Positions 1 through 64,000 of a stretch of 64,000 nucleotides of DNA are shown here, piece after piece. The translations under genes were made by a program, and so were the position numbers. The DNA comes from a virus, in IMG/VR virus record IMGVR_UViG_3300024346_000007; one strand, 5' to 3'. How positions within the stretch are numbered: the first letter of the stretch is position 1; the number at the start of each line of letters is the position of its first letter. The notes beneath the pieces were generated by a model, which was not told where the DNA came from, did no database searches, and was given only the letters and a program-made list of their open reading frames with translations.

Positions 1-50
1 TGGTTCCAAAAAAATCAATCTCTTCATAAAAAGTACTTCAAAAAACAAAT

Positions 51-1343
51 ATGAAACATTTACTAATTGAGAACAAAGGTGAATTAGATATTTCATCTCT
101 CGTATTGCTAGGGGCCTCTACTAAAAGAAATGACTCCGATAAGATTGGATTCTTCGGATCAGGTAACAAGTATGCAATAGCTACTTTGATTCGTCACGCA
201 ATTAAGTTCTATATCTTCTCAGGTGATAAGAAGATAGAGATTGCTACTGAAGATGTTAACTTCAGGGATATGACATTCAAAAGGATTCATATAGACGGTC
301 AGCCTACTTCCCTCACTACAGACATGGGTCCGTTATGGGAGCCATGGATGGCTATAAGAGAGTGGGTGTCCAACAGTATAGATGAGGGAGCCTATAATGT
401 AATCACAGATACTGATAGTGTTTCAGGTCGTGAGGGTTACACAAGGTTCTATGTAGAACACGACCCATCTATAAAAGAGATGTTAGATAATTGGAATAGC
501 TACTTTACTTTTGATAGAGAAGATAGTATCACCACTGCTGCAGATGGTAAGATATTCTCTCAGATAGATGAGAACAATGCTCTTGTATTATATCGTAAAG
601 GTATAAGAGTGTTCTTTGATAAAGGTGTAACATCACTGTATCAATATGATCTTAGCACATATGAGATCAATGAGAGTAGATTGATAGATAGTATTCATAG
701 TGCCGAGTATAAAACTGTGAGGTATCTCTCTAATATGAATAATGTATCAGTGGCTAGAAAGATACTTAAAGATGCTTGGATAAATAATCATTGGGAAGCT
801 AGACTGCCTTGGAGATATGGAGCTTCAATGCTAGGTGCTGCATGGAGAGAGGCTATTGACAACCATGCTATCATTGTAGATAATGTATCAGGATACTTTG
901 TAGACATTCAACAGAGTAGACCTTGCTACATTGTATCAATAGAGATGGCACAGCAGATCAAGAGATCCTTCTCAGATATTAAGATATATGGTATGGATGA
1001 CTCTGGTGATACAGTTGGGTTCAAGAAGGTAGAGACTACTGCTAAGCAAGACTTCTTATTAAAAGATTGTATTAAGTTCTGTGATGATACTCAATACAAT
1101 ATTGAATACCCTATAGAGATAGTAGAGTTTGAAGAGATGGCTACGCTTGGCAGAGCCTTTCAAGGTAAGATACTCCTAGCTAGTAGACTGTTTGAAGAAG
1201 GTAGGAAGGAGATAGTCAGGACATTGATAGAAGAGAATGAACATCTTAAGACAGGGTACAAAGATTGTACAAGAGCATTTCAAAACCATCTGTTCAATCT
1301 ATTCCTTACAGAAAAGGAAGAGAGGTTCGGATATTTTCTATAA
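51..1343 (+). CDS. GHKL (HATPase_c-like) ATPase with C-terminal zincin-like helix
   Basis: N-terminal LGASTK..IGFFGSGNKYA Bergerat-fold G-box, REWVSNSIDE motif; C-terminal TLIEENEH. Confidence 0.65.
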   Translation: MKHLLIENKGELDISSLVLLGASTKRNDSDKIGFFGSGNKYAIATLIRHAIKFYIFSGDKKIEIATEDVNFRDMTFKRIHIDGQPTSLTTDMGPLWEPWMAIREWVSNSIDEGAYNVITDTDSVSGREGYTRFYVEHDPSIKEMLDNWNSYFTFDREDSITTAADGKIFSQIDENNALVLYRKGIRVFFDKGVTSLYQYDLSTYEINESRLIDSIHSAEYKTVRYLSNMNNVSVARKILKDAWINNHWEARLPWRYGASMLGAAWREAIDNHAIIVDNVSGYFVDIQQSRPCYIVSIEMAQQIKRSFSDIKIYGMDDSGDTVGFKKVETTAKQDFLLKDCIKFCDDTQYNIEYPIEIVEFEEMATLGRAFQGKILLASRLFEEGRKEIVRTLIEENEHLKTGYKDCTRAFQNHLFNLFLTEKEERFGYFL

Positions 1344-1361
1344 CAAATAAAATAAAAAGTT

Positions 1362-1592
1362 ATGTTAAAGTTAACAAACATTGAAGAGTACGCTGTAACA
1401 ACTTACTACTCTTGTACAGTAGAAGATTCTAATGGTAAGGAGTTTGAATTTACTATGAAAGAAATAGATAACCACGACATTCGTTCATCTACCCACGAAA
1501 TAATATGGCTTGATGAAAAACCGGAAGGAGAGATTGATGATGACTTCTTAGTAGACTTGTGTTATAAAGTAATGCATGACGATAACAATTAA
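1362..1592 (+). CDS. hypothetical acidic protein
   Basis: ORF in + strand operon, A-rich leader AAAAGTTATG. Confidence 0.6.
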   Translation: MLKLTNIEEYAVTTYYSCTVEDSNGKEFEFTMKEIDNHDIRSSTHEIIWLDEKPEGEIDDDFLVDLCYKVMHDDNN

Positions 1593-1786
1593 AAACAAAT
1601 CACATGAAAGTATCAACATGCTGCGGTGCTGAAGCTACCGATCCAGTAATGCTAGACTACGGTATATGTCCTGACTGCAAAGAACATTGCGAGTTTGAAG
1701 ACTATGATTCTGATGATGATCAGATCTACAATAACTTCAATCACGAAGGCGGCATTAAATTTACAAACAATTAAAAACAAATCACA
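1584..1786 (+). repeat. 21-nt direct repeat AACAATTAAAAACAAATCACA (1584-1604, 1766-1786)
   Basis: Exact duplicate flanking the Zn-finger gene. Confidence 0.85.
1604..1774 (+). CDS. small Zn-finger protein (56 aa, missed by ORF track)
   Basis: Manual translation MKVSTCCGAEATDPVMLDYGICPDCKEHCEFEDY...; CC-x14-CxxCxxHC. Confidence 0.75.
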   Translation: MKVSTCCGAEATDPVMLDYGICPDCKEHCEFEDYDSDDDQIYNNFNHEGGIKFTNN

Positions 1787-2200
1787 ATGGGTACACCACT
1801 GTTACACGCTAAGTCTACAGTAAGAAAGTATGGCGGAGAGATTACTGATTACATTGCCATTCACCGATGGTTCGATTCAACCAAAGGTAACATGCCTATG
1901 TTCAAGCATAGGGCTATCTTGCACAACTCTTTCGGGATGCTCTTAGCTGAGCAGGTCTTCGGTGACTATGTTACTAACTCAGAAGGTAAGATGGTTGAGG
2001 TAAGACAGATTGCCTATGATCATATCTATGAGGACTGTGGCTTCTTACCTACCGTAGAAGACTGGCTGAAACATATTCAAGTCCAACCTTGGATGATGAA
2101 GGCAGATGAATCTAGGAAGGTAAGAAAGGAAATAGATTTAGAAGAACTAAAACAAAAAGAAAATGAAGGACAAACAATTAGATCTGCGACAGTGGCTTGA
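1787..2200 (+). CDS. DUF6915-family protein
   Basis: HAKSTVRKYGG..DY..IHRWFD.TK..HRAILHNSFG..EQVFG..H..EDCG signature. Confidence 0.7.
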   Translation: MGTPLLHAKSTVRKYGGEITDYIAIHRWFDSTKGNMPMFKHRAILHNSFGMLLAEQVFGDYVTNSEGKMVEVRQIAYDHIYEDCGFLPTVEDWLKHIQVQPWMMKADESRKVRKEIDLEELKQKENEGQTIRSATVA

Positions 2201-2843
2201 TGCCTTAGCGACTGAGGGTAAGGAGATTAAAGTTACTTGGGAAGGGGGCAATGATTCAGGAGGCTATAATCTATTTGTAGATAGTGAACAGGTTAACTAT
2301 GGAGATGCATTCTTTGATGAGGTCATAGATTTCGTATCTGATACTATAGACTATGGGTCTTGGGCTGGTGATTACTTTGCTGATGGGGCTGTGTATTATA
2401 ATAAAGATGAAGGGTCTTTCATTGGAGAAGGTAAAGATACGACATCTGATGGAGGTTGTTTGGAAGGCATATCTATTGAGATTAGAGTTCCTAAATATTT
2501 AAACTTCGACAGTATTGAAATACATACTGAAGGTACACATTGTTGGGATGAGCTAGATGCCAGCTTCAGATTTGAGATAGCCAATGGACCAGTATTTAAA
2601 GAGCATTCTGAGATTGAGAAGTCTATGGAATCTTACATACTGGAATCAATAATCCATACTTTAGAAACAGATGATGCCTGCAAAGATGAAGAGATAGGAT
2701 GGGTGTACAATGACTGGTCTATACCTAGAGAAAAGTTTGAAGAAGTGGGAGATAGTCTGGTGTTTATTATTGATAGCCTAGATTTTACCTACAACAATAC
2801 AGTCCATCAATCCTATCACATAACAATAAACGAAGAACAATGA
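2163..2843 (+). CDS. DUF6878-like acidic protein (paralog 1)
   Basis: IKVTWEGGNDSG motif; paralogous to next ORF. Confidence 0.6.
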   Translation: MKDKQLDLRQWLDALATEGKEIKVTWEGGNDSGGYNLFVDSEQVNYGDAFFDEVIDFVSDTIDYGSWAGDYFADGAVYYNKDEGSFIGEGKDTTSDGGCLEGISIEIRVPKYLNFDSIEIHTEGTHCWDELDASFRFEIANGPVFKEHSEIEKSMESYILESIIHTLETDDACKDEEIGWVYNDWSIPREKFEEVGDSLVFIIDSLDFTYNNTVHQSYHITINEEQ

Positions 2844-3505
2844 ACAACAAACAAAAAGCAAAAGAGTATGTAGCTAAGTTAGTATCTGAGGGTGCTAAAG
2901 AAATCAAGGTCACATGGGAAGGAGGTAATGATGAGGGATCTTATTATCTATACGTAGATGGTAAAGATACTGATATAGACTGGAATAAGAAAGATGGTGC
3001 CTATGATCTTATTGACTTCATAGGAGACGAGATAGGATATGGATCGTTTGCAGGAGAATTCAGCACTAACGGTGAGGTTGTATATGATGTAGAGGAAGGT
3101 GCGTTTTTAGGTGATGACAGCTATGAAGAGCAGCAAGAATTCACTTACAAGTTTAGAAAACCTTTAGTACTTACTGTACCTAAGGATCTATGGTTTGATA
3201 CCGTAGAGGTAGATATGTCAGGGTATGATGATGACATTGATGTATCAGTAAGACTGTCTGTAACAAACGGTCCTGTTGTACAAGAACATATAGACTTTGA
3301 AAGCGACTCTGTTACAGCGTTAAATGTAATTGCTAATCAGTTGTTCGATGATGTAGATGAGGTTAGGGACCTATGGTTTAGTGGAGCTCCTGTCAGAAGA
3401 GAGGACCTAAGTGTTGATGAGAAAGGCAATCCATATTATACACTAACAGAGCTTATGTACAGCAAGTATGTAGGAGAAGATAAAGAAATAAGAATTCAAT
3501 TATAA
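2840..3505 (+). CDS. DUF6878-like acidic protein (paralog 2)
   Basis: IKVTWEGGNDEG, YGSFAG, NGPV motifs shared with 2163..2843. Confidence 0.6.
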   Translation: MNNKQKAKEYVAKLVSEGAKEIKVTWEGGNDEGSYYLYVDGKDTDIDWNKKDGAYDLIDFIGDEIGYGSFAGEFSTNGEVVYDVEEGAFLGDDSYEEQQEFTYKFRKPLVLTVPKDLWFDTVEVDMSGYDDDIDVSVRLSVTNGPVVQEHIDFESDSVTALNVIANQLFDDVDEVRDLWFSGAPVRREDLSVDEKGNPYYTLTELMYSKYVGEDKEIRIQL

Positions 3506-3523
3506 ACCACAAAACAAAAGCAA

Positions 3524-4270
3524 ATGAAACAGTTCGATTTCAAGACAGCAAGTTATACCGTATCAGGTATGCCTAACATGACGCTAGATCACGCCATGCG
3601 TCTATGGAAAACAAAGTTCCCATCCTATGAACACTTTCGTAGGGCAGTCATCAAGTCAGAAGCATTGAAAGACTTCGGTGAGTTCATGCAAGAGATGTGG
3701 GATGAGATTACTCAGATCACCACAAAGGAAGCATTCGAACAGAAGAACGCAGAGATGCGCAGATTGTACTTCGATTGTATCGGAGTCATCGAGTTGTTCA
3801 AGGCTGCTAATCCAAAGCTACTTGACAAGCAAGTGATCAAGAAGAAGAGGACTAGATGGGATGAGAAGAACGATCCATATGAGTATGAGTTCGAAGACTT
3901 GTATGAGTTGTATTCTATTGATCCCAATGAGTTGTACAAAGACACTGATGATCAGAACGTATCTAGGTGGAGGGCTCGGACTAATTACATTGCAGTAAGA
4001 TGTTGGTGTACATCTACTCAGCGTGAGTACTGGATCTATGTACCTGAAGAGCAGGCTTTGAAAGAAGGGTTCAGAACTTGGGATGATAACAAAGAGTATG
4101 ATGCTGTCAAAGGTATAGCTTGGACTATCCGGATTGACATAAAGAATCCAGAGAAGATCTATCGCCAGGGTGATATCATCATTGCTAAGGAGGGGCCTAA
4201 CTCTACTAAGACTACTCCGTATCATCTAAGTAAAGAACAGTATCTATCTCTTATGTATTCTGAAACCTAG
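3524..4270 (+). CDS. DUF6745-like protein
   Basis: NAEMRR..IG, VRCWCTST.REYWIYVP, A..IAWT, RQGD motifs. Confidence 0.65.
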   Translation: MKQFDFKTASYTVSGMPNMTLDHAMRLWKTKFPSYEHFRRAVIKSEALKDFGEFMQEMWDEITQITTKEAFEQKNAEMRRLYFDCIGVIELFKAANPKLLDKQVIKKKRTRWDEKNDPYEYEFEDLYELYSIDPNELYKDTDDQNVSRWRARTNYIAVRCWCTSTQREYWIYVPEEQALKEGFRTWDDNKEYDAVKGIAWTIRIDIKNPEKIYRQGDIIIAKEGPNSTKTTPYHLSKEQYLSLMYSET

Positions 4271-4274
4271 TAAC

Positions 4275-4724
4275 ATGGCAAGAAGAAAAGAGCCTCAGTA
4301 TTTCTACGCTGTACTTGAGACTCCTTATCTATCTAAGGAGGACTTATGGGATTACAGACCTAAGAAGGTAGTGATAGTTCTAAGCGACTATGATGTAGCT
4401 CAAATCGAAAAGTATATAGAATTTACAACCACTAAAGATAACAATAGGGAAAACAGAAACTCAGAGGGAATTGGTATATCTGTAAAGTATCCTGTAGAAG
4501 CGGAGCTTATTATCTATATAGATCCAGACAATTCTATGTTTGATGAGAATTGTGCATTCGATCCTTCCGCAGGAGGTATTCATATATGCGGTGACTATAT
4601 GTATTATAAGATGGCAGACTACAATGATAACTGGGATATGGCTGAGGCTGAGTTTGAGTTATCATATTTGAAACCCATGAAAGAGTGGTGCTTAGATGTA
4701 GAATTAAATAATTTAGAAAATTAG
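4275..4724 (+). CDS. hypothetical protein
   Basis: 149-aa ORF in operon. Confidence 0.6.
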   Translation: MARRKEPQYFYAVLETPYLSKEDLWDYRPKKVVIVLSDYDVAQIEKYIEFTTTKDNNRENRNSEGIGISVKYPVEAELIIYIDPDNSMFDENCAFDPSAGGIHICGDYMYYKMADYNDNWDMAEAEFELSYLKPMKEWCLDVELNNLEN

Positions 4725-4735
4725 AATTTATTTAT

Positions 4736-4743
4736 TAACTTTG
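4736..4743 (+). promoter_or_regulatory. Bacteroidota sigma70 -7 element TAACTTTG
   Basis: Matches TAnnTTTG, intergenic, about 25 nt upstream of ATG 4769. Confidence 0.6.
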
Positions 4744-4768
4744 TTTTTAACAATCAAAACCCAATAAA

Positions 4769-5062
4769 ATGGCAAAGAAGAATGCAAGTAAGAAGACAGC
4801 TAAGACAGCAAAACGTTTGTGCCTCGGTGAAGGTGAACACGTTTCAGCAGTGACAGGACAGATGATCAAGCACATCCTTGACTCAAAGAAAGAGATCGAG
4901 TATGAAGCAACAGCAGACAGTATCACCTTCATGTTAAACGAGATGGGTGTTCTCACTCACGACGAACATGATAGAATGGTGTTTGAAAAAGGAACCTACC
5001 ACTCTTACAACCAGGTAGAGTTTAATCCTTTGGACCAAACTATCTCAAGAGTGTTTGATTAG
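4769..5062 (+). CDS. His-rich beta protein, typical neighbour of DUF6745 genes
   Basis: LGEGE..H, LTHDEH...GTY...QVEFNP...RVFD pattern. Confidence 0.6.
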   Translation: MAKKNASKKTAKTAKRLCLGEGEHVSAVTGQMIKHILDSKKEIEYEATADSITFMLNEMGVLTHDEHDRMVFEKGTYHSYNQVEFNPLDQTISRVFD

Positions 5063-5083
5063 TTTAGTTGGTTGGTTGTTTGT

Positions 5084-5115
5084 AAGGGGGCAGGAGAAAT
5101 CTTGTCCCCTTTTTT
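5084..5115 (+). terminator. Rho-independent terminator
   Basis: AGGGGGCAGGA-GAAA-TCTTGTCCCCT + T-run. Confidence 0.8.
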
Positions 5116-5136
5116 ATTACATTTAAAACATTAGTT

Positions 5137-5733
5137 ATGGAAGCCATAGAAACAAAACGTATAGGAAAATACGAGATAGAAATTATCCCAGACAGTAATC
5201 CAGAATCTCCAAGGGAATGGGACAACCTAGGTACAATGGTTTGTCAGCACCGTAGGTATAACCTAGGAGATAAGCATGACTACGATCTCAATGATTGTAA
5301 CAGTTGGTTAGATGTACAGAAAGAATTAGGATACCCTCCAATCATACTCAATCTATATCTGTATGACCATAGCGGTATTACAATGAGCTGCAAACCTTTT
5401 GGTGACAAGTGGGATAGCGGACAAGTAGGATTCATCTTTGCTACTAATGAGACTTTAGTTAAAGAGTATGGTAGAGTAGATGAGGAGGTCATTAATAAAG
5501 CACAGTCAGTATTAGAAGGAGAGGTTAAAACCTACGATCAATATCTTACAGGAGATGTATACGGATACAAGATATATGAACTATCTACTTGTGATCATGG
5601 TCATGAACATATGGAAGAAGTAGATTCTTGCTGGGGATATTATGGGGAGGATAGTTGTATGGAAGAGGCAGAGTCTATTGTTAATTCACTAATAAAACAC
5701 GATCAAGATGTTGAACAAACTCGTTATCCCTGA
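5137..5733 (+). CDS. conserved phage/MGE hypothetical protein
   Basis: PREWDNLG, LYLYDHSG, WDSGQVG, GDVYG, DSCWGYYG motifs. Confidence 0.7.
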   Translation: MEAIETKRIGKYEIEIIPDSNPESPREWDNLGTMVCQHRRYNLGDKHDYDLNDCNSWLDVQKELGYPPIILNLYLYDHSGITMSCKPFGDKWDSGQVGFIFATNETLVKEYGRVDEEVINKAQSVLEGEVKTYDQYLTGDVYGYKIYELSTCDHGHEHMEEVDSCWGYYGEDSCMEEAESIVNSLIKHDQDVEQTRYP

Positions 5734-5974
5734 CATTGAATTTGATTTTATATATGAGAAGGACTACTACAAGGCTAGGAGTTCTGGGTATATAGATGAT
5801 TATAAAATGGCCAGGGTCCTCCGTAAATATTCTGATGGGTCTTCTATAGATTACCCTTGTCATAATAAGGAAGAGTTCTTAAGTGAAATAATGAAGCATC
5901 ACATATCAGAAGACTTAGTATCTTTTGAAGCCTATCAATCAGTACACTCATACGACATTAATGATTACGATTAA
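5708..5974 (+). CDS. hypothetical protein
   Basis: Overlapping operon ORF. Confidence 0.55.
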   Translation: MLNKLVIPDIEFDFIYEKDYYKARSSGYIDDYKMARVLRKYSDGSSIDYPCHNKEEFLSEIMKHHISEDLVSFEAYQSVHSYDINDYD

Positions 5975-5986
5975 AACCAAACAGTT

Positions 5987-6178
5987 ATGCAACACCAAGT
6001 TCCATGTAGAGGTTGTGAGACAACCAAGGAAGAAGCGTATGTAGAATTAAGACAAGATGCATACGGGTACTCAACAGGATATTACTGCGATGATTGTTAT
6101 GACAATAACTATCCTTATAGAAAGGATAGGTACTATGACGAGTCATACGCAGGAGAACGTTTAGAAGATGATTATTAA
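5987..6178 (+). CDS. small Zn-binding protein
   Basis: CRGC...CDDC. Confidence 0.65.
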   Translation: MQHQVPCRGCETTKEEAYVELRQDAYGYSTGYYCDDCYDNNYPYRKDRYYDESYAGERLEDDY

Positions 6179-6198
6179 TATACAAAAAACAAACAGTT

Positions 6199-6597
6199 AT
6201 GGAAATCAAATTAACCCCACAAGAATCAGAAGAGTATTTTTACAATGCACTATGTAATGGATTAGGCTATGTAACCTCAGGGTATGGACTAAGTCTGGAC
6301 TTCTCAGACGATGACTACGGTGAGGCTAAGACAAAGTTATCTAAGGAATCCCCAGGTAAGTTCCTAGCATTTGAAGATGTCCTAATGGAAATGCTAAGGA
6401 TGGGTAAGACCTTGACCTTATTAGATGATGAAGGAGAAGGAGATAACGATGCTACAATTAGTCTCAAAGAAGTTCATGAGAGATTATCTAATGCTCCCAG
6501 CAGACATATTATAGATATGATGAATGAGAATGATGATGCAGAAACAGCAGACGTATTCATTCAGCAAGTATTTTTTAATGAAATAATATTCGGATAA
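6199..6597 (+). CDS. conserved acidic phage protein
   Basis: C-terminal DDAETADVFIQQVFFNEIIFG motif. Confidence 0.6.
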   Translation: MEIKLTPQESEEYFYNALCNGLGYVTSGYGLSLDFSDDDYGEAKTKLSKESPGKFLAFEDVLMEMLRMGKTLTLLDDEGEGDNDATISLKEVHERLSNAPSRHIIDMMNENDDAETADVFIQQVFFNEIIFG

Positions 6598-6598
6598 T

Positions 6599-6802
6599 AT
6601 GACAAAGCTATCAGGTGTTGACCATCTCAATGACTATGATTTATTAAACTGGATATTAGAACAAGAGGCTCCTTGGAGAGAAGAGTTGAACAAGCTATCG
6701 AATGCAGCATCTCTTCAAGAGTTAGTAGATTTTGTAAGAAAAAATTATCAAACAATAAAACAACTAGGAAATGAAAAAGAAAGAACTCGTAGAAAAGCTT
6801 AA
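6599..6802 (+). CDS. hypothetical protein
   Basis: ORF coupled to neighbours. Confidence 0.5.
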   Translation: MTKLSGVDHLNDYDLLNWILEQEAPWREELNKLSNAASLQELVDFVRKNYQTIKQLGNEKERTRRKA

Positions 6803-7127
6803 AGCAGCAGGAACAGTATCATCAAATGTCTTTATCCCTGTATCAGATGTAATCAAGATGGTTGAAGATCTTGAGACAGAATCATCTGAACTAAGTGCAG
6901 ATGTCATAAGTTATATTGCACGAGAGATAGTAAAAGAACTTGATCGCAATGGGAGAGATGTCATTAGTGACTTTGAAATAGATACAGATGTTAGTGGAAA
7001 TACTGTAGAAATTTCTATATCAGATGTGTCTTTTGATAGCTATGAAATAGAATCTATAGTTGATAATGCTTTTGAAAAATTCACAGCAAATAAAGAAGAG
7101 TTTAACCAAGACGAAAACAATCAATAA
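6771..7127 (+). CDS. acidic hypothetical protein
   Basis: ORF in operon. Confidence 0.6.
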   Translation: MKKKELVEKLKAAGTVSSNVFIPVSDVIKMVEDLETESSELSADVISYIAREIVKELDRNGRDVISDFEIDTDVSGNTVEISISDVSFDSYEIESIVDNAFEKFTANKEEFNQDENNQ

Positions 7128-7129
7128 CT

Positions 7130-7678
7130 ATGGGACAATACTATAAAGCAGTATCTTTAGATACTAAACAATTCGTACCGCCATTTGGTGCAAAGTTAAT
7201 GGAACACTCTTGGGTAGGTAATTCCTACATGGTACACGTACAGCAGTTACTAGCTCCCGGTAATCCATGGCACAAGACTAAGATAGTATGGACAGGAGAT
7301 TACTCAGACAAGGAGTTGTTCACAGAAGATCCTGAACGTAACCTATATGATCTGGCTGCAGATGAGTTCACAGACCTTTCAAACACTCCTGTCATAGACG
7401 GACCTCAGACTAAGTACATTGTAAATCATTCTAAGAATGTGTACATAGACTTATCTGAAGTCCCAGGTGTTACGGTTTTACACAATGATGAAGAGGAGTC
7501 TGGGTGGAAGATACATCCATTATCTATTCTGACATCCTCAGGCAATGGTAGAGGTGGTGGAGATTATAGAGATGATGATGATACTAATGTAGGTTCTTGG
7601 GCTGGTGATGTTATCTCCTCTGAGTATGATGAGCCTACTGGTATGGATAAGTTCACAGCATTTTTTACGGAAGATTAA
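7130..7678 (+). CDS. conserved phage hypothetical protein
   Basis: MGQYY, KLMEHSW, WTGDY, HPL..LT..GNGRGGGD, VGSWAGD motifs. Confidence 0.7.
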   Translation: MGQYYKAVSLDTKQFVPPFGAKLMEHSWVGNSYMVHVQQLLAPGNPWHKTKIVWTGDYSDKELFTEDPERNLYDLAADEFTDLSNTPVIDGPQTKYIVNHSKNVYIDLSEVPGVTVLHNDEEESGWKIHPLSILTSSGNGRGGGDYRDDDDTNVGSWAGDVISSEYDEPTGMDKFTAFFTED

Positions 7679-7688
7679 AACAAACAAC

Positions 7689-7988
7689 ATGAAGCAAGAA
7701 CTTTTAGATCAGATCAAAGTAATTATCGCAGAAGAGTTTGGAGTGCTCCCAGAAATGCTTATAGGAAGTAGACAGTCAGACTATGTATCCACAGCTAGAC
7801 ATGTGCTTAGCATGACGTTATACAACCTTGGGCTATCTACTGTAGCTGTTGGTTCTATAATAGGTAAGGACCACTCTACGGTTATACACTCAAAGAAAGT
7901 TTATTATAATCTATGTAGAACAGATGAGTATTATAAACTTAAAGCAGAGGAAGTAGAGAGGAAAGTTAATGTCTTAATTTTTGGATAA
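7689..7988 (+). CDS. DnaA C-terminal (domain IV)-like HTH protein 1 (start revised to MKQELL)
   Basis: I..EF...L.GSR....ARH......L.L....G..IGKDHSTVIHS; leader AAACAAACAAC before ATG 7689. Confidence 0.8.
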   Translation: MKQELLDQIKVIIAEEFGVLPEMLIGSRQSDYVSTARHVLSMTLYNLGLSTVAVGSIIGKDHSTVIHSKKVYYNLCRTDEYYKLKAEEVERKVNVLIFG

Positions 7989-8006
7989 CAATACAAATAA
8001 TATAAA

Positions 8007-8342
8007 ATGATACAGGTTGGAGTAGTATTAAAAGTTATAGACTTAGTAGCTGGAGCATTCGAAGTATCTGCAGATGCCATACTATCCTCTTCAAGAAAGT
8101 TAGGAGTAGTTAAAGCAAGGCATACGGTATATAAAATACTTCACGTACTTGGGAACAAGAAGGTTCACATTGCAAAGAGTTTGGATAGAAACCATACTAC
8201 AGTTGCACATGGTTTAGTAGAGTTTGACAACTTATATAACTTAGATGATGACTTTAGATCTAAAGCAGATCTGGCAATGAAACAATTAATAAAAACCAAA
8301 TATGAAGAAGACACAGACACTACTGAAGTTCGGAAAGGGTAA
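8007..8342 (+). CDS. DnaA C-terminal (domain IV)-like HTH protein 2
   Basis: ILSSSRK..VVKARH...IAKSLDRNHTTVAHG. Confidence 0.8.
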   Translation: MIQVGVVLKVIDLVAGAFEVSADAILSSSRKLGVVKARHTVYKILHVLGNKKVHIAKSLDRNHTTVAHGLVEFDNLYNLDDDFRSKADLAMKQLIKTKYEEDTDTTEVRKG

Positions 8343-9021
8343 CGCTAAATTATCCAAGGACATCTACACCTTCTCTCTGCCGGCAGGACACAGCTGTCCA
8401 TTTGCTTTTGAATGTAAGGCTTCCGCCGATCGATCAACAGGAAAGATCAAGGACGGTAAAGACCAAGTATTCAGATGCTTTGCCGCCTCTCAAGAAGCAT
8501 TGTATACTAACACTAGAACTGCTAGGTGGCACAACTATGACCTACTTAAGAGTCTTAAGACAGTTAACAAGATGACTGATCTTATTGTAGAGAGCTTGCC
8601 TCCTAAGGCTAACACAGTTAGGGTACACGTATCAGGGGACTTCTTCTCACAGATTTACTTTGATGCTTGGATGGCTGTGGCTAGATTATTTACTACTAAG
8701 AAGTTCTATGCCTACACCAAGAGTATCCCATACTGGTTAGAACGGAGGGATAACATACCTAAGAACTTTAACCTTACAAGTTCTAAGGGAGGCAGATCAG
8801 ATGTACTGATCGATCTTAACAAGCTTAAGTATGCTGAGGTAGTGTTCACTGAGGAGCAGGCTAAGGAGCTTAAGCTGGAGTTGGATCATGATGACAGCCA
8901 TGCATACGATGGGAAGAAAAGCTTTGGTCTACTGATCCACGGCTCCCAGAAGAAAGGGTCGGAAGCATCCGTAGCTCTAGGCAATCTAAGAAAGAAAGGT
9001 ATCAAAGGTTATTCAAAATAA
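8302..9021 (+). CDS. gp88-like (radical-SAM-related) protein
   Basis: GNAKL..FSLPAGHSCP..C..CFA, RVHVSGDF, YAYTK. Confidence 0.7.
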   Translation: MKKTQTLLKFGKGNAKLSKDIYTFSLPAGHSCPFAFECKASADRSTGKIKDGKDQVFRCFAASQEALYTNTRTARWHNYDLLKSLKTVNKMTDLIVESLPPKANTVRVHVSGDFFSQIYFDAWMAVARLFTTKKFYAYTKSIPYWLERRDNIPKNFNLTSSKGGRSDVLIDLNKLKYAEVVFTEEQAKELKLELDHDDSHAYDGKKSFGLLIHGSQKKGSEASVALGNLRKKGIKGYSK

Positions 9022-9032
9022 AAACAAACATC

Positions 9033-9242
9033 ATGAAAGTATCAGAACTAAAAGAAGGTTACCACATGTTTGGTAACAAAGGTAACGTATGGAACAACAC
9101 AGCACACATTGCTAAGTCCGGATTCTACAGTAGTACACTATGTGAAACTCCTATGCTAAGTACTAACTGGGCTAGGATAGAAGAAGTACAAGAGATAGGA
9201 TGTCCAGATTGTTTAAAGATTTATAATGAAGAAAACAAATAA
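9033..9242 (+). CDS. small Zn-binding protein
   Basis: H...LC...CPDC. Confidence 0.6.
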   Translation: MKVSELKEGYHMFGNKGNVWNNTAHIAKSGFYSSTLCETPMLSTNWARIEEVQEIGCPDCLKIYNEENK

Positions 9243-9244
9243 CT

Positions 9245-9475
9245 ATGGTACAAGATCTTTATTTTAAATACGACAGCACAGCTCGTATTAAGTTTAAGAA
9301 GAAGAATGTATTCGAGAATGATATGATGCCCGGCATCTATAGGATCAGAACAGAGAAGCTAGACTTCATGATTCCTAGTAAGTTAGTTCTCATAGAAGAA
9401 GATAATGCATTCATTCCCAATACCTTCTATCAAAGAGTATTAGAGAAGCTCTACTTTCAGAGAGCAGGAATGTAA
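9245..9475 (+). CDS. hypothetical protein
   Basis: ORF ending before terminator. Confidence 0.55.
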   Translation: MVQDLYFKYDSTARIKFKKKNVFENDMMPGIYRIRTEKLDFMIPSKLVLIEEDNAFIPNTFYQRVLEKLYFQRAGM

Positions 9476-9499
9476 CCTAATTTTTTATTGTGGTTAGTT

Positions 9500-9532
9500 A
9501 CCCCGGAGTGTTTCTACACTCTGGGTTTTTTT
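9500..9532 (+). terminator. Rho-independent terminator
   Basis: CCCGGAGTGT-TTCT-ACACTCTGGG + T7. Confidence 0.8.
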
Positions 9533-9549
9533 ATTTAAGATATCTTTAT

Positions 9550-9557
9550 TATATTTG
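9550..9557 (+). promoter_or_regulatory. Bacteroidota sigma70 -7 element TATATTTG
   Basis: TAnnTTTG just after terminator, upstream of ATG 9576. Confidence 0.65.
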
Positions 9558-9575
9558 TAATATAAATTAAACAAC

Positions 9576-10055
9576 ATGAACAACAATTATTCGTTTTTTC
9601 TATTCAGCCAGCTTTACAGTGTTACCCATCCTAACGATCCAACTCCTTACGATATGTTGTTTGGAGATTTACAGAAGTTGCATTCAGATTTTGAAGAGTC
9701 TTTGTATAATGATTCAGACAAGGGGGAGTATGAGTGCATGGTAGACTTTCTAAATTCTTACAAGGATATTATAATCAAGCCTGCTAAAGAAGAGGGCAAG
9801 GTATTGTTACTTGATCGTGGATCTTTTATAGACTGGTTCTTTGATGAGGATATGATGGAGACTTTTGTTTACGACTATGATGTTGCATCGGATTTAGCAA
9901 CTGAAGGTAGGTTTTCTATAACAGCACAAGCCTTATTAGATGCAGTAGGATATCTCCCAGCCTCAGTAGTATCTGAGTTGCAGACAGAGGTATACCTAAA
10001 TGAAGACGATGAGGTTGATACTGACAAGTATACTGAAATAAAATTTGCAGAATGA
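9576..10055 (+). CDS. hypothetical acidic protein (possibly two fused domains)
   Basis: 159-aa ORF. Confidence 0.6.
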   Translation: MNNNYSFFLFSQLYSVTHPNDPTPYDMLFGDLQKLHSDFEESLYNDSDKGEYECMVDFLNSYKDIIIKPAKEEGKVLLLDRGSFIDWFFDEDMMETFVYDYDVASDLATEGRFSITAQALLDAVGYLPASVVSELQTEVYLNEDDEVDTDKYTEIKFAE

Positions 10056-10429
10056 AAAACATAAGAGTAAGATTCAATCTAGCTAGGGGTAAGAACTACA
10101 TGAAGTGGAAAGTAGAGTACCCTGATAAGACTGTGGCATACTACGACATAACAGAAGTGCAGTTAGTAATGAGTAACTGCAAACTAAAGAACTATCGTAG
10201 TGTAGCTGAGAAGATACACAAGGGGGCTAATAAGTCTGTGTGTGCTTGGGTATTGTGTGAGGACTTGTTTATAAAACAAGGAGACTTCCTTAAAGATGAA
10301 GGGTATGATAGAGTTAAGTACAATCCTAGGGAGACGCCTAACTGGGTGTACAAAGGTGAGGTCGCTGATGGTGTGTCCTTTCAGACTATTGTCAGTATTG
10401 ACTACGGATTATATTGTATGATTAAATAA
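10052..10429 (+). CDS. conserved phage hypothetical protein
   Basis: VRFNL.RG....KW, KSVCAWV, KYNPR motifs. Confidence 0.65.
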   Translation: MKNIRVRFNLARGKNYMKWKVEYPDKTVAYYDITEVQLVMSNCKLKNYRSVAEKIHKGANKSVCAWVLCEDLFIKQGDFLKDEGYDRVKYNPRETPNWVYKGEVADGVSFQTIVSIDYGLYCMIK

Positions 10430-10439
10430 AAAACAAACA

Positions 10440-10703
10440 ATGAAACAGTTAGAGTTTGACTTTAATGAAAGAGAAAAACAAACAGGAGTAGACTGGCTAG
10501 TTGAAGAATTAACTAGACAGAATATGTACATGTATCTATTCACTAAGGAAATAGAACAAGCCAAAGCAATCGAGAAAGAGCAAATGCTTAATTTTTACTA
10601 TTGGATGAAAATTAATGATAATGAAAAAAATGCTGAGATATTCTTTGGGTTTAGTGATTCAGATATGATAGATCAATATTTTAATGAAACATATAATAAA
10701 TAA
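10440..10703 (+). CDS. hypothetical protein (KQT.V.WL / EQAK.IE family)
   Basis: Paralogous to 10971..11192. Confidence 0.6.
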   Translation: MKQLEFDFNEREKQTGVDWLVEELTRQNMYMYLFTKEIEQAKAIEKEQMLNFYYWMKINDNEKNAEIFFGFSDSDMIDQYFNETYNK

Positions 10704-10706
10704 ACT

Positions 10707-10967
10707 ATGACACCAAAAGAAAAAGCAGAAGAGCTAGTAGATAGGTTTCATATAAAGGTACACGTATCTTTTGTTGAAAATTCAATACCATCTGTTGTAA
10801 ATGCATTAATGTTATATGATTCAGCTAAACAATGTGCATTAATAGCAGTAGATGAGATAATTAATACTAATCCCAAAATAACAATAAATTGGGCTTTTAG
10901 TGGTATTCAAGAATTTGATAATGTAAATTATTGGCAAGAAGTAAAGAAAGAAATAGAAAAATTATAA
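10707..10967 (+). CDS. hypothetical protein (MTPKEKAEEL...AKQCALIAVDEII...YWQEVK family)
   Basis: Motifs recurrent in Bacteroidota phage proteins (recognition from memory). Confidence 0.6.
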   Translation: MTPKEKAEELVDRFHIKVHVSFVENSIPSVVNALMLYDSAKQCALIAVDEIINTNPKITINWAFSGIQEFDNVNYWQEVKKEIEKL

Positions 10968-10970
10968 ACT

Positions 10971-11192
10971 ATGGCAAAACAGACAGCAGTAGAATGGTTG
11001 CAAGAATTATATAATAGCAGACCAACATATGAGGAATTTATAATGGAAGATGAATTTGAACAAGCCAAAGAAATAGAAGAACAAAGAATCAGAGACGCCA
11101 TCATGCATGCCTTAGATGAGGACGGCCATACAGGAGACTGGAAAATAAAATTCGTTAACGATTATATCAACAATTTAAAACAAACAAAATGA
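10971..11192 (+). CDS. hypothetical protein (KQTAVEWL family)
   Basis: Paralogous to 10440..10703. Confidence 0.6.
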   Translation: MAKQTAVEWLQELYNSRPTYEEFIMEDEFEQAKEIEEQRIRDAIMHALDEDGHTGDWKIKFVNDYINNLKQTK

Positions 11193-11518
11193 AAAAAGCA
11201 ACAGCAATTTTAGGCATCATCCTATTGGCAGGGTGTGGACTATTCAGGAACAGCTCAGTGAAGCATGCATCAAAGAAAGATTTCACTGTAAACCATGATG
11301 TAGTTGTGTACAAAGGTAAACCTTTTGCAAAGCTACAGGCAATGACATGGTCTCTAGATGGCGGAGAGTTAGTAAAGGAGTTCAACTTTCAGCTAATAGA
11401 TTCTAAGGATCTATCTGTGATTGGAGGTATGATAGACTTTCTATCTGACAGGCATCAGGGAGATGAGATTGAAGTAGAGTTCAATATAGAAAATGGTAAT
11501 AACGATTTTAAATTATAA
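11189..11518 (+). CDS. putative lipoprotein
   Basis: MKK + hydrophobic stretch + lipobox LAGC. Confidence 0.7.
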   Translation: MKKATAILGIILLAGCGLFRNSSVKHASKKDFTVNHDVVVYKGKPFAKLQAMTWSLDGGELVKEFNFQLIDSKDLSVIGGMIDFLSDRHQGDEIEVEFNIENGNNDFKL

Positions 11519-11545
11519 CAAAACAAACAATAAACACAATCAGTT

Positions 11546-12523
11546 ATGGCACACAACTTAAACGAAACAAACGGTAAGGTATCTTTTGCAGCTCGCGGAG
11601 AGAAAGCATGGCATGGTCTTGGACAGTATGTATCAGAAGCAATGACTTCAGAACAAGCTATTGAACTTGGTGGATTGAATTACACAGTAGAGAAGCGTCC
11701 TCTCTATGCACCAGGTTGGGCTGGCACAATGGTAGAAGCAGAAGGCCACTATGGTAATGTAAGGACAGACACAAATGATATCCTTGGTATTGTTAAAGGT
11801 AGGTATAGTATTGTACAAAACAAAGATGCCTTTGGATTTTTTGATACCATCATTGATAAGGGTGAGGCTATCTTTGAGACAGCAGGAGCTTTAGGTAAAG
11901 GTGAGAGGATCTTTGTGACAGCTAAGCTTCCAGAAGATATGCTAGTGCATGGGGAGAGAGTAGAGAAGTATATCATGTTGACTAACTCTCATGACGGTAC
12001 CAGCAAAATCATTGCAGGATTCACGCCTATCAGAGTAGTATGTAACAATACCCTCACAGCAGCCCTTAAGAACATCGACAACAAGGTCAGCATCTCACAC
12101 ACTGCATCAGCAGAGAGTAGATTGAAAGAGGCTTCTAGGGTCATGGGAATAGCTTCTAAGTACATGGATGAAGTGAACATGACATTCGATAGTATGACTA
12201 CCAGGAAGCTATCTGATCTAGAGATGAAGTACTTCATTGAGACTGTGATGAAAGGTAATGTTAAAGAGGATAAGTCTGACAAGGAAGCCTCTACTAGGAT
12301 GAAGAACCTTGTAGATCAGGTGTACTCTTTTGCTATCAGTCATCCTACTCAGACTACTGAGGCTGCTTACAGGACATTGTGGGGAGCTTACAATGGTATC
12401 TCTGGTTACTATAACTTCCTTAAGGATTATAAGAACGCTGATCAGAAGATGAAGGATATGAACTATGGATATGCCAACGATAAGATTTCTAAGGCATTTG
12501 ATCAGGCTGTAGTAATGCTTTAG
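11546..12523 (+). CDS. DUF932 / phage-plasmid TIGR03299-like protein
   Basis: AWHGLG, Y..VQN.DAF.F.D, ETAGAL..G, LTNSHDG, TPIRVVCNNT. Confidence 0.85.
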   Translation: MAHNLNETNGKVSFAARGEKAWHGLGQYVSEAMTSEQAIELGGLNYTVEKRPLYAPGWAGTMVEAEGHYGNVRTDTNDILGIVKGRYSIVQNKDAFGFFDTIIDKGEAIFETAGALGKGERIFVTAKLPEDMLVHGERVEKYIMLTNSHDGTSKIIAGFTPIRVVCNNTLTAALKNIDNKVSISHTASAESRLKEASRVMGIASKYMDEVNMTFDSMTTRKLSDLEMKYFIETVMKGNVKEDKSDKEASTRMKNLVDQVYSFAISHPTQTTEAAYRTLWGAYNGISGYYNFLKDYKNADQKMKDMNYGYANDKISKAFDQAVVML

Positions 12524-12536
12524 TGTTTGATCAGTT

Positions 12537-12662
12537 ATGAGAAACAATAGCGAACTATGGGAAAGATTTGAGAATGATCAACCTATAAAAAAGAAAAAGA
12601 AAAAGAAGAAACCTAAAAAGAAAAAGGTAAAAATTTTTTATGGATATAACACAAACAAATAA
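12537..12662 (+). CDS. poly-lysine peptide (41 aa, missed by ORF track)
   Basis: MRNNSELWERFENDQPIKKKKKKKKPKKKKVKIFYGYNTNK; TCAGTTATG leader as at 11546; stop abuts next start. Confidence 0.6.
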   Translation: MRNNSELWERFENDQPIKKKKKKKKPKKKKVKIFYGYNTNK

Positions 12663-12665
12663 CAT

Positions 12666-12767
12666 ATGAAGCAAGAAGAGTATTGGAATGGTTTTATTTT
12701 AGGACTATTTGTAGGGGGTATTATGGGAATTGTAATACTCAACCTAGTTCAAAAAGGTATAATCTAA
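12666..12767 (+). CDS. small membrane peptide (33 aa)
   Basis: MKQEEYWNGFILGLFVGVIMGIVILNLVQKGII. Confidence 0.55.
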   Translation: MKQEEYWNGFILGLFVGGIMGIVILNLVQKGII

Positions 12768-12778
12768 AAACAAATAAC

Positions 12779-13030
12779 ATGAAGAATAGTAAGAAAGATA
12801 AAGAAACTTTTGTAGTGGAGACATATTCTAGACAATCAGTATTTGCTGAACTTAAACAGTTTGACCCTTTGTTCTCTAAAGAGACTGACTACATTGAGAT
12901 TACAGAGTGGGCTAATGGTGAAGGTCTTGATATTAATATAAACACTACACAGGATCATAGCTTCCACTTAACCTGGGGGCAATGGGATGCAATCAAGTAT
13001 TTAATTAAACAACTAAATAAAGCAATATGA
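12779..13030 (+). CDS. hypothetical protein (start revised to MKNSKK)
   Basis: IEITEWANGEG.D motif; A-rich leader. Confidence 0.65.
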   Translation: MKNSKKDKETFVVETYSRQSVFAELKQFDPLFSKETDYIEITEWANGEGLDININTTQDHSFHLTWGQWDAIKYLIKQLNKAI

Positions 13031-13239
13031 TAACAGTAAAAGATCTTATTGAAAAACTACAGACAGTAGATCCCGATCTAGTGGTACTTGTTCCTGGATA
13101 CGAAGGAGGTTTCCGGGAAGTTGTATTTAGTAACTACGTAATCAAGTTCCAAAAAGATAGGAATGATGAGTGGTACTACGGACCTCATGAGGAGATATAT
13201 GATGGAAGGCCAGAAGATTTTCAAGGTATTGTACTTTAA
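13027..13239 (+). CDS. hypothetical protein
   Basis: TVKDLIEKLQ..DPD...GYEGG, YYGPHE. Confidence 0.65.
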   Translation: MITVKDLIEKLQTVDPDLVVLVPGYEGGFREVVFSNYVIKFQKDRNDEWYYGPHEEIYDGRPEDFQGIVL

Positions 13240-13250
13240 AACAAACAACT

Positions 13251-13421
13251 ATGGAATATCAAGAAGGAGTCGTAAGAGTAGAAGTTGTAGATGAGAATGG
13301 ACGGTCTTATGTTAATTGGAATAAAGATAACATAGTTCATATATCAATACAAGATGAAGGTAAGACTTTGAAAGTGTTTATTGCTAAAGTAAAAACTAAT
13401 GGAGAAGATACTAATAAATAA
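13251..13421 (+). CDS. hypothetical protein (56 aa, missed by ORF track)
   Basis: MEYQEGVVRVEVVDENGRSYVNW...SIQDEGKTLKVFI; AAACAAACAACT leader. Confidence 0.65.
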   Translation: MEYQEGVVRVEVVDENGRSYVNWNKDNIVHISIQDEGKTLKVFIAKVKTNGEDTNK

Positions 13422-13471
13422 GAGAAGGATGTGCCGGTTAGTGATGTTTCTTTATTTTTACCCTTTTAATT

Positions 13472-13849
13472 ATGAACCAAAGAAAATTTAGTCAACAGCT
13501 GTACGATCAGTACATGAAGCAAGGAGGAGACTGTTACTATTGTAAGAAGGAGTTCCCTTATGATGAGATCACTAGGGATCACTTCTTGCCTATATCAGAA
13601 GGCAATACATTAGTAAACAATAAAGTCTTTGCCTGTAGGAAGTGTAACAGTTTGAAGGGGGATAAGTCTATTGAGGAGTTCAAAGACTTTCTTCTATTTA
13701 AACTAACTGGTATTCTTAGGGAGGTGGTAGATAACAATTGGATTATGACACAGAAGCAACTGGACAAGTTTACTTGGTATAGTAGGATTCTTAAAACTCT
13801 AGGAGAAATAATTGATAATGACAACAAACCTTTAATTATCTTTACGTAA
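13472..13849 (+). CDS. HNH endonuclease
   Basis: CYYC..TRDH..P...G....N...ACRKCNSLKG. Confidence 0.85.
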   Translation: MNQRKFSQQLYDQYMKQGGDCYYCKKEFPYDEITRDHFLPISEGNTLVNNKVFACRKCNSLKGDKSIEEFKDFLLFKLTGILREVVDNNWIMTQKQLDKFTWYSRILKTLGEIIDNDNKPLIIFT

Positions 13850-13864
13850 ACAAAAACCAATCAT

Positions 13865-14194
13865 ATGAGTATTTTAGATTTTGATCCAAAAGAGTTTAAA
13901 GAAGCCTTAGAAATAGGCAAGGCTAATGCAAAAGATACTGGAAAAACTATAGAGGAGTATATGAATATATCTCTACAGTCTCTTCTATTTTTGGGTAGGA
14001 ATATCAAAGACAAGCCAGAACTTTTAGAAGTTGCTATCTTCAATATTAGATTATGCTACACATACTATATGCAAGAAGAGGATTATATTAAAGTAGCCCA
14101 GATTGTTGAGTTTATTGTTGGCATAGAAGCTAAAGCTGCTGACAAAGTAGTTGACAGTACTATCATTGATGAGATAACTATAAACCTCAACTAA
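13865..14194 (+). CDS. hypothetical protein with UVR-like motif
   Basis: EEDYIKVAQI. Confidence 0.55.
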   Translation: MSILDFDPKEFKEALEIGKANAKDTGKTIEEYMNISLQSLLFLGRNIKDKPELLEVAIFNIRLCYTYYMQEEDYIKVAQIVEFIVGIEAKAADKVVDSTIIDEITINLN

Positions 14195-14196
14195 TT

Positions 14197-14838
14197 ATGA
14201 GCGACCTACTGATAGATGATGAGTTTAAGAGTGATAAGTTTTCAGTATCATTGAATGAGTTACTGTTCAGTAGACCGTATAGGCCCAACATTAAATCAGT
14301 AAGTAAGCTTCTAGATGACAATGGATACTTCGGTAGATATAGGATCGAGCCTATATATGACAAGAAGTTCAGAGCTGACTCTACTATTAAGGTACACGTC
14401 TACCTTGTAGATAGTGGGTACACCTATACTTGGCCATACAATACATTCTTTGATATGGATAAGAAATCCTTCGGACACAACAGGAAAATACCTAGAGGGG
14501 TATTCACAGACAAGTTTATGTTTGGGTACTGTGTGAGGGTGTTATCTGTGATGTCCACTCCTATAGAGATGATAGAACAACCTATGTCTTATTACGATGC
14601 GCTCTGTTTGAAGTGCATGAGTATTATAAAAGAAGGTAATCACTCTGCGGAGGACTGGTCATGGATCATATGTAAGAATCACGGTAGCTTTGGACAGAGG
14701 CCATACTATGATAGGGTCATACCTTTTCTGATAAGACTAGGTCTTATAATGAATAACAAGTTTAGGATTATAGGACATGAGGATCCTGAAGAGTACACTT
14801 CTAATATGTTTGATATAGATTACTGGCATAACATTTAA
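14197..14838 (+). CDS. hypothetical protein
   Basis: 213-aa ORF. Confidence 0.6.
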   Translation: MSDLLIDDEFKSDKFSVSLNELLFSRPYRPNIKSVSKLLDDNGYFGRYRIEPIYDKKFRADSTIKVHVYLVDSGYTYTWPYNTFFDMDKKSFGHNRKIPRGVFTDKFMFGYCVRVLSVMSTPIEMIEQPMSYYDALCLKCMSIIKEGNHSAEDWSWIICKNHGSFGQRPYYDRVIPFLIRLGLIMNNKFRIIGHEDPEEYTSNMFDIDYWHNI

Positions 14839-14848
14839 ACTTACAATT

Positions 14849-15016
14849 ATGGTATATACATTACTTATTACCTTTCTTTCCTTATTCGTTTTATTTATAT
14901 TGATGTGTTTGATTGAGGAATACATTATCCCCAAGTTATCCACTGACTCCATGTTTAAAAAGTGGTGGCGTAATCATATTATAGGGAACTACACTGGACC
15001 TGAAGATATGTGGTAG
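14849..15016 (+). CDS. small membrane protein (55 aa, missed by ORF track)
   Basis: MVYTLLITFLSLFVLFILMCLIEE...FKKWWRNHIIG; last + strand gene before the strand switch. Confidence 0.55.
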   Translation: MVYTLLITFLSLFVLFILMCLIEEYIIPKLSTDSMFKKWWRNHIIGNYTGPEDMW

Positions 15017-15374
15017 GGCTTACTATAGATATAATGTTCTGTATCTGATGCACATATAGAACAGTAGTATTGCTAAATGTCCATATGCTATTGTCGTTGT
15101 ATATGATACCTCTTGAGTTGTAGAACTTACCTCCGAGTAATATAGACATCCCTATCTCTTTATGGTATGGGTTGTCTTTTTCTCTAGCTACGGTAAATCC
15201 CATCTCCTTCATTAGTTGTACAGTTATTTCTAACGGCTTCATGTCGTGCCATTCAAGAAAGTACGTTTGACTATCAGCGTACTCTGCCAGTATTCCTTTC
15301 TGGTTTATTTCTATTACCCTGGCTATTTTTTTCTGCCAATCTTGAATGTAATTCCCCAGTTGATATGTTTTCAT
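14979..15374 (-). CDS. hypothetical phage protein
   Basis: QLGNYI, P.EIT..L...GF, YVHQIQN motifs. Confidence 0.65.
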   Translation of the reverse strand: MKTYQLGNYIQDWQKKIARVIEINQKGILAEYADSQTYFLEWHDMKPLEITVQLMKEMGFTVAREKDNPYHKEIGMSILLGGKFYNSRGIIYNDNSIWTFSNTTVLYVHQIQNIISIVSPTTYLQVQCSSL

Positions 15375-15471
15375 AATCCTGTGTGTTTCCTAAAAAATCA
15401 AAGTCCCTGTAAAAATATGTCTGCATTTGTGAGTTGGGTTTTTTGCTTTTGAGGGCAAAAGGTATAAAAGA

Positions 15472-15503
15472 GAAAGAGGGGTTAATTATCCCCCCTCTTC
15501 TTT
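15472..15503 (-). terminator. intrinsic terminator (probably bidirectional)
   Basis: AAGAGGGG...CCCCTCTT stem with T-rich tails on both strands. Confidence 0.65.
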
Positions 15504-15573
15504 ATGTAATCTATTCCTCCAAATACCAACCATGCTAAGCTACATAGGATTGATATGCCCATTATAATAATCC

Positions 15574-15834
15574 CTACCATCCTACTAGGTTTGTATCATC
15601 AGACCATATAGGAGTCTTCTCTCCCATATATGACCCTTCTACGTTATAGTAAAAATGTTCCATAGCATCTTCTTCACTCATGCCTTCTTCTATTAATATC
15701 TGTATAGACTTTGATATGGAATATATAAGTCTTTCTGATCCTGGATGATATCCTATAATGGCATCATCGAACCCATCTGCTATTAGAAATTCAGTGTCTG
15801 GGTGTGCTTCTATCAAGGCTTCTAACATTGTCAT
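15574..15834 (-). CDS. conserved phage hypothetical protein
   Basis: ADGFDDAIIG, EDAMEHFYYN..G.Y.G..TP. Confidence 0.75.
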   Translation of the reverse strand: MTMLEALIEAHPDTEFLIADGFDDAIIGYHPGSERLIYSISKSIQILIEEGMSEEDAMEHFYYNVEGSYMGEKTPIWSDDTNLVGW

Positions 15835-15837
15835 ATA

Positions 15838-16530
15838 TTATGGTTTTATGAAAACTCCCCACATATAGAATAGGAACTTTTCGTATTCAAGTTTTTCTAA
15901 TCCGTTATCTGTTACTGCTTGTTTGATAGAGTCGTAAGAACATTCAAACATATAGGGCCATTGCCAATAGTCTTTAGCTTCAAAGAATAGCTCTTCATAA
16001 CTCTCATCTTTATAGTCGTGGAGTATTATAACATCTCCAGACTTAAGGTATTTTGAGAACTCTATGAACTCTTGAGTCTTATTACCTCCGTCACATATCA
16101 TAAGAGTCCTACCCGGTCTTTCTATGTATGATTTAATATCAGCATACACCTTTGGATCAAAACAATCTCCGATCCTAAAATCTATCTCTTCTCTTTTCTT
16201 TTCTAGCTTTGCTTGGTTTATCTCTGGAGCTATGTCATACGATACGAAGAATGCTCCGTCCTTTCTACTATCATACAAATAACTAGACAGTCCTCCATTG
16301 TAAGATCCTATCTCCACTATGTTATCAAACTTGCTTAGCCAATCTTTATTGAAAGCCATGTATATTCCTAATACCTGGGATATCTGAATGTCATCGTAGA
16401 TATTAAGTCTGTAATACGGATGTGAGGAGTGCCACTTCGTTATACCAGTAAAACTTATTTTATCTGATACGTGTCTTTTCAGCAAGTGCAAATACATCTG
16501 TGCGTTGAAATCAAATAACTCTTGATTCAT
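15838..16530 (-). CDS. class I SAM methyltransferase (CmcI-like)
   Basis: IVEIGSYNGG, CDGG, IILHD. Confidence 0.7.
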   Translation of the reverse strand: MNQELFDFNAQMYLHLLKRHVSDKISFTGITKWHSSHPYYRLNIYDDIQISQVLGIYMAFNKDWLSKFDNIVEIGSYNGGLSSYLYDSRKDGAFFVSYDIAPEINQAKLEKKREEIDFRIGDCFDPKVYADIKSYIERPGRTLMICDGGNKTQEFIEFSKYLKSGDVIILHDYKDESYEELFFEAKDYWQWPYMFECSYDSIKQAVTDNGLEKLEYEKFLFYMWGVFIKP

Positions 16531-16540
16531 ATACTTTATT

Positions 16541-17725
16541 TTAATCGCAAAAAATAGGTGCTTTAATTGTAAATCCTCTGTTCTTATCTAACAGTTGGAA
16601 TGATTGCATCGGCTTCTGGAAGCTGGCTCCTATCTGCATTGCAAAAGTATCATATCCACATACGCTACCGTTAAGAGTACAGTTCGCGGTAGGATAGGAC
16701 AGACTGTGATAGTGATGCATTAAATTGTAATCACACTTGCTGATCTGATCTAGCCTTAGAATATACTTATTCAATGGGATAGTAAGACCTCCTATACCTC
16801 CTCCACTCTTTACCTGCCATCCATGTAGACTACGGATTCTTTTATTGTATACCTGGAACTCACAGATGTCACTATCTGGAGCATACCACTCAAACATACT
16901 ATCGTTGAAGTCTTGCTTCAATAAATTATATAGTACTGATTCAAAGTTAGTTCTATAATCTATAGTAGAGTTCATCTTCTTAGTAGTCCTACTATGATTA
17001 CCCCTTACACATGGAAGTACTATCTTCTTAAACTTTCCATTCTCTGCTATTGTCTTTATGAATTTATGTAGAAGTTCTCTACAAAATAACAGCTCTTCCA
17101 TCTGAGAGAAGGCTGTGGCCATCTGGCTGTGATCATGCAACATGGAATTCTCCATGAAATCTCCCCCCAACCCAAGTACCAAGTTTTCTATCTTAACCTC
17201 TGCTCTCTCCTTATTTACTAGGGATATTAGATTCTCAGCTAACTTATCCATACGCTTCTTAGCGATGTCTGGGTTATGCTCATTAAGGCCATTAACTGTT
17301 GAAGGTAGGATAATCTTACCGAAGTGAGTATCAGACAACTGCACTATGGCGGTGGCCTCATTCTTTATAGAGTTGTTTGGCTTTACTTCAGGAGACTTTA
17401 TCTTTGCTATGTCCTGAGTCTTTAGAGCTAAAGCAATGTCGTAAAGATCTGACAGCTGCTCGTAATCCTTAACAGCTTCTTCTACTTGTCTCTTCAGTGA
17501 TTTTATCTCTGCATTTTCTCTCCTTAGCACTATCTGATCAGTGATCTTGAAGGGCTCCTCTGTGGTGAACTTAGCTCCTTCTAGGAGTTCTTTATTCCTC
17601 CTTTTTGTTTCAGCCGCTTTTCTTCCAGCTTCTTTCTGTACACGTTTCTTTTCAGCAAGGCTTTTAACTGTTTTAGAAGGGGCTGGTTTACTAGCCGCTT
17701 TTTTGATAACTGATTTTTTTGCCAT
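16541..17725 (-). CDS. calcineurin-like metallophosphoesterase with basic N-terminal tail
   Basis: SDTHFG, GGDF, RGNH, HG, HHYH. Confidence 0.8.
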   Translation of the reverse strand: MAKKSVIKKAASKPAPSKTVKSLAEKKRVQKEAGRKAAETKRRNKELLEGAKFTTEEPFKITDQIVLRRENAEIKSLKRQVEEAVKDYEQLSDLYDIALALKTQDIAKIKSPEVKPNNSIKNEATAIVQLSDTHFGKIILPSTVNGLNEHNPDIAKKRMDKLAENLISLVNKERAEVKIENLVLGLGGDFMENSMLHDHSQMATAFSQMEELLFCRELLHKFIKTIAENGKFKKIVLPCVRGNHSRTTKKMNSTIDYRTNFESVLYNLLKQDFNDSMFEWYAPDSDICEFQVYNKRIRSLHGWQVKSGGGIGGLTIPLNKYILRLDQISKCDYNLMHHYHSLSYPTANCTLNGSVCGYDTFAMQIGASFQKPMQSFQLLDKNRGFTIKAPIFCD

Positions 17726-17746
17726 AAATTTTTTTTTAAAACAGGA

Positions 17747-17947
17747 TTAATCCCAAATCTTATCTTCCATATCTGCCCTTTTCTTTTCGGACATTTCCCG
17801 TATTCTCTCTATACATAAATCCACAACAGCGTTGTAAGAATCATTGTTATTTGAATACGGGTATATATTCTTCATCTGTTCGAGATTCATCTCTACTTCT
17901 TTGAATATTTCAAATCCGAATAATGGTATGTTCTTTGGTATTGCCAT
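17747..17947 (-). CDS. hypothetical protein
   Basis: ORF preceded by ATATTTATT motif. Confidence 0.5.
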   Translation of the reverse strand: MAIPKNIPLFGFEIFKEVEMNLEQMKNIYPYSNNNDSYNAVVDLCIERIREMSEKKRADMEDKIWD

Positions 17948-17961
17948 ATATAATAAATATA

Positions 17962-25659: not shown

Positions 25660-25928
25660 TACTGTACAACTCCCTCTTCTTCCTGTTGCTTATCTGCAGA
25701 TTTTTTATTGATGTACTTATCTACAGATGCAATACCGAAGGATCCTAAAGTCATCCAAAGAAAGGAATTGAATATAAACTCTTGAATTACAAGCTCTTTA
25801 CCCATATATCCGCTAATGATATCTGCTGCAGCAAATACTACCATCATGGCAAAGGAAAGGAAGCCTATGACAGATTTTTCATTAATGTCGTTACTGTCTT
25901 TGAATAGTGATATAATAAACTTTTTCAT
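25659..25928 (-). CDS. putative holin (2 TM)
   Basis: INEKSVIGFLSF...LGSFGIASVDK; charged tail. Confidence 0.6.
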   Translation of the reverse strand: MKKFIISLFKDSNDINEKSVIGFLSFAMMVVFAAADIISGYMGKELVIQEFIFNSFLWMTLGSFGIASVDKYINKKSADKQQEEEGVVQ

Positions 25929-26008
25929 AATATTAATTTTAAAAATTGTAACCCAATATTATGAAACCTGCTTAAATCTATTATAAATATGCTGCATATA
26001 TAAAAAGA

Positions 26009-26033
26009 GAAAGGGGGTAAAAACCCCCCTTCG
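26009..26033 (-). terminator. terminator downstream of tmRNA
   Basis: AAGGGGG...CCCCCTT stem followed by U-rich tail on minus strand. Confidence 0.7.
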
Positions 26034-26074
26034 TAATTAAACCTACACTAACTAAGTGGACCTAGTGGGATTCG

Positions 26075-26872
26075 CATTTGTATTCTTTTGTTAGATCCAC
26101 ATATTTATATAAAACATAAAAATGTTAAAATATAAACAAAATAGAAAGCTAACGGAGTTTGTCTGTGATTTTTGCAAATCTATAGCCACTAAGCCTACAA
26201 CAGAGTTGACCAGGAACTATAAACTTAACAGAAAAAACTTTTGTTCTAAAGTTTGTAGTTTAAAATATGGACATCTTGTTAGACCTAATATATCTAGATC
26301 AAATAGATATGACATATCAAAACATTCTGGAAATAGAGAAGACTTGTTTACTCCTTACAAATACACTTTTAATACTTGTAAAAGGAGATTTAAAGAATTT
26401 TCTATAACAATTGAAGATCTAAAAAATCAATGGGAATTACAAAAAGGCACTTGTCCTTATAGCAAAATGCTACTAGAACTTCCTGTCTATAATAAAAAAA
26501 CCCATCCATCTATTAGAGCTTCTTTAGATAGAGTTGATTCATCAAAAGGATATATTAAAGGAAATATACAATTTGTATCTACTTTAATAAATTTTATGAA
26601 ATCAAACCTATCTCATTATGAAACTTTAGATTTCATAGACAACCTCGTAAAGAACTACAACTCTTGTTACCAAGAGGATCAGACTATATCATCACCCGAT
26701 CTGGGTGCTGGACGCTAGTGCGGTTATTAAGAGACCTTTATCTCTCCGCTAGTCGTTGAACCTTCCTAAAGTGTACTTTAGGCTTGGCTGCTGATTGTCC
26801 TATGTTATAGGAGTTCCAGCAATTCATCCAGTTTTTAATCTAGTATTCCTACTAGATGGGTCCGATTCCACA
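26075..26872 (-). mobile_element. group I intron (798 nt) in the tmRNA T-loop
   Basis: P AAUUGCUGGAA, Q AAUCAGCAG, R GUUCAACGACUA, S GAUAUAGUCU; P3 CUGGAUG/CGUCCAG; IGS UCGGACCCAU; U.G at 5' splice site; terminal G. Confidence 0.92.
26122..26718 (+). CDS. intron-encoded HNH-like homing endonuclease, antisense to intron
   Basis: N-terminal CxxC..FCS..C Zn finger; QKG.CPYS, SLDRVDSSKGY..GNIQFV...N.MK. Confidence 0.85.
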   Translation: MLKYKQNRKLTEFVCDFCKSIATKPTTELTRNYKLNRKNFCSKVCSLKYGHLVRPNISRSNRYDISKHSGNREDLFTPYKYTFNTCKRRFKEFSITIEDLKNQWELQKGTCPYSKMLLELPVYNKKTHPSIRASLDRVDSSKGYIKGNIQFVSTLINFMKSNLSHYETLDFIDNLVKNYNSCYQEDQTISSPDLGAGR

Positions 26873-27099
26873 AACCCACGTCTTCGCAATGAACAATAAT
26901 ACCAGCATCTCACACGCTTAGTACTAACAATCAAGAGGGAGATCCCCCGTCATTTGCACCGTAGTTTTGATCTGCAAGCTGATCAGTAAGGGGATGTCCG
27001 GAGACAGCTAACCACCACCCCAGTCCTTATTTAAAGAGTCGATCGGGGAAACTCTATATTCCACTTTGTTTGAAGCGAGGTTGTAGACACCTCGGCGGA

Positions 27100-27171
27100 T
27101 TAAGCAAATGTTGCTTCATCGGCACCAACGAAGGCCATAAGGTCATCGAAGGTCATAGTTGACATCTCGTC
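27100..27171 (-). other. tmRNA tag reading frame (A)DEMSTMTFDDLMAFVGADEATFA*
   Basis: Resume codon GAC after AAUAAAU; ends GCU UAA. Confidence 0.7.
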
Positions 27172-27269
27172 ATTTATTCTTTCGTACAGATTTAAAGAGA
27201 ACTAGTACGGTGTCTCTGCGTGTGGTACTACCCTCCGATTACGAATCGATACCGGTTAGGCCCAGTTAT

Positions 27270-27497
27270 TTATAATTTAATGCTGCGTTTTTGTTGATAA
27301 GGATGATCAGCAGCGTATGCGCTGTCTTCTGCGGCTTGAGTTGAATCCAGAACATGTGCTGCAGAATCTAGTATTGGTTGTAAAGTATCTACACTACCGT
27401 CTGTACCTGATACATTGGTATCGATTGATGGTTCACTTGATCCACCACAAGAGATTGCAAACAAGGCTATTAAAATAATACTAAGTGCTTTTTTCAT
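27270..27497 (-). CDS. lipoprotein
   Basis: MKK + hydrophobic stretch + AISC lipobox. Confidence 0.75.
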   Translation of the reverse strand: MKKALSIILIALFAISCGGSSEPSIDTNVSGTDGSVDTLQPILDSAAHVLDSTQAAEDSAYAADHPYQQKRSIKL

Positions 27498-27532
27498 TTT
27501 TATTTTATTTTTGTAAAGTTACTTATAAATAT

Positions 27533-27871
27533 CTATATATTCAAATATTTCCTATTAGGCTTTTCTTTTAGCATGTCTAGGTGCTTTTTACCTATCACAC
27601 ACATCTCATACTCTTCATGCTTGATTAGGTTTTGAAGATTTGTTTCCAGGGTTTCCTGGAAGCTGGGTAATGATGTGTGCAGTGTTATCGCTATTGAATC
27701 AGTTATTATCCTAGCTATGTTAATTTTTTTAAGATTATTATCCATTGCATAGCATATCTTCTCAACTATAGCCATAGACAATTCCCTTTCATGTTCTACG
27801 AGAACTTCTTTAATAGTCATATCTTTATTTATGACTTCTATAATGTACAAGTCTTCGGCATCAAAATCCAT
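27533..27871 (-). CDS. hypothetical protein with UVR-like C-terminus (start probably MDFDAE)
   Basis: HEEYEMC; paralogous to 29312..29674. Confidence 0.55.
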   Translation of the reverse strand: MDFDAEDLYIIEVINKDMTIKEVLVEHERELSMAIVEKICYAMDNNLKKINIARIITDSIAITLHTSLPSFQETLETNLQNLIKHEEYEMCVIGKKHLDMLKEKPNRKYLNI

Positions 27872-28229
27872 ACTTCTCCGAGGTTTTATAGTACCAGTCC
27901 AAAATAAGTTTGAGATCTTCAAGAGTAGTTTTTTCTCCCAACCCTTCAATAAACTTTTCACACTTGGTGATCTCATTGTTTAAGTTTCTAATGTGATCGC
28001 TTTTTATTGTTTTTCTTTCGTAAAACCCTCTATGCTCTATTAACTTTTCTTTTATAGCTGGTAGTTTTTTATCAGCTTCTTTCCTTAGTATCTCTCCCTT
28101 GGACTTGTTAACTAAGAATGCAGTAAGTCCTGAAGCTCTTCCTGCAAATGCTAATAGTTTTTCAGACGCATCTTTCTTTTTTATAAGATCGTCAGCTGTT
28201 TTATTAACATAGTCTTTTCTAGCCATCAC
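27861..28229 (-). CDS. hypothetical protein
   Basis: Operon ORF. Confidence 0.55.
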   Translation of the reverse strand: MMARKDYVNKTADDLIKKKDASEKLLAFAGRASGLTAFLVNKSKGEILRKEADKKLPAIKEKLIEHRGFYERKTIKSDHIRNLNNEITKCEKFIEGLGEKTTLEDLKLILDWYYKTSEKYGF

Positions 28230-28924
28230 TTTCTATATGTAGATATTAAATCATCACCAAAGTTATCAGGTCTTTCTTCCTCTTTATAAATATACTTATT
28301 TTCTAAGTTAACTGATTCCTTAATGGCTTCTTCATGCTTTACTGGTAAATCTAGATCAATACTTACAGATCTAAGGTCGGTGTAATCTTCCATAACAGAT
28401 AGCTGTTTGTTCGTGAATACTTCTCCTACACACAAGAAAAAACAATTATAACAAAGAAATTCTACATTATCTATCTTCCAGTTCTTTTTATCCCCATCCC
28501 TAAAGTTCATAATTAAAGGAACTTTGTAGTCCAGTATCCTTTGTTCTTTAAATCCACATCTACAACACTCCTCTTTTATAATGCCATGCTGGAGCATTTG
28601 ATGTTTTAATATCTTAATAGATACGAAAGTCTTTGACACTCTACCTTCCATTATATCTACAATAGAAGCTTTGTCATGTCTCCTTTTACTAAACTTAGGT
28701 ATGCCTTTAGCTGCTTGATTCTTATGCAAGTCGTAAAGAGTTACGCCTTCTCCATTCCTGTACATCCTTGCATACTTTCTATAGGTTGTGAAGGATACTC
28801 CAAGAAATTTAGCAGCTGCCTTGTTAGACATTGTATCACGCATGGCCCTTTCAATCTCTTGTCTTTCTATATTCAAGTCTTGGCCTCTGTTTGATTTTTG
28901 CTTTTTAAATGATTTTATTTGCAT
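28226..28924 (-). CDS. HTH plus HNH-like Zn-finger protein
   Basis: AAKFLGVSF.TY..YA; CCRCG...DG...NW...N..FLCYNC. Confidence 0.7.
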   Translation of the reverse strand: MQIKSFKKQKSNRGQDLNIERQEIERAMRDTMSNKAAAKFLGVSFTTYRKYARMYRNGEGVTLYDLHKNQAAKGIPKFSKRRHDKASIVDIMEGRVSKTFVSIKILKHQMLQHGIIKEECCRCGFKEQRILDYKVPLIMNFRDGDKKNWKIDNVEFLCYNCFFLCVGEVFTNKQLSVMEDYTDLRSVSIDLDLPVKHEEAIKESVNLENKYIYKEEERPDNFGDDLISTYRK

Positions 28925-28926
28925 AA

Positions 28927-29340
28927 CTATGCATTTTTATTTAATAAGTACCACAAATCATTTGGTGTGTTTAATGGAACTACATTACTGTCTTCATCAA
29001 CTAGATCTAGGACAGATCCGTCTGAGCAGTACCTATCGTATAGGAAAAAATTAATTAGGTTTATCTGTTGTTTATTGAAGCTGAATGTGAGGAAATCTGT
29101 TATTACATCAAAGAATACTTGATTATATTTAGTCATGTCCATACTATGAACCTCATCTAAAACGACTGCTCTTTCCTCAACTGTTATAATAGACTCCATT
29201 ATTCTAATGAATAATATTCTCTTGTGGTCTTCTTGAGTCTTTTTTATTTTTCTAAAAGAAGTCTCCTGTCCTATAATTTTATCTATAGCTACCTTAACAT
29301 TTTGATCGTGGCTATTCTGCGGATCGAATTCTTTTTTCAT
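28927..29340 (-). CDS. conserved phage hypothetical protein
   Basis: FFLYDR..DG, TP.DLW. Confidence 0.65.
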   Translation of the reverse strand: MKKEFDPQNSHDQNVKVAIDKIIGQETSFRKIKKTQEDHKRILFIRIMESIITVEERAVVLDEVHSMDMTKYNQVFFDVITDFLTFSFNKQQINLINFFLYDRYCSDGSVLDLVDEDSNVVPLNTPNDLWYLLNKNA

Positions 29341-29674
29341 AACTTATCGATTGGATAATATCTTTACACTGTTTACATTTCTCATAATCTTCTAACTCTG
29401 CATAGAAATCTATTGCTTTTTCTATAGCAGAAGTCCAATTATCTTTACTCAAAGATACGGAACTATCTTCACTTAGTTTGAAAATTTCAGCATACTCTTT
29501 TTTCTTTTGTATGCTAAAGTTTATTGCATCTATAAGATTATCAAATACTATTTTTTGAGTCTCTGACATCATAGATATCTCACTGTAATCAGAGAAGTCT
29601 CTAACTGTATAATTCAGAAAAGGCACTGTTCTCTTTTTCTTTACCTCCTTATTTCTTTTCTGGTTCATATTCAT
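29312..29674 (-). CDS. hypothetical protein with UVR-like C-terminus
   Basis: AIDFY..LEDYEKC. Confidence 0.6.
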   Translation of the reverse strand: MNMNQKRNKEVKKKRTVPFLNYTVRDFSDYSEISMMSETQKIVFDNLIDAINFSIQKKKEYAEIFKLSEDSSVSLSKDNWTSAIEKAIDFYAELEDYEKCKQCKDIIQSISYEKRIRSAE

Positions 29675-29678
29675 AGTT

Positions 29679-30479
29679 TTAGAAAATATTTATTGCCTCC
29701 TTTATTGCTGATAGCATACTGGCTTCTTGGAGCTGTCCATCCCCAGAAGGAGTGTCTGGTGCAAAGTCTGATATACAGAATATAGTGTCCATCAGTTTGT
29801 CTCCTTTTGGATTAAAGTCTGCTTTAGGTGGTGCTGTGAAAGTTTTTGTGGAGTCTACATCCCAATTCTTAATTCGGTCTACTCTAAAAAATCTCCATCC
29901 AGGAAGGGCTTTTTTCTCTGGGCTTTTTTCACCGCTAACAGATTTACCGGATCCTACCCAAGCCCTAACATAGTTAACTCCTTTTCTAGACCCAAAACAT
30001 ACTGGCTGTACTTCGGTACGCCATCCAGGAGCCTCTTCCTCATCTCCCATATATTCCATCTTAACTAATCTCTTATTAGTAATAGCCTCACATATTTTAT
30101 CATTAACCCCAGTAAACTTTCTTTGTTTAACAACAACTCTACTAACAGGAGCCTTCTTAGGTTTTTCCTTAGACAGTTTCTCTTTCTCTTTAGCAGCGGT
30201 AGTAGCTGGGATTGTGCTTAGTACATTCCAGTTAGTTATCTTCTTCTGTACATACTTCTTAAGAACAGGCTTCTTGCCTAGCCCTTCTATCTCATAGGCT
30301 ACCATTACCTTATCATCACCCTCTCCTTCTATACGAATAGGTTCTATCTTTTTCCAGCCTTTGTTGGAATCGTTATCTCCTTGATAATATATGGACACTT
30401 GCTTACCAGAAGATAGCATCTTCTGTGCTGTAGCATCGTCCATGGGGGCTTCTAATAATAAATTAAGTAAATTTCTCAC
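29679..30479 (-). CDS. tandem WYL-domain protein
   Basis: Two repeats: Y.G....GW..IEP / Y.G....GWR..QP..G....VRAW...GWRFFRVDRI. Confidence 0.8.
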   Translation of the reverse strand: MRNLLNLLLEAPMDDATAQKMLSSGKQVSIYYQGDNDSNKGWKKIEPIRIEGEGDDKVMVAYEIEGLGKKPVLKKYVQKKITNWNVLSTIPATTAAKEKEKLSKEKPKKAPVSRVVVKQRKFTGVNDKICEAITNKRLVKMEYMGDEEEAPGWRTEVQPVCFGSRKGVNYVRAWVGSGKSVSGEKSPEKKALPGWRFFRVDRIKNWDVDSTKTFTAPPKADFNPKGDKLMDTIFCISDFAPDTPSGDGQLQEASMLSAIKEAINIF

Positions 30480-30482
30480 GTA

Positions 30483-30505
30483 TATAAATATCTATAGCAA
30501 AGATA
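30483..30505 (-). promoter_or_regulatory. tandem TATCTTTG (-7) and ATATTTATA motifs
   Basis: CAAAGATA 30498-30505 and TATAAATAT 30483-30491 on + strand. Confidence 0.55.
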
Positions 30506-30509
30506 GTTA

Positions 30510-31364
30510 TTATACATTATATATCAAATCTTTATAAAAATGATAGTGGCAGACTCCCAGCTTCTCAAAATATATATTTTTATGGGATGGGTCTCCTATT
30601 TTATTTATTTCGACCATATCAAGGAGATCCTCGAACTGATCTTTAAGTAAACAGTATTTTTTTAGATCTTTGGTAGTCCTTCCTAAGTGAGTCTCGCAAT
30701 CAAACTTAATATCAAATGGCATATCCCAAGGCTTTACAGCTTGGTTTTGTGCCTTAGCTTCCTCATAAATAGTAATTTTAGTATTGATATCACTCCCGTA
30801 AAGAGTATCAATATTAGTGACATCAAGAATAAAAAAAGGAGTTTGAGGAGTGTAAAACCCTGTGTCAAACGTTTCATAAACTTTACGTAGATTCTTTTTT
30901 CCACCTGCTTTTATTATGGATTCATAGCTAAATCCGGGTAAGTAATAGAATTCTGCCTCCTCCACTTCCAGTTCAAGTAGGTCTGTAGTAGTTATTACAT
31001 CATCCATACTCTTCCATAAATATTGAACTTCCGGCAGTTCTCTCTTTATATACTCTAATATAGTCTCTTCTAAGTCTATGGTGCCGAACATATGCCCTCT
31101 ATTTACAGTAGAGTTCAGTATAATGCAATTAGGGACCAATCTACGCCATGTATTGTGATATTGGTTGATTGTATGTATTGGGGTGTCATCCAATCTATTT
31201 GTGGAGATAATGACCTGTGGGAACCGTTTTATGAACTCACCGTTGTATTGAAAAAACAAGTTAAGCTTTTCAAAACTATCTTTGGTGATTGTAGCTATCG
31301 TTGCATAGCATGATTGATCAACTATTGATTGTAGTTTCATCTTTAATGAATTGTGGGTACTCAA
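30510..31364 (-). CDS. putative GT-A-fold glycosyltransferase-like protein
   Basis: NRGH..G, WKSMDDV; cluster context. Confidence 0.45.
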   Translation of the reverse strand: MSTHNSLKMKLQSIVDQSCYATIATITKDSFEKLNLFFQYNGEFIKRFPQVIISTNRLDDTPIHTINQYHNTWRRLVPNCIILNSTVNRGHMFGTIDLEETILEYIKRELPEVQYLWKSMDDVITTTDLLELEVEEAEFYYLPGFSYESIIKAGGKKNLRKVYETFDTGFYTPQTPFFILDVTNIDTLYGSDINTKITIYEEAKAQNQAVKPWDMPFDIKFDCETHLGRTTKDLKKYCLLKDQFEDLLDMVEINKIGDPSHKNIYFEKLGVCHYHFYKDLIYNV

Positions 31365-32166
31365 TCATTAGGGATCTAATAGGTTCTGGATATTGGCTAA
31401 CAGGAACTACTGTATAAGATATCCCACTCCTTTTAAATATATCCTTACCGTTTTCTATAGCATCTGTAAGATTCTCTTCTGATATTATCTCTGGTCTATT
31501 AAATTCAGTATGTGCAAAAGATTCTATCTTAGTTCTTACTTTAGAGGGCCCTCCTAGATAGGAGAAATGCCATCCAGAATTAGGTATTCTAGTATAATGG
31601 TTTCTGTTGTCTCTAAGTTTTTGAGGTCCTTCTTTTTTATAATAGTCTCCCAAACAAGCTACCGTTCCATTCCAATATCTATCATACCCTTCCATCTGAC
31701 AGTTCATATAGTAGTAATGGAATAACATAGAGAATGATATTGCATTATTTACACCGTTTACTATTATATCGTTTTGTACTAAAGCAGTGATGGCCCTTGG
31801 GTCTGGGATCTCATCTAGGTCTCCTATAAGTACTAGATCCTCGTCATCTATTATTTCTTCTGCATATTGGATAGCCATCCTTTGTTGATTCTCCAATATC
31901 CATGATCCATTATTAGGAGTATATCTACTTACATTGTCAAAATTTAAACCCGCAGTAGACTGTTCTATAGGAAGATATAATATTTTATCTTGCCATTTTT
32001 TAAACCTGTCTATATTCTCTTCGTAGTAGTAAGGCTTTACTTTACCACTGTGTGTCATATTAGATTCACAAATGACGAACTTGTCTACCACATCTGATAA
32101 TAATCGAAGCCTAAGTTCTAGTAAATCTAGCTCATTAAAGAACGTAAAGCAATCTACAACTTTCAT
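31318..32166 (-). CDS. GT17 (beta-1,4-GlcNAc transferase)-like glycosyltransferase
   Basis: DCFTFFNELDLL..RL, ENQQR, DLDEIP, GWHFSY.G, KI.SFAH. Confidence 0.9.
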   Translation of the reverse strand: MKVVDCFTFFNELDLLELRLRLLSDVVDKFVICESNMTHSGKVKPYYYEENIDRFKKWQDKILYLPIEQSTAGLNFDNVSRYTPNNGSWILENQQRMAIQYAEEIIDDEDLVLIGDLDEIPDPRAITALVQNDIIVNGVNNAISFSMLFHYYYMNCQMEGYDRYWNGTVACLGDYYKKEGPQKLRDNRNHYTRIPNSGWHFSYLGGPSKVRTKIESFAHTEFNRPEIISEENLTDAIENGKDIFKRSGISYTVVPVSQYPEPIRSLMIEYPQFIKDETTINS

Positions 32167-32170
32167 AACA

Positions 32171-32803
32171 TTATTTAAATTTATAACCTGTTTGTTTTTC
32201 TATAAACTTTATACTTACTTCATGTGCTTTTAATCCTAAAACATTTGATCTCACATTAAAGAAATGAAATGCCATCCACTCTTTATTTTTAACAATGTAT
32301 ATAACTTTCCAACAATCTGTCGGTACTGTAACCCTTCCTATCTTACTTTGGGATCCCCAAGATCCAGACCATACTTTTACTGAATCATACTTTAGAGATA
32401 ACTCCCTCGTAAACTCTTCTAGTTGTTTCCAATCCCCTCTATTTACTGTCGGGTGTTGAGGCGTCATGTTAGAAAAGAAAAAAGACTCTCTCATAGATGT
32501 AGAATCACAAGCAGCATCAGCTGCTGTAAAATTATGACCTCTATCATATCCAGACTTATTATAATCCTTATATAGATCAGTCTGTTTAGGAAGTAGAGGA
32601 TCTGGTATAAATTTATTAGTTCTGGGGTATTTAGTGATGCAAGTTAATGATTTCTTAGTTACTACCCAATAAACTTTTTTAGGATACTTTAAAGATGTAT
32701 CAAAGCTTGTTTGATATTGTTTATGTTTAATAAATACTGTATGCTGTGTAAATGCAGTAATAGCTAAAAATACTAATAGAATAGCAAGCGTTATTTGTTT
32801 CAT
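32171..32803 (-). CDS. secreted DNA/RNA non-specific endonuclease
   Basis: Signal peptide; SGYDRGH, SNMTPQ...NRG.W..LE. Confidence 0.9.
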   Translation of the reverse strand: MKQITLAILLVFLAITAFTQHTVFIKHKQYQTSFDTSLKYPKKVYWVVTKKSLTCITKYPRTNKFIPDPLLPKQTDLYKDYNKSGYDRGHNFTAADAACDSTSMRESFFFSNMTPQHPTVNRGDWKQLEEFTRELSLKYDSVKVWSGSWGSQSKIGRVTVPTDCWKVIYIVKNKEWMAFHFFNVRSNVLGLKAHEVSIKFIEKQTGYKFK

Positions 32804-33522
32804 CGATCAAGTCTGTAATGTGTGAATAGTCCTTCTCCGTGTGCAACTGTGAAATCTTGTTCTTGCCACCACCCATCTATCTTTCCTTCTAGTTCATTGC
32901 CTTCTCCGGAAAACGGTGCTATGCTTTTGATATAGAACTCTTTATTATAAATACAAGGATTGTTTGTTTGATTGGCATACTTTGATTTAGCGTAATACAA
33001 TCCTGTTTCTAGATCTTTGCTTATGTAATCAGGGAAATCAGTATCAGGGTTTTCTCTCCAATGTACACACTCAAATAAATGTTTAGGACTATCAAATTCT
33101 CGATTCGCAAATTGCAAAGTATATAGAGGCTCTCCTGGAGCTCTTCTGCTTCTAAACTTAACTACATCAGCCTTACTTTTCTCAATCATATCCATACCTT
33201 TTGATAACTCACTATATACTATAGGAAAGAAATCAGGAAGGATAATCCAGTCGTTCTCTAGAAGTAGTATGTTATCCGTCTCTGCTGCGTGTGCTAGAGT
33301 ACTTAGCCCCTTCCCTATACCTACGTTAGTAGGGCTGAGTATTACATCCGTATTATATTTGGCTGCTATTTTATAATCGATGTCGCTACCTTCCTGTGCA
33401 AAAATACAGACATCGTTTACCATGTCCAACAACCCAGATCTTTTGTAGCTTTCCATTGTATTATGCAAAGTACTGTGCGCATTCCATGTAAGAATGCCTA
33501 TAGACAGATTAAGTTTATTCAT
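32800..33522 (-). CDS. GT2-like glycosyltransferase
   Basis: NVGIG, LLLENDW. Confidence 0.7.
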   Translation of the reverse strand: MNKLNLSIGILTWNAHSTLHNTMESYKRSGLLDMVNDVCIFAQEGSDIDYKIAAKYNTDVILSPTNVGIGKGLSTLAHAAETDNILLLENDWIILPDFFPIVYSELSKGMDMIEKSKADVVKFRSRRAPGEPLYTLQFANREFDSPKHLFECVHWRENPDTDFPDYISKDLETGLYYAKSKYANQTNNPCIYNKEFYIKSIAPFSGEGNELEGKIDGWWQEQDFTVAHGEGLFTHYRLDR

Positions 33523-33525
33523 GTG

Positions 33526-34068
33526 TTATTTTTTATTTACTTCAAAAATAATATCATCGTATCTATTTTTATTACTTCTTAAATCAAATACTTTGCAATC
33601 ACTTACTATTGATTTATCTAAGCTATTTTTTAATGGGTCTACCCAATCTATTTTTTGCAAATCCTCTATTATAAGTTTTCCTCCTGATTTTATCTTATGT
33701 ATCCATTTAGTAGTAGATATTATTTGAGATTCTAAAGTATGGGGACCATCATCTATAATGTAATCAAAGTACCCGTCAGGAAACTTATCTATGAACTCAT
33801 CTGTATATGCATCGTCTATTATTAATTTATCGTATATACGATCAGATTCGTATAGATCTTCGTTGTCCACTCCTACTATCTCAGAGTTTGTAAACCAAGA
33901 TTTCCACAAAACTATGGAAGGGCCTCTATGAACTCCTATCTCCATAAGTTTTATTTTCTCATCTCTCTTACCTAAAAATTCTTTAGAGTAATATCCTGAT
34001 ATATAATCGTGGGTTGATCCTTTATCGCTCTTGGCTCCTTGTTTAACGTAAAGTTCTTCTAGTGTCAT
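33526..34068 (-). CDS. class I SAM methyltransferase
   Basis: DKG..H.Y, EIGV..G.S, IIDDGPH, GG.LIIED. Confidence 0.85.
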   Translation of the reverse strand: MTLEELYVKQGAKSDKGSTHDYISGYYSKEFLGKRDEKIKLMEIGVHRGPSIVLWKSWFTNSEIVGVDNEDLYESDRIYDKLIIDDAYTDEFIDKFPDGYFDYIIDDGPHTLESQIISTTKWIHKIKSGGKLIIEDLQKIDWVDPLKNSLDKSIVSDCKVFDLRSNKNRYDDIIFEVNKK

Positions 34069-34679
34069 TACAGGCTAGTTTTAATAAAATCTTCTACGCT
34101 TATCAAATTTAACAGTCTTGATTTATTATCAAAGAAATAATTCCAAGATGATAGTGCTTTTTTATAATCTTCTATATCATTTTGTGTATCTCCTTTAGAA
34201 TCTTTAGAGATAACCCCACAGCCGCAATCTGTATCTACAGTAAAGAAACTATGATTACCTTTAGATCTAAATCTTAAAACAGACTTATACACATCTCCAT
34301 GCCATATAGGACTTACTCTCGGCACTAAAGTATACACTTCTTGTTCTGGGTTACAGTCGTGCATTACAATAACCCCATTGTCTCTAAGATGTAATAATGC
34401 ATTTTCTATATCAACATCTACTTGATAGGAATGATGTAACCCATCTATGAAGATAATATCGTACATCTTATCAGATCCTTTAATGCTCTTAAAGAAATCA
34501 TCTGATGTCATTGGATGAGTTACTTCTTCAGCTATATGACCTTCGGATCCTGGATCTACTCCGGTTCTATTTTCTGCAATGACTTCTCTCATACATTGTC
34601 CGGTGTACACGCCTATCTCTAAATAATCTTTATAACCCCGTTCTTTTATGAACTTGTTTATAATTTCGTATCTTTTCAT
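34068..34679 (-). CDS. class I SAM methyltransferase (Methyltransf_24-like)
   Basis: YLEIGV, FIDGLH, HDC.P, W.GDV. Confidence 0.85.
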   Translation of the reverse strand: MKRYEIINKFIKERGYKDYLEIGVYTGQCMREVIAENRTGVDPGSEGHIAEEVTHPMTSDDFFKSIKGSDKMYDIIFIDGLHHSYQVDVDIENALLHLRDNGVIVMHDCNPEQEVYTLVPRVSPIWHGDVYKSVLRFRSKGNHSFFTVDTDCGCGVISKDSKGDTQNDIEDYKKALSSWNYFFDNKSRLLNLISVEDFIKTSL

Positions 34680-35335
34680 ACTTTGTACTTTGTATTATAT
34701 ATCTCTACGTCTTTGTTTTTTATTTCATCGAATGCTGGATCATCCGATGTTGTACTCATTTTAGTTTGTATAGGGAATGTCATTAAGTAATTTAATCTAC
34801 CAGCTATTCTGTTTTGGTGGTATAGGTAGTCATCCCCACACCATACTTTCATTTCTTCTGGTATGGTTACATAATGATTTTTATGCATAACCATGAATAT
34901 ACCAAATCCCCACGTTCTTTCAGGAATGTCAACTAAATTAAATTCATTTATTATAAATCTTTTAGGACTCTCTACCTGTTGTATTGATGGATGACAAGCT
35001 CCAATTACTCCCATAGTTTCCATATTAGCTTGAGATAGCCCAGTAAATATTTGTTCTGGTACTGTTACATCATCATTTATTATGGCTATATAATCTTCTT
35101 TTGCTATAGACACTCCTAAATTCCAAGCAGGGTTTACATATATGTTTTTATTTTGGGAGTGTATTTGCAACTTATCATTAAATAATATCTTTGAAACATT
35201 ACTATCGTTTTCAGTATTATCTATTAATATAACTTCAGATACAAAAGGATCTTCATATAAATTAGCTAATAGTTCATTTGTAATATCAATACATCTGAAC
35301 ATTGTAGGTACTATAACAGAGAATTTTTTTTCCAT
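34676..35335 (-). CDS. GT2 glycosyltransferase
   Basis: SVIVPT, IDN, AWNLG, INDD. Confidence 0.85.
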   Translation of the reverse strand: MEKKFSVIVPTMFRCIDITNELLANLYEDPFVSEVILIDNTENDSNVSKILFNDKLQIHSQNKNIYVNPAWNLGVSIAKEDYIAIINDDVTVPEQIFTGLSQANMETMGVIGACHPSIQQVESPKRFIINEFNLVDIPERTWGFGIFMVMHKNHYVTIPEEMKVWCGDDYLYHQNRIAGRLNYLMTFPIQTKMSTTSDDPAFDEIKNKDVEIYNTKYKV

Positions 35336-36261
35336 TAATATTCTTTAAACTTTCTTAAAATAGTATCAACTCTTTGTACTTGGGTATGATTCTTCATAAC
35401 TTTATTGTGTCCGTTCAAAGATATTCTTTGTCTATCTTCTTTAGCCTCTTCACTAAGATAGTAGTTTATTTTAGAGACACACTCTCCCAAACTATCGTAG
35501 TAAACTATATCTTCGTTTTCTACAAAGAGTTCGTCTATATTACTTTGAATAGGAAGTCTATCTGTAATAACTAGCTTTCCACAAGCCATGCCTTCAAACA
35601 ATCTTCTAGTTATCTCATGCCATCTGCTTTGTTGGAACACTATGATTCCGCTATTAAGGAAATCACCATACTCCATTCCAGATAACCCATTTCTATTTAT
35701 AAACTTATCAGGCATTATTTGACTAAGGTAGTCCATCAAATTAGAACCTCCAGGGCCTCTAGTAGATCTAACCTTTGGAAGTTCATCAAACGGGGTAAAC
35801 CCTGAGTATGGCTTATGTATATTGCTGTCTGCGAAGTGCGTCCACCATTCTGCGTTTATGTGCCTCCTCTTATATTCTAAGTAAGAGTCGTGGGCTGGAG
35901 TTAAAGTAAGATGGAACTTAGAGGCTTTGCTAGAATTACGTTCAAAGTTCTGGGGATCGTCTCCTGATTCCATTACCCAGAAAGCTCCGGGTATATTTTT
36001 ACTATCTAGTAAAGGAGAATCAAATCTACCCCAATCCATGTACATTATAATGTCTGGGTTGAATTCTTTTGATGTGCTATCATCAATAAGCTTTTGTATG
36101 TTAGTGTCTATATAATTGTCATACACATCAAATATAGAGTATATTTTTGTTTCCCATCCTCTAGACTCAAACTCTTTAACCACGCTCAAAGGCGTGTTCC
36201 ATACGTCCGTAGGACGGTGTGCGAATATAAAAGCTATTTTATTTACTAAAGACTGCATCAT
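35335..36261 (-). CDS. GT-B glycosyltransferase (Glyco_trans_1_2-like)
   Basis: GDDPQ, RRLFEGMACG.LVITD, GH..V..NHT..QR. Confidence 0.8.
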   Translation of the reverse strand: MMQSLVNKIAFIFAHRPTDVWNTPLSVVKEFESRGWETKIYSIFDVYDNYIDTNIQKLIDDSTSKEFNPDIIMYMDWGRFDSPLLDSKNIPGAFWVMESGDDPQNFERNSSKASKFHLTLTPAHDSYLEYKRRHINAEWWTHFADSNIHKPYSGFTPFDELPKVRSTRGPGGSNLMDYLSQIMPDKFINRNGLSGMEYGDFLNSGIIVFQQSRWHEITRRLFEGMACGKLVITDRLPIQSNIDELFVENEDIVYYDSLGECVSKINYYLSEEAKEDRQRISLNGHNKVMKNHTQVQRVDTILRKFKEY

Positions 36262-36874
36262 AAGTTCCAGTTCTATTTTCGTACTCGTATCTTTTATACC
36301 CTAAGCTAAATAAATATTCTATCATATCCTTCTCTTTATGCCACATAGGTTGACCAGGTATAAAACCAATCTCCATAACTATTTTACTTGGTATATGTTT
36401 TTTGAACAACTCTTTACACCCTTCTATAAATAAATGTTCTGATTGTTCTATATCTACTTTTATAACTTGTGGTAGAGGTAGCTTATCTGTATTGATTAAA
36501 TCTGATAGAGATCTCCCTGATACTAGTTCTTGTTGTCCATAAGAAACTATTTCGGAAAGAGTATTCCATCCAAGATTGTCTCCTGATCTAGATATAGCTA
36601 CTTCTCTATTGGATTCTATAAGAGCGTAGTTAAATGGTTTTACATTAGGTTTATTTTGAAACCGTTCCACAATGTAATTATAATAATCTTTAATAGGCTC
36701 AAATATATACACCTCTACATCAGGAAGTTTTTGTAAAACTAAGTCTGTAAAGGATCCTACATTCCCACCTACGTCATATAACACCCCATTAGGTTCTAAA
36801 CTGTCAACTGCCTCTTGAACTTCTTTATCTAGTGTGGATTTTAATACGGCATCCCAGCCACTATAATCAGCCAT
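36239..36874 (-). CDS. FkbM-family methyltransferase
   Basis: YDVGGNVG, FEP, IKVDIE. Confidence 0.85.
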   Translation of the reverse strand: MADYSGWDAVLKSTLDKEVQEAVDSLEPNGVLYDVGGNVGSFTDLVLQKLPDVEVYIFEPIKDYYNYIVERFQNKPNVKPFNYALIESNREVAISRSGDNLGWNTLSEIVSYGQQELVSGRSLSDLINTDKLPLPQVIKVDIEQSEHLFIEGCKELFKKHIPSKIVMEIGFIPGQPMWHKEKDMIEYLFSLGYKRYEYENRTGTYDAVFSK

Positions 36875-37790
36875 TTATTAGTATTTTAAATTTTTGCATA
36901 ATGACCTCAGGTTTAAATTGATCTACCAGAGGCTTAATATTGTAATCCTTCTTTTCAAAAGAAGTAAGTATTGCATACAGCTCATTGCCATTGCTATAGT
37001 ATAAACCTTTGTCACCAAGAACATGTATATGATTTCTATCTCTACATTGTATGTTAGTGACTACTGGTTTGTTTTGATGTAGGAACTCTGCTACCGCTAA
37101 ACCAAAAGACTCTCCATCGCTTCTTCCATGTATCATAGCATCGCATGTATTGATGAATGCTGCCTTAGTATTAACGTCTGTATTAGCTTCTGAATACATA
37201 ACATTAGGGTGCTGAAAATTAAGTTGCTTTGTATTCATTAACAAGAATTTAATTCCCTTATCCGCAGAGGCTTTGATAACTTCTCCTAAATATGGGATAT
37301 CAAATTGATCAAGACCTCCGTATCTTCCAAATATAATATCACTATGAGATGCTCCAATGAAATCTCTAAAGTCTTCTTTTATATCAGGTAGAGATACGAT
37401 GTGAGGAAGATAGTCTACATTGTGCTTTTTACCCAGCCACTCACTCACTGCTACATACACATCTCCATGTCTGTCAGAGGCATCAAACACTGCATGTACA
37501 ATGTTTTTAGCACCAGGAAATAATATACCATCATTAAATCCAGCCTTTATAAAATAAGCAACATCTATTTTATAAGAAGAAGATAGTCCTAACTCTCCAA
37601 AAGTATTATACAATATAACTCTATCTCCAAATCTACTTTTAAACTTTTCTAAAGAAGACATATCAGAATTAGCAGGAGCTGCTATATAAGATACATTACC
37701 TAATATAGTTTCATTATAGTGGGCATAGTCATATAAAGCTACTTCAGTTCCTCTAATTCCTAATTGATTAGAGTGGAATAGTATATTCAT
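36867..37790 (-). CDS. GT-B glycosyltransferase
   Basis: RGTEVALYDYA, H.R.DGESFGLAVAE. Confidence 0.8.
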   Translation of the reverse strand: MNILFHSNQLGIRGTEVALYDYAHYNETILGNVSYIAAPANSDMSSLEKFKSRFGDRVILYNTFGELGLSSSYKIDVAYFIKAGFNDGILFPGAKNIVHAVFDASDRHGDVYVAVSEWLGKKHNVDYLPHIVSLPDIKEDFRDFIGASHSDIIFGRYGGLDQFDIPYLGEVIKASADKGIKFLLMNTKQLNFQHPNVMYSEANTDVNTKAAFINTCDAMIHGRSDGESFGLAVAEFLHQNKPVVTNIQCRDRNHIHVLGDKGLYYSNGNELYAILTSFEKKDYNIKPLVDQFKPEVIMQKFKILING

Positions 37791-38413
37791 TACAGAGTAT
37801 TGTAGAAATTATTTTGAGCTTCTTGCCTTTTAATATCCTTTATATGTAGCAGGCAGTAATCCTCAGTTTCAAATGGAAGCATAGCATGTGTGTCATGCCC
37901 TACTAATCTTTCATGCACTTTTCCTTCCCATGCTATCTCTGGCTTGTTTAATACTATTCTAGTTTGAGGATCCGGATAATTAATATACCCTTTATCATTA
38001 ACATTCCATCCCCATTTCTGAATATGTTCTTGAGTTAATCCTGGTACTACGTTTATCCTAGGGACTAAAAACATGTCTATGTTTATGTTGTTTAGTAGTA
38101 TTTCTTTGATAGTCAATAGAAGATTCTCATGAACATTCTCATCTGCATCTATAAAGAATATGTAATCTTTTTTACACATTGACTTAGCAAAATTCTTATG
38201 TGCAGCAAAATCTTTACCCAAGGAATTAAAGTATAGATTAACTCTATCTTTATATTCATCTAATGTATTTACTGTAGATTTTTCTGTAGAAAAATCATCT
38301 ACTATTACAATTTCATCCTCTGGTTGTAAATGTTTTAGTAGTCTGTCTAGTAAAGGTTTTATATAATTTTCCCCTTCGTTATGTGTAGTTATACAATATG
38401 ATATAGGTACCAT
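37790..38413 (-). CDS. GT2 glycosyltransferase
   Basis: THNE, DDFS, IDADE, VHE. Confidence 0.9.
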   Translation of the reverse strand: MVPISYCITTHNEGENYIKPLLDRLLKHLQPEDEIVIVDDFSTEKSTVNTLDEYKDRVNLYFNSLGKDFAAHKNFAKSMCKKDYIFFIDADENVHENLLLTIKEILLNNINIDMFLVPRINVVPGLTQEHIQKWGWNVNDKGYINYPDPQTRIVLNKPEIAWEGKVHERLVGHDTHAMLPFETEDYCLLHIKDIKRQEAQNNFYNTL

Positions 38414-38417
38414 AAAA

Positions 38418-38861
38418 TTAAATTAATCCTGCGGCTTCTAAAGCCCTTGAAAAATATTCTTGATCGAAATGTAACACATGTTTCATATCAGTCTTATATT
38501 GATGGTAGGTTCCATCTGACTTTTTGAATCTCTCCTTCTCTTCCTCTACTACAGGTATGTGAGGTGCGAATGCCCACTTCCAATTATCTTTGGACGAACC
38601 ATCAGCGAATACAATACCCACCCCTTCTTTAGTAATTGTTGTTGGATACCACATAAACCCATCCTCATCTAGATACTTAATGTCCCTAAATAGATTTGGA
38701 ATCATAGACTCATATGATATTACAGTCTCTGTATTATTCAACAGTAGAGTATTTGTAGTGAATCCACACTGTAGACAGTCCCAGCTCACCACTCCATCGT
38801 TATGACGTTCGTAACACAACGGACTCTTACATTTTCGGCAGGTTGTTAATTGATCTTGCAT
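38418..38861 (-). CDS. Zn-ribbon hypothetical protein
   Basis: CRKC...CLQCG. Confidence 0.65.
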   Translation of the reverse strand: MQDQLTTCRKCKSPLCYERHNDGVVSWDCLQCGFTTNTLLLNNTETVISYESMIPNLFRDIKYLDEDGFMWYPTTITKEGVGIVFADGSSKDNWKWAFAPHIPVVEEEKERFKKSDGTYHQYKTDMKHVLHFDQEYFSRALEAAGLI

Positions 38862-38862
38862 A

Positions 38863-39243
38863 TTAATCTAATAATTGTTTTTTTGTTTCTTCTGGAGTTG
38901 TTTTACCCAGTGTGCTATTTGTGTAGTATCCAAATCCTTCAGGATAGTTTGTATAGTGCCAACAACCCATTTTATCGTTCCATACAGTTGTTGTTGTGTT
39001 ACCACCTCCTGTGTTAAGAAATCCAGTACTACCTGATGTTTGGATTGTTCCTGAAAAAGGATTATATGGTGGAGTTTCAGATTCAAAATCATCTATTTCA
39101 AAATCTAGCCCAACGCTCTCTTCATAATCTTCTACTTCATTCAAAACTTCTTTGATACGATCCCACTGCTTTGGTGTTGTAGTGAAATCATTACATGCTT
39201 CTGAGAATCCTTTTAGCCATATTACAAATTCATAACTTGTCAT
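38863..39243 (-). CDS. hypothetical protein
   Basis: EFVIWLKGF, P.QW..IKE.L. Confidence 0.6.
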   Translation of the reverse strand: MTSYEFVIWLKGFSEACNDFTTTPKQWDRIKEVLNEVEDYEESVGLDFEIDDFESETPPYNPFSGTIQTSGSTGFLNTGGGNTTTTVWNDKMGCWHYTNYPEGFGYYTNSTLGKTTPEETKKQLLD

Positions 39244-39244
39244 A

Positions 39245-40510
39245 TTATAAAGTTTTAAGCTTTGGAAGTTTTATCATTTGAGGAACGCTTAACTTAGGGA
39301 CATTCTTCTCAAGGATCTCAGCCAATCTTTCTACCATTTTATCATAGCTGAACTGGGTTCTGGATTGATGGCCTTGACGCTTTGCATTGTCTACATACTT
39401 GCTATAGTTTTCATACACAGCCTTTAAAGAATCCTCTACTGATTTAGGATCTGCTTTAAACCAACTAGATTCCTTTATAAGAAATTGATTAGCTGCTGAT
39501 GGATGTACCTGATCCACTTTTCCTTGCACAAAGATATTATATTCTTCATTAAGAAAGTCAACATGTCCACTGAAAGGAGATGCTATTATTGGTTTACTGG
39601 ATGCTGCTGAAAATTCTAAGTAAGGTCTACCGAATCCTTCGTTACCTACTAGAGCAAATGCTTTTACCTTTTCATGGTTGTACAGATGATTCATCTCTTC
39701 CTCAGTCAATTCTCCATATAAAATATAGATATTAGGCATATCACCGCCAACAGTCTTTCTTATAACATCTATATTATCTAGAATCTTTTCTTCTTCTATA
39801 ATACTGAAGCCTGCTAAGCTTGTCTTTAGGATTAAAGCAGGGCGTTTCTTCTTGTCCCTGAAGGCGTTTAAGAATGCTTTGATAAGTGTAGTCAGCTGCT
39901 TTCTATCCTCGCCTATATCACCAGCCAGCCAATGTCCTACAGACAAGAAGCAGAACTCTTCTTTTATTTCAGATAAATCTAAATTAGATTTTTCTAATCT
40001 CTTATATTTGTTTGTATCAACACCCTCAAATAAAACTTCAATAGGTTTTACTAATTTAACAGTTTCCTGTTTTTGTTTAGTGTTTTGATCTAACTTATCA
40101 AAGCTAGTATTTTTAGCTACGTCTTTTACAAAGTTAGAAGATACTATGTTGAAGTCCATTCTATTTAACCCTTCCAATAACTCAGCAGGTAATACTGTAG
40201 TCTCTACTAAAGCAGATACGCCAATACTAACTTTCCCTACAGATTGAAACTCATTAGCTACAGTAATCTGAAACCAGATGTCAGGTTGTTTTTCCATCTG
40301 GGATATCACCCTGTTAATTAAGTCCATCTCTTCTGGTATAGCCTCACTCAAAGCTCCATAAGGACATTCACCCCATCTCTGAGATAGAATATTAATATCC
40401 CACTCATCACCCTTAGCTTTAATAAGAGCTTTAACAAAATCACGACTACGGGATCCATAACCTGAGATAACATCTATCGGACAAGAAACAACACATGTAA
40501 GTTTATTCAT
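39245..40510 (-). CDS. GT4-like glycosyltransferase
   Basis: SGYG..SRD, EGFGRPYLE. Confidence 0.85.
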   Translation of the reverse strand: MNKLTCVVSCPIDVISGYGSRSRDFVKALIKAKGDEWDINILSQRWGECPYGALSEAIPEEMDLINRVISQMEKQPDIWFQITVANEFQSVGKVSIGVSALVETTVLPAELLEGLNRMDFNIVSSNFVKDVAKNTSFDKLDQNTKQKQETVKLVKPIEVLFEGVDTNKYKRLEKSNLDLSEIKEEFCFLSVGHWLAGDIGEDRKQLTTLIKAFLNAFRDKKKRPALILKTSLAGFSIIEEEKILDNIDVIRKTVGGDMPNIYILYGELTEEEMNHLYNHEKVKAFALVGNEGFGRPYLEFSAASSKPIIASPFSGHVDFLNEEYNIFVQGKVDQVHPSAANQFLIKESSWFKADPKSVEDSLKAVYENYSKYVDNAKRQGHQSRTQFSYDKMVERLAEILEKNVPKLSVPQMIKLPKLKTL

Positions 40511-40519
40511 AACAATTGA

Positions 40520-41959
40520 TTACAAAGATATATAATGTTTTAGAGTTTTCAATGGTCTATCCTCTATTTTTTTAATATGAAACCTTTCTCTAGGTTTCCA
40601 GTTTTCTAAAGTGTGATATATAGCAGCTGTGAAGTTCTCACCCATAGCCCTAGCACTCATCATAGACTCAGGAGAAGTTACCCACTCTCTTGCTAGTAAT
40701 CCTTTCCTATCTCTCTCCTCTGTCCCCATACTATATATTTCCATGATAGCCTTAGATGCATCTCTAAAATCTGCTCTATCATCTGAGATGTATGGAGTTG
40801 GAGGAGATCCTTGTATGCTAATACCGGAAGGGAATACTGGTATAGCCCACTCTCCGCACTTCTTATACTTTCCTAGATGGTTAGTGCAGAAAGATTCATC
40901 AAACTCAATCCAGTTTCCTTTCTCATCTTCAAACCTCATTTGATCTTGCATGCCTCCAGTTACGTTTGCAATAATCATTCTTCCACACATCATAGACTCG
41001 GTAAGCGATAGCCCCCAACCTTCATTAGATGACAGTAGTATGGTAGCATCTGAAGAGTTATATAACATATTCATATAATCTACTCCTGCTCCAGGATCTG
41101 AGAATATTACTTGGTCTCTCCTATCTCCCATGAACAGATCAATAACTACCGGTAAATCTGTACCATTGTCATCCACTTTGTGGGTATGTAGTACTAAACA
41201 GCACTTATCTGCTTTTTCTGATGGTAGTTGGTCTAGGAAGTGTCTAAACGCTAGTATTGTATCTGGTATAGACTTTCTTCTAATGTTTCTACTGTTGAAT
41301 AGTAATACGAATTCGTATGGCTTATCTTTAAGTAGATTATTTTTAAAGGCCTGTAGTTTTGAGTACTGGTCGTGTTCTTTCCTTATTGGGAAGAAGTTGT
41401 TCTCATTAATACCATGTGGGAAGTATTTAATGATTTTATCTTTAGCATACTCTCCTAATACTATCTCATTTAATATTTTTGTCTGCTTTGATATAGCTAA
41501 CAACGTATCGCATGATCTGTAGTAATTCTTGTTGTATAGAGGGGCTGGCTCACAATCCCAGATGTTTATATATACCATAGGAATAGTTTTCCTAATCTCC
41601 TGTTCTATTCTGAATAGCCACTCGTAATATCTAGGGTCAGTAATGAATACTAGTAAGTCAGGCTTTTCTACAGCTATTAACTGTCTTATGAAGTCTTGAG
41701 TTCCGTATCCATTTGTAGGATATAATATAACTGAGGAGTCTGGTATACCGGCTATCTCATTTGTGGATTGAGATAGATCCATCCTTTTATTCTTATCTGG
41801 ATGATCTATAGCTCCACCTATACATGCGTAGTTAAAAGTGTGAGAAGTACCTAGTACTAATTCCCTGGAGATAGTTGCGATGCCTGAAAAAAACCTAATA
41901 TCATCCCCTATGAAGAGGATTTTTTTCCTGTCTTCTTTTTTAATATAACCTGCTTTCAT
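40520..41959 (-). CDS. GT4-like glycosyltransferase
   Basis: RNIRRK, EGWGLSLTE. Confidence 0.85.
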   Translation of the reverse strand: MKAGYIKKEDRKKILFIGDDIRFFSGIATISRELVLGTSHTFNYACIGGAIDHPDKNKRMDLSQSTNEIAGIPDSSVILYPTNGYGTQDFIRQLIAVEKPDLLVFITDPRYYEWLFRIEQEIRKTIPMVYINIWDCEPAPLYNKNYYRSCDTLLAISKQTKILNEIVLGEYAKDKIIKYFPHGINENNFFPIRKEHDQYSKLQAFKNNLLKDKPYEFVLLFNSRNIRRKSIPDTILAFRHFLDQLPSEKADKCCLVLHTHKVDDNGTDLPVVIDLFMGDRRDQVIFSDPGAGVDYMNMLYNSSDATILLSSNEGWGLSLTESMMCGRMIIANVTGGMQDQMRFEDEKGNWIEFDESFCTNHLGKYKKCGEWAIPVFPSGISIQGSPPTPYISDDRADFRDASKAIMEIYSMGTEERDRKGLLAREWVTSPESMMSARAMGENFTAAIYHTLENWKPRERFHIKKIEDRPLKTLKHYISL

Positions 41960-41975
41960 TATTTGTTTTTATTTG

Positions 41976-42170
41976 TTATAGACTTCCACTGGTTGCTAAG
42001 TTGTTATAAGTCAACATTTTAACTTGAAACTCCGGGTCAGTGAGGTACAAATGGATAGTCCTGTTTACAAATTTTTGTAATGATAACCCTGTCCTTGCGC
42101 TTTCTACCTTGAAATTTTCAGATAGATCTTTGTGTATTTTAACACTTGTTAATTTTAATTTATCTTTCAT
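41976..42170 (-). CDS. ribbon-helix-helix-like DNA-binding protein
   Basis: TSVKI...L...FK....LSLQKFVNR. Confidence 0.55.
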   Translation of the reverse strand: MKDKLKLTSVKIHKDLSENFKVESARTGLSLQKFVNRTIHLYLTDPEFQVKMLTYNNLATSGSL

Positions 42171-42218
42171 AATGTAATTATATATAATAAATATATAAAA
42201 AGTACATTAAAATTATAC

Positions 42219-43163
42219 TTAACCCATATTTTTTTTATCACAAAGATCAGGTCTATCTTTAAATGCGCAGAACCTACAGTTATTTCCAGAGGCTACTTTA
42301 GTATGTACTTTTTCTTTTGCAGTTCCGTCATCATTAAAACACTCATTTATAAAATTAATAAGACGCTGTCCGGCTTGGTGTACTTTAGATTTTCCATTAG
42401 CAGGCTCGTGTATTTGTATTCTAGATTGAGGGAAGTCCGCATTTTCATACAGCTTTCTTTTAAGTATACGGAACCTAGGAATAATCTTGGCCTCTTCTAC
42501 TCCAAACTGTTTTGCAAAGTATTTCTTGTATAAAAGAATTTGAGCTTGCTTAGTCTCATCTTTCTTTTCGTAATCTCTCCAGCCTTTAGTAGAAGTTTTA
42601 AAATCTTCAATGTATATAGTCCCGTCAGTCTTATCTCTAAGCACTAGATCTATATACCCATGGAATAAAAATGTATCTTCTATGTCTCTAATTTCTGTGA
42701 GGATTGGTATTTCCATACCTAGCATCTCCATATCTTTAGTTGAAAAGTATGCCAATCTTTTCTTTCTAAAGTAGTTTAGTATCTCTACTCCGTCCTGATA
42801 GAACTCTGCCATCTCTTGCTTTGTGGAGAAGTGAGCTCCTCCATTGTTAGTAACCTCTTTGACGTATTCTTCTCTAAATACTTTCTCAAAGTGTTCTACC
42901 ATATCGAAAGCATCGGATGCTTTTACAGAATCATTAAATAGTATAGCTAAGTATTGTTGTAGGGCTTCATGTATAGCTGTACCAAATACAGTATTAATAC
43001 TTGCTGTAAATAAGTAATGACCCTTAGCGTAAGTAAGATACCAACGATATGGACAGGCCTCGTATACAGAGTATTGAGAGAAGGATATATGTTTCTGTCC
43101 TTCTCTCTTCTCTGTTCTTATTTTTGGAGATATACTTTCTGATAAAGCTATTGCTTGTTTCAT
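42219..43163 (-). CDS. PD-(D/E)xK nuclease (Cas4/AddB-like exonuclease)
   Basis: SFSQ....CP, GTAIH, GYID, DFKT, Q..LY, CRFC...C. Confidence 0.85.
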   Translation of the reverse strand: MKQAIALSESISPKIRTEKREGQKHISFSQYSVYEACPYRWYLTYAKGHYLFTASINTVFGTAIHEALQQYLAILFNDSVKASDAFDMVEHFEKVFREEYVKEVTNNGGAHFSTKQEMAEFYQDGVEILNYFRKKRLAYFSTKDMEMLGMEIPILTEIRDIEDTFLFHGYIDLVLRDKTDGTIYIEDFKTSTKGWRDYEKKDETKQAQILLYKKYFAKQFGVEEAKIIPRFRILKRKLYENADFPQSRIQIHEPANGKSKVHQAGQRLINFINECFNDDGTAKEKVHTKVASGNNCRFCAFKDRPDLCDKKNMG

Positions 43164-43354
43164 TCTATCTGTTTTATCAAATCTTCTAGATCTTCTGTTG
43201 TCTTTTCAATCTCTGTTATTAAATAATGAAATTGCGCCTGCACTTCTTCTGACATTAAATCTTCTTTATTTGATAAAGCTTCTATTTGAATATTGTAATC
43301 GTCTAATCTTTTATTACAATTTTCTATACCTTCATTTATCTCTTCTAATGTCAT
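43160..43354 (-). CDS. coiled-coil hypothetical protein
   Basis: Operon ORF. Confidence 0.55.
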   Translation of the reverse strand: MTLEEINEGIENCNKRLDDYNIQIEALSNKEDLMSEEVQAQFHYLITEIEKTTEDLEDLIKQIE

Positions 43355-43365
43355 AACCTTTATTT

Positions 43366-43626
43366 TTAAAAAATGTTACTATCATCTTTTTCTACTTCCT
43401 CTTCCATACCTAATGGAGAGAATTCTTTGTTTACGTGTTGACACTTGATACAATAGAATGTTGGTACTGGTATCACTTGATCCTTATCGCTAGATGCAGC
43501 TACTAGGAATTTAGAAACCTTACGAAGATACAAACCTTCTGTAAAAATATTACTTCCGCAGTTCTCACATACTACTCCTGTAGTCTGATCAAATCTTACA
43601 TTTGCTAATGGATTCTGTTGTTGCAT
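43366..43626 (-). CDS. Zn-ribbon protein
   Basis: CENCG...CIKC.H. Confidence 0.7.
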   Translation of the reverse strand: MQQQNPLANVRFDQTTGVVCENCGSNIFTEGLYLRKVSKFLVAASSDKDQVIPVPTFYCIKCQHVNKEFSPLGMEEEVEKDDSNIF

Positions 43627-43637
43627 ATTATTTGTTT

Positions 43638-45293
43638 TTATTGCATGAATTGACTATAATCGATATTATCTTTCTTCTCGTCTCCTGTAAAGTATACTAC
43701 TGATTCTGTAGTAAGGATGGTACCAGCTACACTAGCAGCATTTTCAATAGCAGTCCTTGTTACTTTAGTAGGATCTAAGATACCTGCTGTGAAAAAGTTT
43801 TGAATCTCCCCAGTCTTGGCGTTGTATCCGTACCATATGCTATCATCTTCGTCAATAGCATAACTCTTTACACTACTTAGAATCTCATATGCATTCTCAA
43901 TACCAGCATTGGTAAGAATGGTTTTAAACGGTGCGTACAAAGCTTTAGTGACAATACGTACACCCAGTTCTTGATCATCGTTATCACAATCCAATACAGA
44001 CTCTTTAAGCAACTCTATACAGTTAATCAAGGCCATACCACCACCAGGAACGATACCTTGATCTAAGGCAGCTTTAGTAGCGTGTAATGCATCGTCTACA
44101 CGATCTTTCTTCTCTCTCATTTCAATCTCACTCATACCGCCAACATTGATAATAGCAACACCGCCAGTAAGTTTTGACAACCTCTCTTGTAGTTTTTCAA
44201 TTTCAAAGTTAGATTTGGCAATCTCGATTTGTTTTTTAATATCATTTAACCTCTGTTCAATACCTTCTACTGATCCTTTACCATCAATGATAGTGGTATC
44301 TTTAGATGATACATTTACCATACGAGCCTTACCGAACAATGGCTTGAACTCATCAGGCTTCATCTTTTCAATCTTATTACCTTTAGTAGGAGATACTACA
44401 GTACCGCCAGTAAGGATTGCAATGTCTTCTAAGATAGCAGTCCTACGATCACCAAAGTCAGGAGCCTTCACAGCACATACTTTAATAGTAGCGTTTGCTT
44501 TGTTAACTACCAAGATAGCCAATGCCTCATGCTCAATGTCTTCAGCAACGATAAGTAGAGGAAGACTTTCTGCATGTGCTGCTTGCAACAAAGGTAATAC
44601 CTGTGCAGTGCTGGTAAGTCTGCCATCATATAAGAATATCAACGGCTTATCAAACACAGCTTGCATTGTTGAGTTGTCTGTAACGAAGTATGGAGATTTA
44701 AAACCTCTGTCAAACATCATACCTTCTACTACTTCCAAAGAGGTCTCACCAGACTTTGACTCTTCTATAGCCACTACACCATCAGTACCCACTTTATCCA
44801 AAGCAGTAGCGATCAATGTCCCAATCTCAGAATCATTATTAGCAGAGATAGTTGCTACTTGCTTAATCTGATCTTCTGAAGAGATGTCTTTAGATATAGA
44901 CTTTAAACCAGCCACTACTGCTGATACTGCTTTATCAATACCTTTCTTTACTTCTACCGCGTTAGATCCTTGTGTAATGGCTTTAATACCTTCGTTCACC
45001 ATTACAGATGCCAATAGTGTGGAAGTTGTTGTACCATCTCCAGCTTTATCTGCTGATCTTACTGATACGCTTTTAATCATTTGAGCTCCGATATCCTCAA
45101 TAGGATCTTCAAGCTTTGTAAATGATTGTGCTACCGTAACACCATCTTTTGTAATCTTAATAGTACCATCAGCACCTCTAATGATTACATTCCTACCTGC
45201 AGGACCTAGTGTAGAGGACACACTTGCATTAATCTTGTTAACTCCCTCTAGGAGTTTCTTTTTGAGGTCTGTTCCAAATTCTGTCTTAATCAT
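43638..45293 (-). CDS. groEL: chaperonin GroEL
   Basis: TLGPAGRNV, TKDGVTVA, GDGTTT, GIVPGGG; lacks GGM tail. Confidence 0.97.
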   Translation of the reverse strand: MIKTEFGTDLKKKLLEGVNKINASVSSTLGPAGRNVIIRGADGTIKITKDGVTVAQSFTKLEDPIEDIGAQMIKSVSVRSADKAGDGTTTSTLLASVMVNEGIKAITQGSNAVEVKKGIDKAVSAVVAGLKSISKDISSEDQIKQVATISANNDSEIGTLIATALDKVGTDGVVAIEESKSGETSLEVVEGMMFDRGFKSPYFVTDNSTMQAVFDKPLIFLYDGRLTSTAQVLPLLQAAHAESLPLLIVAEDIEHEALAILVVNKANATIKVCAVKAPDFGDRRTAILEDIAILTGGTVVSPTKGNKIEKMKPDEFKPLFGKARMVNVSSKDTTIIDGKGSVEGIEQRLNDIKKQIEIAKSNFEIEKLQERLSKLTGGVAIINVGGMSEIEMREKKDRVDDALHATKAALDQGIVPGGGMALINCIELLKESVLDCDNDDQELGVRIVTKALYAPFKTILTNAGIENAYEILSSVKSYAIDEDDSIWYGYNAKTGEIQNFFTAGILDPTKVTRTAIENAASVAGTILTTESVVYFTGDEKKDNIDYSQFMQ

Positions 45294-45303
45294 AACTGTT
45301 TAT

Positions 45304-45600
45304 TTAATCTTTAATAATTGAAAGGATTTCTACTTCACGGCATACATAATACTCATCACCGTCTACAATGATTTGCGTTACTACTGCTTTTGGCACAATA
45401 ACCGTGTCCCCGGTTTGTACGTGCATAGGAAAGTACTTACCGTTGTTGGTATCGTACATACCTAGACCTGCGCTAACTACTTCAAAGTAGTTTGATTTTT
45501 CAGCTCCCATGTCTGGTACAATAATACCACCTACCGTTTTGTCTTCTGAGTCAATCTTCTTTAGAATGACTTTGTCGTGTAATGCAACTAATTTACTCAT
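45304..45600 (-). CDS. groES: co-chaperonin GroES
   Basis: LHDKVIL, TVGGIIVPD mobile loop, adjacent to groEL. Confidence 0.93.
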   Translation of the reverse strand: MSKLVALHDKVILKKIDSEDKTVGGIIVPDMGAEKSNYFEVVSAGLGMYDTNNGKYFPMHVQTGDTVIVPKAVVTQIIVDGDEYYVCREVEILSIIKD

Positions 45601-45620
45601 TGTTTTATTTTTTATGTTTC

Positions 45621-47927
45621 TTAATGGCCTTCTTTTAGGTTATGTGCCAGAGATGGCACTGCAACTAAATCTAAAGATAGTTTTGTAGTATTTTCCATTC
45701 TATCTTGTACTATTCTGCAAGCTTCATCTGACATAGTCTCATCAACTTCCATAACCAACTGGTCATGTATTTGTGCTACTACCTGTCCTTTTATACCAGC
45801 TTTTTTAAATTCTCTGTTTATTTCAATGGCAGCACGGTTTACTATAGATGCGGCCAAACTTTGTATCTGGAAGTTCATACTATTGTTAAGACCGTTCTTA
45901 TAATCCCTTGACATATTCATAACCATTTCTTTTCCCAACTGTCCTTCTAGTTTATTTTGGAAGTCCCACTCTAATAAAGAGTCACCGAACTTCTGGTGAA
46001 GGTACGAAACTTTTGGTAAATGACGAACTCTTCCTACTTGTGTTTTTACATACCCTTCTTTTTTTACAAACACTTTAGAATCAGTCATCCACTTTTTCAA
46101 GTTAGGGAACCCATTAAGATACCCGTCCACTAGCTTCTGTGCTTCTTTAGTACTTAGATCAATACTCTTACCTAAGGCGTAAGCTGACATTCCGTAAGGT
46201 ATGCCCAGGGAGTATGCTTTTGCTTTCTGTCTAATATTATTTGCATGCTTCTTTAGATAGTTCGGAGCTTTCTTATCTGGGGAGTACTGATCAAGCTTTT
46301 CTGTTTTAATGGCGATTGTAGAATAAAAATCCCACCCATTACGGAAGATATCTTTCAACCCTTCGTCATCAGCTACGTGAGAGAATACTTTAGGCTCAAG
46401 TGATTCATAGTCACAATCTATGAATACTGTTCCCGGTTTGCAAACAAAGAACGCACGGATCATGTTATTATATTTAAGAACAATTGGATCCTCTTCTCCT
46501 TCTTCTTTAGGTCTTGGCAACTGCTGTGCATCAGATCCGTATCTACCTGATACTGTAGCGTGTTGCTTATAGTAGAAGTAGTACATGCCTTCTTCTTCCT
46601 TATCTAAAAACCTATCCATATAGGTAGATTTTATCTTAAGAAGTTTATTATAAATGCGAAGATTCTTAGCCCACTCATGTTTATCGGCAATGGACTGTAT
46701 GAAATCATCATCAAATTTATCCTTGCCTTTGTCTGTAGCAGATATTGGTTCCATCCCTAAAGCTGTGAATGCGATACTACCTAAGTGATCTTTAGATTGA
46801 ATATTAAAGAAATCCCCGTCCTGACTATCTTTCCATAGCCTCATACTGACTTTTACAGCTAGATCAGCGTCTAGGACATCCATGTTGCCAGTTGTTAAAT
46901 ACTCTTTGATAGGACCTTCTTCAAGAGTCTTTAGTGTCGCAGCATTCATTGTATACTTACCAGTCTTCTCAGATTTAGGTAAGGAGTAACCTGATTCTGT
47001 TATAAGCTGTTGTGCATAGCTTCCTTTATGTGTAGGAGGGAATTTTTCTAGAGCCTTATCTATAACCCACTCTTTTACTCTAGGATCTTTCAAAAGAGTC
47101 TTGATTACGATAGCTTTGTATTCCTCAAGATCTTTTATAATCTCTTCTCTAGATTGGACTATAAGATCCATATCTAACAACATGCCGTTGCTTTCCATGG
47201 GGATTGTAACTTCCTTGTATAGAGGCATCACTTCATCCTCGAAAAAGAATTTCTCTAGTCCTTCTGATTTTAGTTTTTCTAAGTAGTAATTGAATACCCT
47301 AAGAGTTAAGTCAGTATCAGCACAAGCATATTTAGATAGTATAGGGAGGTCTGCTTTCCAGATCTCATAATTATCTTTTGTCGTCGTGCCTCCATTAGAT
47401 TTTATGGACTCTTTAAGTTCCACCTGCTCTTCATTAGCCTCTTTCTCCATGTCAAGACCAATATGCACTTGTATAACCTTTGCAATATTTTTGAGACCAA
47501 AAGAACTGCCTGCGCCTTCTCCTGCACCTTCCTCTGCTACTGTATGTACTAATAGCATCGTGTCTGCGTATATAGCAGGTATTATATCAATCCCGTAAAA
47601 TTCTTTTACGAATCTAGAATCAAATGAAAGGTTATGTCCTATAAGTTTTTTGGTGCAAAGTAGCGTTAATACTTTCTTAGCAAGATCATGACAACTTTCT
47701 CCGTATATAAGATCGTCTGTTAGTTCACCATTTTTAAATACCATGGTTGGCATGTAATACCCTACTCCTACTTCCCCTGATACTGATAGTCCTATTATCT
47801 TTCCTTTCCTTGGATTTAAACTTGTAGTTTCCGTATCAAAAGCAATTATATCAAATGCTTTTATATGTTGAACCATATCCCTCAATGTCTGCGGTGTGTC
47901 CACCGTGACGTACTTCTTTTCACTCAT
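45621..47927 (-). CDS. polA: family A DNA polymerase with 3'-5' exonuclease
   Basis: DTET, HN..FD, YACAD; DYESLE, RQKAK...YG, QIHD. Confidence 0.95.
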   Translation of the reverse strand: MSEKKYVTVDTPQTLRDMVQHIKAFDIIAFDTETTSLNPRKGKIIGLSVSGEVGVGYYMPTMVFKNGELTDDLIYGESCHDLAKKVLTLLCTKKLIGHNLSFDSRFVKEFYGIDIIPAIYADTMLLVHTVAEEGAGEGAGSSFGLKNIAKVIQVHIGLDMEKEANEEQVELKESIKSNGGTTTKDNYEIWKADLPILSKYACADTDLTLRVFNYYLEKLKSEGLEKFFFEDEVMPLYKEVTIPMESNGMLLDMDLIVQSREEIIKDLEEYKAIVIKTLLKDPRVKEWVIDKALEKFPPTHKGSYAQQLITESGYSLPKSEKTGKYTMNAATLKTLEEGPIKEYLTTGNMDVLDADLAVKVSMRLWKDSQDGDFFNIQSKDHLGSIAFTALGMEPISATDKGKDKFDDDFIQSIADKHEWAKNLRIYNKLLKIKSTYMDRFLDKEEEGMYYFYYKQHATVSGRYGSDAQQLPRPKEEGEEDPIVLKYNNMIRAFFVCKPGTVFIDCDYESLEPKVFSHVADDEGLKDIFRNGWDFYSTIAIKTEKLDQYSPDKKAPNYLKKHANNIRQKAKAYSLGIPYGMSAYALGKSIDLSTKEAQKLVDGYLNGFPNLKKWMTDSKVFVKKEGYVKTQVGRVRHLPKVSYLHQKFGDSLLEWDFQNKLEGQLGKEMVMNMSRDYKNGLNNSMNFQIQSLAASIVNRAAIEINREFKKAGIKGQVVAQIHDQLVMEVDETMSDEACRIVQDRMENTTKLSLDLVAVPSLAHNLKEGH

Positions 47928-47942
47928 AACCTTTATTTTATT

Positions 47943-48368
47943 TTATTTTCCTGTGCTGCCAAATCCGCCGGACCCTCTTTCTGTTTCCGACAGTTTATCT
48001 GATTCAACAAACTCAACCTGTGGATATGGCAGTATCATTATCTGTGCTACTCGATCTCCTACTTCATAGTTGGTTAGGTTCATACCAAACTTTTTATTGA
48101 ACACCGCCATAATCTCACCTCTATACCCACTATCAATAACTCCAACTGCATTGCTTAACGATAGTCCGGATTTGAAGACAGAGGATCTTGGAAAGATCAA
48201 TCCTACATATCCATAAGGAATTTCCATCGCAAGGCCTGTATAATATTTTACTTGAGTAGGAGATACGTCTTCTTTTTTTATAGCCACTAGATCCATTCCA
48301 GCATCCCCATCTTTTGCATAAGTTGGTATTACAGCTTCTGGATTTAGCTTTTCTATCTTTACTATCAT
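47943..48368 (-). CDS. dut: dUTPase
   Basis: AGMDL, PRSS, GVIDSGYRGE, RG.GGFGSTG. Confidence 0.97.
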   Translation of the reverse strand: MIVKIEKLNPEAVIPTYAKDGDAGMDLVAIKKEDVSPTQVKYYTGLAMEIPYGYVGLIFPRSSVFKSGLSLSNAVGVIDSGYRGEIMAVFNKKFGMNLTNYEVGDRVAQIMILPYPQVEFVESDKLSETERGSGGFGSTGK

Positions 48369-48371
48369 AAT

Positions 48372-48602
48372 CTAATTTTCAATTTCATCAAGCATCACTT
48401 CTGCTAATATCTCTGGGATCTCATCCGGAGATTGAACCTCTACGAATCTTTCTCTGAAAAATGAACTGTGCGGATGGGGAGGTTCTGCTTCAAAAACATT
48501 GATGTTTCCTTGGGAAGTCACCTCTCTTACTGTGTAGATCTGATCTTGTTCTAATACTCCTGGGTGTCCTAAGACACAGCATACTAATGAATTTACTTTC
48601 AT
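48372..48602 (-). CDS. hypothetical protein
   Basis: Operon ORF. Confidence 0.55.
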   Translation of the reverse strand: MKVNSLVCCVLGHPGVLEQDQIYTVREVTSQGNINVFEAEPPHPHSSFFRERFVEVQSPDEIPEILAEVMLDEIEN

Positions 48603-48607
48603 AACCC

Positions 48608-48805
48608 TTATTTTTTTTCTGTACTTAATTTTGTAATCTGATTTTCTAGCTCTTCTACGGTTTCTTTTAGCACTTCTAATATTGCATTATTAAGAATTGC
48701 ATTTTTTAAAAACTCTGTGTTTACTTCTTTCTGTCTTTCATAAACATAAAACAGGAATCCCATTCCAAGTAAGTTTAAAGATATCAAGATTGTGTATATA
48801 ATCAT
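48608..48805 (-). CDS. small membrane protein
   Basis: N-terminal TM; TATATTTG at 48820-48827. Confidence 0.55.
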   Translation of the reverse strand: MIIYTILISLNLLGMGFLFYVYERQKEVNTEFLKNAILNNAILEVLKETVEELENQITKLSTEKK

Positions 48806-48831
48806 AACATTAATTTTAACAAATATAATAA

Positions 48832-49029
48832 CTATTCTTCTTTTGCCAAATTTTTATTTCCTTTTAACCACTTCTCTTCGTAAGGGCACTCTTTACATTT
48901 ATTACCGCAGCACTTGCCTCTTTGGGAAAGATAGAGAGCAGTGAATACAAAGTATCCAGTCTGCTCATCTATATAATAATCAATCCCTTCTTGTAATTTA
49001 TTGTTCGACACTACAGTTGGCCCCGGCAC
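48832..49029 (-). CDS. DUF5522-like Cys-rich protein
   Basis: G..VFT..Y...RGKCCGNKCKECPY. Confidence 0.7.
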   Translation of the reverse strand: MPGPTVVSNNKLQEGIDYYIDEQTGYFVFTALYLSQRGKCCGNKCKECPYEEKWLKGNKNLAKEE

Positions 49030-50851
49030 AGGCAGCTATTTGGCCAAAGTTTACAGTATCATCTTCCTCCATAACACTAGTCAAGTCCATAGAAGTAAGG
49101 TGCTTTGATCTTTCTTCATACTGTTCTTTAGTAATATCTTCAAAAGGAGCCTGTTGGTAAGTACCTCCCCAATAAGGCAATACTGATAGGCCGTTATAAT
49201 ACTCTCTGTTTTTCCACATCCACTCTCCTACTGGAAGCCACTCGTCTTCTTTAAGAGATACCGTAGCTGATACGTTGTGGGTATTGTATCCATTCCTATG
49301 GCCACTCTTAATCCAATTAACTGAGAAATGCTTTACCCTTTCTAGTAACTCTATTGGGGTCTCGCTTCTCATTATTGATCCTTCTGGTGCTTTGATAGGG
49401 ATCCTTGCACACAAGGTATCGTGAGATCTTAACACATCATCTTCACACATCTCAGGATGGTTTGCAATCAGATACTTAGCAATGTCTTCACTCTTATTAA
49501 ATCTTACTGTTCTGAGATAATAATCATTGTGCCATGCGTGTATTCCAGAAGCTGTACCCAATACACAAGATGTTGTTCCTGAAGGCTTTATACAAGTTAC
49601 ACGAGCGGCTCTGTTGATTCCTATAAGATCTGCGTATTTTGCATTTACTTCTTTTGCAATCTCAGCAGCTTTTTCAAGATCATACTTCAAGATCTCTCCA
49701 CTTCCGATACCTGTCATACCTATTCCAAGCAAAGCATCCTTCTCAGTAGTCTTCTGCCATATAGGACGGAGATAATGAAAATCAGTGAATGACGCTTGTA
49801 AAGTTCCAAAGAATGCAGCTATACGCACTCTGTCAAATAGATCCTCTTCATCTTTGATATCAGATACATTCACTTCACAAAGGTTGCAGAATTGATATGG
49901 ACGTAGTGCTATTTCGCAACATGGGTTAGTTCCCCACTCAGCATTCTTTGTCCAATAGAACCCAGGCTCTCCAGAGTTACTCAACTCTATCTTCTTCCAT
50001 AAACCTTTAAATTGTTCTTCTGTAATCTGGCCTCTTTCCAATACTGCAGAGTTATTAGACCTTCCCCTTTGTTCATTAAGTTCCCACCAATTACCGTACT
50101 TACAAGTAAGCATTTCTTCATCATCATAGCTAAACAATGCGATCATAGCAGCCCTTCTAATACCTCCAGACAATACGCTGTTAGCAATGTGGCACATGAT
50201 ATCATGCACTTCCAAGGTAGATAGCTTCTCACCGTTTTGTTTACGATCCAATATAGCTTCTATATGTGTAAGACAGATCTTAAGAGGCTCTGGTCCAGGC
50301 GCTTTTCCACCTGCAGTAATAAGCCTAGATCCTTTAGGACGTACATCTCTGTAGTCAAATGTAGGCTTAGCACCCTTACCAAAGTATGATTTCATCAATA
50401 CTTTCACAGCGTCAGCCCATCCAATAATACTATCTTGTACTAAGTATCTTTTTTGTTTTACTGGCTTTATGATTTCTGGTAACTTCTCTACGTGCTGGAA
50501 CTGAACAGAATATCCTACCCCAGTACCCCCAAGCAATAGAAACATGGACTCTGAAAAACAGTGTACGCTATCCATTGGGAGGTAGCAGCAGTTGTATATA
50601 CGTGCATTATTTACTTCAGCTGCTATGCCTGAGAACTGTAAGGCCCTCATTGAAGGAAGTACTTTTTTATCTACTATATAACTAGCGTTACCCAATATCT
50701 CTTTTTTTAAATTTGGGAACTTTTGCATTAACATAACCTCATATCTAGATACTATTTCTTCCCATGTTTCCCTTCTTTTTACTTCGGGAATGTACTTGGC
50801 GTACTTAGAAAAAATAGTTATCTGACTTAGTATCTCTGATCCTAATTCCAT
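48998..50851 (-). CDS. nrdJ: class II (B12-dependent) monomeric ribonucleotide reductase (start revised to MELGSE)
   Basis: RRETW, PSMR, NC, TNPCCEI, CNL, KPSGT, C-terminal CAGANC; no nrdB in window. Confidence 0.92.
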   Translation of the reverse strand: MELGSEILSQITIFSKYAKYIPEVKRRETWEEIVSRYEVMLMQKFPNLKKEILGNASYIVDKKVLPSMRALQFSGIAAEVNNARIYNCCYLPMDSVHCFSESMFLLLGGTGVGYSVQFQHVEKLPEIIKPVKQKRYLVQDSIIGWADAVKVLMKSYFGKGAKPTFDYRDVRPKGSRLITAGGKAPGPEPLKICLTHIEAILDRKQNGEKLSTLEVHDIMCHIANSVLSGGIRRAAMIALFSYDDEEMLTCKYGNWWELNEQRGRSNNSAVLERGQITEEQFKGLWKKIELSNSGEPGFYWTKNAEWGTNPCCEIALRPYQFCNLCEVNVSDIKDEEDLFDRVRIAAFFGTLQASFTDFHYLRPIWQKTTEKDALLGIGMTGIGSGEILKYDLEKAAEIAKEVNAKYADLIGINRAARVTCIKPSGTTSCVLGTASGIHAWHNDYYLRTVRFNKSEDIAKYLIANHPEMCEDDVLRSHDTLCARIPIKAPEGSIMRSETPIELLERVKHFSVNWIKSGHRNGYNTHNVSATVSLKEDEWLPVGEWMWKNREYYNGLSVLPYWGGTYQQAPFEDITKEQYEERSKHLTSMDLTSVMEEDDTVNFGQIAACAGANCSVEQ

Positions 50852-50960
50852 GTTTTTTTGTTTTAAATTTTTGTAACGGTAAAAATAAATACCCATTGAA
50901 AATGGAAAAAAAGTTCAATTGCTCAGCTTTTTTTTTGCCACTTTTTTGATGCTTATGAGA

Positions 50961-52313
50961 TTATGCCTTGAGAAACTTTTTCTTTAGCATAGACATATCA
51001 TCCGAACTAAAATCTCCTTTTGACCCAGTGTCTTGACTATCAGTCTCTTCATCAAATAGGTCCTCAGAAATCTCTATAAAGCCTCTACCTAGATCTATTT
51101 TAGCGGAATATGTCATCCCATCTGGTCCTAATCTAGACTTCATGATATGGAATCTTCCTGTATTGTTTATCTTATCCTTCCTGCGTCTGGATAGAGATAC
51201 ACTCAGATCCGCTATCATCATCTTTTGAAAACTTCCGGCTACCTTATCCCCTTCGATGATCTCATCCTTGGCTCCCATACGATTAATCTGGGAAGGACAA
51301 ACGAATGGAATTTTAAGATCTTTAGCCATTCCTTTTAGATCGGTATAGATATCATCTAGTTCTTCTTTGCTTTCTTTCCTTGATTTACGAGGCTTTAAAA
51401 GATCCGGGTAGTCTATGATGATTAGGTCTGGAATAAAGTCGTTATTGGCTTCTAATTGCTTTATATGAGATTCTATGGTACTTAGTGAGGCCCTACCAGG
51501 AGAATATTCCTTAATCACAATCTTACCTTTAAGATTTTTAACTGCGGCTTCTACTTCTTTGCGGTGGAACTTAAGCATCTTGACTTCTACTCCAGTAAGG
51601 ATAGAATCAATCTTTTTACCTACATACCTCTCATCCAACTCTAAAGTATAGTAGATTACATTAAATCCCATCTTAAGACAATGGGATGCAATATTACAAA
51701 CCACTGTAGACTTTCCTATGCCGGGAGGTGCAAATAAAAGCATAAGGTTGCTTCCGCCTATTCCTCCATCTGTAATGTCATTGAATACTTTCCAAGGGAA
51801 TGGGATCTTTTTATCTTCCTCTTCTCTGAATCTGGACTCGATGTCTTTGTCGTATTCGTGTCCTATTTCTTTTGTGCTTCCAGCCCTTAACGCTTCATCA
51901 ATAATCTTTCTGATTCCTTCAAACTCTCCGCCTGTGAGAAGATCTACTGAAGCTAGTAAAGCATCTTTTAGTTTCTGATTCTTACAGAAGTTAAAAAACT
52001 CTTCCTTTACATAATCAATATCATCTTGTGTAGCGGTGTAGGCTTGTTTTAATTCCTCTTTAATGGATACTTGTAACACTTCGTTCTTTTCCTTTTTAAG
52101 TTCTATCTTAAGAACTTCCATTGTAGGATAGGTGTGGTATTTGCTATAGTACTCTAGAATAGTTCCAATGATCCATTTGTGTGCAGGAGATTCAAAATAC
52201 TCAGCTGTGATTACATCTGCTATGTTTTGAAGGAACTGTTTGTCGTTTAGTAAGGAGTAAAGTACTTTTATTTGGAACTGGTGTCCGTAACTGGTTAATC
52301 TTTGTTGTGTCAT
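50961..52313 (-). CDS. dnaB: replicative DnaB-like helicase (T4 gp41-like)
   Basis: APPGIGKS, YTLEL, IIDYPDL, SQINR, KSRLG. Confidence 0.9.
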   Translation of the reverse strand: MTQQRLTSYGHQFQIKVLYSLLNDKQFLQNIADVITAEYFESPAHKWIIGTILEYYSKYHTYPTMEVLKIELKKEKNEVLQVSIKEELKQAYTATQDDIDYVKEEFFNFCKNQKLKDALLASVDLLTGGEFEGIRKIIDEALRAGSTKEIGHEYDKDIESRFREEEDKKIPFPWKVFNDITDGGIGGSNLMLLFAPPGIGKSTVVCNIASHCLKMGFNVIYYTLELDERYVGKKIDSILTGVEVKMLKFHRKEVEAAVKNLKGKIVIKEYSPGRASLSTIESHIKQLEANNDFIPDLIIIDYPDLLKPRKSRKESKEELDDIYTDLKGMAKDLKIPFVCPSQINRMGAKDEIIEGDKVAGSFQKMMIADLSVSLSRRRKDKINNTGRFHIMKSRLGPDGMTYSAKIDLGRGFIEISEDLFDEETDSQDTGSKGDFSSDDMSMLKKKFLKA

Positions 52314-52320
52314 AACTTAT

Positions 52321-53358
52321 TTAATAATTATTCAATGTGGAAAATAGATTTATCCAAAGATCCAAATTTGATATAGCATTTCCCATCTTATCATAGTTGT
52401 ATAGTTTTATGAAGTCGTACTTCTTTAAGGTCGGTGCCTTTGTATGGTACTTGTCCATAAGTTCTACAACTGTCTCCTCAGAAATGTTTGGCTCCATAAT
52501 ATTCATAATCTTGTAGAAGATCTCTACTTGTTTACGAACATTTAGTATCCTTTCATATAAGACAGACTTTTTAGGAGGATTTTCGCAGATGTGATAAATG
52601 TCCTGCAATGTTTTCCTTTCAGGCTTTGATACAAACTCAAAAAGCTTTACTACATTCTTTTCTCCTAATCCGTTCACTCCAGGTATATTATCTGAAGTGT
52701 CCCCTACTAAAGATTTGTATAATAAGAAATTATCTGGGTGTATTCCGAAATCTTCTAATACATTTTCTACTCCGTATATCTTCTTCTTAGTTGGACTGTA
52801 TACGCTGATTCTATCATTTACAAGCTGCATAAAATCATTGTCTGAGGACATGAGATAAACATGGGAATCATTATACTCTTTGTATATACTCCCTGCTAAA
52901 TATCCCATCACGTCATCTGCCTCAAGCTTGTCATAAGACATTAAAGACACGGGTAGAAATTGTAAGTAGTCTATTAACCTAGTGATCTGATTGTACTTGG
53001 AATCATCCTCGGAAGTTTTTGTTTGAAAGGATTTATAATTCATAATCCTTCCAGTATCCCTATTTCCTTTGTATTGGTTATAGAGATATTTTCTGTTGCC
53101 CGACCCGCCTTCACCATCAAAGACGATTACTACACGAGTCGGGGATAACAGTTTTATTGCATGTCCAAGTGATTTCAAAAATCCAATGAGTCCGCCTACA
53201 TCATTACCAGATAGGTTAACTCGGTTAACTACTGCGAAGCTTCTTAGGAATGTATTCATTCCATCTATAATCAATACTCTACTATTGTAGTGTAGATTAG
53301 TAGGCTTCTCATCATTTTTAAGTTTAGAGAATATATTAAGGAGTCTCTCCTTATTCAT
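52321..53358 (-). CDS. 5'-3' exonuclease / T4 RNase H-like flap endonuclease
   Basis: IDGMN, FDG, YK.NR, EADD, SSD.D, GD.SDNIPGV. Confidence 0.92.
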   Translation of the reverse strand: MNKERLLNIFSKLKNDEKPTNLHYNSRVLIIDGMNTFLRSFAVVNRVNLSGNDVGGLIGFLKSLGHAIKLLSPTRVVIVFDGEGGSGNRKYLYNQYKGNRDTGRIMNYKSFQTKTSEDDSKYNQITRLIDYLQFLPVSLMSYDKLEADDVMGYLAGSIYKEYNDSHVYLMSSDNDFMQLVNDRISVYSPTKKKIYGVENVLEDFGIHPDNFLLYKSLVGDTSDNIPGVNGLGEKNVVKLFEFVSKPERKTLQDIYHICENPPKKSVLYERILNVRKQVEIFYKIMNIMEPNISEETVVELMDKYHTKAPTLKKYDFIKLYNYDKMGNAISNLDLWINLFSTLNNY

Positions 53359-54469
53359 TACCTAAGCTGTTAATGGTAGCATCTCCATGATTATCTATCA
53401 TATCTCCATTATCTACTTCTTCTATTATGTCGAAGTCTTCGCTTCCAAGAATCTTTAACCATTCTGATGAATGTTGTTTCTTATAAGCATCAATGTATTT
53501 CTTATCATCTATGATAAATCCATGGGGAGTTGCAATAATCTTACCAGTGGTCGTTACACCGTTGATGTGATTCTTGTCTACTGAAATCTTAGTCCTCTTT
53601 GCAAACTCAACATCCTTACCATTCTTAGTGGCTTTGATCTTGTTTGTTCCTGCTCCAGTAGAGTTGCCAAAGGTTACTACTATTGTAGAGTCAAAGAACA
53701 TTGTATTTCCTCCCTTGTTCTTTATCTTTGGCATTTCACCATATGAAGAGGGTTTCTCCACCCAAACTTTGTTTACAGCAATAAGGGTGTTTGTATACTG
53801 AGAGCTATCTTTTCTAGAGCCGACAATTCTTTGGTTTATAAAGTTGCCAAACTGTTGAGACATTGCTCCTGCATTCCACTCATTATTGTTCTTATTAGAT
53901 TCTACGGATAGCTTACATGGTAAGGATCCTACGGAATCCCAAAGGAATACTAAATCAATAGGAAGCACTCCTTTTGTTTGTTCATCCAACAAATCCAAAA
54001 TAAATGCAGCCACATCTTCTACGGTAGTTATACTACTCTTATCAATATAGATAAAATTACCTTCATAAGATATTGTTTGGGTTACCTCTCCTGTAACTTT
54101 ATCTACAACATCTTTAACTTTTGTTTCTACTTCAAACCCCATAATCTTAGCATGACTCCAATCCCACTTCATCTCAGTGATGATAAAGACTGGTAGTTTT
54201 CCCATTTTCTGTACACTAACCGCTGCTTCAATCAATGCTGTGGTTTTTCCAGTATCGCTATGGCCACGAAGATTAATAACGTGCCCATGAGGAAGACCTG
54301 GTAAACTGATTGCTTGTTGAAACGCTTCTGATAATGGGATCCACTCTTGTTTCTTGAAGGATCCGTTCTCAGATAGGTTCTTTGATTTCTTAAAGTTTTC
54401 TAAATTAAAGGACGTACTCTTACCTAAGGCGCTGGCTACAGCACCTTTGATGTTTTTTGATTCTGCCAT
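53351..54469 (-). CDS. RecA/UvsX-like recombinase
   Basis: GHSDTGKT, WDSVG, KGG...F. Confidence 0.85.
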   Translation of the reverse strand: MAESKNIKGAVASALGKSTSFNLENFKKSKNLSENGSFKKQEWIPLSEAFQQAISLPGLPHGHVINLRGHSDTGKTTALIEAAVSVQKMGKLPVFIITEMKWDWSHAKIMGFEVETKVKDVVDKVTGEVTQTISYEGNFIYIDKSSITTVEDVAAFILDLLDEQTKGVLPIDLVFLWDSVGSLPCKLSVESNKNNNEWNAGAMSQQFGNFINQRIVGSRKDSSQYTNTLIAVNKVWVEKPSSYGEMPKIKNKGGNTMFFDSTIVVTFGNSTGAGTNKIKATKNGKDVEFAKRTKISVDKNHINGVTTTGKIIATPHGFIIDDKKYIDAYKKQHSSEWLKILGSEDFDIIEEVDNGDMIDNHGDATINSLGNE

Positions 54470-54479
54470 ATGTTATTTT

Positions 54480-55340
54480 TTAATTGTCTTCTCCGAATAG
54501 ATCATCAAACTTTGATGCTACTGTTGTTTTCTTTTCTTCGTATTTTGAAGCAGGCTCGTATGGCCCTTCAAAAGGTGGAGCAGCCTCATTTGTTGCAGCT
54601 GGTGCAACTTCTTCTACTGTAGGAGTTGATACTTCTTCAGATTGTGCTTCTTGTGGATTGATGTAATCATGAAGCATCTTCTTAATTTCATCATAAGAAT
54701 ACTTCTTATAGATTTCAGTGATCTCTTTTTGAGTCTCCAATACTTTCTGTACCAGAGCAGCGTCTTCGGAGATAGCAGAAATGTTTCTCTTTGGAGTTAC
54801 GTTAACTGCAACATAGTTGACATCACGCTTACCAATCTTAATTACATCGTTGTATCCTTCTACAGTAAGGTCAGTACCTTCTGTTACATCAGATACATCA
54901 CCGAAATCATCATCGGCCATGATGCTAAGCAACTTCTCATAGGTAGTTTTGTTAAACTCCCAAAGTCTAGCACCCATACCTTCTTCACCACGAACTAGTA
55001 CTTGTGCAAAGAATTTAGTACGAGGCCTAAGCTTACGAGCCAAGTCTTTGCTCTCTTCTGTGTTCTCATCATATAGTTCACGCATAAGTTGAACTACCGG
55101 ATCTTTCTCACCGAAGTTTTCAAGACTGTAAACGTTCTTTTTAAAGATGTTGTACTGGTGGAAGCTAACTTCTGCAAATGGGAAGTCTTTGTTGGTTTTC
55201 CTAGGGAGGATCCTTACTACTTGCTTACCCAACTTTGGTTTCCAGAAAATGGTTGTGAAGTCAATCTTTTCGAATGCGGAGCCTGAGTTTTTAGACTGTA
55301 GCTTATTCAGTCTTTCTTTGATCAAATCAATCTTGGACAT
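54480..55340 (-). CDS. gp32-like single-stranded DNA-binding protein
   Basis: FWKP..G...VRILP, G.D, acidic tail FDDLF; TACTTTTG at 55367-55374. Confidence 0.85.
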   Translation of the reverse strand: MSKIDLIKERLNKLQSKNSGSAFEKIDFTTIFWKPKLGKQVVRILPRKTNKDFPFAEVSFHQYNIFKKNVYSLENFGEKDPVVQLMRELYDENTEESKDLARKLRPRTKFFAQVLVRGEEGMGARLWEFNKTTYEKLLSIMADDDFGDVSDVTEGTDLTVEGYNDVIKIGKRDVNYVAVNVTPKRNISAISEDAALVQKVLETQKEITEIYKKYSYDEIKKMLHDYINPQEAQSEEVSTPTVEEVAPAATNEAAPPFEGPYEPASKYEEKKTTVASKFDDLFGEDN

Positions 55341-55397
55341 AACTTGTTTTTTTAAAAAGTGAAGAACAAAAGTAAGGAATATTTTAACTATTCCAAA

Positions 55398-55832
55398 TTA
55401 TTTTTTATCCACATTAACGATATCGTGGATCTTAGTCTTAAGTTGTACGAACTGGTCCTTTTGGGTAAGGAGGATGCTATTTTCATAGTCTTTCCAGTTA
55501 ACACGGTAGTTGTTATCTCTAACACCTCCGTTAAGAGATTCTATAAGCTTGTTAAGGGAATTGATCGTGTAAAGAACATTGCACTCTTTACGGCGATGCA
55601 TTAGGATAGTATTGGGGAGAACGTTATCCTTGTTAATATTATCGCTATCAATGTTATATGTGCACACATACTCATTGTCATTATCTGTCTCTAATATGAA
55701 TATCTTAGAATAGATTACTTCATACCTGCTTTTTATGTCAGATATGGTGACTTGTAAGTCTTCTTTTTTCGTAAACGTGCAAAATAGCTTGTTCAAGTAA
55801 TCGTAAGTTAGATCAATAATATTATTATTCAT
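55398..55832 (-). CDS. conserved phage hypothetical protein
   Basis: KLFCTF, HRRKE.N.LYTIN.LN; ATATTTATA at 55834-55842. Confidence 0.75.
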   Translation of the reverse strand: MNNNIIDLTYDYLNKLFCTFTKKEDLQVTISDIKSRYEVIYSKIFILETDNDNEYVCTYNIDSDNINKDNVLPNTILMHRRKECNVLYTINSLNKLIESLNGGVRDNNYRVNWKDYENSILLTQKDQFVQLKTKIHDIVNVDKK

Positions 55833-55862
55833 ATATAAATATCTAATAAAAGCGTCAAAAAT

Positions 55863-57197
55863 TTATAAATTCTTCATTTCCTGATAGTTCGAACCATGCT
55901 TACATGATGTTTTGTAATCATCTTGTTCTAATATCATCTGTATGTCGCAAAGAGTCTGCTTACCGTCTTCTTTGCTGTAGTCAAAAAGAAAGGAGTCGTA
56001 GTTATATAATACAAGCTTCGTTCTTTTGCATGCAAGATACTTAAAAATATCATTCAAAACAAGAATATTTCTTTCTGTTTCGTAGTTTTGTAGTATATAT
56101 GGTAGTATTTGTGTTTTAGAAGTTATCCCCCTTATAGGCCTTTTTGATATAATACTTTCAATATATCCTTGTTTTCTATAGATATTCCATAAAGATTCTT
56201 TATATTCTTTAACTTTTGCAAAGAATGGGATATCTGCTACTTCTTCCGATATAGAGTCTGTATATAGAAGTTTAAAGGTCAAACTCTTACTCTCTTCGTA
56301 CTGTGATCTGGTTATTTCATCTGTCCCAAAATAGTATTTAGCTAAGTGGCTGTGTATGTCACTGTCAAAGACATATCCGATATGATACGCTAATATCCGA
56401 ATATGATACGATTGATAATCAAACTCTATTAATCTATCATTCTCTGCTATAAATGACTTTCTACTGCCATCATTCTTGTTCATAGCAGCATAATTTATAC
56501 CATTAAAGGCATTTGAGGGCCTTCCGGTGGCGGTATATAAGTTATATTGGCTATATGTTTTGTATGATTTAACCGACATTAAGGCCTCTTTTGGGGTATA
56601 ATGACTGAAAAATACGTCATTATCTATACTAATTCCATTAGATTCGATGGAATTAAACAGTCTAGGAGCTAAGTCTCCATACAGTTTATAGTACTTTGTT
56701 TTAAACCAAGCATAATCTATCTTGATAGAAGCTATCAACTTCTCATACTTCTCAAAATGTTTGGCTATAGGGATGATTTTATTTATATCAGAACGGTATT
56801 CATACTTCTGGCAAAAGAAGTTGTGCGCCGTTGTGTTAAACTTTGATTCGTCTATTATATCTCCGGTAGCTAAGTAATTAGCCATTTTAAGACAATATAA
56901 GGCACTATCTCTTTTAGTGAAGTATCTCATCCTCTTTCCATCAATAGCGTAGATATTGCCAAGCTTATTGATTATGAAGGCCTCTACAGACTCTTTAGAC
57001 AAGGAGAAGGCTTCTGTATGGTCTAAACATAGCATAAATCCCATACGGGATCTAAAAGGCTTTATATAAATTAAGGAGATGTCTGCCAGTTTAGGATGGC
57101 AGTTGTCGTTTGATGGAATTACATCAACAAAACAATTAGTAAAATCGTATGCAGAAAACTTTTGAAGTTGTTCTTCTGTCTCTATTATGTAATACAC
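55863..57197 (-). CDS. second, divergent family A polymerase-like protein
   Basis: TATGRPS, EFDYQSYH (motif A), K...F...Y (motif B), YNYDS (motif C); TATCTTTG at 57214-57221. Confidence 0.75.
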   Translation of the reverse strand: MYYIIETEEQLQKFSAYDFTNCFVDVIPSNDNCHPKLADISLIYIKPFRSRMGFMLCLDHTEAFSLSKESVEAFIINKLGNIYAIDGKRMRYFTKRDSALYCLKMANYLATGDIIDESKFNTTAHNFFCQKYEYRSDINKIIPIAKHFEKYEKLIASIKIDYAWFKTKYYKLYGDLAPRLFNSIESNGISIDNDVFFSHYTPKEALMSVKSYKTYSQYNLYTATGRPSNAFNGINYAAMNKNDGSRKSFIAENDRLIEFDYQSYHIRILAYHIGYVFDSDIHSHLAKYYFGTDEITRSQYEESKSLTFKLLYTDSISEEVADIPFFAKVKEYKESLWNIYRKQGYIESIISKRPIRGITSKTQILPYILQNYETERNILVLNDIFKYLACKRTKLVLYNYDSFLFDYSKEDGKQTLCDIQMILEQDDYKTSCKHGSNYQEMKNL

Positions 57198-57224
57198 TTT
57201 TATAACCTTTGTACAAAGATAAGG

Positions 57225-57740
57225 TTATTTTGCGTACTGCGCCAAATTTGTAAAATAATCTGATATGCCTGGTATGGTTTTCTCCAAACCTTCTAAGGTT
57301 TTCTGATTAGTATTTACTATTCCAGGCATTCCTTCTGGAGTGGTGTATAGAGGTCCTGTTAGTTTCCAAGAGAACTTTACTGCTGTGTACAATGGATCTT
57401 TAGAGGCTCTTTCATATTCAGTTTGATCTACTTCTAATATGGTTTCAAATCCACTGTTTACTCTTTTTATTGTATACCTGGTGAAGGATCCTTTTTCATA
57501 GTCTTTATCAGAAGGCATTGCATAGTGAAATCCATATGCTACAGCTTCGTTTTGTACAATACCTTTTTGTATTATAGGGACTAGTTCCTGAGTAGTAGAT
57601 GTATACTCTTTTCCAGAAAAGAACTTTCCATCATTAGTCAAATAGTAATCTCCTATATAAGGCTTTCTAGTCTTTTTAACAAGTAGTTGTGTGCCTGCGG
57701 TATTTGATACTAATGATATTTCTGATTTAGGGTAGTACAT
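57225..57740 (-). CDS. conserved virion-module hypothetical protein
   Basis: MYYPKS, Y.G.Y, DY.KG.F.RY, W..TGP. Confidence 0.65.
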   Translation of the reverse strand: MYYPKSEISLVSNTAGTQLLVKKTRKPYIGDYYLTNDGKFFSGKEYTSTTQELVPIIQKGIVQNEAVAYGFHYAMPSDKDYEKGSFTRYTIKRVNSGFETILEVDQTEYERASKDPLYTAVKFSWKLTGPLYTTPEGMPGIVNTNQKTLEGLEKTIPGISDYFTNLAQYAK

Positions 57741-57742
57741 TT

Positions 57743-60700
57743 TTATTGGTAATATGGATATCCTGTAATAAAGAAACTAGCTACAGGACCGTTAAATAAT
57801 CCTGTATTTAAATCTATGGCTCTGCTTATATCTATTTTAGAAAAAGTAGTTATTTTTTTATATCTACTGCTTTGTGTATCTAATCTTACGGCCTCTAATT
57901 CTTCTTTTGTAGTAACAATCTTATCGTCAGTACGAAATAATTCAAGAAACTGAGCCTTCCAGGCTTCATAGGTTGTAGGATCATTCTCTCTTTTTACTTT
58001 TGCAATTGCGCCGACTTTATTATAGAACTCATTATTAAAAGTAATTCCAACTTCTTGATTAGCTGTAGACATGGCAAAATATAAAGACAGTTCAGATAAA
58101 ACTTTAGTTAGAACTATAGGGCTATTTAGATTATCTAATCTAAAACTTACTTTTTTATTTTCGTCATACTGAGCTACGGGGAATGCTTTTAAATAAGCTC
58201 TGTTAAGGTCCTTCAGCACATAATCAAAATCAACTAAACCATTAGAAAATTCTGTAATTGCCGTTTTAGTATACAAAGGCTCTGAGATGTTTCTTACTTT
58301 TATAGCCCCACTAGTAGTATCGATCTGGTATCTATTTAACAAACAGTCTATTACCAAAGCAGCCAATATATTAAAGTATATAATAGAAGTAGTGTTTTCT
58401 ATTTTTTTACTTTCTGCTTCATTAAGTAATTCTTTTAATACTTCTTCTCCTTTTATCTTAGACTTTATTTGTTTATCTTCCTGATCTAAGATGCACATTT
58501 GAGATACTAGATTAGTAGTCCACCCATTTGTAACTACTTCATTGGATATACCAGTTACTATAAAACCAATGTGCTTTGCTTCGTAGTCTTTAGGTAATAC
58601 TTTTTTATCTACAGTAAATATTTCACCTATAGTCAATCCAGAAAGACCGTCAGTAGTTAAATCAACAGATATGGGAACCACAGCTTTGTAGTCTGTTCCT
58701 CCCTCCATTTCTACTAAAAGTGTGTTCAAATACCCATTCATAGCTACTATGTTAGAATTATAATAAACCCCTATGGATTTATTTACCATCACATACTTAT
58801 TTACATATTGAATAAGTAATAATATAGAACTTAGTTTTCTTCTTTTTGCTACTATTTCAGAAATATTCTTATTATCAACATCTGTCTTTGTATTATTAGT
58901 ACGCTCAAACAACCTATCTTTTAACCCTTCGTTTAAGTAATTGTATGTTGATGTCTGTATAGCAGATACGTTCTCTCTATCTTGTGCAGCTATGGCTATC
59001 ATAGTAGCTTGTGAAGGAAATATCTTAGATTGTATCTTATGATTTCTAACAATGCTGTTATTTCCTGATACATTTATCTTAAATTTAGAACTATATAAAG
59101 AATCGGCAGGTAATTCAGTGTAGTGCTTATCTATGATAACTATCTTATTGTCCTTTACAAACTTATCAAAGTCATTTATAGTACCCAAAGAAAACGCAAC
59201 TCTAGATAATAATTCACTTATGACTCTTCCTAAATATACATACCCTTTATTTGATACTGCTTCTTGTTTATATATAGATACTATCTCTTTTATGTTAATG
59301 TAGATATTTCCTATCTGACCAAAATTAGTATTTTCATATAAGTATTCTCTTAGATTATAGTCTGCTGTAACTGGACCAGTAACAGATTTTGTTTCTGTTT
59401 TAAATATCTCCGGTCTAAATGCTTTGTTCCCCTCTATGTCTGTAAATAAATTTGCTCTACTATTTCTTATTACAGCTACATTTGGATCTATGGTTATTGA
59501 ATTATAGGATGCTTGACATAGTCCGTTAGATATAGAATCACTTTTTAATGGGTTTGCAGGTATTTCTATATCAACTAGAGTTTGATCTTTTGAAGCAAAT
59601 ACATTTTTAAACACATTTAATATGTGCAGCAAGTATGCAAATTGAATATAATAATAAGATCTTTTATCTCCTGGGTTATCTTGAGATACCGGTACTGCTT
59701 GCTCTTCGTCTTTAGTTACATCAGAAACTCCGGATCCTAATAAAGACCCATCATTAGTATTTGAATTTTTATTATACCTGTCTGGGCTTTCCCATGAAGT
59801 CATTGCTTTTTGTAAACCTCCTCTTGCTGCCTGATCTGTAGTAAGATTTGCATTAGCAGCAGTTGTAGAAAATCCAGATTTATACTTATATATAAAATTG
59901 TCTATATAAGGCTTATCAGAATCTTTAATAACACCATCTATGGCAGTTATGTTTTGAGAATTTGATCTAGGATTACTATCACTCAAAGTGCAATATTCAT
60001 CCATCAACAATTCAAATTGGCTTTTTATTTCGCTATAATCTATGTTGTTTAAAGATTCTGGATCTATATTTTGATCTTGGCTTTTAGCAATATCTGCAGG
60101 TCCTATACTAACGCCTATAGTATCATTCATTCTTATAGTATCTATAACGTCTCCTATACTAATCAGTACAGTCGTACATTCATAAGATCCATTGGGCATC
60201 AACGTATAGTCAAAATTCTTTATAGATCCTAAAACTCCATCATAGTTACCAGAATATCTATGTCTCAAAATATCTAGCTGATTGTATATGATATCCTGAG
60301 TTATTCCTGTATTAAAGCAATCTATGGTATTAAAAACCATAGTCTTTGTATTGTATTTAGTAGATGTATAATTCAAAGCATTTGTAGTTGCTTTTGCTTT
60401 ATAGTCCTCTCCTGTAACAGAGCTATCTAAATACATTGACCAGCCCCATTCTAAAACTACTTTATATCCAGGTCTCATAAATAATACAGTCAGATCTTCT
60501 AACTGTTTTACATCCCATGCTTGGAATTTAATAGTAGCCTCTGTTAAAGATCCGTAAGCTCCTAGTGACCTAGTTTTCATACTTGTTATCCCTGGCATAG
60601 GTCTGATGCCATATTGATTAGTTCCTAAATCTCCTCCATAAGAAGCGCCTTTTCCTCCCACCCCTCCTCTAGTAAAGTAGGTATCGGTACCAGCTCTATT

Positions 60701-60919
60701 ATATAAAGTACCTCCCATTAGCACATACTTTTTCGCCAGATCAGGACTTTCGTTACCTACAGGACCATAATCTACTAAAGAAGTCATCCTTATCCAAGGA
60801 GCTTTGCTGGATACATAATGTGCAAAGTCTACAGGCCGATTTACTTCAGATAGAAGATTCTGCCTAGTATTAATCTGACGTATTACATATGGCTTAAAAG
60901 TACTTTTGAATATAGACAT
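57743..60919 (-). CDS. baseplate hub-like structural protein
   Basis: RPMPGI, GSL.EA.I, LFMRPG..V.LEWGW, GL.GL.IG..F, W.T motifs; context. Confidence 0.6.
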   Translation of the reverse strand: MSIFKSTFKPYVIRQINTRQNLLSEVNRPVDFAHYVSSKAPWIRMTSLVDYGPVGNESPDLAKKYVLMGGTLYNRAGTDTYFTRGGVGGKGASYGGDLGTNQYGIRPMPGITSMKTRSLGAYGSLTEATIKFQAWDVKQLEDLTVLFMRPGYKVVLEWGWSMYLDSSVTGEDYKAKATTNALNYTSTKYNTKTMVFNTIDCFNTGITQDIIYNQLDILRHRYSGNYDGVLGSIKNFDYTLMPNGSYECTTVLISIGDVIDTIRMNDTIGVSIGPADIAKSQDQNIDPESLNNIDYSEIKSQFELLMDEYCTLSDSNPRSNSQNITAIDGVIKDSDKPYIDNFIYKYKSGFSTTAANANLTTDQAARGGLQKAMTSWESPDRYNKNSNTNDGSLLGSGVSDVTKDEEQAVPVSQDNPGDKRSYYYIQFAYLLHILNVFKNVFASKDQTLVDIEIPANPLKSDSISNGLCQASYNSITIDPNVAVIRNSRANLFTDIEGNKAFRPEIFKTETKSVTGPVTADYNLREYLYENTNFGQIGNIYINIKEIVSIYKQEAVSNKGYVYLGRVISELLSRVAFSLGTINDFDKFVKDNKIVIIDKHYTELPADSLYSSKFKINVSGNNSIVRNHKIQSKIFPSQATMIAIAAQDRENVSAIQTSTYNYLNEGLKDRLFERTNNTKTDVDNKNISEIVAKRRKLSSILLLIQYVNKYVMVNKSIGVYYNSNIVAMNGYLNTLLVEMEGGTDYKAVVPISVDLTTDGLSGLTIGEIFTVDKKVLPKDYEAKHIGFIVTGISNEVVTNGWTTNLVSQMCILDQEDKQIKSKIKGEEVLKELLNEAESKKIENTTSIIYFNILAALVIDCLLNRYQIDTTSGAIKVRNISEPLYTKTAITEFSNGLVDFDYVLKDLNRAYLKAFPVAQYDENKKVSFRLDNLNSPIVLTKVLSELSLYFAMSTANQEVGITFNNEFYNKVGAIAKVKRENDPTTYEAWKAQFLELFRTDDKIVTTKEELEAVRLDTQSSRYKKITTFSKIDISRAIDLNTGLFNGPVASFFITGYPYYQ

Positions 60920-60924
60920 AACTT

Positions 60925-61227
60925 TTATATACTGTTTAAAGAATCGTAATCTGCCAATACTTGATCTAGATTTGCTGGTATTCTTATTTGAGTTCCGGGA
61001 GGTACAAAGATACTATCTCCTGGGAGATTATTTGCTACTAATATTACCCAATAATATTCTGTGGACTTATAGTAATCATAGGATATTATATCTAGTCTGT
61101 CTCCATACGCTGCCTCTATATAAGTGTCGGTGTCAGAGAAAGCTATATCAGGATATTTAGAAGCTCTATAATATCTTCTGCTATTCTCACTGTCCTTTAA
61201 TACTTTTGTGTTTGAATATCTACTCAT
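60925..61227 (-). CDS. LysM-like baseplate wedge protein (gp53/tail-X-like)
   Basis: GDRLD.IS..YY....YW.I..AN...G.QIRIP. Confidence 0.8.
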   Translation of the reverse strand: MSRYSNTKVLKDSENSRRYYRASKYPDIAFSDTDTYIEAAYGDRLDIISYDYYKSTEYYWVILVANNLPGDSIFVPPGTQIRIPANLDQVLADYDSLNSI

Positions 61228-63106
61228 CTCCTATTTTATATGATTTATCTACTGGTTCTACAATTACAGTTCCTTTCTTTTTGCTAGATTTTAAAGCGGC
61301 TATTGCAGCTTCCTTACCTTCCTTTAGTTTATCACTAGTTCCTTTTAACCATTGCTTATTTATTTTCTTTGGTTCTGACATCCCGTCTATTCCTATGAAC
61401 GGAGCTTCTGAAGACTTTCTTGGTAAAAAGTTGTAAATAGGTATAAAGGTCATATTACATTTTATAAGCTGTGGCAATTCATGCATATCTGCATCTACTC
61501 CTGTAGCATCAGCTTCCGGTTCTTGCAGTGCTATCTCCCAGTTAGAGTCTTCGTCTATGTTCATATCGAAGTTAGTAATGATACCTGGTTGATACAATAC
61601 AAAGTCTCCTATAGTTAATTCTGCAATGTTTCCTCTCATCAAATTATCCTTATAGTCAGGAGTCATTGATGATATCAAATAGTTTAGCTTTTGATATAGT
61701 GGTTTCATTTCTGCACGAGAAGATGCAGCTATAACAAAGGAGTATGTTATGGTTTCTGTGAACCCATCATAAGCGTAGAATGACTCACCCCTTCCTACAT
61801 ACTTGTAGGCATCCCACTTAGATACAACGTTTCTTCTAATGTTTGATATATAAGCTCTAAATACAATATACACTCCAAGACTATTGCCTTTGGCTTCTGG
61901 CCTAACATCATTGTCCAATATTTTTATACGAAATTTTATAATATCCCTAATGAAACTTTCAGGACTGCCGTCAGTATTTACTGGCTTACCGTTTATGTCT
62001 GTAGTAGTTGCTGCTGGCCCTGCTGCGTAGTATAAACTGATAGCATTTATTCTATCGGCTGTGGGTGTGCTTGCTTCAGATGTGTAATCTACTCTATCTT
62101 GAGGTTTTCTAACTCTAGGCACACCTATTCTAGTTTCTAGATTTAATTTTCTATAATTTGAACTGGGTAGCGTGTAATACTTATTAGCATTACCAGAAAA
62201 ATCTACATCCCTTACAGCTATATTCTTAAACTCCCTAAAGTCATCCTTTCTTAAATCAAACTCTACATTTTCACTAGGTACCTGCGGTATGTCGGCAGTT
62301 GCAGTTAAATCAGTTGAGGACGGCTTAAAAGTATATACTCTACTTTCATTTTCTCCTGCCGTTCCTCCTATACTTCTCAATGTTTCCATTGGAAGATATA
62401 TAAACCCTTGATTAACTTGGGTACTTGATCTCACTTCATTATCTCTAATATAACTAGTCTTCATTATTTGAGAGTACCTATTAATAGTTGTGTTACCTAT
62501 ACCAAAAAAAGAGTCTGTACCTCCAGCATATTTTAAAATATGATTTACATCTTCTTTGGCAAGCTGAACCACAAGAGATCTCATTCTATTTTGCCCTGCT
62601 TTTTCTTTAGCAATAATCATTTTTTCATAACTATCTTGTTTGCTAAACCCAGGAAGTAATCCATGTTTTTTAAAGTGCAAACCAGCGCCCGATACTCCTA
62701 CTTGAGCCAAAGTGTTTAACCCTAGAGGATTATAAGTTTGAGTATCTATGACTTTTTTATCAAAATTATAAGCATCTGCTGAGGTATTCGGGTTCATTCT
62801 TTGTAATCCCGTCTGCTTCAAAAGAAATATAGGCCCCTCTATAGTTGTATACAAGAATTTAGATATTCTTTCTACATCTGCTACAGTTCTAGTTATTGTT
62901 GTGACTGCTCCAAATTGAGTTAGCCCGTCATTAAAATTAGATGGAGACCATCTCTGATCTATCTTTCTTACTACAAAAGGCTGTCTGCTATCCCCACCAC
63001 CTGGAGTATCTCTTCCAAACGGTAGTTCATTTGAATTAAACGTACCTACTCCACTATAGTATCTATAGTTGGCTAAATTAGTTGATAAATCTTGTAATGA
63101 TGGCAC
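61220..63106 (-). CDS. baseplate/tail-tube initiator-like structural protein
   Basis: FRAYI......W....Y.GR.E.FY.Y.GF, KLNYL, LTIGD motifs. Confidence 0.6.
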   Translation of the reverse strand: MPSLQDLSTNLANYRYYSGVGTFNSNELPFGRDTPGGGDSRQPFVVRKIDQRWSPSNFNDGLTQFGAVTTITRTVADVERISKFLYTTIEGPIFLLKQTGLQRMNPNTSADAYNFDKKVIDTQTYNPLGLNTLAQVGVSGAGLHFKKHGLLPGFSKQDSYEKMIIAKEKAGQNRMRSLVVQLAKEDVNHILKYAGGTDSFFGIGNTTINRYSQIMKTSYIRDNEVRSSTQVNQGFIYLPMETLRSIGGTAGENESRVYTFKPSSTDLTATADIPQVPSENVEFDLRKDDFREFKNIAVRDVDFSGNANKYYTLPSSNYRKLNLETRIGVPRVRKPQDRVDYTSEASTPTADRINAISLYYAAGPAATTTDINGKPVNTDGSPESFIRDIIKFRIKILDNDVRPEAKGNSLGVYIVFRAYISNIRRNVVSKWDAYKYVGRGESFYAYDGFTETITYSFVIAASSRAEMKPLYQKLNYLISSMTPDYKDNLMRGNIAELTIGDFVLYQPGIITNFDMNIDEDSNWEIALQEPEADATGVDADMHELPQLIKCNMTFIPIYNFLPRKSSEAPFIGIDGMSEPKKINKQWLKGTSDKLKEGKEAAIAALKSSKKKGTVIVEPVDKSYKIGDE

Positions 63107-63118
63107 GTTTTTCTTATT

Positions 63119-64000
63119 TTATGATCCTGAAGTATGGTTAGAGCTTGCTATTGCTGTAGCAAACTGCTTGCTATCTAAATTAAATATAGCCGTAGTTTGA
63201 GTATTTTGGTTTGTTCCTGTGTTTTGATTGTTGTTATACCCTCCCCCTTGTTGATTGTTATTATAATTAGGAAGGTTGGAGTTTCTTGTAGGTAGGGCTG
63301 GTTTTGCCACAGCCATATCCTCTTTTACCGATTCTGATCCTCCAATTAATCCCAGACCAGCTCCTGTTGCTGCTACTGCTAATGCAGCTCCCACTAAAGC
63401 AGTGCCTCCAGTTGCCACAATCACAGAATACGCTACGGCTGCTGCTAATGTTGCTAATCCAAACATTAATGATTTCAATAAAAAAGTATGTTCTAATAAT
63501 TTTGCAAAACCAGTTACTAATTTAATCATAGGTCCAGCAGCTAATTCTGTAAATACCTGCTTAATTCTTTCCATAGATTCATTAAATCTATCTTGTAGAT
63601 TAGCTCTAGCTATATCTTGAAGTAAAGCTTGGCCTCCTTCTTTTCTAGCAGCTTCTGCTTTAAGTTGTTCTAATCCTGCTAAGTCCCCAGATTTTCTTAA
63701 AAACTCATATCTTTCTTCTAAAGCATTTTTATTCTCTACGCCTAAAGCGTTTAACACTGCTTGCTCTTGAGCAGACTTAGTTAACTCTTCTGCGGACATT
63801 CCTATAGATGCAGCCAATCTTTCACGTTGTATAACGTTCATATTGGTTAAAGCATTAAGGCCTCCCATCTGACCTATCAATTCTGTAGCTGCTTCTGCTG
63901 ACTTTCCATCAAGGGCCAACGCTCTTGCTTTCTCAAAGTTAAATCTTTTTCCCAAAAGAAGTTCTGCCTCAAGCTCTCCTGATATTGATGTTTCAAAATC
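63119..64000 (-). CDS. tape measure protein, C-terminal part (truncated by window edge)
   Basis: Ala/Leu-rich helical, EKARALAL, MNVIQRERLA; frame open to window end. Confidence 0.7.
   Translation of the reverse strand, partial: DFETSISGELEAELLLGKRFNFEKARALALDGKSAEAATELIGQMGGLNALTNMNVIQRERLAASIGMSAEELTKSAQEQAVLNALGVENKNALEERYEFLRKSGDLAGLEQLKAEAARKEGGQALLQDIARANLQDRFNESMERIKQVFTELAAGPMIKLVTGFAKLLEHTFLLKSLMFGLATLAAAVAYSVIVATGGTALVGAALAVAATGAGLGLIGGSESVKEDMAVAKPALPTRNSNLPNYNNNQQGGGYNNNQNTGTNQNTQTTAIFNLDSKQFATAIASSNHTSGS

Follow-up and report, generated by a model that had tools for sequence, protein, structure and literature searches.

The window, a 64,000-nt stretch of an IMG/VR virus record (IMGVR_UViG_3300024346_000007; 78 kb as a whole and ~46% complete according to CheckV), very probably carries a phage one-piece tmRNA gene (ssrA) that is split by a mobile group I intron harboring an antisense gene for an HNH-like endonuclease, a reading that we base on sequence comparison. 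As in the original prediction, removal of positions 26075-26872 restores the T arm and the acceptor stem, and all sequence details of that claim turned out to be correct. The gene comprises the following parts:

26057..27263, minus strand: complete gene for the interrupted tmRNA, spanning 1207 nt between G1 and discriminator A, with an ARAGORN tmRNA call once spliced in silico
26873..27263, minus strand: exon 1, 391 nt, including the tag frame and the pseudoknot region
27263-27257, minus strand: acceptor 5′ strand GGGCCUA, exon 1
27100..27171, minus strand: tag reading frame with a GAC resume codon, 23 codons (DEMSTMTFDDLMAFVGADEATFA) and a UAA stop, from ARAGORN
26879-26875, minus strand: T-stem 5′ strand GUGGG, exon 1
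26874-26873, minus strand: first two T-loop bases UU, exon 1
26075..26872, minus strand: 798-nt group I intron that separates T-loop nucleotides 2 and 3 (UU^CGAAU, subsite 3)
26057..26074, minus strand: exon 2, 18 nt, CGAAU-CCCAC-UAGGUCC-A
26074-26070, minus strand: T-loop CGAAU, exon 2
26069-26065, minus strand: T-stem 3′ strand CCCAC, exon 2
26064-26058, minus strand: acceptor 3′ strand UAGGUCC, exon 2
26057, minus strand: discriminator A, exon 2
26009..26032, minus strand: intrinsic-terminator-like hairpin of 10 pairs (six G-C) with a U run after it, located 25 nt beyond the 3′ end of the tmRNA

The standard finders that we tried miss the interrupted gene, as had been anticipated: on the raw window, ARAGORN made no tmRNA calls and the Rfam tmRNA model (RF00023) scored just 5.9 bits (cut-off 47). 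When exactly the 798 nt of the intron were taken out in silico, ARAGORN, the program that the original prediction had proposed for this purpose, called a 410-nt tmRNA. In a control that comprised all 483 possible 798-nt deletions over positions 26020-27300, the call was obtained at the true site ±2 nt only. The exons show 97-98% identity to intron-less alleles. One such allele (L009), to which exon 1 of the window is 98% identical and exon 2 is identical, matched the full RF00023 model (positions 1-374) with 67.4 bits against the same cut-off. In the Rfam alignment of this allele, the acceptor and T-arm positions have high posterior probabilities and the consensus resume codon falls on GAC.

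Once spliced, the RNA would display the tRNA-like domain of a one-piece tmRNA, with a 7-bp acceptor stem (GGGCCUA/UAGGUCC) that contains the G3.U70 pair and a T arm that reads GUGGG-UUCGAAU-CCCAC, and with no anticodon arm. The CCA is incompletely encoded at the 3′ end (…UCCA-C-UU). The tag is atypical in its C-terminus, TFA (…ATFA), and its resume codon specifies Asp. Compared to an allele that lacks the endonuclease (L008), the tag frame of the window shows three differences, all of which are synonymous or stop-to-stop; as synonymous-only changes conserve it, the frame is probably translated. A search for sigma-70-like promoter sites, in which Bacteroidota-type promoters are outside the scope of the tool, returned 7 sites versus 5.5±2.7 in shuffled sequences. 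With no excess over this background, a dedicated promoter for either the tmRNA or the endonuclease gene is unsupported; the sole sigma-70-like site near the start of the endonuclease gene overlaps its ATG. Transcription of the endonuclease gene would run antisense to the tmRNA precursor.

The intron is bounded by the exon 1 terminus GUGGGUU (26879-26873) and extends from 26872 to 26075, its last base being G (the complement of 26075). It matches the Rfam group I model (RF00028), the second proposed check, over the full model (1-253) with 97.3 bits (cut-off 50, E 7e-24) at positions 26883-26660 of the minus strand. The elements of the ribozyme are located as follows:

26661..26879, minus strand: ribozyme core P1-P9, from the RF00028 match (97.3 bits) and the consensus fold
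26879-26871/26864-26856, minus strand: P1
26865-26863, minus strand: P10 guide UCG, derived by hand
26855-26840, minus strand: P2
26831-26825/26714-26708, minus strand: P3
26821-26816/26794-26789, minus strand: P4, its 5′ strand derived by hand
26812-26798, minus strand: P5
26788-26760, minus strand: P6
26756-26750/26686-26681, minus strand: P7, a pseudoknot identified by hand only
26749-26720, minus strand: P7.1, a hairpin between P7 and P3′
26707-26693, minus strand: P8
26676-26661, minus strand: P9

P1 is formed by GUGGGUU(UG)/(CG)GACCCAU, in which the U at position −1 pairs with G at the splice site. A P10 of 3 bp (CGA/UCG) is possible; five homologues have its UCG guide, and L137 has UUG instead. 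The consensus fold of seven homologues has double compensatory changes at 30 of its 56 pairs. Between P7 and P3′ we identified one helix, P7.1, and no second; its inner stem covaries, and differences in its outer stem were assessed by eye. With this single helix, the intron seems IA-like. P1 with its U.G pair, a possible P10, P2-P9, a P7.1-type stem and the terminal G are all present as originally described. About 585 nt carrying the antisense ORF separate P9 from the 3′ splice site; a spacing of this kind might delay or disturb the selection of the 3′ splice site.

A search for intron-less alleles, which had likewise been proposed, found L009/L020 and L019 with exactly the predicted junction. 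Since these natural alleles read GUGGGUU|CGAAUCCCAC, the junction is fixed uniquely and both intron boundaries are unambiguous. Three classes of allele coexist, namely (i) those without an intron (L009/L020, L019), (ii) those with the intron and the endonuclease (the window, L132-L134), and (iii) one from which the endonuclease has been deleted (L008), and they cover the stages expected in a homing cycle: empty site, intron plus endonuclease, and endonuclease deleted. The same 798-nt intron occurs in three related contigs. Between lineages with flanks that are ~80% identical, the identity amounts to 99.1% in the intron core, 97.6% in the endonuclease region and about 95% in exon 1. Being much better conserved than its surroundings and having alleles with and without it side by side, the intron is, by these comparisons, very probably mobile. 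We also considered a co-conversion tract, because the sequence ~25 nt upstream of the insertion is GGTATTATTG in both the window and L008 and GGTGCTATTG in the intron-less L009, and rejected it, as the intron-bearing L132 carries the L009 version. Together with the Rfam matches, the ARAGORN call after splicing and the helix covariation, the intron-less and endonuclease-less alleles uphold the central claim of the original prediction, a group I intron in the T loop of a phage tmRNA.

The intron contains one further feature, an ORF of opposite orientation:

26122..26718, plus strand: endonuclease-like ORF of 198 amino acids, antisense to the intron, in the stretch that leads from P9 to the 3′ splice site

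The last ~20 codons of this ORF overlap P9, P7′, P8 and P3′. Its product matches the PHROG families phrog_3322 (endonuclease, 6.6e-23), phrog_3118 (HNH endonuclease, 8.7e-13) and an ‘endonuclease VII’ family (8e-8). There was no Pfam match below E 0.01 and no match in a single-sequence search of the PDB, a profile search of which gave weak matches to Cas9-HNH and PacI only (E 0.2-0.9). HNH nucleases fill most of the top ranks in Foldseek, but weakly (E >= 0.05). The motif A-S-L-D-R-x-D…N…N..K is invariant in the family, and no His is; the canonical first His of HNH is absent (D-R-x-D). None of ~94 homologues carries a Pfam domain, and all seven homologues whose context was examined reside in or adjoin tRNA or tmRNA genes. 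On this sequence evidence, the ORF appears to encode an HNH-superfamily-like homing endonuclease from a previously unclassified family, whose members would not be detected by the Pfam-based endonuclease survey of tmRNA introns (PMC11915505).

Intron-split tmRNA genes turn out to be common in phages. The same intron lineage is present in the phage tmRNAs L135, L137 and L149 and in crAss-like contigs, including permuted tmRNAs, and the endonuclease gene occupies the same position in >20 phage contigs and in several tmRNA lineages. In the crAss-like phage cr6_1 (NC_055894.1, 38.4-39.4 kb), the same T-loop subsite holds a homologous group I intron that scores 96.7 bits with RF00028 and carries an antisense endonuclease that is 38% identical in amino acid sequence to that of the window over its full length, at a locus annotated only as ‘endonuclease’; the interrupted tmRNA is, however, a permuted (two-piece) one, and the last intron base would be A instead of G, unless the T loop there has 8 nt. 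Visual inspection and a comparison with intron-less alleles revealed this permuted tmRNA; neither ARAGORN nor the Rfam tmRNA model detected a tmRNA in cr6_1, and ARAGORN made no calls on its in-silico spliced locus with any of 12 junction variants, nor on spliced L135 and L165.

Searching genome contigs with a 28-base core-only pattern from the window intron gave 41 matches. The chromosomal tmRNA genes of two Bacteroidota genomes retrieved with it proved to contain a homologous, endonuclease-less intron at the same subsite, namely those of a Bacteroidales MAG (L160, a 3.1-Mb contig, tag GETNYALAA) and Rhodocytophaga aerolata (L179, tag GEENYALAA). In a rough tree, the L160 intron groups with that of the window, and phage and host copies intermix. 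The core pattern also retrieves many gammaproteobacterial tRNA genes that are split in the anticodon loop; retrieval by the same pattern indicates that such bacterial tRNA anticodon-loop introns (bioRxiv 10.1101/2020.01.27.920355) and that of the window share a ribozyme subfamily, although the host RNA and the loop are different. Inspection led us to discard L005/L007/L012, L016 and L017/L018 as chance pattern matches, L014 because it is a tRNA-Ala within a tRNA array, and L015 because its intron, while related, is located in an Hsp70-like gene.

Mobile group I introns of phages include those of the T4 td, nrdB and sunY genes and of the SPO1 and SP82 DNA polymerase genes, with the HNH endonuclease I-HmuI. 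The window intron, whose core is, over ~160 nt, 75% identical to that of the psbA intron of S-PM2, resembles such elements, which are self-splicing, reside in conserved genes and are spread by homing endonucleases. It differs from them in its target, the T loop of a non-coding RNA instead of a protein gene, and in its endonuclease gene, which lies antisense and extends into the catalytic core.

The original prediction held tmRNA introns to be rare outside Clostridium botulinum, which is not the case: 883 unique tmRNAs of intron form, from 21 phyla and with introns at four T-loop subsites, are on record in the 2025 tmRNA database (PMC11915505). The intron of C. botulinum and other Bacillota (via PMC11915505) is also a group I intron in the T loop on whose self-splicing function depends, but it is bacterial and located at subsite 7 instead of subsite 3. 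Subsite 3 has so far been reported only from the class Bacteroidia (PMC11915505). With these intron-form tmRNAs the window gene shares the insertion point, the −1 U.G, the terminal G, T-loop reconstitution and a homologous core; as a virus record, it lies outside the stated range of the class, a range that is a description and not a structural criterion. At 798 and 1207 nt, the intron and the gene are longer than the published maxima (no intron >700 bp, longest gene 1152 bp; PMC11915505). Endonuclease genes, all of the LAGLIDADG type, are found in 4% of published tmRNA introns (PMC11915505), whereas that of the window is antisense and has no Pfam match, and the bacterial L160 and L179 introns carry none. 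The same database contains 79 unique phage-encoded tmRNAs (PMC11915505). Like these, including the ones from huge phages (PMC7162821), the window tmRNA is phage-carried and would presumably use the SmpB of the host or a phage copy, but it is split by an intron, and none is mentioned for the others in the literature searched. In line with the original prediction, which was aware of no described phage case, we found no published phage tmRNA split by an intron in that literature. A tmRNA_intron covariance model that is not part of Rfam (detection at a bit score >150; Supplementary File S1 of PMC11915505) might detect the window gene. Splicing that restores a T arm and intron-form tmRNA in bacteria are thus already known, and the apparent novelties are the occurrence in a phage, an antisense endonuclease without a Pfam match, and the lengths of the intron and the gene.

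Combining these observations, we propose the following model. A precursor would be transcribed from the minus strand up to the terminator hairpin (26032-26009). Its ribozyme would fold, and an exogenous G would attack after the U.G pair of P1. Exon 2, aligned by P10 and the terminal G, would then be ligated to exon 1, which would rebuild the T arm and the acceptor stem. The spliced RNA would gain CCA, be charged with alanine via G3.U70 and bind host SmpB, and trans-translation would add the 23-amino-acid tag; ribosome rescue would, we infer, depend on splicing. The endonuclease, for its part, would cut the intron-less T-arm DNA of the tmRNA genes of co-infecting phages, with repair copying the intron in (homing).

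This model presupposes that the gene belongs to a phage. The tmRNA could instead be a bacterial host gene at the junction of a prophage or genomic island, or part of a host-phage contig chimera, and would then be an ordinary bacterial intron-form tmRNA. The intron lineage is, after all, also present in Bacteroidota chromosomes, and integration often targets tmRNA genes (PMC11915505). We nevertheless regard a host origin as scarcely credible. For tens of kilobases, PolA, RNR, DnaB, GroEL, an exonuclease and PHROG families flank the locus on both sides, with no match to an integrase family among the flanking ORFs tested; the 18-nt pattern of the tmRNA 3′ end occurs just once in the locus, i.e. 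the 3′ end is not duplicated; five phage lineages from independent samples keep the locus syntenic; the tag of the window differs from those of the Bacteroidota tmRNAs L160 and L179; and the junction pattern (P1 plus GGATGAATT) had no matches in 185,579 species-representative genomes. Considering the virus record, the phage families on both sides and the synteny, we assign the locus to a phage and not to host flanking DNA, and the phage flanks, the single 3′ end and the synteny led us to discard a prophage boundary. The window is part of a large phage genome whose host probably belongs to the Bacteroidota, as hinted at by a Shine-Dalgarno-like motif in just 1 of 40 ORFs. SmpB (PF01668) had no match anywhere in the 78-kb record, itself ~46% complete by CheckV.

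Two further readings accept a phage gene and question its function. The intron may be real but have lost efficient splicing, with the 585-nt antisense insertion as one conceivable cause, in which case the tmRNA would be a disrupted pseudogene that serves as a home for a selfish element. P9 is indeed far from the terminal G, and the intron-less alleles of sister phages imply that the intron is dispensable. We consider such decay improbable, as all core helices are intact, three lineages share a core with 99% conservation, the signals at the splice sites are canonical, and the exons show no decay, with 95-98% identity to the intron-less alleles and synonymous-only changes in the tag; furthermore, the recurrence of the endonuclease position in many phage contigs and several tmRNA lineages would be unlikely if the gene were killed each time. 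About equally improbable, or slightly more so, is that the spliced RNA is produced and yet fails to work as a normal rescue-and-degrade tmRNA, and that it competes with the host tmRNA or adds a non-degron tag (…ATFA) that alters the fate of stalled products to the benefit of the phage. The tag is long, starts with Asp and ends in TFA instead of LAA, IAA or VAA, unlike GETNYALAA and GEENYALAA; a tmRNA-like RNA of phage DS6A, which has no tag frame, inhibits host tmRNA (cited in PMC11915505), and sensing roles have been proposed for phage tmRNAs (PMC7162821). Against this speaks the conservation of the tag frame by synonymous changes, according to which it is probably translated, and hydrophobic-Ala tag ends are common. 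Mycoplasma tags end in FA. A phage tmRNA restored by self-splicing is therefore the reading that we prefer.

With the addition of phages to bacteria, the range of the tmRNA T-loop intron class is extended, and any census of phage translation genes that depends on ARAGORN or the Rfam tmRNA model misses the intron-split class. It is conceivable, although we consider it rather unlikely, that the subsite-3 tmRNA intron has both its reservoir and its vector in Bacteroidota phages. The HNH-like endonuclease, whose gene runs antisense across the ribozyme core, would have the near-universal T-arm DNA of ssrA as its homing target and would move among host ssrA and phage tmRNAs of the one-piece and permuted forms (crAss-like phages included), and the endonuclease-less chromosomal introns would be relics of phage-to-host transfer. 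If this is true, the enzyme might cut the intron-less ssrA of the host during infection, to which the intron-bearing copy of the phage would be immune. The intron provides a concrete system for the exchange of a selfish RNA element between phages and their hosts in gut and environmental Bacteroidota.

The minus strand of the window carries a tmRNA gene whose T loop is interrupted between its second and third nucleotides (UU^CGAAU; subsite 3 in the numbering of the 2025 tmRNA database, PMC11915505) by a group I intron. The parts of the gene, read from the sequence, and an open reading frame (ORF) on the opposite strand are as follows.

27263-26057, minus: interrupted tmRNA gene
27263-26873, minus: exon 1, 5′ end GGGCCUA, 3′ end GUGGGUU
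26872-26075, minus: intron, 798 nt; its first bases are the 3′ half of P1, its last base is G
26074-26057, minus: exon 2, CGAAU-CCCAC-UAGGUCC-A
26122-26718, plus, antisense to the intron: 198-aa endonuclease-like ORF (ORF scan and PHROG matches)

Once joined, the exons form a canonical T arm (GUGGG-UUCGAAU-CCCAC) and an acceptor stem of 7 bp that includes G3.U70, the identity pair for alanine. On the whole window ARAGORN reported a tRNA-Met only and no tmRNA, and the Rfam tmRNA model reached only 5.9 bits on the unspliced region, as anticipated by the original prediction, which held that standard tmRNA finders would probably miss the gene. After in silico deletion of 26872-26075, ARAGORN called a 410-nt tmRNA with the resume codon GAC and the tag DEMSTMTFDDLMAFVGADEATFA*. 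The control comprised each of the 483 deletions of this length that are possible within 26020-27300, and a call was obtained only at the true position and at shifts of up to 2 nt. Natural intron-less alleles are a stronger test of the splice prediction than such deletions. Patterns taken from exon 2 (18 nt) and from the 5′ domain (19 nt) retrieved syntenic phage contigs. In two of these, L009 (L020 is the same contig) and L019, this tmRNA has no intron and reads GUGGGUU followed directly by CGAAUCCCAC at the predicted junction. The L009 gene scores 67.4 bits over the full Rfam tmRNA model (cut-off 47). Because the 5′ splice site is followed by U and exon 2 is preceded by G, neither boundary can be shifted, which makes the junction unique.

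The Rfam group I intron model matches 26883-26660 (minus) at full model length with 97.3 bits (cut-off 50, E 7e-24). This match, the exons, the in silico splicing and the intron-less alleles confirm the proposed interruption of the T loop. The Rfam alignment, manual inspection and a seven-homologue consensus fold together located P1 to P9, as well as a P7.1 hairpin that lies between P7 and P3′; in the consensus fold, pairing is kept through changes on both sides in 30 of 56 pairs. In P1 (GUGGGUUUG/CGGACCCAU), the splice site follows the U.G pair, and P10 can form between exon 2 (CGA) and a guide, UCG, just upstream. All structural elements originally listed, including the terminal G, were located, and the P7.1 hairpin fits the ‘IA-like’ label. 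A further 585 nt separate P9 from the terminal G and contain no minus-strand ORF of at least 40 aa. The proposed mechanism is the known one, in which self-splicing would restore the T arm and the RNA could then act as a tmRNA.

The 198-aa ORF matches PHROG families annotated as endonuclease (6.6e-23), HNH endonuclease (8.7e-13) and endonuclease VII (8e-8), and has no significant match in Pfam; a Pfam domain is likewise found in none of its 94 homologues. Invariant in the family are a Cys pair in an N-terminal Cys-rich segment, W-x2-Q-x-G-x-C-x-Y, and A-S-L-D-R-x-D-S-x-K-G-Y…N…N..K; no invariant His was found in the aligned homologues. Profile and fold searches gave weak matches, nearly all to HNH nucleases (Cas9 HNH, PacI, Gme HNH, T4 endonuclease VII). 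We read the product as a putative HNH-superfamily-like homing endonuclease. The final ~20 codons of the ORF overlap P9, P7′, P8 and P3′. Translated antisense, the invariant ribozyme motif GAUGAUAUAGUC gives the peptide DQTISS, which at least 10 of the 24 homologues in the alignment carry near the C-terminus; the antisense overlap is therefore a trait of the endonuclease family. Free-standing homologues lie 70 nt downstream of an uninterrupted tmRNA (L138:1584-2555; Rfam 64 bits) and within a tRNA gene array on a 374-kb contig (L136:2001-2576), settings which suggest that the family may target T-arm-like DNA.

That tmRNA T loops can harbour group I introns has been known since 2002, and the 2025 database holds 883 unique intron-form sequences from 21 phyla at four T-loop subsites, with subsite 3 represented by nine genomes of the class Bacteroidia only (PMC11915505). 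A 28-base core pattern from the window intron retrieved 41 loci from species-representative genomes, the majority of them tRNA anticodon-loop introns. Two are chromosomal Bacteroidota tmRNAs with short subsite-3 introns that lack an endonuclease gene: L160 (Bacteroidales MAG, 3.1-Mb contig; intron 278 nt, tag GETNYALAA) and L179 (Rhodocytophaga aerolata KACC 12507; intron 257 nt, tag GEENYALAA). Both are called by ARAGORN only after in silico splicing and are probably examples of the database's ‘Intron (3)’ class. A rough tree built on ~250 nt joins the window intron to that of the phage-like contig L135, and next to that of L160. As it shares subsite 3 with Bacteroidia and with these relatives, the window intron is a member of the described class.

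It nevertheless has some variant features. The gene resides in a phage genome, whereas the published subsite-3 class is from Bacteroidia; the database mentions an intron for none of its 79 phage tmRNAs (PMC11915505), and our literature search found no report of a phage intron-form tmRNA, in line with the original statement that no described phage case was known. The intron (798 nt) and gene (1207 nt) exceed the published maxima (no intron >700 bp; longest gene 1152 bp), and the endonuclease is antisense, HNH-like and without a Pfam match, whereas a Pfam-based screen found LAGLIDADG endonucleases only, in 4% of introns (PMC11915505).

The source of the window is a 78-kb IMG/VR virus record estimated to be 46% complete, in which no SmpB gene was found. 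Distributed over the two sides of the tmRNA are genes for DNA polymerase A, ribonucleotide reductase, DnaB, GroEL and an exonuclease, along with several PHROG families of unknown function. No integrase-family match was obtained among the flanking ORFs examined, and the tmRNA 3′-end pattern occurs once in the locus, all of which places the gene in phage and not in host DNA. A Shine-Dalgarno-like motif was found for 1 of 40 window ORFs of at least 150 aa, leaders are A-rich and G+C is 35.6%, which we take to fit a Bacteroidota-type host. About 300 nt upstream of a normal tRNA-Met (22543-22616, minus), a tRNA-like element (22921-22998, minus) passes the Rfam tRNA model at 31 bits (cut-off 29) without an ARAGORN call.

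Through relatives of the endonuclease, subsite-3 interruptions were also found in different tmRNAs on further phage-like contigs: L135 (123 kb; intron 794 nt; tag AKTKSQRVAEGEAILASIFDEVAVAA, by eye), L137 (80 kb; 900 nt; GETKVITMVARTSSLRIAA) and L149/L166 (59-78 kb; 868 nt; GKTTNNLNGNDVTIFRIAA). A P1 pattern search added 17 viral contigs, mostly of 50-100 kb. The published crAss-like phage genome cr6_1 (NC_055894.1), annotated in GenBank at this locus as ‘endonuclease’ only, has the same arrangement of intron and antisense endonuclease: in cr6_1 (L021:2390-3600) and in L022-L038, the T-arm/acceptor piece of a permuted, two-piece tmRNA is split by a homologous intron, and in cr6_1 the 5′ piece GGGGCAUUAUGGUUUUGAC and the tag VRNDKSFVTDYTRIAA* lie ~200 nt downstream. 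This ‘permuted plus intron’ form is absent from the gene forms of PMC11915505. Comparison with 93 intron-less alleles (L039-L118) sets the end of the crAss-like insert at …UUAAGA (L021:3262-3271, L022-L038), so that either the last intron base would be A instead of the canonical G, or splicing would leave an 8-nt T loop; the P7 pair looks canonical.

Other RNA elements were observed on the retrieved contigs. In cr6_1, a match to the Rfam orphan family RAGATH-7-assoc (L021:2230-2351, 133 bits) ends 40 nt upstream of the tmRNA T arm and may be part of the acceptor piece, and RAGATH-9 lies at L021:948-1093. Viral contigs of ~97 kb (L002, L003, L004, L006, L010, L011, L013) carry a permuted tmRNA with the tag GDYNIVDYTHVA (ARAGORN; e.g. 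L010:5410-5175, minus), which scores 45.7 bits on RF04321, just below the cut-off of 47, and does not differ from the window gene in its T arm or acceptor stem. Among 80 crAss-like loci of a separate set, ARAGORN called permuted tmRNAs in 49, with tags such as GNTSYV[MT]DYTRL[VA]A. A bacterial-type RNase P RNA (RF00010, 139 bits) lies amid a 13-tRNA-gene array at L014:5068-5413 (minus; 223-kb IMG/VR viral contig), and a related group I intron core interrupts an Hsp70/DnaK-like gene in L015 (421.7-kb viral contig).

Five syntenic lineages that come from independent samples share the position of the tmRNA: the window, L132-L134, L008, L009/L020 and L019. The flanks of the other four are 75-87% identical to the window. 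Three allele states exist side by side among these sister phages: an empty site (L009/L020, L019), an intron with endonuclease (window, L132-L134) and an intron with a ~520-bp deletion in the endonuclease gene (L008). As L008 retains the final ~32 codons of the ORF, it is a deletion derivative. In the intron-bearing L132 and L008, identity to the window falls from 99.1% in the intron core and 97.6% in the endonuclease region to about 95% in exon 1 and about 80% in the flanks, an order that runs opposite to the expectation for vertical descent. Recent lateral spread by homing, in which the endonuclease would cleave DNA, would produce such a gradient.

Follow-up and report, generated by a model that had tools for sequence, protein, structure and literature searches.

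A putatively mobile group I intron in a phage tmRNA gene hosts a reverse-oriented gene encoding a PacI-like protein

The window analysed here is a stretch of 64,000 nucleotides taken from a 78-kb IMG/VR virus record (IMGVR_UViG_3300024346_000007; CheckV completeness 46%). From about 15 kb to the end of the window all convincing genes are found on the minus strand, with one clear exception, an ORF located on the plus strand at positions 26122-26718. Why does a single gene run against all its neighbours, and what sort of element is it part of? A preliminary description of this DNA had interpreted the ORF as a homing endonuclease gene, encoded antisense to its intron and overlapping the catalytic core of the ribozyme. 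The analysis reported here leads to a reading that we regard as likely, in which a mobile, IA-like group I intron, inserted in the T-loop of a tmRNA gene, carries a PacI-like homing endonuclease gene in reverse orientation in the loop of its P9 extension. Judged by sequence, the closest relatives of the phage at the tmRNA locus are crAss-like phages.

The host gene of the intron is a tmRNA gene, split in two exons on the minus strand. Exon 1 (26873-27263) includes the 5' acceptor strand GGGCCUA, the tag frame and the pseudoknot region, and terminates with GUGGGUU. Exon 2, CGAAUCCCACUAGGUCCA, is only 18 nt long (26057-26074), and was defined by sequence reading and by ARAGORN analysis of the spliced sequence. 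It provides the CGAAU part of the T-loop, the T-stem 3' strand CCCAC, the acceptor 3' strand UAGGUCC and the discriminator A; the CCA end is not encoded. The acceptor stem, as read from the sequence, carries a G3.U70 pair. A hairpin followed by a T run, resembling an intrinsic terminator, was detected by a terminator scan on the same strand, 3' of the tmRNA gene (26009-26032).

The two exons are separated by a group I intron of 798 nt (26075-26872, minus strand), which was located by Rfam alignment, and whose boundaries were set by reading the sequence. The match to the Rfam Intron_gpI model (RF00028) covers the full model (1-253), and scores 97.3 bits against a gathering value of 50 (E 6.9e-24). 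The ribozyme core, P1 to P9, spans positions 26660-26883 of the minus strand and features a P7.1/P7.2-type insert typical of subgroup IA; by its sequence the intron is IA-like, and over about 160 nt its core shares 75% identity with the psbA intron of cyanophage S-PM2. The insertion point follows the second T-loop nucleotide (UU^CGAAU). In P1, GUGGGUU^U... pairs with ...GACCCAU, and a U.G pair is found at the 5' splice site. At the other end the intron sequence is ...CAAAUG, with the terminal G at 26075, followed by CGAAUCC.

Joining the exons in silico (GUGGGUU^CGAAUCCCAC) yields a sequence that ARAGORN recognizes as a 409-nt tmRNA, encoding the tag DEMSTMTFDDLMAFVGADEATFA, 23 residues long and ending with FA. 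No tmRNA was called by ARAGORN in the unspliced region, with or without the intron search, and the Rfam tmRNA model gave no match to the split gene even at E-values up to 1. Self-splicing of the intron is proposed, as the in silico junction restores a tmRNA with 98% identity to a gene that naturally lacks the intron. Because of the intron, standard annotation misses the tmRNA genes carried in this form by phages with crAss-like relatives.

The ORF encodes 198 amino acids, from ATG to TAG, and lies on the plus strand within the minus-strand intron, as originally described. It is found in the loop of a helix extending P9, the strands of which are UUGUAGUUCUUU (26649-26660) and AAAGAAUACAA (26078-26088), the latter ending 3 nt before the 3' splice site. 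The helix, identified by reading the sequence, consists of 11 pairs with one bulged G; when the natural ORF-less allele of the intron (L025, 278 nt) is folded to minimum free energy, a counterpart of this helix is obtained. With 95 homologues, the best at an E-value of 1e-127, the ORF is far beyond chance. Matches in the PHROG collection are to phrog_3322 ('endonuclease', E 6.6e-23) and phrog_3118 ('HNH endonuclease', E 8.7e-13).

The ORF and the ribozyme model overlap by 59 nt (26660-26718), corresponding to 19 codons plus the stop. In this stretch, codons from about 180 to 198 on the plus strand are set against P9, the P7 3' strand with J8/7, P8 and the P3 3' strand on the minus strand. These PHROG matches and this overlap, together with the three alleles described below, bear out the view of a nuclease-like gene of homing type which runs into the catalytic core. 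The dual coding of the last 19 codons, also noted earlier, is real at the DNA level, as it follows from the Rfam alignment; the tail, however, has the look of read-through, not of a protein part maintained by selection. The tail is best explained, on sequences and on the predicted structure, as a disordered by-product of reading into the ribozyme, because residues 183-198 have pLDDT values below 50 in the AlphaFold model, the free-standing relatives examined have no such tail and end near residue 180, and intronic relatives enter the core to terminate at variable stops (..QED, ..QEDQTISSS, ..GAGR). The tail motif EDQTISS recurs in homologues and results from reading the conserved GAUGAUAUAGUCUGAUCCUC in antisense; the motif is nearly identical in the homologue P0003, in spite of only 66% identity in the body of the protein. 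No stop in the ORF precedes the ribozyme, and the frame runs antisense through P9, P7, P8 and P3 up to the first stop met, the sequence of the resulting tail, about 16-19 residues long, being dictated by the RNA's own requirements.

The overlap raises another possibility, also advanced in the preliminary description. The endonuclease mRNA, whose full complementarity to the intron extends over about 640 nt and takes in the core, might pair with the pre-tmRNA and block its splicing, thereby coupling expression of the gene to tmRNA shut-off. Complementarity is given by the layout itself, no terminator was found on the plus strand 3' of the ORF, so that the transcript could continue antisense to exon 1, and an overlap of the 3' end of the ORF with the core recurs in all the antisense relatives. 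However, in the seven antisense loci the overlap measures 1, 23, 23, 23, 23, 53 and 59 nt, and a sense-oriented member of the family (L047) likewise extends into the core; the ORFs seem therefore simply to end at the first stop inside it. The same protein clade occurs moreover in free-standing, intron-free layouts, and the ORF-less allele L025 keeps both intron and tmRNA. We attach little probability to such an inhibitory pairing. Equally little credit is given to its broader form, in which the endonuclease transcript would double as a long antisense RNA targeting the ribozyme core together with exon 1 of the tmRNA and, at a defined stage of infection, would either switch off phage tmRNA maturation or switch trans-translation between the host and phage tmRNAs. 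If true, this would represent a regulatory use of a homing endonuclease gene.

That the tmRNA gene hosts a homing element is indicated by a natural allelic series. The exact 26-mer spanning the spliced junction is present in nine viral contigs. One of these (L038) carries an intron-less tmRNA gene with the same tag, identical to the spliced product at 401 of 409 positions (98%) and exactly so across the splice junction. In L025 the same tmRNA and intron are found, about 98% identical to those in the window and with the same splice points, but the intron is reduced to 278 nt. Pairwise alignment shows that the segment missing is the 520-nt tract 26100-26619 (plus strand), which includes a 22-nt leader and codons 1-166. 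L025 is best read as a deletion derivative, not as the ancestral state, because codons 167-198 are retained, of which 167-180 encode residues that in free-standing relatives belong to the conserved domain of the protein. Three alleles, intron-less (L038), intron without ORF (L025) and intron plus ORF (window), are thus known at one homologous tmRNA site, so that gene and intron are polymorphic for presence or absence in the manner of homing elements. Such a set is the expected footprint of a homing element.

Homologues of the ORF are tightly linked to tmRNA genes also outside this group of phages. In viruses, a directly adjacent tmRNA or tmRNA intron was found at 20 or more of 29 loci encoding relatives, a count including one locus (L019) in which a permuted tmRNA was matched below threshold. 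Rfam scans of 20 loci from bacteria or MAGs detected an adjacent tmRNA or group I intron at 17, two of them being intron-only loci where the tmRNA host is presumed. Intact tmRNA genes with a relative at a distance of about 40-350 nt occur in many viral contigs, and among cellular genomes in those of cyanobacteria, Sulfurovum, Legionella, Neisseriaceae and Bacteroidota.

Relative position and orientation of gene, intron and tmRNA vary, and five layouts can be distinguished. In the first, the gene is in tandem with an intact tmRNA gene, 40-350 nt downstream of it, as seen in many phage contigs, in eight cyanobacterial genomes or MAGs and in a Neisseriaceae MAG. In the second, the gene is convergent with the tmRNA gene, and abuts or overlaps its 3' end (L006, L007, Sulfurovum L067, cr56_1); the protein tail VVELGAYDSPV encoded by cr56_1 is the antisense of a T-arm/acceptor-like sequence. 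In the third, a free-standing gene is found just after a tmRNA gene interrupted by an ORF-less T-loop intron, in Rhodocytophaga (L049, in which the gene is apparently frameshifted) and in a Saccharibacteria-binned locus (L050). These two loci had been considered as cases of sense genes lying in introns; the assignment was rejected, since exon 2 precedes the gene in both. The fourth layout is represented by L047, where the gene is sense-oriented and placed inside the P8 loop of a position-3 tmRNA intron, which occupies the same T-loop subsite as the intron in the window. In the fifth, the gene is antisense and placed after P9; to this belong the window and cr6_1, cr128_1, L005, L043, L045 and L046. 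Trial splicing followed by ARAGORN confirmed the tmRNA for L043 and L025; L001, L002, L005, L045 and L046 were not called by this procedure, and the tmRNA identity of these five loci is based on T-arm and acceptor sequences read by eye.

In three loci (L006, L008, L015) the gene is bracketed by repeats of the last 15 nt of the tmRNA, either exact or matching at 14 of 15 positions. Even where there is no intron, the boundary of the cassette is consequently placed in the T-loop region. Cassette boundaries and position of the intron together point to a target site at or near the T-loop. The family is sporadically distributed: in one cyanobacterial order a homologue was found in 9 of 151 genomes, and in two of the nine (G140, G147) it is disrupted. 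Such a distribution suits a selfish element more readily than a cofactor of tmRNA.

The nature of the encoded protein is less easily established from family searches. Pfam and NCBIfam provided no family for it, and no Pfam HNH match; a weak match of the N-terminus to zf-FCS was the only hint. Two parts can be recognized, an N-terminal zinc-finger-like part with the pattern CxxC...CxxxC, and a following domain resembling the beta-beta-alpha-metal nuclease domain of PacI, which includes the residues SLD-R137-VD-SSKG-Y144 ... N148 ... N157 ... K160. Across 38 aligned members the four N-terminal cysteines are conserved, as well as the motif S-L-D-R-(I/V)-D-S-S-K-G-Y-x-x-G-N ... N-x-x-K, in which Y144, N148 and N157 are invariant. 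Arg137 is invariant too, and corresponds to the catalytic histidine of HNH nucleases (the DH of Cas9 and of I-HmuI). None of the histidines is invariant in the 38 members, and in sequence terms the family thus lacks the catalytic histidine that defines classic HNH enzymes.

A profile search of the PDB returned only PacI, whose DRSDSFEGY..QN..CN..K aligns on DRxDSSKGY..GN..IN..K; the E-value of 1.1 is not significant alone. A PDB sequence search with profile A2 gave sub-threshold Cas9 HNH matches only. PacI emerged also from structural comparison. The AlphaFold model has a mean pLDDT of 80, and PacI is its best HNH-type structural match, with a VIA-align Z of 5.6 over 99 residues, a score in the range that unrelated folds can reach. 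Further HNH nucleases are listed at Z 2.5-3.8, with McrA, Gme HNH, Cas9 HNH and T4 Endo VII at 2.9-3.8. Foldseek found nothing in the PDB at E 0.001 or better, all values being 0.09 or worse.

PacI (PDB 3LDY/3M7K) is a His-Me finger enzyme of group 20, known to have a tyrosine in place of the histidine (PMC5714182, PMC3384342). This tyrosine is located in the omega-loop, and attack on the DNA is attributed to it. It shares with the family the motif D-R-x-D-S-x-x-G-Y ... N ... N-x-x-K, the absence of a catalytic histidine and zinc-binding cysteines around the beta-beta-alpha-metal site. With the histidine absent, a tyrosine at the matching place and the asparagine metal ligands retained, the sequences agree with group 20 at an overall E of 1.1, and membership in the PacI-like His-Me finger nucleases is probable. 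Differences are also evident. PacI is a free restriction enzyme recognizing 8 bp, whereas the family described here is tied to tmRNA genes and has the extra N-terminal CxxC...CxxxC module, and sequence similarity between the two is marginal (E 1.1). Because no histidine is invariant in the family, nuclease activity of the protein is argued from the analogy with PacI, which makes Y144 the candidate nucleophile.

The same lack of histidine could be taken to mean that the protein is not a nuclease at all, and is rather a nucleic-acid-binding protein of HNH descent that acts as a partner of tmRNA or of its gene, in processing, in protection or as a splicing helper; the linkage would then denote functional partnership and not selfish mobility. 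Every member has arginine in place of the catalytic histidine, some His-Me finger groups devoid of the histidine are inactive DNA binders (PMC5714182), linkage to tmRNA genes is tight even in bacterial chromosomes, and the protein falls in no Pfam or NCBIfam family. A partner of tmRNA would, however, hardly be expected in 9 of 151 genomes of one order, with two copies broken, nor to be lost from a nearly identical allele (L025) that keeps tmRNA and intron; intron-less tmRNAs exist without the gene, tmRNA 3'-end repeats flank the gene as in a mobile cassette, and the invariant tyrosine and asparagines match the active-site pattern of PacI. A role as maturase, in particular, fits poorly with copies standing beside intron-less tmRNA genes. 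We consider partnership with tmRNA unlikely, and favour a PacI-like nuclease of homing type.

If the gene is expressed, a promoter must exist on the plus strand, because all neighbours run the opposite way. The element ATATTTATA, which the preliminary description had taken for the promoter of the ORF, is indeed present at 26101-26109 on the plus strand, 13-21 nt upstream of the ATG. Its occurrence in the window is at chance level (8 copies found vs 4.0 expected; 7 of 100 shuffles reach 8), copies standing at 2-64 nt from start codons, and a promoter role is not sustained. A scan for sigma-70-type promoters was similarly at chance level (8 vs 8.1 expected), nor is the window enriched (10 copies vs 8.3 expected) in TCCACAT, a sequence that precedes the ATG in several relatives. 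The -7 box of Bacteroidota is TAnnTTTG. This motif is found 11-31 nt upstream of the ATG in L001, L002/L046, L005, L047 and L004, against an expectation of 0.04 per 60 nt, and is absent upstream of the ORF in the window. Antisense orientation had been thought to secure translation independent of the host RNA; as a necessity this is weakened by L047, a sense-oriented member hosted in the same kind of intron.

The gene might also be a relic that once encoded a homing endonuclease, is no longer expressed or active, and is on its way to being lost. The natural deletion allele L025, broken copies elsewhere (the frameshifted L049, the disrupted G140 and G147) and the failure to find a recognizable promoter would all suit such a state. 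Against it, the frame is intact over 198 codons and every residue invariant in the family is kept, a full-length copy 97% identical is found on other contigs (P0001), and the protein is modelled with a mean pLDDT of 80. Decay of the gene in the window is accordingly judged very improbable, and an intact homing endonuclease gene remains the reading preferred here.

How did the gene come to lie in the intron in reverse orientation? Maximum-likelihood analysis groups the seven antisense-intronic members, without exception, with three of the four convergent ones in a single clade (support 86/82), in which the layouts interleave. The convergent L006 is placed inside a clade of four intronic members (support 100/98). 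The topology of this locus, with the gene convergent and the tmRNA 3' end duplicated, is that of the window, the proximal repeat being found where the window has the ribozyme. The nearest relatives of the gene are free-standing and convergent, and adjoin the tmRNA 3' end, only about 18 nt from the T-loop. On these sequence grounds, the reverse orientation most likely reflects ancestry, a convergent free-standing gene standing beside the tmRNA 3' end having become enclosed in the intron, as in 'collaborative homing'. An order of events among the layouts may be suggested accordingly, with a free-standing gene beside an ORF-less intron, as in the third layout, as the proposed precursor.

Once enclosed, the element might be maintained as follows. 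The protein would be made from its own plus-strand transcript, and in a mixed infection would cut phage tmRNA genes that lack the intron, in the sequence coding for the T-loop or close to it. Repair from an intron-bearing genome would then copy intron and gene into the cut allele. As self-splicing would restore a functional tmRNA, carriage of the element would cost little.

If this scheme is correct, the family would add a seventh catalytic flavour, PacI-type with tyrosine for histidine, to homing endonuclease families, and a site-specific nuclease aimed at the conserved T-arm of tmRNA could be of practical use. Elements of this general type are known. The endonuclease family is probably new, with no prior characterisation, and the orientation of the gene appears to be unreported for phages and bacteria; no antisense endonuclease gene in a phage or bacterial intron was met in a literature search, and the papers on crAss-like phages that it yielded place their introns in protein-coding genes rather than tmRNA. 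The intron in the window would thus carry what appears to be the first reverse-strand intron endonuclease gene of a phage or bacterium.

In bacteria, tmRNA genes with a group I intron in the T-loop are known, and were first described in Clostridium botulinum (PMC11915505, tmRNA database 2025). Endonuclease genes have been found in only 23 of 844 tmRNA introns, all of LAGLIDADG type, located after P9 or in P7.1, and the 'position 3' subsite has been reported only from the class Bacteroidia (PMC11915505). The subsite used in the window, after the second nucleotide of the loop, is taken to be position 3 in that numbering, and would be shared with bacterial introns of the class that hosts crAss-like phages. 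The intron described here differs in being phage-borne; reverse-strand genes, HNH-like genes and phage cases are not mentioned in that survey (PMC11915505).

HNH-type proteins are also encoded inside phage group I introns, as in the case of I-HmuI and I-TevIII, and phage intron HNH ORFs occupy peripheral loops and sometimes overlap core sequences (PMC3984707). I-HmuI and I-TevIII are in contrast sense-oriented and keep the catalytic histidine. Antisense endonuclease genes are known from group I introns of nuclear rDNA, for instance at position L2066, and belong to the His-Cys box type (PMC9548176). In both rDNA and tmRNA the endonuclease gene lies opposite to the ribozyme strand in a gene for a non-coding RNA, and hence needs transcription signals of its own. 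The rDNA cases are however eukaryotic, with Pol I and Pol II, spliceosomal introns and polyadenylation, and their proteins are of the His-Cys box family.

The closest parallel for the assembly of the element is provided by the S-PM2 psbA intron and the neighbouring free-standing gene of F-CphI, the pair for which 'collaborative homing' has been described (PMC2988022, PMC6083498). According to this model, a free-standing endonuclease pre-adapted to the insertion site of an intron becomes enclosed by the intron (PMC2988022). Mobile group I introns are thought to arise in this way, by enclosure of an endonuclease gene already aimed at the insertion site, and natural series of the stages are rare. 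The family described here is found in tandem free-standing, convergent, beside an ORF-less intron, enclosed in sense, enclosed in antisense and secondarily deleted states, a set that would make the assembly route of mobile introns directly testable. The arrangement seen at psbA, a free-standing endonuclease gene beside a gene with an ORF-less intron, is the proposed precursor of a composite mobile intron, and the same layout is found in L049 and L050. The two systems differ in that the host gene is here a non-coding RNA gene, and the endonuclease is PacI-like, whereas F-CphI is Endo VII-like. In the tmRNA system, moreover, the enclosed stage also exists, in both orientations, sense in L047 and antisense in the window.

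In the antisense/convergent clade, the tree group uniting antisense-intronic genes and genes convergent to the tmRNA 3' end, a short motif, TCCACA(T), is found repeatedly, preceding the start codon by 27-70 nt. The motif is found at 26094-26102 (plus strand) in the window, where it is not enriched across the sequence as a whole, and also precedes the ATG in the relatives L001, L002, L003, L004, L006 and L043. The breakpoint of the deletion in L025, an intron allele lacking 26100-26619, falls within it. TCCACA(T) could be either a cassette signal or a remnant of a tmRNA 3' end (..UCCAC..). A partial second copy of a tmRNA 3' end (TCCCTACGGCTCCAG; 2415-2500, plus strand) is found in the Saccharibacteria-binned locus L050, lying after the tmRNA's true 3' end and ahead of the free-standing endonuclease-like gene.

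Cyanobacterial relatives (loci L053-L074) are about 320-350 aa long, the extra part being C-terminal to the nuclease-like domain. Some matches (L053, L074) cover a longer stretch of DNA than expected, suggestive of an insertion or disruption.

The tag encoded by the window tmRNA (27100-27171, minus strand) is acidic, unusually long (23 residues), and ends in -TFA, not -LAA. An identical tag is found in the intron-less relative L038. The exact T-arm/acceptor 26-mer of the window is also present in seven contigs from viruses (L034-L037, L039-L041), each about 48-100 kb long, in which the tag, GDYNIVDYTHVA, differs from that of the window, and the tmRNAs are permuted according to ARAGORN calls. 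A weak tRNA-like element (window 22921-22998, minus strand; Rfam tRNA, 31 bits, barely over gathering), not called by ARAGORN, is found near a normal tRNA-Met (22543-22616).

In five viral contigs, GOLLD RNA (315-330 bits) is located about 1-2 kb or less from the tmRNA and endonuclease-like gene pair, on the minus strand in all (L009:4418-4832, L010:1657-2066, L011:3894-4307, L012:2429-2836, L014:3714-4121). Three orphan motifs from Rfam, RAGATH-7-assoc, RAGATH-20 and RAGATH-9, were identified at L001:3072-3193, L001:4330-4475, L003:3071-3168 and L003:3815-3972, all on the minus strand, and may form internal or adjacent parts of divergent phage tmRNA-like genes with an 8-nt T-loop. In the crAss-like phages cr6_1 and cr56_1, the three motifs share their strand with the tmRNA-like T-arm/intron and lie upstream of it, RAGATH-7-assoc and RAGATH-20 immediately so, RAGATH-9 at a greater distance.
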